Shown here piece by piece: positions 1 to 32,000 of a stretch of DNA of 32,000 bases. The notes under the pieces were generated by a model. The model ran no database searches and was not told where the DNA came from. It saw only the letters and a list, made by a program, of their open reading frames with translations. Position 1 is the first letter of the stretch, and the number at the start of each line of letters is the position of its first letter. A program made the position numbers and the translations under genes. This DNA comes from Candidatus Brocadia sp. (lineage in GTDB: Bacteria > Planctomycetota > Brocadiia > Brocadiales > Brocadiaceae): contig CP091279.1 of NCBI GenBank assembly GCA_021650915.1, positions 990,001 to 1,022,000 of the forward strand, read 5' to 3'.

Positions 1-710
1 CGGTCTCGGTGCAAAAAGCCAACCGCAGGGTCAAGCCCTACGCCCTCAAGCGCGGAACGCACGTCATGCATCAGGAGGGTATACAAAAAAGAGAGCAGGC
101 AGTTTACCGTATCCAACGGAGGCCTCCTGTTTCTTTCCCGAAAGCGAAAATCGTCTTTCTGTGAAGTAATCAATTGATTAAAGACACCAAAGTATGTGGA
201 TGCGGACTCCCCTTCTATTCCGCGTGAAATATCCAGTGTCAATTCAGCATTTAGCCGCACGATGTAATGGGCAAGCCTCTGAGAAGCCTTTGAAACCGCA
301 TCAGCGTCAATCTTATCCGAATGGTCTCGTAATGCGCGCGAAAGCACCGTGCGACAATTTGCTATTTTACCGGTCAATACGGCACGAGCTATTAATGCAG
401 AGGATTTTGGGTCATCAGCCCTGCGGTACTGCTCGCGCCTCAAAAGCACGTTGCCCGACACCGGGCCCTGCACCTTTGCGAGAAAATCGCCGGTTTCCGT
501 CAAAAAACTGATTGCCACCTCCTTCTCAGCGCAGAATCCCATTAAGTAAGGGCTGCACGAGACCTGGCCAAAACAGACAATCCCGCCGAGGGTATGAACC
601 GGGATGGTCAGTTTCACCTCACCCTCAACCTTCACCACCACCGTCTCACCCTCCTTGGCAAGATACGCCCCCTGCGTTGTGACGAATAATGTGTTCAGGT
701 GTCTTTTCAT
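1..710 (-). CDS. cas1: CRISPR-associated endonuclease Cas1 (type I-C), 5' part; runs off left edge of window
   Basis: Absent from the ORF track because it is open-ended. Manual translation of the minus strand from ATG at 710-708 gives MKRHLNTLFVTTQGAYLAKEGETVVVKVEGEVKLTIPVHTLGGIVCFGQVSCSPYLMGFCAEKEVAISFLTETGDFLAKVQGPVSGNVLLRREQYRRADD...NRRPPLDTVNCLLSFLYTLLMHDVRSALEGVGLDPAVGFLHRD with no stop down to position 1. The pattern is typical of Cas1. ATGA start/stop overlap with the upstream ORF, and it sits in the cas operon. Confidence 0.9.
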   Translation of the reverse strand, partial: MKRHLNTLFVTTQGAYLAKEGETVVVKVEGEVKLTIPVHTLGGIVCFGQVSCSPYLMGFCAEKEVAISFLTETGDFLAKVQGPVSGNVLLRREQYRRADDPKSSALIARAVLTGKIANCRTVLSRALRDHSDKIDADAVSKASQRLAHYIVRLNAELTLDISRGIEGESASTYFGVFNQLITSQKDDFRFRERNRRPPLDTVNCLLSFLYTLLMHDVRSALEGVGLDPAVGFLHRD

Positions 711-1282
711 TCTTTTGTCCTATTCTTTCTTTTTTCAGATCGTGCCCGGTAGAGCCTTTCTGTGAACCCACCCTCTTTCAGAAAGGTCTTTTCCAATGCC
801 CGCAACTGCTGGTCGAGCAGGTAGTTTGTCTGGTGAATCAGGCAGATCATGGTGTTTGCCGCCACTTCCGGAGGCGAAGCCTCCAGATAGGTCTTATAAG
901 TCTCATAAGACCTATTTTTACTATGCGCAAGTTTGCGCACAGCAAGCGCCTGCTCATGCTCTTTTCCCCAGAGAGGCAGCTTGCGCTGCCTCAAATAATC
1001 CTGAAAGTCAAGAAGCAGTTCTTCAAGGCTTGCCCGTGCCACGCCGACAAGCTTTAGTTCGGTTTTTTTAGAAGTGCCTGAAGCCATACTCCCTTCGGCA
1101 ATATTCTGCTTGCCGCTACGCGCCGCCTGCACCATCTGATCGTGGGTGCGGGAACGGCGGTCGATGAATCGGTCGCAGAATACTATTGTAGCATCATAAA
1201 CAATCTCTGACATTTTGTAGGACTGCAGTTCCCGATACCCGCCGTGCGGCGGGATAAGCGGAGATTCTTTATTATCAGTCAT
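707..1282 (-). CDS. Four-helix-bundle protein (23S rRNA intervening-sequence protein / Avd-like family, with C-terminal suffix domain) inserted between cas4 and cas1
   Basis: ORF 707..1303. The preferred start is ATG 1282 (MTDNKESPLIPPHGGYRELQSY...) because GAGGAGG lies 7 nt upstream. Hallmark motifs are FCDRFIDRRSRTHDQMVQAARSGKQNIAEGS and KLVGVARASLEELLLDFQDYLRQR. Overlaps the cas4 end by 8 nt; its TGA overlaps the cas1 ATG (ATGA). Confidence 0.8.
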   Translation of the reverse strand: MTDNKESPLIPPHGGYRELQSYKMSEIVYDATIVFCDRFIDRRSRTHDQMVQAARSGKQNIAEGSMASGTSKKTELKLVGVARASLEELLLDFQDYLRQRKLPLWGKEHEQALAVRKLAHSKNRSYETYKTYLEASPPEVAANTMICLIHQTNYLLDQQLRALEKTFLKEGGFTERLYRARSEKRKNRTKE

Positions 1283-1958
1283 TTTGTGCCTCCTCTTTTG
1301 CATCAGATGCGGAATCCATCGCCCTCATCAGATAATTACTTACCCTGCTGCTCACCTTCGGCATGCACAGATTTAGCAATGAACAGAGTTTGCACTTCTT
1401 TGAATATTCCGCCTTCGGGGTAATACCGGATGCAATGAGTTCATGCACCTTCCTTGAGGCATTCTCTGTCTCAGTCCGCAATGCTTTATCAAAAACCACA
1501 TCCATACGGCGACGGGTTTTGCCATAAAAAATAGCGCCAGATGGAATATTTCCGCCCAACATTTCTTCAAGGCAAATTCCTTGAGCGCAAAGCTGAATTG
1601 CAAAGCTAAGTTCATGACGAAGATATCCTCTTTTATACTCAACAGGGAACGGCAACCATAAACCGGATACGCCTTCAAGTTTAACTCCGCCTGTTGCCGT
1701 CTTATGAAACTCCACCATATCAGCCTTGCCGATGAGTCCAAGAACGAGGGAACGCAGCCAGACACTACGAGCAATCCGCACACTTCCGCGCACCTCCGAA
1801 GCTGATTCATCATCCACTCGTTCATGAAGGATAGAACCCTCAGCGGTCATTACATTGTCTTCCCAGACGCGCTCAATGAAATGCAATGCTGCACGGCGTT
1901 CGCAAAAAGTGAAATCGGATAGCGCGGAGATGGGGATCAAGTCATCTTCTGAATACAT
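1275..1958 (-). CDS. cas4: CRISPR-associated exonuclease Cas4 (RecB-like nuclease with 4-Cys cluster)
   Basis: 227 aa. N-terminal FTFCERR cysteine and C-terminal CKLCSLLNLC cysteines. GKADMVEF and EYKRG nuclease motifs. TAATG overlap with the cas7 stop. Confidence 0.9.
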   Translation of the reverse strand: MYSEDDLIPISALSDFTFCERRAALHFIERVWEDNVMTAEGSILHERVDDESASEVRGSVRIARSVWLRSLVLGLIGKADMVEFHKTATGGVKLEGVSGLWLPFPVEYKRGYLRHELSFAIQLCAQGICLEEMLGGNIPSGAIFYGKTRRRMDVVFDKALRTETENASRKVHELIASGITPKAEYSKKCKLCSLLNLCMPKVSSRVSNYLMRAMDSASDAKEEAQND

Positions 1959-3001
1959 TACGATTTCTCAGGGATTTCCCATATTACTTTTTTGACTGTG
2001 ATTTTATTCCCATCAACTTGTCCAGGAACGCATCCGAAATAGTCATTAATTGAATCAGGATAGTCTTTATTCTTATCCCGCATCTCAACTTTTACCATGT
2101 CGAATAGTTTATGTGCATGTTCATTCCCAAGCGGTCTTGAATGCTGAAAATCAACAAGCCCTACCACTCTCATGCCTGAGCGGTTGGAAGATGGGTCATC
2201 GGTAAACATGTGTGTCATTGCAAAAAGAAAATTATCCAGATCAAAATAAGTAAAGCCGGTTTTTGCAGCGAAGGCAGGAGAAAAATAGATATGCGCTCTA
2301 TAGAGTCCATAGTCAATATTATATTTTCTCCCCATAGTGCGATTGCCGCCAGTCTTCTCATCACCCTCACTTTGCTTTTCCTGTTCCTTTTTCTCTTTTT
2401 CGCTTGTTGAGCAGCAACGAGTAATTGTGGCGTCCAACTGAAGCACCTTATCCAGTGATTCAGCAAATGAGAATTGAATCGGTCCCCGAACCTGTCCGTA
2501 GAAACTGCCTTTAAGAGGCCCTTCCGTAGAAATTACACCGCCGAAAGCACGCAAATCAAAATAGGTTTGACATAAGGCATCTCTATGAGAAATATCCCAA
2601 AACTCATTTCCCTTCTTGAAAGCAGTTTCATTCTGCTTATAAATATCTATGAATATTCTCTTAGCTGAAGCATTTATTGGTGCAGCTTCCATCAACTGCT
2701 GTAGAATCGCATTTTCCTTTATAAAAATATCGTAACCGCTTTCCGGATTGTCTTTTAAATTTCCGTCTGTCTTGTAAAGGCTGAAGAAATTCCTGATTTT
2801 TCTTTTAAGACAGACATCCGTAACCATACCTTTCAAGGTATTCGGCTGGATTCTCGGCATGTTTTCAGCGTCAGGGTCACCGTTGGGATTCGCCTTTTTC
2901 GCATCAAAAAGCAAAACCATGTCATGGCGTTCGGTAACCACACCAGAAGCTACTTTCCCATTCGGCAGTGTTACAATATTGTGATGAAGTTCGTTACTCA
3001 T
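1958..3001 (-). CDS. cas7: Cas7 (Csd2) backbone subunit of type I-C Cascade
   Basis: ORF 1958..3115. Start moved to ATG 3001 (MSNELHHNIV...), which overlaps the cas8c stop by 8 nt. Motifs LLFDAKKANPNGDPD, NRTMGRKYNIDYGLY and DPSSNRSG are typical of Csd2/Cas7. Confidence 0.9.
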   Translation of the reverse strand: MSNELHHNIVTLPNGKVASGVVTERHDMVLLFDAKKANPNGDPDAENMPRIQPNTLKGMVTDVCLKRKIRNFFSLYKTDGNLKDNPESGYDIFIKENAILQQLMEAAPINASAKRIFIDIYKQNETAFKKGNEFWDISHRDALCQTYFDLRAFGGVISTEGPLKGSFYGQVRGPIQFSFAESLDKVLQLDATITRCCSTSEKEKKEQEKQSEGDEKTGGNRTMGRKYNIDYGLYRAHIYFSPAFAAKTGFTYFDLDNFLFAMTHMFTDDPSSNRSGMRVVGLVDFQHSRPLGNEHAHKLFDMVKVEMRDKNKDYPDSINDYFGCVPGQVDGNKITVKKVIWEIPEKS

Positions 3002-3473
3002 TTGATTCCTCCTTTGCATCTTGGTTTGTATCTTCTTTGCCCTTAGTCTCAGGCATTTTCTTGCACCTTTCACGCTCGTAATAAAAACCGATTGCAAAAC
3101 GTCCCTGATCCTCAAGGCTTAACATTCTCGGAAATTCCTGACTTGATGTTTCCTGTAACCTCGCACATAGTCTCGCTAAACCTTCCCAGTCCTCGTCAAC
3201 ACCGTCTTTTCGTTTGTCCTTAGGTATGCCGAACTCAAGATTATAGGCCAGGCCGGGTGGCATTTTTCTAAGATGATGTCTTGCTAAATTACAAAGTCGT
3301 GGGAAAATCATAGCCGGAGTCTTAGAGGCAACAGAATAAACTCTGTTGGCTGGTGAATTGTTTGTCCCTCCGCTTTGCTGATGTGCAACAGAATGAATCT
3401 TGTCCAGCATCGCCAAAAGCCGCCCGCATAAATAACCCGGACTCTTTTCAACATCGTGTCTTTTCTGTTCCAT
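2994..3473 (-). CDS. cas11: Putative Cas11c small subunit translated from an internal start within cas8c
   Basis: In-frame ATG at 3473 (MEQKRHDVEKSPGYLCGRLL..., 159 aa) is preceded by a strong internal SD: the minus strand reads AAAGGAGGAGATACT-ATG. Internal Cas11 translation from cas8 is described for type I-C. Confidence 0.55.
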   Translation of the reverse strand: MEQKRHDVEKSPGYLCGRLLAMLDKIHSVAHQQSGGTNNSPANRVYSVASKTPAMIFPRLCNLARHHLRKMPPGLAYNLEFGIPKDKRKDGVDEDWEGLARLCARLQETSSQEFPRMLSLEDQGRFAIGFYYERERCKKMPETKGKEDTNQDAKEESNE

Positions 3474-4843
3474 AGTATCTCCTCCTTTCGTTGTTTTAAA
3501 AAATAGTTTTATTACTGCCGTTCTTGCAGCCAAACGTTTCTCAAAATCTTTTTCTTCAGCTCCTTTTGCCATTTCTACGCCCTGCCGGATTAATACCGTC
3601 TTAAATAATTTATACGGCACTAGAAAACCAAACAGAGCGGTTTCAAATAAAGATATGTAAGTATTTGGGAGCGGTTTTGCCGGTTGTCCCTTCTTTGGTT
3701 TTCTAACCGTTACGCCAGCAAGTTCAGAAATAGAGAATGTAGTGTCTTCTCCATTTAGAGGCATAACTATCGCTTGAAAATAGGATTTAATCTTTTCTTC
3801 TGCTTCTTTTAAAGTCTCGGTATGCCACGAATAAATTGAAAATCTCCCTCTTTTCGGCGCTAATAAAACAGCATAAAAATTAGATTCCTCAATACTCGGC
3901 TGCCTGTGTCCCCAGATGTTGTTAAAGAAATCTTTGACTTCCAGAGTATCATTTTTTGAAATAAGCGAAACAAAGCCGGTTGAATTGACCGAATCATTAT
4001 TTTTTGCCCAGAAAACCGCTGTAATATCTCCCATGACAATATTGTAATTTTCATCTGCCAACATCCGGTTCAAAGCTGCAGCAGATTTTTCAGCCGTTTC
4101 AATGCGAAGAGGTGTAGTTTGCTTCCCCAGACCATAGGATATAAATGGTTCCTTGTCAAAAGAAGCAAAGGGAATGTTGTTAAACACAACCGGAAAAAAT
4201 TCTGTAAGCTTGCCGCTGTCAGGCAAAATAAAGTCTTTGCCATCGGGTAAAAGCGACAAAACTTCGTTTCTCGTACTTTCAATTTTATGTGCCCACCAAT
4301 CCAAAATATCTTTGTCTAAGAGACCTATTTTCCCATTAACACGGAACGAAATCCTTTCGTATCCATCGCTAAATCTTTTCAGTAATTTATCTCTTCCGTC
4401 TTCCGGTAAATTTGCGACCGGAAACTTTGGCCTCGATTTCAAAAATTGAGTGATTGCATATAGGATATTATTGTTCGGTAACTTCTTCCTGGCTCCAAAC
4501 ATTAATTTCCATGATTCCTTACGTTTCTTGTCATTAATAAGCTGTCCTCCATCTACACCTCTTGGATATAATTCATTCGCTGGGTATGTCAGGAAATCCG
4601 GAAGCCAATTATGCTGATTTGTGCAAACGGATTTAATCTCTCCATTTTCAGCCTGACAATAAAGATTGACAGGCGTTTTATATCGCTTGCCTCTCTCATC
4701 TTTATTTTTCCAACCCGCCGTTGTCGGACTAAAGCTTAAATAATTTCCGTCAACGTCAAGGTCAATGAACCAGTGGACTTTTCTTTCGCGAAATGATTCG
4801 TGGCCGGTCAAGCCGTTATCATCGGCTATTCTTAATAATTCTT

Positions 4844-4850
<7 letters not shown>
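2994..4850 (-). CDS. cas8c: Cas8c (Csd1) large subunit of type I-C Cascade
   Basis: 618 aa. The N-terminus (MLEELLRIADDNGL...FRERKVHWFIDLDVDGNYLSF) and position between cas5 and cas7 fit Csd1. Overlaps the cas5 stop by 7 nt. Confidence 0.9.
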
Positions 4851-7962
<3,112 letters not shown>

Positions 7963-8370
7963 CTATCATCTTGAATACTCCCCCACATTATGCTGTAAAT
8001 CAGTCCAGTAATTTGTGTCTCACGTGCTGAATTGATTGACGAATTTTCTGGAAAGTGCAACAACCTCTTTTAAATGGTAGTCAAGCCTGTGCTTCTAGCC
8101 TTGTGAATTAGCGGAATGGGCGTAAAGTATTTTCACAATATATAACCCCTCAACCACCCGATTAACAAATGGGATTGTGCTTTTTTCAGAAAATAGGAAT
8201 CGAGATTATTTTTAAGATATGCCTACCTTCATTAGTCTCAGGCGGGATTCTACTACAAATTGTATATCCTTACAACAGATATATTCAATCGACAAGGGGT
8301 GGGAAAAGGATTCCTTTTCGGAAGAGGTTTTTGTAAAGTCTATACTCATTGGCATTGCCCACGGTGAGTC

Positions 8371-8403
8371 AGCCCTGTCAGGGTTTGAAGCCCTGACAGG
8401 GTT
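8371..8403. repeat. Two tandem 15-nt near-palindromic units AGCCCTG(T/A)CAGGGTT separated by TGA; can fold as an ~11-bp hairpin
   Basis: Read directly: agccctgtcagggtt-tga-agccctgacagggtt. Lies 98 nt downstream of the 8501 OMP stop (minus sense) and 436 nt upstream of the cas3 ATG. Confidence 0.5.
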
Positions 8404-8500
8404 ACGTATTCCTGGCATGAAACATCACACCACAGGCAAATATCTATGCTCTGTTTTTTTGAAATACCACCTTGCTACTCCATATCAATCATTTGCCGGT

Positions 8501-9547
8501 TTAAAAAGCCCAAACGATAGAGGCCATTGCCCGCCAATCCACTACCTGCTGAATGCCTCTGGCATGCTGGTAGAGGGGTTGCTGAAATTTCAGATCAATA
8601 CTCCCACCCGTCTTCGGCATCCTTATCTGAAGAGAAGGCGTAATTGAAACAGAGGTAATGCCGGTATTGTCGGTGTTATCCAAAAGGGATTCATCCGGTC
8701 TTGAATATCTGTCGTCATGATCGGTGTCCTGCCCTGCATAAAACAGATTGAGCTCCAGGCCGGGGTTTACATAGCTGGTTAGCAGGTATCGGGCGATAAG
8801 GTCGAGTGATACCTTGTCTCCAAATTCATAACCCTCGTCACCTTCTGTCGTCGCATGATACAAAAGATTGGCCTGAAAGACCACAGGGGAAAGCGTGTGG
8901 AGGTAATTGATGAGAAAAAGAGGATCCCACGACCCTGTCCCTGCCTGCATCACGGCATGGGCAAGGTTGCCGGAATCTGTCTCATCGTCATTTTTACCCG
9001 TCGGGAGTTTTAGTCCGATTCCCACGGTTAGCTTTTTTGCTGGGGCATCGGGATTATCCAGATAAGGCTTGTAAAGCCCCATAAGGGTCATGTCTCCAAG
9101 CCCCTCTATGGTATCCATCTCCATGTCCATCCTCATATCCATTCCCATCGGACTCCTCATCACCATTCTCATATCCATGTCGTTTATCACATAGGGAACC
9201 GTAGTCAGAAACTGAAGCCGTTCCGTGACAGAATAGGTGCCTAACACGGTATACTTTTGCATAATCATCCTTGTCGGTATTGCAAAGCTCTTCCCATCCA
9301 TAGGCATCGCCGGCCATTCTGCAGCTACCTGATCCAGCAGGGTATTGTGGCCGATACGGTCGGACCCATCCCGTATTGTCTCCATATTGGTGTATTCATA
9401 CTGAAGTGATAGGCCAAAATTTGATGCCGAGGTAACATGAGAGGTGGCCGCCTCAAAAAGCGTTCTTGAGAGGCAACACTCGCCGTGTGCATAAACAGCA
9501 CGGGAAGTACAGAGGAGAACCAGGATTATTGCGCCAGAAAACTTCAT
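8501..9547 (-). CDS. Outer-membrane beta-barrel protein (MetA-pathway/'transporter' OMP-like) with Met-rich loop
   Basis: 348 aa. Signal peptide MKFSGAIILVLLCTSRAVYA|HGECC. Alternating beta-strand pattern and terminal aromatic ...IVWAF typical of OMPs. Met-rich segment DMDMRMVMRSPMGMDMRMDMEMD (nt 9113-9181). Paralogous to ORF 16980..17999. Confidence 0.7.
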   Translation of the reverse strand: MKFSGAIILVLLCTSRAVYAHGECCLSRTLFEAATSHVTSASNFGLSLQYEYTNMETIRDGSDRIGHNTLLDQVAAEWPAMPMDGKSFAIPTRMIMQKYTVLGTYSVTERLQFLTTVPYVINDMDMRMVMRSPMGMDMRMDMEMDTIEGLGDMTLMGLYKPYLDNPDAPAKKLTVGIGLKLPTGKNDDETDSGNLAHAVMQAGTGSWDPLFLINYLHTLSPVVFQANLLYHATTEGDEGYEFGDKVSLDLIARYLLTSYVNPGLELNLFYAGQDTDHDDRYSRPDESLLDNTDNTGITSVSITPSLQIRMPKTGGSIDLKFQQPLYQHARGIQQVVDWRAMASIVWAF

Positions 9548-9640
9548 AATAACTCCTTAGAAAATTGAATAATGTTCAAATTAAAAAAATTAATTGCTGC
9601 GACGAAATTAGGCCTTCGGCGACCTCGTTTGATGTCACAC

Positions 9641-9715
9641 GTAGGGGCGAAGCATTTGCTGTCCAGGATATAAGATGACATTCAAATTTCATTTCAGCAA
9701 ATGCTTCGCCCCTAC
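9641..9715. repeat. Perfect 21-bp inverted repeat (GTAGGGGCGAAGCATTTGCTG / CAGCAAATGCTTCGCCCCTAC) with 33-nt loop
   Basis: Arms 9641-9661 and 9695-9715 checked base by base. Flanked by AGGCCTTCGGC at 9610-9620 and 9747-9757, and by AAATTCCTATACAT at 9727-9740. These flank motifs recur near 14.8 kb. Confidence 0.85.
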
Positions 9716-10003
9716 AACAAACGTTTAAATTCCTATACATCAAATCAGGCCTTCGGCTGAAATCATGGGAAACGTGACCGCTATGAACGACAGTATCCCG
9801 CCGGAATGAATATACATCCCCTTACCGGCCTTATCTCTTCCCTGAACAGAGAGATGGCTTAGCATAGCGATTGAAAATAGATGCGAGTGATCGGCAGTTT
9901 TGTGTCGGCAATTCGGGTAATAGGGAAACAATCGAGTCGCAATGATTGCTCATACCCGTAATAGCGCTCGTCTGATGCGTCTGCCTTGTCAGGAGTTTTG
10001 GTT

Positions 10004-10438
10004 TTACGCGGAACAACGGGGAGGCTTTTCGGGAGGTGATACCATAGGTTCACCAGGGTAAACTACGGTATCGCTGGTAAGAAAACATAAAAATGTTATT
10101 GAGGAAATCAAACCATCATTGTCCGGAATGAATTTCAGGTCAACGTGCATTATAGTGACTGCATCACTTCCGGATTTACACTGGAGGCTGCTTATGAATG
10201 ATTGAAAGCTGTCTTTCGGGTTTTTTACATCAGATTGAGACGCTGACGCATTCCCCCGCGGCGAACAGCAGCAACGTGCCTTGCAATCAGATTCTGACTT
10301 GCAACCACATGCATGGTCTTTGCAGGGATATTCACCCGATTTCACGGACACATTGAAGGGTATGCCACCGCCACATAAGGTGAGACTGAAAAAAATGAAA
10401 ATTTGAATAGCGGCAAAAACCTTGTTAACCTTGCGCAT
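10004..10438 (-). CDS. Cys-rich secreted/membrane-anchored hypothetical protein (putative metal-binding)
   Basis: ORF 10004..10474. Likely start is MRKVNKVFAAIQIFIFFSLTLCGG (hydrophobic signal/anchor). Cluster CKDHACGCKSESDCKARCCC at nt 10265-10324. No family recognised. Confidence 0.5.
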   Translation of the reverse strand: MRKVNKVFAAIQIFIFFSLTLCGGGIPFNVSVKSGEYPCKDHACGCKSESDCKARCCCSPRGNASASQSDVKNPKDSFQSFISSLQCKSGSDAVTIMHVDLKFIPDNDGLISSITFLCFLTSDTVVYPGEPMVSPPEKPPRCSA

Positions 10439-10762
10439 GGCTGCTCGTGATATCCAGATGAACGTTCGATCCATTCATAAATCAATTGGGCTTCTTTAAG
10501 AATTTTCAGCTTAAAATACTAGCAGATTCAATATTGAAAATCAATTCAGAATACGATGCATGAGAGAGACGAATAAAAGTTTTGATGAAATAAAAACGAA
10601 ACCGGGTATAATAAGCCAGCAGCTATGGATTCGTTATATCGCGTACGCGGAAACAATGGAACTGAGATAAGAGGAATGATGAGGTAAGACCATAGCACGG
10701 TAAGCCCGGAGAGCAAGCGATTACGAAATAAATTGAAAAGAGACACGGAGCTTTCTCAGATT

Positions 10763-11035
10763 GTAACTATTCAGCGAAAATTGCAAGACCGGAAAATCCC
10801 GAAAGGATGCCATGATTATATTTTGTTGTTACGCAAGTATGGTTGACTCCGTAGGGGTAGCATCGTGTCGCTATTGTCCAGATATTTCACCCCTTACGGG
10901 GTTGAATATCGTGGTGCGTTTTTCTATAATCATGACATCCCTTCGGGATTTTTCCCGTTTGTCCGGTTTTCCTATTGGCTACTAACTATTCTGAGACAAT
11001 ATTCTCTGTCATCGTCAGTTTCGCTGAATAGTTAC
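10763..11035. repeat. 273-bp palindromic (MITE-like or structured-leader) element with 17-bp perfect terminal inverted repeats
   Basis: GTAACTATTCAGCGAAA at 10763-10779 versus TTTCGCTGAATAGTTAC at 11019-11035. Inner arms also pair (TATAATCATG[G/A]CATCC[T/C]TTCGGGATTTT). Central hairpin GATATTTCACCCC-TTAC-GGGGTTGAATATC. Ends 31 nt before the antiporter ATG. Confidence 0.6.
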
Positions 11036-11066
11036 TACTTTGTTCTATTATTTTCCTCAGAAACCG

Positions 11067-11990
11067 ATGGAAATCTTCATAAACCTCCTTGCGCTTACTG
11101 CAAGTCTCGGCGTGCTGGTATTCTTAGGCGAGAAGCTTATTCTGTCCGCACAGAGACTCGCCAGGGCCTTTGGCGTTTCATCGGCAGTCATAGGACTTAC
11201 GGTGCTTGCCTACGGGACGTCGCTCCCGGAATTTGTTGTGTCATCGATGGCCGCTGTCAGACAAAGCAGCGATTTATCGGTTTCCAATATCGTTGGCTCG
11301 AATATCTACAACATTGCTTTCATCCTTGGTGTAGCAAGCATCATAAGCCCTCTCTCAATAAAAGAGACTATCTTCGCAAAAAGGGATGGGCTGGTAATGC
11401 TGTTTGCTGTCATTATCATATGCCTTTTTGCATACCTTGGAAAAATGGGAAGGCTTACAGGAATAGCGATGGTAGCGATCATTGCAGGCTACACCTACAC
11501 GATCATAAGACACGACAGGGTTCACCGCAAGACTGGGCCTGATAAAAATTTATCAAAAATCAAAGAGGCCGTCGTCGTTGTCCTTCTGCTTGCGGGAGTC
11601 CTGATAAGCGGATATTTTACGGTGGATTATGCGGTAAAGCTGGCGCGCTCTGCCGGGGTTACCGAGTGGCTCATCGGCGCAACCATTGTGGCGGCAGGCA
11701 CTTCATTGCCAGAAACGATTGTTTCCATTCTTGCGGCAAGGAAGGGTGAATATGCAATGTCAATCGGAAACATCGTGGGCTCAAATATATTCAATATCCT
11801 CTGGATTCTTGGTTTTGCCTCTATTCTGAACCCGCTAACGATCAATTTTCAAAAGATCTATCCAGACCTCATATTTCTCGCAATTATAACCCTGCTCTTG
11901 TATGCAGCTCTTCGGAAAGGCAGGCTGACAAAGGGAGAGGGGTTGCTGTATATTGCGCTCTATATCGGCTATATCTCTTATCTGCTGTAG
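11067..11990 (+). CDS. Ca2+/Na+ antiporter, CaCA (YrbG-like) family
   Basis: ORF 11040..11990. Likely start MEIFINLL at 11067. Duplicated alpha-repeat motifs GTSLPEFVVS...GSNIYNI and GTSLPETIVS...GSNIFNILWILG. About 10 TM helices. Confidence 0.85.
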   Translation: MEIFINLLALTASLGVLVFLGEKLILSAQRLARAFGVSSAVIGLTVLAYGTSLPEFVVSSMAAVRQSSDLSVSNIVGSNIYNIAFILGVASIISPLSIKETIFAKRDGLVMLFAVIIICLFAYLGKMGRLTGIAMVAIIAGYTYTIIRHDRVHRKTGPDKNLSKIKEAVVVVLLLAGVLISGYFTVDYAVKLARSAGVTEWLIGATIVAAGTSLPETIVSILAARKGEYAMSIGNIVGSNIFNILWILGFASILNPLTINFQKIYPDLIFLAIITLLLYAALRKGRLTKGEGLLYIALYIGYISYLL

Positions 11991-12110
11991 CTGCTCAGCA
12001 TATTATCGAATGCCCTTTCCCCGCCTTTCATTATTCAGCGTAATTATGCGCTTAACACAAAAAGCATCGCCAAAAACGTGACTGTCCCGGTCACCTGCAA
12101 CTTTTTTATT

Positions 12111-12335
12111 CTAGCGATGGCAACTATCTTCCGCCTGTCCTCCTTGTTCGATTGCCCTTGCCAGGTCGTGTTTTGCTGCCTCCAGTTTTTTAGCAGCTGC
12201 TTCGAGATGGTGGGCAAGGCGATCCTCGCCGGTAGCGCGCGCCCGATTGGCCCATTTCAAGAATTCGCTGGCATGTTCGGCATTGTGTTCCAGCCAGTGA
12301 GGCAGTAACTGACGCAATTTTTCAATATCATTCAT
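12111..12335 (-). CDS. Small His-rich helical protein, translationally coupled to cooT
   Basis: 74 aa, MNDIEKLRQLLPHWLEHNAEHASEFLKW...HHLEAAAKKLEAAKHDL. ATGA overlap with the cooT stop. Helical-hairpin-like, no family recognised. Confidence 0.5.
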   Translation of the reverse strand: MNDIEKLRQLLPHWLEHNAEHASEFLKWANRARATGEDRLAHHLEAAAKKLEAAKHDLARAIEQGGQAEDSCHR

Positions 12336-12550
12336 GGTCTATTTCCCTCCTGTCTTGCGCATAGCTGATTTTCCTCAGCGGAAACCAGCAATATCCGGTG
12401 CTTCAGCAAGTCGACACCACTTATCGCACCCTTAACAACGACAGGTTCTTCAAAGAAGGTGCGAATTTGGATACCACCCGCTACTGGTTTAACCCAGATG
12501 ACATCCTCCATTATTTTTTCATCGTTAAGATAGACGCTGGCCTGACACAT
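12332..12550 (-). CDS. cooT: CooT-family nickel-binding protein
   Basis: 72 aa starting MCQASVYL, with the conserved Cys2. Overall pattern (G.IQIRTFFEE....I.GVDL....ILL) resembles Rhodospirillum rubrum CooT as I recall it. Confidence 0.75.
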   Translation of the reverse strand: MCQASVYLNDEKIMEDVIWVKPVAGGIQIRTFFEEPVVVKGAISGVDLLKHRILLVSAEENQLCARQEGNRP

Positions 12551-12659
12551 AGAATTTTCTCCCGATGGAAGTTTTTATTTATGAAGGATGAATTTATCAT
12601 GATAGCGCCGTGTTACAAGAGATCATTCTGGCAATGCACACTGCAAAGGAGACCTAACC

Positions 12660-13700
12660 CTACCATCCAAGCACATACGCAAAGATCAGCGGCGCAATGA
12701 TGGTGGCGTCCGATTCGATAATAAACTTCGGGGAGTCCTTGCCAAGCTTACCCCAGGTAATCTTCTCATTTGGCACAGCGCCAGAATACGATCCGTAGCT
12801 TGTGGTTGAATCGCTGATTTGACAAAAATACGACCAAAGCGGCACGTCAGGACGTCGCAGGTCCTGATGGAGCATCGGCACCACACAGATGGGAAAATCA
12901 CCGGCAATACCGCCGCCGATTTGGAAAAAGCCCAGTCCTTTCGGGGCAATTTGCGTGTACCATTCTGCCAGTAAAACCATATACTCTATTCCGGTTTTTA
13001 CCGTGTGGATATTCCTGATTTCACCAGAGATGCAATGCGCGGCGTACATATTGCCCAGCGTTGAATCCTCCCATCCGGGCACAAAAATCGGCAATTTTCG
13101 TATCGCCGCTTCCATAAGCCAGCTATCCTGCGGGTCGATTTGATAGTATTCCTTAAGTTTGCCACTCAGCAGCGCTTTGCACATAAACTCATGGGGGAAA
13201 AACCGCTCTCCCTGACGATCGGCTGCAAGCCATTCTTCAAGCATCGCGGTTTCAATGCGTCGCAATGCTTCCGCTTCAGGAATACACGTGTCGGTTACCC
13301 TGTTCAGATGTCGCTTGCACAAATTTTCCTCATCATCAGGAGTTAGTTCCCGATAGTTTGGGATACGCACATAGTGTTCGTGTGCAACCAAATTAAAGAC
13401 GTCTTCCTCAAGGTTTGCTCCAGTGCAACAGATACCGTGCACCTTATCCTGTCGAATCATCCCGGCCAGGGAAAGCCCAATCTCGGCAGTGCTCATTGCG
13501 CCGCCTATCGTCACAAACATCTTCCCACCATCTTCAATATGTCGCTTATATGCCCGGGCCGCATCCAACGTAGCAGCAGCGTTAAAGTGCCGATAGTGGT
13601 GGTTCATGAATTGAGAAATGGAACCCTGTGTCAGTGCATATTTTTCTTTATGTACTTTTGTGAATTTTGGTAAATCCTGCAGATCAGAGTCTATTTTCAT
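12660..13700 (-). CDS. Deoxyhypusine synthase-like protein
   Basis: 346 aa. Motifs FVTIGGAMSTAEIG, CCTGANLEEDVFN, NRVTDTCIPE, GGGIAGDFPI and SYSGAVPNEKITWGK are characteristic of the DHS fold/family. Confidence 0.85.
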   Translation of the reverse strand: MKIDSDLQDLPKFTKVHKEKYALTQGSISQFMNHHYRHFNAAATLDAARAYKRHIEDGGKMFVTIGGAMSTAEIGLSLAGMIRQDKVHGICCTGANLEEDVFNLVAHEHYVRIPNYRELTPDDEENLCKRHLNRVTDTCIPEAEALRRIETAMLEEWLAADRQGERFFPHEFMCKALLSGKLKEYYQIDPQDSWLMEAAIRKLPIFVPGWEDSTLGNMYAAHCISGEIRNIHTVKTGIEYMVLLAEWYTQIAPKGLGFFQIGGGIAGDFPICVVPMLHQDLRRPDVPLWSYFCQISDSTTSYGSYSGAVPNEKITWGKLGKDSPKFIIESDATIIAPLIFAYVLGW

Positions 13701-13712
13701 ATAATTTTCTTT

Positions 13713-13910
13713 TTAGTTTCTAAATTTTTCAAAACACAACTGACACTCGATGTAGTTATCGCTGTGACGCAGGTTCGGCAAAACACTGCTTTCGAATGAA
13801 CGTATACCGACTTCCGGTGATTGATAAATCACCTGGACGTTACTCGTATAGACCTTAAACTTTTCATCATAACCACAATTCGGACATACAAAGAAATCAC
13901 ATAACCGCAT
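13713..13910 (-). CDS. Small zinc-ribbon protein (CPxCG...CxxC)
   Basis: ORF 13713..13967. Start moved to ATG 13910 (MRLCDFFVCPNCGYDEK...IECQLCFEKFRN) because AAGGAGA lies 6 nt upstream. Stop is 13 nt before the DHS-like start. Confidence 0.5.
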   Translation of the reverse strand: MRLCDFFVCPNCGYDEKFKVYTSNVQVIYQSPEVGIRSFESSVLPNLRHSDNYIECQLCFEKFRN

Positions 13911-14164
13911 GATGGTCTCCTTTTTCACAACCGGTTCAACAATGCAACGATAGTATTCCTTTAACACGTGCCATTCCTACTGCTAATAAGAAGTTTTGCA
14001 ATGCATTTCTACACGGTGTTTTAAAACAAAGAACGGTGTTTCATTTGTTATTTAATAATGGTAGTAGCAAAGCACGCCCGTGCCACTACACGGGGAGGCA
14101 GACGTTGCCAGAGGTCTGCTCTATTGAATCGTCTTCCCACGGTAAGGATCATAAAATGGGAATA

Positions 14165-14710
14165 TTATTTTATCTCTTCAATTTCTGTGCACACCGTTGT
14201 CTGGTCTGCATTGTGAGGACAGGCAGAAGCGCAGTTCTGTGATTGAAGCCAGCAATGTCCGTCATGTTTGCATTTGTACATCTTCAATTCATTCCGTTTG
14301 AGCTGGTTAGGCCAGGACTTGAAAAATGGCAAAAGGCCATCACTTATTGACGCAAAGGACTTTTGGGCGTCTTGAATGCTTTTTGCTTTTTGCAGGTCTT
14401 CCGCTCCTGCAAGCACGTGCTCCATCATGTGCCTGCCGGCTCCATTTGATTCCGTTTGAATAGCTTGTCTGGCAGCATCTGACATCTTCTGGGCTAAACC
14501 GGAAATGCCATCCAGGTCTTTCTTTACCAAATGAGTATGCACATCCTGGTAGGTTGACAGGATTGTTTGAAGATGAACAACGGTCTTCTTCCCGATGGTA
14601 ATCACGGCTTCATGGGAGTGTCCTTCATGGGCAGAAACAACGGGGAGAGAACCGATAAAGAAGAATACCAATAGTAACACGATTTTTTTACAGCAACGAG
14701 TATTAAGCAT
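14165..14710 (-). CDS. Periplasmic His-rich protein (DUF3347-like, putative metal-related)
   Basis: 181 aa. Signal peptide ...GSLPVVSA|HEGHSHE, helical body, C-terminal CKHDGHCWLQSQNCASACPH. Resemblance to DUF3347 proteins is from memory only. Confidence 0.45.
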   Translation of the reverse strand: MLNTRCCKKIVLLLVFFFIGSLPVVSAHEGHSHEAVITIGKKTVVHLQTILSTYQDVHTHLVKKDLDGISGLAQKMSDAARQAIQTESNGAGRHMMEHVLAGAEDLQKAKSIQDAQKSFASISDGLLPFFKSWPNQLKRNELKMYKCKHDGHCWLQSQNCASACPHNADQTTVCTEIEEIK

Positions 14711-14814
14711 GGCGAACTCCTTTCATTTTATCAATGAGACTGCCTTCGACGGCGACTTTTCAGTTCCCCTCTTTCCAGAAGGGAACCGAAAGATTGAAAT
14801 TCCTATACATTCGA

Positions 14815-14843
14815 TGTAGAGCGACGAGCCTCGTCGCTCTACA
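14815..14843. repeat. Perfect 13-bp stem hairpin TGTAGAGCGACGA-GCC-TCGTCGCTCTACA inside a cluster of short interspersed repeats (14741-15031)
   Basis: Verified base by base. Flanked by TTGAAATTC on both sides. Neighbouring units GGC(T/C)TTCG(G/A)CGGCGACTTTTCA and GAAAG(A/T)TTGAAATTCC are repeated, and partly shared with 9608-9760. Confidence 0.7.
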
Positions 14844-15121
14844 ACTGCAACTTTGAAATTCTTTAACACTTCATTAGGCTTTCGGCGACTTTTCATGATA
14901 AGGTTAAACCCACCCCTGAATCCTCTCCCAGAAGGGGACTTCTTTCGTCCCCTCTTGAGACTTTGTCGTGAGCTCAGTCGAACGAGGGGGTTGGGGGTGT
15001 GTAAGGCGTGAGCGGAAAGTTTGAAATTCCCCAGTCTTAAAAAAACACGGGCAAATAAACCCTGTCCGCGTCACTTAATATTTTCATGAATAAATCGGAA
15101 TTCCCATTATACAACATTTCG

Positions 15122-16982
15122 TAATTAGTGTCTGAACGAAAACGCACTTTTTGTAAAAGTGCGAGGTCGATTTTCTATTTACCAATAGATAATTTTAAGA
15201 TTTGAGATTAGGGTTTTTGGCAAAAATACTGTTCTTTTACATATTTCCCTTGTTTTCCCCTTTATTTTAGCCTTGTCTGGGCGTACCTGCCTCCCGGCAG
15301 ACTGTTTTTCTTCGTGTTTTTTGCTTGCTTAGGCGGCTTTTCGCAACTTTTCGCACTGCTTCCGTGCCTTCTCCTGCAGCACGTTTCCCAGCTTGTGCAA
15401 ATTCGCAGCTAACACGCCCATTGCACAATATCTTTTAAAGGCATGCAGCCCTTTGTCCGGACACCTATCCAAGCCGTGATGCTCCAAACGATTGATATCC
15501 GATTCTACCGCCGAGTGCTTGTGCCTTAGCTTCTTAAATGTCTTACCCGATTCCTCTTCCTGTTCCGCCTTATTCTTCTTGCCCTTCTTGGGAAGGATTA
15601 CCTCTGGTATATACAAACTCAGCAACTCTTTATTCTCTTTCTTGTAAAAACCTTTATCAAAACTTATACTCTTTATTGTGCCTTCTCCGTAACGGCTCAA
15701 CAACCTATCTGCCAATGGAATTACCAACGATACATCCGCCTGTTTTTCTCCTACCACATGGTCCACGATGAAACCCCACTGATCGCTTGCTACCAGAATA
15801 TTATGTCCCAACTCTACCCTTTTGTTTGACTTGCCTTTGTACAGCCACTCCGTATGCGGCTCAAACAACGAATGAACCTTTTCTGCCGCCGGTATTACCT
15901 CATCCCGGATCACCCTTCTCTCCACCAGGTCTATCTGTTTATTCAACATCCCGTGAAAATACTCCAGTGTCCCTATTTTCCCTGCATGCTTGTCTACCTG
16001 GTTCGTCGTTAGCACCTTTTCGTAGATGGCTAACAGACTCGCTCCTATCTTTTCACTCAAACCCCTCGATAATTCCAAGTAACTCCTCACATGCTCTTCC
16101 TTGTTTTTCCCCCCGCTGCTTGACGCCTTTGCGCTTATCCTCATCAGCTTTTTTAACTCTCTCCTCCAATATTTGCTCTTGCGCCATCCTTTCCCCGCCA
16201 GGATGCCTTCCTCTATTGCATCCTCTATCATGTCCAGACTCTTGCGTCCCGCATCCCACAATAAATTCATATCGGTCGGAAAGTGTACATTCGTCTCTAA
16301 CACATACGTATCCACCTTAATACACAGTCCTTCGTCCTTTTTTTTAACCAACTGATGCCCCGATGATATCACCACTTCATTTATCTGCCTGAGGGTCTCC
16401 TCATCCAACAATCTTATATTGTCCTTGATGCTCTGCATCGAAAAAACCTTCGCCTCTCCAAATGCCGTCTCAACCCCCATTATCTGCCTGATAAGTTTGT
16501 GATGGTTGGCAAAATCCTCCAACCTGTCATAATCGGCATCTAACCCTAATCTTACCACCGACAACACCAAAATATGCCATAAATCCATCCCATATCTTCC
16601 CGTCTTTTTCTTCCCCTTCGTTACCTTCGCCTCTAATATCCGGAATACCTCCTCGTTCAACTCCGGTGTAACATAGATATGTTGCAACGCCCTCAGTATC
16701 GGTGGTAGCTCATCTCGACTCTTTATTGGCAGTTTTACCCCTGAAATGGGTATGATGCCAAGCTTCAATTGCTGCTCAAATCTCTTTCTCATCTTCTATC
16801 GAATGTCCTTTGGCTAGTGGGTTAATGAACCGAATATTTGGACTCTTTATACCCAGAATCCCTTCATTTTCGCCATATTTTACCCTTTTACCCGAAAAAA
16901 TTCAATGACTTTCATGAACATTTTTCACCAGCTTCTCCTTACTTTACAGGGCTCTGGGAGGTTTCCGTTCAAACACTAATTA
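15122..16982 (-). mobile_element. Insertion sequence (~1861 bp) with 22-bp imperfect terminal inverted repeats; single DDE transposase; possibly ISNCY (ISDol1-like) family
   Basis: TAATTAGTGTCTGAACGAAAAC at 15122-15143 versus the reverse complement of GTTTCCGTTCAAACACTAATTA at 16961-16982 (20/22 match). Encloses transposase ORF 15329..16792. Family guess rests on recollection of the N-terminal sequence type. Confidence 0.8.
15329..16792 (-). CDS. DDE transposase (IS4/IS5-superfamily-like; likely ISNCY family)
   Basis: 487 aa, MRKRFEQQLKLGIIPISGVKLPIKSRDELPPILRALQHIYVTPELNEEVF...GMDLWHILVLSVVRLGLDADYDRLEDFANHH. This is a typical transposase N-terminus, and the ORF is bounded by inverted repeats. 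Confidence 0.88.
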   Translation of the reverse strand: MRKRFEQQLKLGIIPISGVKLPIKSRDELPPILRALQHIYVTPELNEEVFRILEAKVTKGKKKTGRYGMDLWHILVLSVVRLGLDADYDRLEDFANHHKLIRQIMGVETAFGEAKVFSMQSIKDNIRLLDEETLRQINEVVISSGHQLVKKKDEGLCIKVDTYVLETNVHFPTDMNLLWDAGRKSLDMIEDAIEEGILAGKGWRKSKYWRRELKKLMRISAKASSSGGKNKEEHVRSYLELSRGLSEKIGASLLAIYEKVLTTNQVDKHAGKIGTLEYFHGMLNKQIDLVERRVIRDEVIPAAEKVHSLFEPHTEWLYKGKSNKRVELGHNILVASDQWGFIVDHVVGEKQADVSLVIPLADRLLSRYGEGTIKSISFDKGFYKKENKELLSLYIPEVILPKKGKKNKAEQEEESGKTFKKLRHKHSAVESDINRLEHHGLDRCPDKGLHAFKRYCAMGVLAANLHKLGNVLQEKARKQCEKLRKAA

Positions 16983-17999
16983 AAAGGAAATTGAACAAGT
17001 AATGATTGCCCGGTACTCTTCAAGACCTTCAGCGCCTTGTTGCTCTGATTCATTGTTCAGGTCTTCCCACGTTGGCAATTTTACCAACATCCCAATGCTG
17101 ACGTGTTTGCCAAACGTTGCCCTTAAGCCTGGAGAAAGGTACAGAATAGTCCCACCGGTTGCATCATCTGTCTCGTTCTCATCATCCTGGTCCTTGGTGA
17201 GATGGAGTAAGTTTGATTCTGCAATAATATCGAACCGGGAGAGAAACCCGTTCTTTTTCTCATATATCTCGTAACCGCCTGCTGCATTGAGGCGTATTTC
17301 ATTGCCCGGCTTGCCATCATTATGCTCGGCAAACACGGTAAGCGATGTATCCCCGGTCAGGGTAAAATGAGGAAAGATCATCTTCGATGCAACAAAGCCA
17401 AACTGAAAAGTGGGGGCATCAAAACCCGGCTGCATCCCCATATCAAAGATCTCTCCCTTATTATCCCGATTCGATGTTTCACCGGTAGGCACCGTAAACC
17501 CGGCCTGCAGGGCCATTTTTAAGTCATCCGTGCTGTATTCAGCGCCATAGGAATCTTCCGCACCGTAGCCGTATAAACCACGAATACCGTCCCTCTCACC
17601 ATACTTAAAACCATACTGAAAAATGAACCCCAGGTCTCCCAGACCGCTCGAAGTGCCCAAACTATCCTGTTCTTTTATCGCCACCGGCAATATTGCATAG
17701 ACACTGATGGCGTCGGTAAAGCCGTACCCGACAAGGGTGTTGAAGAAGGTAAAGGTGTCGATATTTTCTGGATCTGCGTGGTCTTTGTGTTCAAAAGGCA
17801 CGTATTCAAACTTTTCGTAGAGCAAAAAGTTTCCCTTGCCAAGGGCCAGGGGAGATGCCGTTTCAATAGGCGCTCCAGGCCCAAATGCCGTAGAAACCCC
17901 GCCGTGATGGGCATAACTGCTGGCTTCATTTATGAGTAAGATAAAAGCGAACAAAATAATGCATGCAAAATAATGGTTGTGTCTTCTTCCCGTTAACAT
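16980..17999 (-). CDS. Outer-membrane beta-barrel protein, paralog of 8501..9547
   Basis: 339 aa. Signal peptide ...LINEASSYA|HHGG, beta-strand periodicity, C-terminal ...CSISF. The stop codon TAA (16980-16982) coincides with the last 3 nt of the IS inverted repeat. Confidence 0.7.
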   Translation of the reverse strand: MLTGRRHNHYFACIILFAFILLINEASSYAHHGGVSTAFGPGAPIETASPLALGKGNFLLYEKFEYVPFEHKDHADPENIDTFTFFNTLVGYGFTDAISVYAILPVAIKEQDSLGTSSGLGDLGFIFQYGFKYGERDGIRGLYGYGAEDSYGAEYSTDDLKMALQAGFTVPTGETSNRDNKGEIFDMGMQPGFDAPTFQFGFVASKMIFPHFTLTGDTSLTVFAEHNDGKPGNEIRLNAAGGYEIYEKKNGFLSRFDIIAESNLLHLTKDQDDENETDDATGGTILYLSPGLRATFGKHVSIGMLVKLPTWEDLNNESEQQGAEGLEEYRAIITCSISF

Positions 18000-18097
18000 G
18001 ATACCTCCGAATCCTCCCGTTAAACGCTGACAAATAAAGCTTGTTCAAGTCAATCAGAAATCTATAAATAAGATATATGATTACCGTACAGACAAAA

Positions 18098-18184
18098 GTT
18101 GTCATTGCGAGTGTACGACATGTGCGAGATGTCAGTGCAATCTAAAGTGGTAATTTAGTTGCTCTCTTTGCTCGCAATGACAAC
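18098..18184. repeat. CATTGCGAG-family hairpin: perfect 14-bp inverted repeat GTTGTCATTGCGAG / CTCGCAATGACAAC with 59-nt spacer
   Basis: Arms 18098-18111 and 18171-18184 read directly. Confidence 0.75.
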
Positions 18185-18192
18185 CAATAACT

Positions 18193-18414
18193 CATAGCGC
18201 GGCACAGCCGCAACCAAATTTCTTTTATGAAAGCGGGGAGATTGCTTCGGAAAAGGCCTCGCAATGACAGCGACCATGCACTTTGATGGCACACGGCACG
18301 TTGTCATTGCGAGTGAAGCGAAGCAATCTTTCCCTCATAAAAAACGGCACCTCCTGAAAGGGGTTTGTGAAAAAACTTACAGAAAAAAAGAAGTTTTTAT
18401 ACAGTAATACTATA
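18193..18414 (-). repeat. 222-bp interspersed repeat, copy A (inverted relative to copies B and C)
   Basis: The reverse complement aligns end to end with 21697-21918 and 29038-29260, with roughly a dozen differences by eye. Contains the nested hairpin GATTGCTTCG...CTCGCAATGACA // TGTCATTGCGAG...CGAAGCAATC. Confidence 0.85.
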
Positions 18415-18516
18415 ACCTTGCCAAAGGCATCTTAGAAATCACCCGATGCCCAATAGTACTACGTATTTAATGTTTGTGCTACCATTGGTCAAAAAAATAT
18501 TTATCGTCTCATCGTC

Positions 18517-19254
18517 TCATCGCCTCATCGCCTCCATTCCATATTGTTGTAACATTGATTGATCAAAAACCAATTCATCCGTGGATCTGTCTGCCACAAC
18601 CGTTCCCTTATCCATAAGCACGCAGCGTTGGGTAACTTCCGAAATCAATGATAAATCGTGGGAGGCAATCATCATGGCAATGGGCAAACCCTTCAGATAC
18701 GTAATCAACCTGCGCCGGTTCCTGTGGTCAAGATCGTTTGCCGGTTCATCAAGGATCAGCAGTTGCGGCTTCATAGCCATTGCAGCCGCCAGGGCGACAC
18801 TCCTTTTCTGTCCGCCCGACAAATGATGCGGGGGCCGGTGACTTACTTCGTTTAGTTCAAAATATGCCAGCCACCGTTCGACCGCTTCCTGTATCTCCGG
18901 CTTCGGCCACCCTAAATTCCGAGGTCCAAAGGCAATTTCCTCCCGGACAGAGGAACAAAAGAGCTGATCGTTTACCTGCTGAAACGTCAGCGCCACGTGA
19001 CGCCTGACTTCACTAATATTCTTATGCTCAGCAAGGGGACGTTCTAATACTTCTATACCGCCCGAAACAGGTTTCAGCAAGCCGTTCAAATGCCAGAAGA
19101 AAGTGGTTTTGCCGGCCCCGCTTGGCCCGATCACTCCCACTTTTTCACGCTGATGAACGGATAACGACAGATCAGACAGCGCCAACCCCCCATTTTCATA
19201 ACGGAAGGATATCTTCCGGGCACGGACAACACAGGACATTGCACAAGACTCCAT
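18517..19254 (-). CDS. nikO: ECF transporter ATPase component (NikO/CbiO)
   Basis: 245 aa. Walker A GPSGAGKTT, Q-loop, ABC signature LSGGQKRSV, Walker B LLILDEP. The start may be the second Met (19239). Overlaps the nikQ 3' end. Confidence 0.85.
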   Translation of the reverse strand: MESCAMSCVVRARKISFRYENGGLALSDLSLSVHQREKVGVIGPSGAGKTTFFWHLNGLLKPVSGGIEVLERPLAEHKNISEVRRHVALTFQQVNDQLFCSSVREEIAFGPRNLGWPKPEIQEAVERWLAYFELNEVSHRPPHHLSGGQKRSVALAAAMAMKPQLLILDEPANDLDHRNRRRLITYLKGLPIAMMIASHDLSLISEVTQRCVLMDKGTVVADRSTDELVFDQSMLQQYGMEAMRR

Positions 19255-19915
19255 ACCAGATCATGCTGGTAAACAAGAACAGGACTATCATACTGCCATA
19301 GGGTAGCGCACCGGCATCATCATTTTCAACCAGGAGCGGATACCTGCCGCTAAATCCACGGGACTGCATGGCTCGCTCAACATTTTCGGCCTGCTCAAAA
19401 CTTGATACCAGCAGACAGCCAATCCCCCCTGCAAGATTGTGAAGGTGCAAAGGATGCACGCCTCTTTTCGCACCACGTGAGGCCTGCGCAGCAAGCATCA
19501 TCTTTAACCGTTCCGTTAAGATCGGCAAAAAACGCGCGGTAAATGCGACGATGTGAATGAACACCGGCGGCGTTCTCAATTTTTCAAACGTCAGCAAAAT
19601 GCGCTCAAATCCCACCCAGTTAATCCAGATCACCACCCACAACCACATAGTCAACATCTTGGTTAAGAGGACAGGGGCCAGAGACCGCCCCTCCTTTGTC
19701 CAAAGCAAGGTAGCGCCCGTTACAAGAAAAAAGATCAATACCCCCTTACAACGCCATGCTGTAACAAACGTCCTTCTCACAACGATCAACGCAAAGAGAC
19801 TGATAATCAATAAAAAAACAACTAGGCAAACAGGACGATTAAACAATCCAAGCCCAACGAGAATCGATACAATCAATACTGTTCCCAGGCGAGTTGCAGG
19901 AGAAGATAGATTCAT
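19196..19915 (-). CDS. nikQ: ECF transporter T component (NikQ/CbiQ)
   Basis: 239 aa, polytopic membrane protein. Has the EcfT-like motif AQASRGAKRG...EQAENVERAMQSRGF. Confidence 0.8.
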   Translation of the reverse strand: MNLSSPATRLGTVLIVSILVGLGLFNRPVCLVVFLLIISLFALIVVRRTFVTAWRCKGVLIFFLVTGATLLWTKEGRSLAPVLLTKMLTMWLWVVIWINWVGFERILLTFEKLRTPPVFIHIVAFTARFLPILTERLKMMLAAQASRGAKRGVHPLHLHNLAGGIGCLLVSSFEQAENVERAMQSRGFSGRYPLLVENDDAGALPYGSMIVLFLFTSMIWYGVLCNVLCCPCPEDILPL

Positions 19916-19923
19916 TACAGATT

Positions 19924-20343
19924 TCAGATATTGGATTTTCGAATTAACAGACGTTTTAGGAGAAAACCACCACCAATAAGACTGGCAGTTCCTGTTGCAA
20001 TACGGACGCCCAGAGAATCAAAGAACCCCCGTGTAGTCCCGCGGAACGCCTCTTGCCAGGTAATTCGCGCAAGGTGCCCGCCCGGCGCCTCGACAATAAT
20101 AACTTTCGGCACACCAGCTATGTTTCCCGGTAATGTCCATATTCCCTTTTCATCGAGGGTGTCTCTGACAAGTTCAATGCCATCATCATCCACAACAATA
20201 ACTACAGCGCCTGAGGCCGGTGAATGATCACTGAAATTGGCATGCAGCCTTCCACCTTCTGCAGAAAGATACAGACCATGGGCGTACACTTCCGAAGTCA
20301 GCATAAGAAGCATCATAAAACTACAAAAAAGTATCCTCTTCAT
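19924..20343 (-). CDS. Small bitopic periplasmic component occupying the CbiN/NikN/NikL position of the transporter
   Basis: 139 aa. Signal/anchor MKRILFCSFMMLLMLTSEVYA|HG, a beta-rich middle (VVIVVDDDGIELVRDTLDEKGIWTLPG) and a C-terminal TM helix IATGTASLIGGGFLL. Assignment rests on operon position only. Confidence 0.45.
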   Translation of the reverse strand: MKRILFCSFMMLLMLTSEVYAHGLYLSAEGGRLHANFSDHSPASGAVVIVVDDDGIELVRDTLDEKGIWTLPGNIAGVPKVIIVEAPGGHLARITWQEAFRGTTRGFFDSLGVRIATGTASLIGGGFLLKRLLIRKSNI

Positions 20344-20365
20344 ATGTTCTTCCGCAGCCTCCTGG

Positions 20366-20965
20366 TCAGACCCCCAGCAATGACGGTTTCACCTTTTGTA
20401 AAAAATGCACCAGCCAAAAACTGACGATACCTTCCACGATGGCAATGGGAATATGACCAAGAAAAACTAATTTGGCCAAAGGCATCAGCGCCGTATTCGT
20501 CGTAGATAGCGTTATGTAGAGCAAAAGAGCCGAAATCAAGATTGTTCCCCCGCCAACAAGTGACCCTATCCATGGACGTTTTTGAGGAGAAACCTGCTTT
20601 ATCCAATGACGTCCAAGCGCCCCCATAATCGCTCCAGGCAATGCCATGATGGAGATATTAATCCCCAAAACCATCAGCCCGCCGAAGCTGATTAGCAGCG
20701 CCTGCAACAAAAGACCAACCGTTACTATCGTTAAGGCGCCCCAACCCAGCAACAGTCCGGCCATACCGTTGAGCACCAGGTGCATGCTGAAGGGGCCTAC
20801 GGGCACATGGATGGTTGAGCCTGCAAAGAAGGCCGCTGCAACCACCCCATAGGCGCCGACCTGATCCGCTCGCAAACGGCGAACAGACACCCCCAACACA
20901 GGCAAAGTTATTACCCACCCTATTCCAACAATATAAGGAGAGAGAACTCCATCGCTGATATGCAT
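20366..20965 (-). CDS. nikM: ECF transporter substrate-capture component NikM/CbiM
   Basis: 199 aa. Begins with the characteristic metal-binding N-terminus MHISDGVL. Multi-TM protein. Adjacent to nikR and the Q/O components. Confidence 0.85.
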   Translation of the reverse strand: MHISDGVLSPYIVGIGWVITLPVLGVSVRRLRADQVGAYGVVAAAFFAGSTIHVPVGPFSMHLVLNGMAGLLLGWGALTIVTVGLLLQALLISFGGLMVLGINISIMALPGAIMGALGRHWIKQVSPQKRPWIGSLVGGGTILISALLLYITLSTTNTALMPLAKLVFLGHIPIAIVEGIVSFWLVHFLQKVKPSLLGV

Positions 20966-21034
20966 AAGAAATCTTGTATCTGGAATATTACAAATATAAT
21001 ATACGTGCCATCGTTTGAAAAAAAATATTAACCC

Positions 21035-21451
21035 CTACACTATTTCAGCCCCTGTTGTTGCCATAGACAATCCCCCATGCTTTACTCCTTTTGCAGATTT
21101 CAGCTTTCCATACAACGCTTCTATTTCTTTTGATTTTCCTTTTACCACAATTATTTCAAGACAATTGTCGTGATCCAAGTGGATGTGCTGGGTAGAAAGA
21201 ATGGTATCATGACAGTCATGCTGGATGTCAATGAGAAGATTCGTTAATTCCCTTTTGTGATGATTATAGACAATCGTTATTGATCCGGTAACCTCCTTGC
21301 CCTCCTGCCACTCCTTTTTCACCAAATCATCCCGAATCAGATCGCGTATCGCCTCAGAACGGTTGGTGTATTTCTTCTCTTTTATGCGCGCATCAAATCT
21401 CTTGAGCAGTTCCTTCTCCAGGGAGACGCCAAATCTTACTAAGCTGGACAT
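21035..21451 (-). CDS. nikR: Nickel-responsive transcriptional regulator NikR
   Basis: 138 aa. Ribbon-helix-helix N-terminus VRFGVSLEKELLKRFDARIKEKKYTNRSEAIRDLIR. C-terminal ACT-like Ni domain with HHKRE, H..HDCH, HIHLDHDNCLEIIVVKG. Confidence 0.9.
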   Translation of the reverse strand: MSSLVRFGVSLEKELLKRFDARIKEKKYTNRSEAIRDLIRDDLVKKEWQEGKEVTGSITIVYNHHKRELTNLLIDIQHDCHDTILSTQHIHLDHDNCLEIIVVKGKSKEIEALYGKLKSAKGVKHGGLSMATTGAEIV

Positions 21452-21470
21452 ACTTTTCCTCGATCTATAG

Positions 21471-21497
21471 GTGTTACGAATTTTGGAATTATAACAT
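21471..21497. promoter_or_regulatory. NikR-box-like palindrome GTGTTAC-N13-ATAACAT
   Basis: Read directly 20-46 nt upstream of the nikR ATG. Resembles the GTGTTAC-N13/14-GTAACAC NikR signal that I recall from comparative genomics of Ni/Co transporters. The right half matches 5/7. Overlaps the -10 element. Confidence 0.5.
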
Positions 21498-21515
21498 TAT
21501 TATCTTCCACGTCAA
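21488..21515 (-). promoter_or_regulatory. Sigma70-type promoter of nikR operon: TTGACG-N16-TGT-TATAAT (extended -10)
   Basis: Minus strand reads AATTCTTGACGTGGAAGATAATAATGTTATAATTCC. -35 at 21510-21515, -10 at 21488-21493. GAGGA SD before the ATG at 21451. Confidence 0.6.
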
Positions 21516-21541
21516 GAATTTTCCAATTTCTCTGCAGATTA

Positions 21542-21696
21542 TATAGTATTACCGTATAAAATCTTTCTTTTTTTGCAAGTTTTACACCCCCCTTAAATCC
21601 CCGGAGGCAGGTCAACCGTCCCCGGTTGACATCATAAAGACAATCGAGGACGCCTGTCCTACCGGCAGAGGGGACTTGGTTGAGGTTGTGCTGCGT
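21542..21696 (+). repeat. Short repeat unit: 17-mer TATAGTATTACCGTATA + T-rich/GCAAGTTTT tract + GC-rich hairpin-prone segment, directly abutting copy B
   Basis: The 17-mer at 21542-21558 is repeated at 21697-21713. CTTTCTTTTTTTGCAAGTTTT follows. The segment GGGGACTTGGTTGAGGTTGTGCTGCGT resembles 26813-26840. Confidence 0.6.
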
Positions 21697-21918
21697 TATA
21701 GTATTACTGTATAGAAACTTCTTTTTTTGTAAGTTTTTCACAAACCCCTTTTCAGGAGGTACCGTTTTTTATGAGTGAAAGATTGCTTCGCTTCACTCGC
21801 AATGACAACATGCCGTGTGCCATCAAAGTGCATGGCCGCTGTCATTGCGGGGGCCTTTTCCGAAGCAATCTCCCCGCTTTCATAAAGGAAATTTGGTTGC
21901 GGCTGTGCCGCGCTATGG
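21697..21918 (+). repeat. 222-bp interspersed repeat, copy B
   Basis: Aligns with copy C (29038-29260) and with the reverse complement of copy A (18193-18414). The track ORF 21771..21992 (…RLLRFTRNDN…) is a translation artefact of this repeat. Confidence 0.85.
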
Positions 21919-22006
21919 AATATTGGAGGATAGGTGTTGTTATTCCAGATGCACAGAATGAATTGATTTTCTATAGTAAACGCCTAACATAACTTGACGT
22001 GCGATA

Positions 22007-22077
22007 GTCATTGCGAGCGACAGCGAAGCAATCCCACCCCTGAGACTGCTTCGGGCTAACGCCCTTGCAATGGCAAC
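22007..22077. repeat. CATTGCGAG-family nested hairpin unit
   Basis: GTCATTGCGAG (22007-22017) pairs with CTTGCAATGGC (22065-22075) at 9/11. The inner stem is CGAAGCA...TGCTTCG. Lies just downstream of the DUF748 gene stop. Confidence 0.6.
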
Positions 22078-22106
22078 CTTCCTTTTACGTTTACTATGGT
22101 TAGGCG

Positions 22107-25040
22107 CTATCGCGCATCCAGCGTCAGAGGCATCCTGATCTCCCCAGATGATGCAGGGGCCTGCATATCGACGTCAAGGAGAAAGATGCGGGACTCTGCA
22201 ATACCACCCTGCTGGATCATATACTCCTTCACCGATACTGCCCGCTCACGGGCGAGGGTGCGCAAAGCATCATCAGAAACCGGATAGTTCTCTATCAGCC
22301 GCTTTCGCGACGCTTCAGCTACCGCAGCCTTATAAGCGTGACGAGGCAGCTTCGAACCCTTTTCATCAACAGACGATACCAGATCGCCGGGGTCTTCCTT
22401 TTTAAAGGTTTCGCGGTAAAGCTTGTGCAGGCGTTTTTGCTCGTCTTCCGTAAGAGGACCTTCACGGCTATCCCCTGGCTTGCGGACCAGCGCCATGACC
22501 GCATGCCCTGCAAGGGCCTGGCGGTCTTCCGATTCCCCGGCCGTGCCGCGTAAGGCAAGCGTGAGCTGCGGCCTGCTGTCAAGCGCTTTTGCAAGTTTGC
22601 CAAGCTTCACCTGTTGATCCTGGCTGAGGGAACTGGAGCCGGGTGTGAAACTTACAAAGTCCATTTCCTCGCCTTCGCCCCCCACCAAAGCGCCGAGCAT
22701 TTTAAACGGAGACGTTGCGGCCTTAACGATAAGATTAACAAAGGTCTTAAGAATCAACGGCCCGAGGCGAAACTCAGGGTTATTCAGATCGCCCCGCACC
22801 GGGAGATCGATATCGATCACACCGCGGGAGTCCTTGAGTATGGCAATGGCAAGCCGGACGGGCAATTTGGTGGCATCCGGGCCCCCCACCTTTTCGCCAA
22901 GCGTAAACTGGTCTACAATGATATGATTTTCACCGATCAGAATCTTCTCAGAAAGCTTGTAGCGCAATTCAAGCGTCAGTTTTCCTTTTTCAATCTTATA
23001 CCCTGCAAACTTCCCTGAATACGGAGAAAAGGTGGTAAGCTCAATCCCCTGAAAATGCATGATAATATCCGTAAAAGCCTTTTCACTAAGCGGATTGATC
23101 TTCCCCTGAATAAACACCGGGGCATATTTGTCGACCTGCCCCTTCAAATCGATATCGGCGTGCGCAAGCTGTTCAGACGAGAGCCCTTTTATCGTACCGT
23201 TGAGATTCTGGATACCCGTAGCAAACCTGGGGGTGAGGGAAAGATCTGCAAAGTTCATGGAACTGTCTGACACGCTCACCTGATCAATCCGGATGGGCAA
23301 TCTGCTGCCGGCAGCCTGTTGACGATCCGGTTTTCCCGGCGACGGTTCAGCGCTCACCAGGATATGCTGCACATTGGCGGTACGATCAGGACCGATGATA
23401 ATAGAGGCATAAAGACCGCGGGCGACAATCTCACTGATTGTAAGTGATCCCGGACGATTTTGATATTGCACCTGTTTCAGATCAAGCCGCTCCCATCGGA
23501 GCATATCCTCTGCAAGCACGGGATCTCTGGCGCGAGCCGCCTCAATTGCAACATCGCCTCGGAAATCAATGCCCGGCGAACCACCGGACTGCGAACAGGC
23601 AAGATGACCGTTCACTGATAACGCGCCGTCCTCGATCTCGAGCCTGGTGTATTGTTTAACATAGGGCTGAAATGGCTGAAGAGCCACCTTGGAAAGCTGC
23701 ACGTCTATTTCAGCAGCAGAAGGGTCTAATGCCCCCTTTCCGGCAACCGTAATCATCCCCGTTTGGTTGATACCCGCCTGTAATTCGATACGTGCAAAGC
23801 CAGGCGCGCCAATCTGAATGTCCTCAAGCCTCATATTAACTGGTGATACATCAAGGTTTGCCGCAGGCTGTGTGCTAGAATCCTTGATATGAACTGCATA
23901 ATCGGCTATCTCAAACTTGCCGATACTGATACGCCAGGGGTCAGATTTTTGTGGTTCATTCGGTTGTTCCTTGCCTTGCCCTTCAGCAGGTTTTGGCTGA
24001 AACATCGTAAGCAGGTTCATGCCCCCCTTTTCATCCCGTATGCCGTTGACTTTAGATGAATTGCTCTGAATATCTTCAATTTTTATTTGTTTCTTTCCAT
24101 AATCAATGTCCGCTCCGGTCACGGTAAAATGTGGCACCATAAGAACTTCTTCCTTATCCTCCTTTTGAGCGACTGTAAGAGAACGAACGGTTATCTTGCC
24201 CTGATGCACCAGGAAGTTTGGCTTTTCACCCGTAGCATCAAATTCGTAATTTCCACTAACATCCAATTGACCGTCTTTTATCTCAAAAAGAAGCTGATCC
24301 TGCAGATATGACCAGAGGTTTCTGAGCCTGATTCCGGAAAGTTCCAGACGGCCTTTTGAGTACAACGGTGACATACTGATACTGCCACGATATTTCAACG
24401 CCTGCCCTTCGCCTGCAGTGGCCTCGAGTTCATACAGGCCTTCACGATTGGGTTGTGTCGTAAAATTCAGGAGCGAAACACTAACGTCGTCTATCTGCGC
24501 CTTGTAAGGAGTTTTCCGGCTAAAGTCTTCGAAGGTTGCTTGTCCCCGATCAATGACAAGACGCTGAATCAGGAGCGGAACTGAAGACCCCTGCCGGGAT
24601 TGCTCATTTTCTTTGGCAGATGGCAGAAGGTCCTGAAAATTGAACGTCTTATCATGGAGTATCTTGACGCATCCATAGGGAACAGTCAAACGAAACTGTG
24701 CAAAGGTGTATGTCCGGCGAAAGAGAGAGCTTGTCTGGAAATTGAGGTAGAGCTCATCAAACCCAACGAAACGGCTGTTATCTCGTTCATGCAGCACAAA
24801 GTTTTGTAAGGTCATTGACAAGGCAAAGGGGTTGATGCGCAGCTTTCCGAGTTCAACGCTGCGTCCGGTACGATCGGAAAGTGTTTTAATCAGCCGGGAT
24901 TTAATGATCGGCGGCAATACCCAAAAACCTATTCCTGCATAGAGGGCAATGATAATACCACCAATGGCTGTTATTCGTGCAGGCCATGACCAGGAAGCGC
25001 AGGTAGGGCCGATACGGAAGAGGAACTTACCGTGTGACAC
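22107..25040 (-). CDS. Large envelope protein, DUF748/AsmA-like
   Basis: 977 aa. GTG start with AAGGAGA SD. N-terminal TM anchor (ITAIGGIIIALYAGIGFWVLPPII), then a long beta-rich repetitive body. Family call is from overall architecture as I remember DUF748 proteins. Confidence 0.6.
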   Translation of the reverse strand: MSHGKFLFRIGPTCASWSWPARITAIGGIIIALYAGIGFWVLPPIIKSRLIKTLSDRTGRSVELGKLRINPFALSMTLQNFVLHERDNSRFVGFDELYLNFQTSSLFRRTYTFAQFRLTVPYGCVKILHDKTFNFQDLLPSAKENEQSRQGSSVPLLIQRLVIDRGQATFEDFSRKTPYKAQIDDVSVSLLNFTTQPNREGLYELEATAGEGQALKYRGSISMSPLYSKGRLELSGIRLRNLWSYLQDQLLFEIKDGQLDVSGNYEFDATGEKPNFLVHQGKITVRSLTVAQKEDKEEVLMVPHFTVTGADIDYGKKQIKIEDIQSNSSKVNGIRDEKGGMNLLTMFQPKPAEGQGKEQPNEPQKSDPWRISIGKFEIADYAVHIKDSSTQPAANLDVSPVNMRLEDIQIGAPGFARIELQAGINQTGMITVAGKGALDPSAAEIDVQLSKVALQPFQPYVKQYTRLEIEDGALSVNGHLACSQSGGSPGIDFRGDVAIEAARARDPVLAEDMLRWERLDLKQVQYQNRPGSLTISEIVARGLYASIIIGPDRTANVQHILVSAEPSPGKPDRQQAAGSRLPIRIDQVSVSDSSMNFADLSLTPRFATGIQNLNGTIKGLSSEQLAHADIDLKGQVDKYAPVFIQGKINPLSEKAFTDIIMHFQGIELTTFSPYSGKFAGYKIEKGKLTLELRYKLSEKILIGENHIIVDQFTLGEKVGGPDATKLPVRLAIAILKDSRGVIDIDLPVRGDLNNPEFRLGPLILKTFVNLIVKAATSPFKMLGALVGGEGEEMDFVSFTPGSSSLSQDQQVKLGKLAKALDSRPQLTLALRGTAGESEDRQALAGHAVMALVRKPGDSREGPLTEDEQKRLHKLYRETFKKEDPGDLVSSVDEKGSKLPRHAYKAAVAEASRKRLIENYPVSDDALRTLARERAVSVKEYMIQQGGIAESRIFLLDVDMQAPASSGEIRMPLTLDAR

Positions 25041-25071
25041 AATTTTCTCCTTGTAGATTCTTAACTAATCT

Positions 25072-25099
25072 ATATTACTTCTTTTCCTTTGTATATCAA
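25072..25099 (-). promoter_or_regulatory. Possible promoter TTGATA-N16-TAATAT upstream of the DUF748 gene
   Basis: Minus strand reads GTGTTGATATACAAAGGAAAAGAAGTAATATAG, about 30 nt upstream of the GTG start. Confidence 0.3.
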
Positions 25100-25323
25100 C
25101 ACAATTTTTGGTATTTTTCGGGAGACCGGAAAAGTTTGCAGAAACCCTTTTCCGGAGCAATTCGTTATCAGCGACCGGGGGGTTTTTGCGGATATTTGCC
25201 GCATGCGCGATGCAATGCGAGCACGATGGACGATGGAAGAGAGGGTAATGGAAAAGGTCTTAATTCCTTATACTCCTGCCCGGAGGCAGGGTGGACAAGA
25301 AACATTTCACTCCCTTTGAAAAA

Positions 25324-26640
25324 TCATTCAGCATTTCCCGCAATGTTCATTGCCTTCAGATAGAAGGGCGGCACTTTTGTCGACCCGTGCCATTCCGCCG
25401 TATCACCGATTGCCACAATATTATTAAATACCTCAAAGGCATTGCCCGCTATCATACAGTCCTTTACCCTGCCTACAATCTCTCCGTTCTCAATCAGGTA
25501 TCCAAGATCAATGTTAACGGAAAATTCACCCGCAAGGATATTGCTCTGGCCTCCACCAAGCACCTGATCCACGAGCACGCCATATTTGACGTCTTTTACC
25601 ATCGCCTCGAATGACATATTACCCGGTTCAACAGTAATATTTGAATTACCAGGCGATGGCTGTGAGGCAAAACTTCTGTTGCCATTTCCGGTGGACGTTG
25701 CCTTCATGATTCCGGCTGTCTGCAAGTCGAAGATGTAATTTTTCAAAACGCCCTTTTCAAACAATGGCGTGCACTGCGACGGCATACCCTCCGCGTCCCA
25801 CGGATAGCTCGATCCGGCCATATCAATCGTTGCGTCGTCATAAATGCTCACCCGTTCATCGAGTATCTTTTCACCTAATCGGTTGGTGAGAGGAGATGCG
25901 CCCTTTTGCACCAGCTTTCCGTTGCAATCGCTTTCGAAGGTTGCAAGCAGGTTGCCCATGGCCTTTGCGGTAACCACTACCGGATAAACACCGGTCTTCA
26001 ACTTCAGTTCTTTTCCCGCAAGCTTCAAATCTCGCAATGCTTTTTCAAGATGTTTATTGAGATTCGTGACAAGACCTTTTGAACTTTCTCCTTCTCCAAC
26101 CCAGAGCAGGCTTTGTCCCTTCACTTCTAAGATCTCAATGCCAACGCCAAAGGATGTGGAGGCAATGGAAACATCCAGCCCCTTAGAATTGATGAGTCGC
26201 CGTGCCCCATGCCCTTTTCCCATACTCACGCTGCATTCATAGTTTGCATTTACCGACAATGCCCTTTCGATAGCATCTTTCCCGATATCGACACATTGGT
26301 GAATCGGATAGTCTATGACCTGCTGATCAAAGACCGCAACCTTTGGGAAATGACCCTTCGAAGGAAATTCAAAAGCGGCGGTCTGACCAAATTTAGCGCT
26401 CTCTATGGCATTGGCAACCAGCTTCTCCGGTTTCCTGAAATCAGTCGTGCTGGAGAAACCGATCTTTCCATCCTTAATCACCCGGAGCCCAATGCCGCGT
26501 ATCGATTTTGTACTGACATACTTTAACTTGTTATTTTCGAAGCTCACCGACCGTGACTCGCCTTCGTCATAAAGCACCTCTGCCGAAGGCGTCTGTTTCA
26601 AAGCCAATTCCAGGACTTTTTCTTCAATTCTATTCATCAA
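25324..26640 (-). CDS. pmbA: PmbA/TldE-family metalloprotease subunit
   Basis: 438 aa. TldD/PmbA-family pattern (GIGLRVIKDGKIGFSSTTD, NGNRSFASQPSPGNSNITVEPG, GEFSVNIDLGYLIENGEIVGRVKD). Lacks the HExxxH motif, as expected for the PmbA partner. Confidence 0.85.
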   Translation of the reverse strand: MMNRIEEKVLELALKQTPSAEVLYDEGESRSVSFENNKLKYVSTKSIRGIGLRVIKDGKIGFSSTTDFRKPEKLVANAIESAKFGQTAAFEFPSKGHFPKVAVFDQQVIDYPIHQCVDIGKDAIERALSVNANYECSVSMGKGHGARRLINSKGLDVSIASTSFGVGIEILEVKGQSLLWVGEGESSKGLVTNLNKHLEKALRDLKLAGKELKLKTGVYPVVVTAKAMGNLLATFESDCNGKLVQKGASPLTNRLGEKILDERVSIYDDATIDMAGSSYPWDAEGMPSQCTPLFEKGVLKNYIFDLQTAGIMKATSTGNGNRSFASQPSPGNSNITVEPGNMSFEAMVKDVKYGVLVDQVLGGGQSNILAGEFSVNIDLGYLIENGEIVGRVKDCMIAGNAFEVFNNIVAIGDTAEWHGSTKVPPFYLKAMNIAGNAE

Positions 26641-26747
26641 TTAACCTCGTTTTATTTCTCTAAGATTGTTGTTTGTGAGAATATAACAGATTTTCGATAT
26701 TTTATCTTAAGAAATGGTCTTAGACAAGATACCGTATCTTTTCATGC

Positions 26748-26857
26748 TATTACCGTGTAAGATCTTCTTTTTTTTGCAAGTTTTCTCATTACCCCTTCAT
26801 CCTCTTTGTTAAGGGTGACTTAGTTGCTGTTGTGCTACAGTATAGTATTACCGTATG
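26748..26857 (+). repeat. Repeat unit related to 21542-21713 (degenerate 17-mer + T-rich/GCAAGTTTT tract ... TATAGTATTACCGTATG)
   Basis: ATTACCGTGTAAGATCTTCTTTTTTTTGCAAGTTTT at about 26750-26785. GGTGACTTAGTTGCTGTTGTGCTACAG followed by the 17-mer at 26841-26857. Lies between the pilU stop and the pmbA start. Confidence 0.55.
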
Positions 26858-26862
26858 ACATA

Positions 26863-27969
26863 CTATGCTTTTAACCGGAAACTCACGGCTTTGTCTTCCT
26901 TTCCTTCCCCAAGACCCGCTGTCTTTATCCGAATGCGCAGATCATTTGCACTGTCCGCATAGGCGAGGGTATTTTCGTAACTAATCTTATCCTCTTTATA
27001 AAATTGAAACAATGATTGATCAAACGTGAGCATCCCGTCCTGTGTCCCCCGCGCCATTGTTTCTTTCAATAATTCAACCTCTTTCTTAAGAATTAGGTCT
27101 TTTATCCTTGGGGTATCCAGCAGGATTTCCAGGGATGCAATCCGTTTGCCGTCTTTTGAAGGCACCAACCGTTGAGAAATAATAGAACGGAGATTGAGAG
27201 ACAGGAGTAAGTATATCTGCTCATGACGCTCCGCAGGAAAGAAGTTTATAATGCGTTCTATGGCCTGGTTTGCATTATTTGCATGTAAGGTACCAAGGCA
27301 GAGATGTCCCGTCTCTGCAAAAGTAATGGCCGATTCCATGGTCTCGGTATCACGAATCTCACCAACGAGGATAACATCGGGCGCCTGGCGCAACGTGTTT
27401 TTTAATGCATCAGCAAACGACAGCGTATCCATGCCGACTTCTCTTTGCGTAATAACTGATTTCTTGTGCGGATGCACAAATTCTATGGGGTCTTCTACGG
27501 TGATAATGTGTCCGGAACTATTGGTATTCCGGTAATCTATCATAGCCGCAAGGGTTGTTGATTTGCCGGAACCTGTTGCTCCAACAACAAGCACCAACCC
27601 TCGCTTCGTCATAATGATATCCTTCAGTATCGGGGGGAGCTGTAAATCATCGATCGTTTTGATATTGATTTTTATCTGTCTGATAACCATGCCAATATAT
27701 CTTCTCTGGAAAAAGATATTTACCCGGAACCGTCCCAATTCCGGATAATATAAGGCCAGATTCATCTCCATCTTATCGTAAAAATCTTTTCTCTGTTTGT
27801 CATTCATGACACTTTCGGCAAGGATACGGACATCTTCGTCCGTTAAGTTTTTTGTTCCGCACGGCGTATTCGCACCTTCTCTGCGAAAAATAGCGGGGAG
27901 ATCCACCGTAATATAAATATCCGAGGCATCAAGACGCACCATTTCCTGTAAGAGTTCTTTCATTTCCAT
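26863..27969 (-). CDS. pilU: PilU-type type IV pilus retraction ATPase (PilT/PilU family)
   Basis: 368 aa. Walker A GATGSGKST, Asp box, Walker B DVILVGEIRD, His box GHLCLGTLHANNANQAIERI. The longer C-terminus is typical of PilU. Confidence 0.8.
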   Translation of the reverse strand: MEMKELLQEMVRLDASDIYITVDLPAIFRREGANTPCGTKNLTDEDVRILAESVMNDKQRKDFYDKMEMNLALYYPELGRFRVNIFFQRRYIGMVIRQIKINIKTIDDLQLPPILKDIIMTKRGLVLVVGATGSGKSTTLAAMIDYRNTNSSGHIITVEDPIEFVHPHKKSVITQREVGMDTLSFADALKNTLRQAPDVILVGEIRDTETMESAITFAETGHLCLGTLHANNANQAIERIINFFPAERHEQIYLLLSLNLRSIISQRLVPSKDGKRIASLEILLDTPRIKDLILKKEVELLKETMARGTQDGMLTFDQSLFQFYKEDKISYENTLAYADSANDLRIRIKTAGLGEGKEDKAVSFRLKA

Positions 27970-27982
27970 GTTTATTTATGTC

Positions 27983-29032
27983 TTATTTAAGGCCGCCCAA
28001 AGCACTCGGGCTGCTGACCAGTGTCTCTATCGATTCCTTTGCTACCAAGCCTTTCTGGCAGAGTTCTATCAACGACTGATCCATCGTCTGCATGCCGTGC
28101 TGCCGTCCCGTTTGTATCGACGAAGGAATTTGTGCTATCTTGTTTTCACGGATCAGGTTTCTTACCGCCGGTGTGCCTATCATAATTTCCAACGCAGCAA
28201 CCCGCCCCGTTCCGTCCTTTTTCTTGACAAGCTGTTGAGTAATCACCGCCTGTAACGACTCGGAAAACATCGTCCGCACCTGTTCCTGCTGATTGGGCGG
28301 AAAAACGTCAATGATCCTGTCCACCGTTTTGGGCGCACTGGACGTATGTAACGTGCCAAAGACCAGGTGTCCGGTCTCTGCGGCAGTAAGGGCAAGCGAA
28401 ATCGTCTCCAGATCTCTCATTTCTCCCACCAGGATAATATCCGGATCTTCACGCAATGCCGACCTCAAGGCATTGGCAAAACTATGGGTATGTGAACCCA
28501 ATTCCCGCTGGTTGACCAATGAATTTTTTGACTGATGCACAAACTCTATCGGGTCCTCTACCGTGAGAATATGACATTTTTCCTCACGGTTGATGAGATC
28601 AATCATTGCCGCCAGGGTAGTCGACTTCCCGCTCCCCGTAGGTCCGGTAACGAGGACAAGCCCTTTTTCCTTTTTCGTCAGATCCCCCACAATCTTTGGC
28701 ATGTTAAGTTGTTCCAAAGTAAGGATATTCACGGGGATTGTCCTGAAGACTATGGATTCCCCTCGGTTCTGGACAAAGGCATTCACCCTGAACCGTCCGG
28801 AAGTACTCAATGCAATGGCAAAATCAAGTTCGTGGCGCTCTTCATAAACCTTGCGCTGCTGGTCGTTCAGGATATCATACAGCATCTTATGTACCGCCTC
28901 CCGATCCAGCGGTGGCGCGTCAATTTTCCTTACGTCTCCATGAATACGGATCATGGGAGGCTCCCCTGAGCTGATATGGATATCCGAGGCGTTCTCTTTT
29001 TTAGCGAATGCGAGTAGTTCTAAAATTTCCAT
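27983..29032 (-). CDS. pilT: Type IV pilus twitching-motility ATPase PilT
   Basis: 349 aa. ASDIHISSGEPPMIRIHGD, GPTGSGKSTT, DIILVGEMRD, GHLVFGTLHTSSAPKTVDRIIDVFP, AALEIMIGTPAVRNLIRE. Confidence 0.9.
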   Translation of the reverse strand: MEILELLAFAKKENASDIHISSGEPPMIRIHGDVRKIDAPPLDREAVHKMLYDILNDQQRKVYEERHELDFAIALSTSGRFRVNAFVQNRGESIVFRTIPVNILTLEQLNMPKIVGDLTKKEKGLVLVTGPTGSGKSTTLAAMIDLINREEKCHILTVEDPIEFVHQSKNSLVNQRELGSHTHSFANALRSALREDPDIILVGEMRDLETISLALTAAETGHLVFGTLHTSSAPKTVDRIIDVFPPNQQEQVRTMFSESLQAVITQQLVKKKDGTGRVAALEIMIGTPAVRNLIRENKIAQIPSSIQTGRQHGMQTMDQSLIELCQKGLVAKESIETLVSSPSALGGLK

Positions 29033-29034
29033 GG
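29016..29034. repeat. 19-bp exact direct repeat AGTTCTAAAATTTCCATGG, copy 1 (covers pilT start codon)
   Basis: Identical 19-mer at 29796-29814. Checked base by base. Confidence 0.9.
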
Positions 29035-29037
29035 ATA

Positions 29038-29260
29038 TATAGTATTACTGTATAAAAACTTCTTTTTTCTGTAAGTTTTTTCACAAACCCCTTTCAGGAG
29101 GTGCCGTTTTTTATGAGGGAAAGATTGCTTCGCTTCACTCGCAATGACAACATGCAGTGTACCATCAGAGTGCATGGCCGGTGTCATTGCGAGGGCCTTT
29201 TCCGAAGCAATCTCCCCGCTTTCATAAAGGAAATTTGGTTGCGGCTGTGCCGCACTATGG
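29038..29260 (+). repeat. 222-bp interspersed repeat, copy C, ending 5 nt from the pilT ATG
   Basis: Aligns with copy B with about 12 differences by eye. Track ORF 29157..29348 is an artefact of it. Confidence 0.85.
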
Positions 29261-29309
29261 TTATCTTATAAAAATCTTTGAATACAAACAAATAACCCGG
29301 TTCTTTTTT

Positions 29310-29411
29310 TCAATGGGTGTGTTTTTCTCCGCGCTCCTTTCTATGTGAGACAAAGAATACTACCAAGGCTAATATGATGCATCCTGCAAGCATGATATAG
29401 AGACTCGTCAT
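29310..29411 (-). CDS. Possible 33-aa single-TM peptide
   Basis: Manual translation gives MTSLYIMLAGCIILALVVFFVSHRKERGEKHTH*. Preceded by GGAGGAGGG 7 nt upstream. Too short for the ORF track. No homology assessment possible. Confidence 0.3.
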   Translation of the reverse strand: MTSLYIMLAGCIILALVVFFVSHRKERGEKHTH

Positions 29412-29795
29412 GGTTTATCCCTCCTCCTCGGGTATGGTGAAATAAGCAACTATAAACATTATTATAACAGCAAAGATAATGAATATGGCAGACAGAGAAG
29501 TAAGCTTATTGGTAAGGATGCCGCCAATAAGCCCTATGGTTAATAGATATTTTGTATTTTGCCAGCCTCATAGCGTCGTTTTGAGTATCTCATATTGATT
29601 TAAATTGTTATTTTGTTCAATCTCGGCGATCTCTCATTAGCAATTTGAACTCAATATTTTAAAACGTCAACACAACTTTGGTTTCATTCTGAGGATTTGC
29701 AGATGATCATCTCCAATTTTTTCAAGGAGATCATTTCTATCCAAACAAACGATACCGTCTCTTAAGTCCAAATTGTAAACCTGAATCCGCCAGGG

Positions 29796-29814
29796 AGTTC
29801 TAAAATTTCCATGG
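29796..29814. repeat. 19-bp exact direct repeat AGTTCTAAAATTTCCATGG, copy 2 (immediately after tldD stop)
   Basis: Identical to 29016-29034. Here it would encode only MEILELPGGFRFTIWT*. Confidence 0.9.
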
Positions 29815-31176
29815 TTATCTCCCCCCGATAACGACATTTCGTATACGGACGTGCGGGCCGCCATCGCCTACCCGTAATGGCGATTGCCCACCCTTACCGC
29901 ATCCTCCCAGACCTCCGTGTATCTGAAGATCGTTTCCAATCGCATCGATATTCATCAGCGTTTCAAATACATTTCCCGTAAGAACAACGTCCTTTATCTG
30001 TTCTTTCAGCTTTCCATTCCTTATCATATAAGCCTCTTCTGCGCTGAAGGTAAACATTTCCATATTCGTCTGGCCGCCTAATGCGCCAATGGCATAAATA
30101 CCGTTGTCAACCTCTGAGAGCATTTTCTCGAAGGCATAGTCGCGGGGTTCCATATAGGTATTTGTCATACGAACTATAGGCGCATGGGCATACCCGATTG
30201 CCCGCGCATTACCGGTTGGTTTTTCCTGCATCTTTGCAGCCGTTTCCCGTGAATGGAGGCGGCTCGTCAGGATACCATCTTTGATGAGATGCGTCTTTTG
30301 CGTCGGTGTGCCCTCATTATCATATTTATTGTACCCCGCCTCACCCACAAGAGACCCTTCGTCCACGATGGAAAGGGCGTCACTCCCAAAGCGTTTTCCG
30401 ATAACCATAATCTCCCGCATCTTCTTGTTTTCATAAATAAAATCGGCCTCACTAAGATGTCCAAATGCTTCATGAATAAAGACACCGCAAAGTTTTGGAT
30501 CAACAATAACCGTATATTTACCCCCTACAACCGGCTTCGCCGTGAGCAGGTCAATCGCACGCTTCGCCACTTCCTGACATTTATTTTCCATGTGCCGGAC
30601 ATTGTTGAATCCCCGTAAATCACCAACTGAATGGTAGGCCTGCTGCACATTCATGCCGTCCCTGGCCATGGCAAGCAGCGAAATACCGCAAAAAATTGTT
30701 TCCTGCACGATAAAACTGCCTTCGGTATTGGCAAAATACACCGTTCCGTGAGAATCGAGATACCGCACATTTGAGGTTTGTATCTGTTTCGACGAGAGAA
30801 TGATATTGTTGTAAGTATGACAAAGGGCCTGTTTATCCGTTAACGAGATATCGGCGGGGTCTGTATCCACCTTTGTCTTCACCAAATCATGGATTACCGG
30901 CACCGGAGCAAGCAGGCTCTGCTCTTTCCCGACACATTGCGCTTGTTCACAAGCCATTTCTACATAGCGCGGAAGATCCGCTATATCATTAAAGGCTACA
31001 AACCCCCAACCGCCTTTAACCAATGCCCTCACACATCCGCCAAAAGTAGTATTCTCTCCAATATTTTCCAGTTCTTTCCCTACATAGGTAATTCCTGTAT
31101 TAACACCTTCCTGCGCTCTTATTTCAACATAGTCTGCCTTTGCCTCTTTCAGGGCATTTTTTATGAGTTTTTCCAT
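29815..31176 (-). CDS. tldD: TldD-family metalloprotease
   Basis: 453 aa. HExxxH zinc motif in IHEAFGHLSEAD. GNARA..., GGQTNMEMFTFSAEEAYMIRNGK and a C-terminal GGCGKGGQ motif. Confidence 0.9.
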   Translation of the reverse strand: MEKLIKNALKEAKADYVEIRAQEGVNTGITYVGKELENIGENTTFGGCVRALVKGGWGFVAFNDIADLPRYVEMACEQAQCVGKEQSLLAPVPVIHDLVKTKVDTDPADISLTDKQALCHTYNNIILSSKQIQTSNVRYLDSHGTVYFANTEGSFIVQETIFCGISLLAMARDGMNVQQAYHSVGDLRGFNNVRHMENKCQEVAKRAIDLLTAKPVVGGKYTVIVDPKLCGVFIHEAFGHLSEADFIYENKKMREIMVIGKRFGSDALSIVDEGSLVGEAGYNKYDNEGTPTQKTHLIKDGILTSRLHSRETAAKMQEKPTGNARAIGYAHAPIVRMTNTYMEPRDYAFEKMLSEVDNGIYAIGALGGQTNMEMFTFSAEEAYMIRNGKLKEQIKDVVLTGNVFETLMNIDAIGNDLQIHGGLGGCGKGGQSPLRVGDGGPHVRIRNVVIGGR

Positions 31177-31240
31177 GGAAATTCTTCCTCTGCATGATAA
31201 ATCACGTGTTAAAAGCCATCTTTTTTGTCATCCCTATCCA

Positions 31241-32000
31241 TCATCTTATCATCTTTTCAAATGTTTCTTCATCAAGGATAGCGACATCTAACTCTCTGGC
31301 TTTATCGAGTTTGGAGCCAGGATCTTCTCCTACTACAAGATAATTGGTCTTTTTACTTACCTGGGACACGATCCTTCCCCCCTGCTGTTTAATTAGCATC
31401 TCAGCCTCTTTGCGGGAGTGTTTTTGTAAAGTACCGGTAATGATGAAAGATTTGCCGGAAATTTTTGGGTTTTTTTCTGACGATGGAATAGTTTGTCTTC
31501 TGATATTAACACCGGCAGCCTTCAGCTTTTCAAGAATGCCTTGCGTGTGTTTGTCCTGAAAAAACTCAACAATGCTCTTGGCAACTACCGGCCCAATTTC
31601 ATAAATCCCTTCCAGTGCTCCATGCGTTGCATGCGCCAGTGCGTCGAGGGTATCGAAGTGTCCCGCCAAAACTTCTGCCGTATGTGTACCGACATTAGGA
31701 ATTCCCAAGGCACAAATCAAACGATCCAAACCCCGTTGCTTGCTTTCCTCAATGGCACGGATCACGTTTGAAGACGACTTTTCTCCCATCCGTTCTAAAT
31801 CCGTCAACTCCTGATGCTTAAGATGATAAATATCGGCGTAGTCTTTTACTAAACCTTTGTCAACCAATTGCTCAACGAGCGCCGGGCCAAATCCCTCTAT
31901 ATCCATGGCATGGCGGCTTGCAAAGTATATGATGCGCCTTTTCGCCTGTGCCGGGCAAAAAGGATTATGACAGCGCCGGTACACGCCATCTTGCTGAACG
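31241..32000 (-). CDS. ligA: NAD-dependent DNA ligase LigA, C-terminal part (runs off right edge)
   Basis: Zn-finger region RCHNPFCPAQ, HhH repeats (IEGFGPALVEQLV, LGIPNVGTHTAEVLA) and the BRCT domain (GKSFIITGTL...SKKTNYLVVGEDPGSKLDKA). The frame stays open upstream of 31984 to position 32000. Confidence 0.9.
   Translation of the reverse strand, partial: VQQDGVYRRCHNPFCPAQAKRRIIYFASRHAMDIEGFGPALVEQLVDKGLVKDYADIYHLKHQELTDLERMGEKSSSNVIRAIEESKQRGLDRLICALGIPNVGTHTAEVLAGHFDTLDALAHATHGALEGIYEIGPVVAKSIVEFFQDKHTQGILEKLKAAGVNIRRQTIPSSEKNPKISGKSFIITGTLQKHSRKEAEMLIKQQGGRIVSQVSKKTNYLVVGEDPGSKLDKARELDVAILDEETFEKMIR

Follow-up and report, generated by a model that had tools for sequence, protein, structure and literature searches.

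A small gene encoding a four-helix-bundle protein (4HB) lies at the cas4-cas1 junction of a CRISPR-cas operon in a Candidatus Brocadia-like genome, a placement that is non-canonical for type I-C systems, as the original prediction on this DNA had pointed out. The question is whether its product serves CRISPR adaptation or whether the gene merely resides in the operon.

Gene content of the operon

On the minus strand of the window, i.e. the whole stretch of 32,000 nucleotides that was analysed, the genes follow in the order cas3, cas5c, cas8c, cas7, cas4, 4HB and cas1. Every Cas assignment holds up in Pfam or NCBIfam scans, Cas1 matching TIGR03640 (cas1_DVULG) at 2.9e-100. The features are:

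5614-7935, minus strand: cas3 (HD nuclease and helicase), Pfam/NCBIfam scan
4844-5617, minus strand: cas5c, Pfam/NCBIfam scan
2994-4850, minus strand: cas8c (Csd1), Pfam/NCBIfam scan
1958-3001, minus strand: cas7 (Csd2), ATG at 3001 as scanned, matches TIGR02589
1275-1958, minus strand: cas4, 227 aa, ORF list and Pfam/NCBIfam scan
1289-1295, minus strand: Shine-Dalgarno-like GAGGAGG, read directly, 6 nt upstream of ATG 1282 and within the cas4 3' end
707-1282, minus strand: 4HB gene, 191 aa, with 'suffix' domain (TIGR04258 and TIGR02436), Avd/23S-IVS-protein fold
887-915, minus-strand sequence ATAGGTCTTATGAGACTTATAAGACCTAT: in-frame palindromic array with a 9-nt period, encoding N-R-S-Y-E-T-Y-K-T-Y in the helix 3-helix 4 insert
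1-710, minus strand: cas1 (type I-C), ATG 710-708, first 236 codons, exiting at the window start, TIGR03640

The mechanical ORF of cas7 has a TTG start and reaches 3115, and that of 4HB spans 707-1303 (198 aa); the 4HB start at ATG 1282-1280, which gives 191 aa, is backed by the N-termini of homologues (MTD...). The gene overlaps cas4, whose TGA stop lies at 1277-1275, by 8 nt, and its own TGA (709-707) and the cas1 ATG (710-708) overlap as ATGA. The start codon, the GAGGAGG and both overlaps had been claimed beforehand and are all borne out by our reading of the sequence; translation of 4HB from the operon mRNA is probably coupled.

Family and fold

The assignment of 4HB to the 23S-IVS/Avd-like four-helix bundles is upheld by two family models and by fold superposition. 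The protein scores 88.5 bits against TIGR04258 4helix_suffix (cutoff 40; residues 145-193, full model 1-49) and 29.3 bits against TIGR02436 (cutoff 24). In the HMM check that the prediction had called for, PF05635 itself fell short, with 27.8 bits against a gathering score of 33.8; homologues of 4HB carry PF05635 in the precomputed Pfam column of the database. The family comprises 4,284 clusters (50% identity) at E <= 1e-3 and 512 at E <= 1e-30. None of the PADLOC families matched 4HB at E <= 0.1, and the PHROG search gave no meaningful match.

In the AlphaFold2 model (pLDDT 85.4) 4HB is all-helical, forming an up-down four-helix bundle that superposes on Xcc0516 (2GSC; Foldseek probability 1.0, TM 0.80), BT_0352 (2RLD; probability 0.99) and a phage 'Avd-like protein' (TM 0.80, rmsd 3.7). 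Helix 4 is modelled as set off from helices 1-3 by an insert of ~35 aa and as leading into a basic C-terminal helix, the 'suffix'. The protein is basic (pI 9.45). Its solved relatives are pentameric, Xcc0516 being a homopentamer. The helix-2 motif S-x3-N-I-A-E-G, noted earlier for PF05635 (PMC3936711), is common to 4HB and the IVS-protein family. An HEPN-like Rx4H motif (R42...H47) was discarded because H47 is not conserved across the family, and the only fusion tested (P0239, 4HB joined to a MeaB GTPase, perhaps a run-through gene call) was uninformative as a functional clue.

The 23S-IVS family is named after ORFs inside rRNA intervening sequences, which are cut out at flanking stems, and our survey confirmed family ORFs within rRNA insertions. 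IVS-protein genes and the 4HB gene are alike in being small and lodged within other transcription units, and their products (PF05635/TIGR02436; Xcc0516, BT_0352) share one fold. 4HB differs in being ~75 residues longer, with a basic ~35-aa insert separating helix 3 from helix 4 and, at its C-terminus, the basic helix of the TIGR04258 suffix, in lying outside rRNA genes and in being far more conserved than typical members. It is not a 23S-IVS ORF in the strict sense of a gene inside an rRNA gene with an excised stem, since it lies between cas4 and cas1, and Rfam found no rRNA in positions 1-3200 of the window.

Avd is pentameric and positively charged and is needed by the reverse transcriptase (bRT) for cDNA synthesis on the RNA of diversity-generating retroelements (DGRs) (PMC6182149). 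Both bAvd and 4HB are basic four-helix-bundle proteins encoded beside a nucleic-acid enzyme, one that 4HB perhaps serves, but 4HB has ~10% sequence identity to Avd, which lacks the suffix domain. Neither a DGR reverse transcriptase nor a template/variable repeat was seen among annotated operon genes or large ORFs of the window, the reverse transcriptase scan covering the operon genes and ten other large ORFs. The operon neighbours are all cas genes and 4HB failed to match PHROG 3206 ('Avd protein of DGR'), which sets it apart from the Avd of a DGR.

Related genes have been met in cas loci before. Zhang and Ye (2014) reported 18 PF05635 genes in cas loci near Cas4/Cas6 (PMC3936711), and Altae-Tran et al. 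(2023) linked UAS-8, '23S rRNA IVP + DUF2325 (+RT)', to acquisition genes (PMC10910872). These genes belong to the same superfamily as 4HB and also lie inside cas operons beside adaptation genes or nucleases. The original statement that no role in CRISPR adaptation is described holds in that neither paper assigns a function, but the link between PF05635 and cas loci was already in both. Their contexts are I-B, I-E, II-A, III-B and a cyanobacterial DUF2325 + RT module. Undescribed in them are the suffix-domain clade in I-C/I-E adaptation modules, the extreme conservation of 4HB, its tracking of Cas1, Cas2 and Cas4, its turnover and its nonamer arrays.

Association with adaptation modules

All of the close homologues of 4HB that were looked up (5/5) lie within I-C operons, and the locus survey proposed along with the prediction showed the clade to recur at adaptation modules of I-C, of a split-cas3 variant and of one I-E system. 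Among the 80 best species-representative relatives, a set ranked by similarity to the query and not an unbiased estimate of enrichment, 14 are cas-adjacent, and 13 of these are 73-87% identical to the query. The I-E case (L019, 79%) has the order cas6e-cas7e-cas5e-4HB-cas1e-cas2e. The CRISPR-linked copies form one neighbour-joining clade, found in at least six phyla; the association is recurrent and non-random. The copies occupy the 5' edge of the adaptation module, a position just upstream of it or the cas4/cas1 junction; in most CRISPR loci 4HB is directly upstream of cas4, and whether the order is canonical I-C, split-cas3 or I-E, it comes before the first of the adaptation genes. The window and five further loci (L007, L018, L024, L029, L030) show start/stop overlaps with cas4 or cas1, and CRISPR arrays of 9-18 repeats follow 4HB-positive loci.

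These observations are consistent with a 4HB oligomer acting as a dedicated but facultative adaptation cofactor of Cas1-Cas2 (and of Cas4 where present), as Avd does with the DGR reverse transcriptase, a possibility that we take seriously but consider rather unlikely. Holding prespacer or leader DNA, serving as an architectural integration factor and restraining the nucleases are conceivable tasks of such an oligomer. In its favour are the retention of one clade in CRISPR loci across phyla, the adaptation-side position in three architectures or between cas4 and cas1, the overlaps in the window and five loci, and the repeat arrays that follow. One module (L220) carries two 4HB copies of different subtypes in two slots, and other PF05635 lineages have likewise been captured in cas loci and acquisition modules, independent published links to which the Avd precedent may be added. 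The lack of any PADLOC match counts against it. To our knowledge, so does the lack of a 4HB gene in the well-studied I-C loci of Bacillus halodurans, Desulfovibrio vulgaris and Pseudomonas aeruginosa.

Relatives outside CRISPR loci

Relatives 56-78% identical to the query are found in many unrelated operons, and even proteins 73-78% identical work in non-CRISPR contexts, which also argues against a dedicated cofactor. Several are linked to type I restriction-modification genes, lying directly upstream of hsdR with ATGA-type overlaps (L021, L046, L073, L087) or after hsdM (L031, L050), and other neighbours include an ERCC4 nuclease, RadC, an OLD-like AAA_15 ATPase and DUF2851. Further relatives follow secA, dnaK, comM, a purF-like gene, an ABC transporter, cheR or a peptidase M3 gene, and some stand alone.

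The hsdR and hsdM neighbours, together with the position immediately before cas4 in the majority of CRISPR loci, the ERCC4, AAA_15 and DUF2851 neighbours and the basic nature of the protein, would suit a defence-specific helper common to type I restriction-modification and type I CRISPR. It might, for example, counter DNA-mimic anti-restriction or anti-CRISPR proteins, or modulate PD-(D/E)xK nucleases (HsdR-N, Cas4). We regard this as very improbable: about half of the examined non-CRISPR contexts are housekeeping or stand-alone, the gene downstream of 4HB in L019 and in the window is cas1 and not a PD-(D/E)xK nuclease, and the PADLOC result again offers no match.

Carriage as phage or plasmid cargo was ruled out, as the phage collection held no records of 4HB and only one plasmid-labelled replicon, from Prevotella, carried the gene, which is stand-alone there. 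No recognisable mobility enzyme accompanies the 4HB cassette either. The lack of such an enzyme, the absence from the phage collection and the near absence from plasmids count against an autonomous cassette.

Conservation and turnover

The mean pairwise identity of 4HB is 0.75 versus 0.66 for Cas1, and comparison of L003 with the window gave 83% identity for 4HB against 48% for Cas1, 39% for Cas4, 28% for Cas7 and 32% for Cas3. Cas1 of 4HB-bearing adaptation modules has diverged to as low as 27% identity. Recent horizontal transfer does not account for the 83-93% identity of 4HB across phyla; its dS values range from 0.6 to saturated and its dN/dS from 0.05 to 0.16, which points to selection. 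The 4HB distances correlate with those of Cas1, Cas2 and Cas4 (Spearman 0.53, 0.49 and 0.37) and not with those of Cas7 (-0.17) or Cas3 (-0.02), a co-variation with the adaptation proteins that speaks for the cofactor. On the other side, the conservation of 4HB far exceeds that of its presumed partners, and residues specific to CRISPR are all but lacking: clade-specific positions number only two of 191 (M24 and H109), and they fail as specificity determinants of the CRISPR clade, H109 being also present in the nearest non-CRISPR relatives. The 4HB sequence is apparently constrained independently of the Cas proteins.

Presence of the gene is patchy. In six loci chosen by Cas1 similarity (80-87% identical), 4HB is intact in one (L220), decayed in two, with a premature stop in L222 and a 61-codon remnant in L223, and absent from three (L221, L224, L225). 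It is thus not consistently present in the lineage, and its absence or decay in 5/6 loci with closely related Cas1 is a further point against a cofactor. The cas7/cas4 and cas4/cas1 junctions of related loci also house PIN-MazE, YoeB-YefM, MNT-HepT and RhuM/Fic. These toxin-antitoxin and Fic/RhuM modules share with 4HB the same cas junctions and the patchy presence; 4HB differs from them in being a single gene that is always co-directional with cas and has neither a partner gene nor a toxin-like domain.

Palindromic nonamer arrays

The association of the family with a palindromic repeat, (ATAGGWCCT)n, is new here. The in-gene array of the window (887-915) folds as a 13-bp hairpin of -14.4 kcal/mol (z = -3.3). 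Within such arrays Arg is encoded by AGG in 51/55 cases versus 95/637 elsewhere (p = 2e-33), and Tyr by TAT in 112/114 versus 140/248 (p = 1e-19). The in-gene array is a family hallmark with extreme codon bias and constraint at the nucleotide level. The repeat also occurs at the gene borders in roughly one in four of the loci surveyed, 27 arrays lying within 150 nt of gene ends compared with 8 in the remaining 1.15 Mb, and border and in-gene arrays are mutually complementary. The arrays are not exclusive to 4HB genes; a 4HB gene was lacking nearby in 117 of the 120 metagenome contigs that carry a perfect three-unit array, and the neighbours of these arrays are heterogeneous. As for RNA families, only sub-threshold matches to generic hairpins (miRNA precursors) were obtained at the arrays and in the operon.

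These repeats raise the possibility of a role in expression, in which hairpins of the cassette, possibly with bound protein, punctuate the cas mRNA at the effector/adaptation boundary. This could proceed through RNase III-type processing as in 23S IVS or through an autoregulatory operator, and would let the adaptation genes be expressed independently of the effector genes. The complementary arrays, the nucleotide-level constraint, the stability of the window hairpin and the naming of the family after ORFs excised at flanking stems are all in keeping with it. So is the case of L006: its cas1 and cas2 are separated by a short PF05635 gene, whose product matches PHROG 3206 'Avd protein of DGR', and a 28-nt inverted repeat (89% complementary) surrounds this gene. 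We nevertheless find such a role improbable. Neither flanking arrays nor an enclosing inverted repeat accompany the copy in the window, whose overlaps with both neighbours leave an enclosing stem no space. Only 2/85 loci showed clear arrays at both borders of the gene. Covariation did not prove an RNA hairpin in the in-gene array: the pairs are for the most part invariant, those that vary (13-31, 15-29) are mostly uncompensated, and with many uncompensated mismatches in the pair-by-pair counts the covariation support is weak. The role would also leave the strong purifying selection on the whole protein unexplained.

A proposed passenger cassette

Given the promiscuous insertion of its family into unrelated operons and its frequent loss, 4HB resembles a resident passenger more closely than an established CRISPR factor. 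The prediction had offered a selfish cassette or an accessory factor, and the first of these is nearer to the evidence, given the few CRISPR-specific residues, the unrelated operons and the absence or decay beside related Cas1. We give even chances to the reading that 4HB is an adaptation-module-linked lineage of an autonomous cassette with the IVS-protein/Avd fold, whose effect on CRISPR, if any, is facultative.

The cassette would consist of the small gene and its own (ATAGGWCCT)n arrays, in the gene and often at its borders, and would sit behind or between the genes of very different operons, in the same direction as these. The founder of the lineage presumably inserted beside a type I adaptation module and then travelled together with cas4-cas1-cas2 through horizontal transfer, crossing phyla and effector types. 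Other members of the family may have inserted independently and copies may have been lost repeatedly; in the window, the putative cassette occupies the cas4/cas1 junction. By analogy with its relatives, 4HB would most likely assemble into an oligomer with affinity for structured nucleic acid, its own nonamer hairpins being a possible target. We infer that this predicted activity is independent of Cas proteins, which would make any effect on CRISPR facultative.

Some features fit a pure passenger poorly. It would not be expected to stay co-oriented, coupled and intact while Cas1 diverges to the extent seen here, nor to keep to the adaptation side of the boundary in three effector architectures, and the captured PF05635 lineages and Avd, the one characterised member of the family, as cofactor of a nucleic-acid enzyme fit a functional link. 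The lack of flanking arrays around the window copy also speaks against the cassette reading.

REP/RAYT elements offer an analogy only. As in these, a single-copy gene is flanked by short palindromes that are also dispersed, mostly without the gene. 4HB, however, has no HUH/Tyr transposase features and no recognisable catalytic domain, and the nonamer arrays differ from REP in being tandem 9-mers that also occur in frame inside the gene, with a mobility that is putative.

Implications

Somewhat short of even, in our estimate, is the chance that at least one of two readings holds, namely that 4HB is a cofactor of Cas1-Cas2(-Cas4) or that 4HB and the dispersed nonamers form a self-propagating element. 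As a cofactor, by comparison with Avd, it would be an uncharacterised Avd-like nucleic-acid scaffold, the most conserved protein of the operon, serving both I-C and I-E. As an element, it would be a REP/RAYT-like unit of gene plus repeat that has no recognisable recombinase and prefers defence operons. If 4HB helps Cas1-Cas2, it would be a new host-independent adaptation factor and would give an orphan family of very large size its first function. If it is a passenger, it shows that small autonomous modules gather at the effector/adaptation boundary and the cas4/cas1 junction of type I operons (4HB, toxin-antitoxin, Fic/RhuM), which calls for caution with 'CRISPR-associated' annotation drawn from neighbourhood alone. 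The link between the 4HB family and the nonamer is a concrete and testable lead to the ligand of 23S-IVS-type proteins.

Position of the four-helix-bundle gene in the operon

The minus strand of the window carries all genes of a type I-C effector module and, after them, the beginning of the adaptation module, with a gene encoding a four-helix-bundle protein (4HB) between cas4 and cas1.

Genes of the type I-C operon in the window; the cas assignments are supported by Pfam and NCBIfam models.
5614-7935, minus strand, cas3
4844-5617, minus strand, cas5c
2994-4850, minus strand, cas8c
1958-3001, minus strand, cas7
1275-1958, minus strand, cas4
707-1282, minus strand, 4HB gene
from 710, extending past the window start, minus strand, cas1

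Direct reading of the sequence bore out the original prediction of an extra gene at the cas4/cas1 junction: the gene, which starts at ATG 1282, overlaps the cas4 stop region by 8 nt, the TGA overlaps the cas1 ATG (ATGA), and the proposed Shine-Dalgarno sequence GAGGAGG is present at 1295-1289, six bases before the start. Since the homologues begin at the Met equivalent to ATG 1282, the product is likely the 191-aa protein, and the 198-aa ORF from ATG 1303 is the mechanical one. Elsewhere in the window, a DDE transposase gene (PF01609; 15329-16792, minus strand) lies about 7 kb away from the cas operon, and a 348-aa secreted-looking protein without a Pfam match (8501-9547, minus strand) contains the Met/Asp-rich repeat MDMRMVMRSPMGMDMRMDMEMD, whose DNA is a 12/24-nt tandem repeat (9112-9178) just upstream of cas3; the remaining genes are housekeeping (deoxyhypusine synthase, DUF748, TldD/PmbA and two PilT-like ATPases).

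Protein family and predicted fold

Profile searches supported the proposed membership in the four-helix-bundle family: 4HB scored 88.5 bits against TIGR04258 (four-helix-bundle suffix, the basic C-terminal helix region; cutoff 40) and 29.3 bits against TIGR02436 (cutoff 24), and its 27.8 bits against PF05635 stayed below the gathering score of 33.8. The AlphaFold2 model, built from 53 sequences (pLDDT 85.4), has its first three helices at residues 20-39, 45-67 and 72-99, a two-helix insert (110-119, 126-133), a long fourth helix (138-170) and a basic C-terminal helix (173-190). Foldseek placed the model on Xcc0516 (2GSC; probability 1.0, TM 0.80) and also superposed it on BT_0352 (2RLD), and in a viral structure library it matched a phage "Avd-like protein" (TM 0.80, rmsd 3.7 Å). 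The pI is 9.45, with a net charge of +4 in the insert and +5 in the C-terminal tail. Avd, the accessory factor of diversity-generating retroelements (DGR), is pentameric, positively charged and needed by the DGR reverse transcriptase (PMC6182149). By homology with Xcc0516 and Avd, 4HB would form a basic oligomer that may bind structured nucleic acid, and its activity would be independent of Cas partners. The family comprises 4,284 clusters (50% identity) at E ≤ 1e-3 and 512 at E ≤ 1e-30; it was not found in the phage collection and was nearly absent from plasmids, and 4HB had no match in PADLOC or PHROGs.

Recurrence at adaptation modules and co-inheritance

The best 120 database matches to 4HB were 83-93% identical and stemmed from Brocadia, Nitrospirota, Deltaproteobacteria and Planctomycetes. 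All five of the best matches looked up lay in I-C operons, in the order cas4-4HB-cas1 in Brocadia and cas7-4HB-cas4 in the others. The insertion also recurred in a survey with one genome per species: among the best 80 of 581 relatives, 13 lay in I-C-type loci, every one at least 73% identical, and one further CRISPR-linked relative (L019, from a Nitrospira MAG) in a type I-E operon. CRISPR-linked copies formed one clade in a neighbour-joining tree, with the exceptions of one non-CRISPR sequence within it and one CRISPR-linked sequence outside. The gene is found at the adaptation module's 5' edge, at most a few kilobases upstream of it, or between cas4 and cas1, a placement shared by three effector architectures: canonical I-C, a split-cas3 variant and type I-E. 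In the split-cas3 variant (L013, L017 and L040; cas3''-cas5-cas8-cas7-cas3'-4HB-cas4 and onward) a short HD-type cas3 fragment leads the operon and the helicase part comes last; the 706-aa protein at its cas8 position matched no Pfam or NCBIfam model. The I-E operon (L019 7136-11762) has the order cas6e-cas7e-cas5e-4HB-cas1e-cas2e, and its 4HB, 79% identical, is a member of the CRISPR-linked clade; another cas4-cas1-cas2 set lies 3 kb downstream. Three 4HB-positive loci have a CRISPR array of 9-18 typical I-C repeats after cas2.

Comparing the window with L003, a related locus, identity was 83% for 4HB, 48% for Cas1, 39% for Cas4, 28% for Cas7 and 32% for Cas3. Mean pairwise identity over 17 loci was 0.75 for 4HB, 0.66 for Cas1, 0.63 for Cas2, 0.56 for Cas4, 0.40 for Cas7, 0.32 for Cas3 and 0.28 for Cas8c; 4HB is the operon's most conserved protein. 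Recent transfer as the source of this identity was ruled out by the substitution rates (dS 0.6 to saturated, dN/dS 0.05-0.16), and the conservation is, judged from the sequences, purifying selection. The gene is real and selected, and its product has the fold of Avd and the 23S rRNA intervening-sequence proteins (IVP). Distances between 4HB sequences correlated with those of Cas1 (Spearman 0.53), Cas2 (0.49) and Cas4 (0.37) and were uncorrelated with Cas7 (-0.17) and Cas3 (-0.02); the reference values were 0.81 for Cas1 vs Cas4 and -0.18 for Cas1 vs Cas7. With its usual slot exactly at the cas7/cas4 boundary, the gene tracks only the adaptation side, and this asymmetry shows its inheritance together with the adaptation genes. 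The 4HB lineage has a stable link to type I adaptation modules and is co-inherited with them. That 4HB is a facultative adaptation cofactor is possible, if on balance doubtful.

Turnover, decay and junction insertions

Six loci were picked solely by a Cas1 80-87% identical to that of the window, and three of the six, L221, L224 and L225, had no 4HB copy.

4HB copies and cas4/cas1 junction genes in comparison loci.
L220 (Brocadiaceae I-C), 2093-2677 and 3425-3991, two 4HB-suffix genes of different subtypes
L222, 2457-3023, 4HB copy 85% identical, single premature TAA
L223, 3161-3346, degenerate 61-codon 4HB remnant between cas7 and cas4
L003 9220-9859; L008 9262-9764; L221 3431-3933; L225 3353-4004; L007 9236-10312; L014 5086-6135; L017 7546-9802, toxin-antitoxin or RhuM/Fic-family genes at the cas4/cas1 junction

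One L220 copy lies before cas4 and the other between cas4 and cas1, and at a mutual identity of 68% the two probably entered this adaptation module independently. In L222 and L223 the I-C loci are otherwise intact and the 4HB copies are decaying; loss of copies is frequent. In related loci the cas7/cas4 and cas4/cas1 junctions are occupied by PIN-MazE, YoeB-YefM and MNT-HepT pairs and by RhuM/Fic genes, and the cas4/cas1 junction, filled repeatedly across related I-C loci, resembles a hot spot for insertion. Between cas1 and cas2 of L006, a 28-nt inverted repeat with 89% complementarity frames a short (106 aa) PF05635/Avd-like gene (10310-10741), a stem-enclosed layout like that of an rRNA intervening sequence. 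Window 1-9230 showed mosaic divergence from L001, a Brocadia relative: DNA identity was 94-96% for cas3, cas5, cas4 and cas1 (94-95% for cas4 and cas1, next to 4HB), 91% for cas7, 87% for 4HB and 84% for cas8c. This pattern suggests segmental exchange and hints at exchange of 4HB alleles.

Palindromic nonamer arrays

Synonymous-site identity of 4HB peaks at residues about 116-135, where the DNA is a palindrome with a 9-nt period. The array in the window, ATAGGTCTTATGAGACTTATAAGACCTAT, is internal only and encodes NRSYETYKTY; its predicted fold is a hairpin of 13 bp (-14.4 kcal/mol, z = -3.3). Codon choice within the motif is extreme: AGG accounts for 51 of 55 Arg codons, compared with 95 of 637 in the rest of these genes (p = 2e-33), and TAT for 112 of 114 Tyr codons, compared with 140 of 248 (p = 1e-19). 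The repeat (ATAGGWCCT)n is self-complementary and also occurs just outside 4HB genes: by a stringent definition, the 85 loci hold 52 internal copies, 27 arrays at most 150 nt from the gene ends (in 21 loci) and 8 outside these zones over the remaining 1.15 Mb.

Examples of (ATAGGWCCT)n arrays.
window, 887-915
L068, 10562-10698
L058, 4699-4727
L028, 7107-7135

A second 4HB subtype (L057, L064, L073, L074, L081, L087, L088 and L220 2093-2677) carries GTCRGAC-type 9-nt-periodic palindromes in the insert from helix 3 to helix 4, encoding SDxSD/SDxSDxSD, with very stable predicted hairpins (as low as -47 kcal/mol). A perfect three-unit array was present on at least 120 metagenome contigs (L100-L219), and on only 3 of them is there a 4HB gene at the array or in its vicinity; the neighbours are heterogeneous, and arrays are sometimes in frame within other proteins, as IGPIGP or YRTYRT. 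The nonamer arrays constitute an independent family of dispersed repeats and matched no family in Rfam. In sequence pattern, 4HB with its arrays resembles the gene-plus-repeat relation of REP/RAYT and the ORFs that stems enclose in rRNA intervening sequences. Covariation support for the specific hairpin is weak, and we regard RNA-level punctuation or regulation by the cassette as improbable.

Contexts outside CRISPR loci

In the species-level survey, 66 loci lack cas genes; their neighbours are heterogeneous, and in six of these loci the relative is 73-78% identical. In L021, L046, L073 and L087 the relative immediately precedes hsdR, with an ATGA-type overlap; others lie after hsdM (L031, L050), or beside an ERCC4 nuclease, RadC or an AAA_15 ATPase with DUF2851; they also follow secA, dnaK, comM, a histidine kinase gene or cheR, a purF-like gene or an ABC transporter, in gut Bacteroidales a peptidase M3 gene, and in Prevotella the relative stands alone. 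We consider it very unlikely that 4HB is a generic defence-nuclease helper. Many family copies follow a gene of the same direction at a distance below 50 nt; the family has a repeat signature of its own and colonises many operons. Just 2 of 191 positions separate the CRISPR clade from the remaining family, and the clade has no CRISPR-specific sequence signature. The reading we rank first, at about an even chance, is that 4HB is an autonomous cassette that resides in the adaptation module.

PF05635 genes were reported in cas loci beside Cas4 or Cas6 in 2014 (PMC3936711), and a "23S rRNA IVP + DUF2325 (+RT)" module linked to acquisition genes in 2023 (PMC10910872); CPR rRNA insertions also bear such IVP ORFs, called functionally uncharacterised by the source. 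In the published literature we found no description of the suffix-domain 4HB clade in I-C/I-E modules, of 4HB conservation above Cas1 or its tracking of Cas1, Cas2 and Cas4, or of 4HB turnover and nonamer arrays. The protein matters in that its function is testable and its family is a large orphan family.
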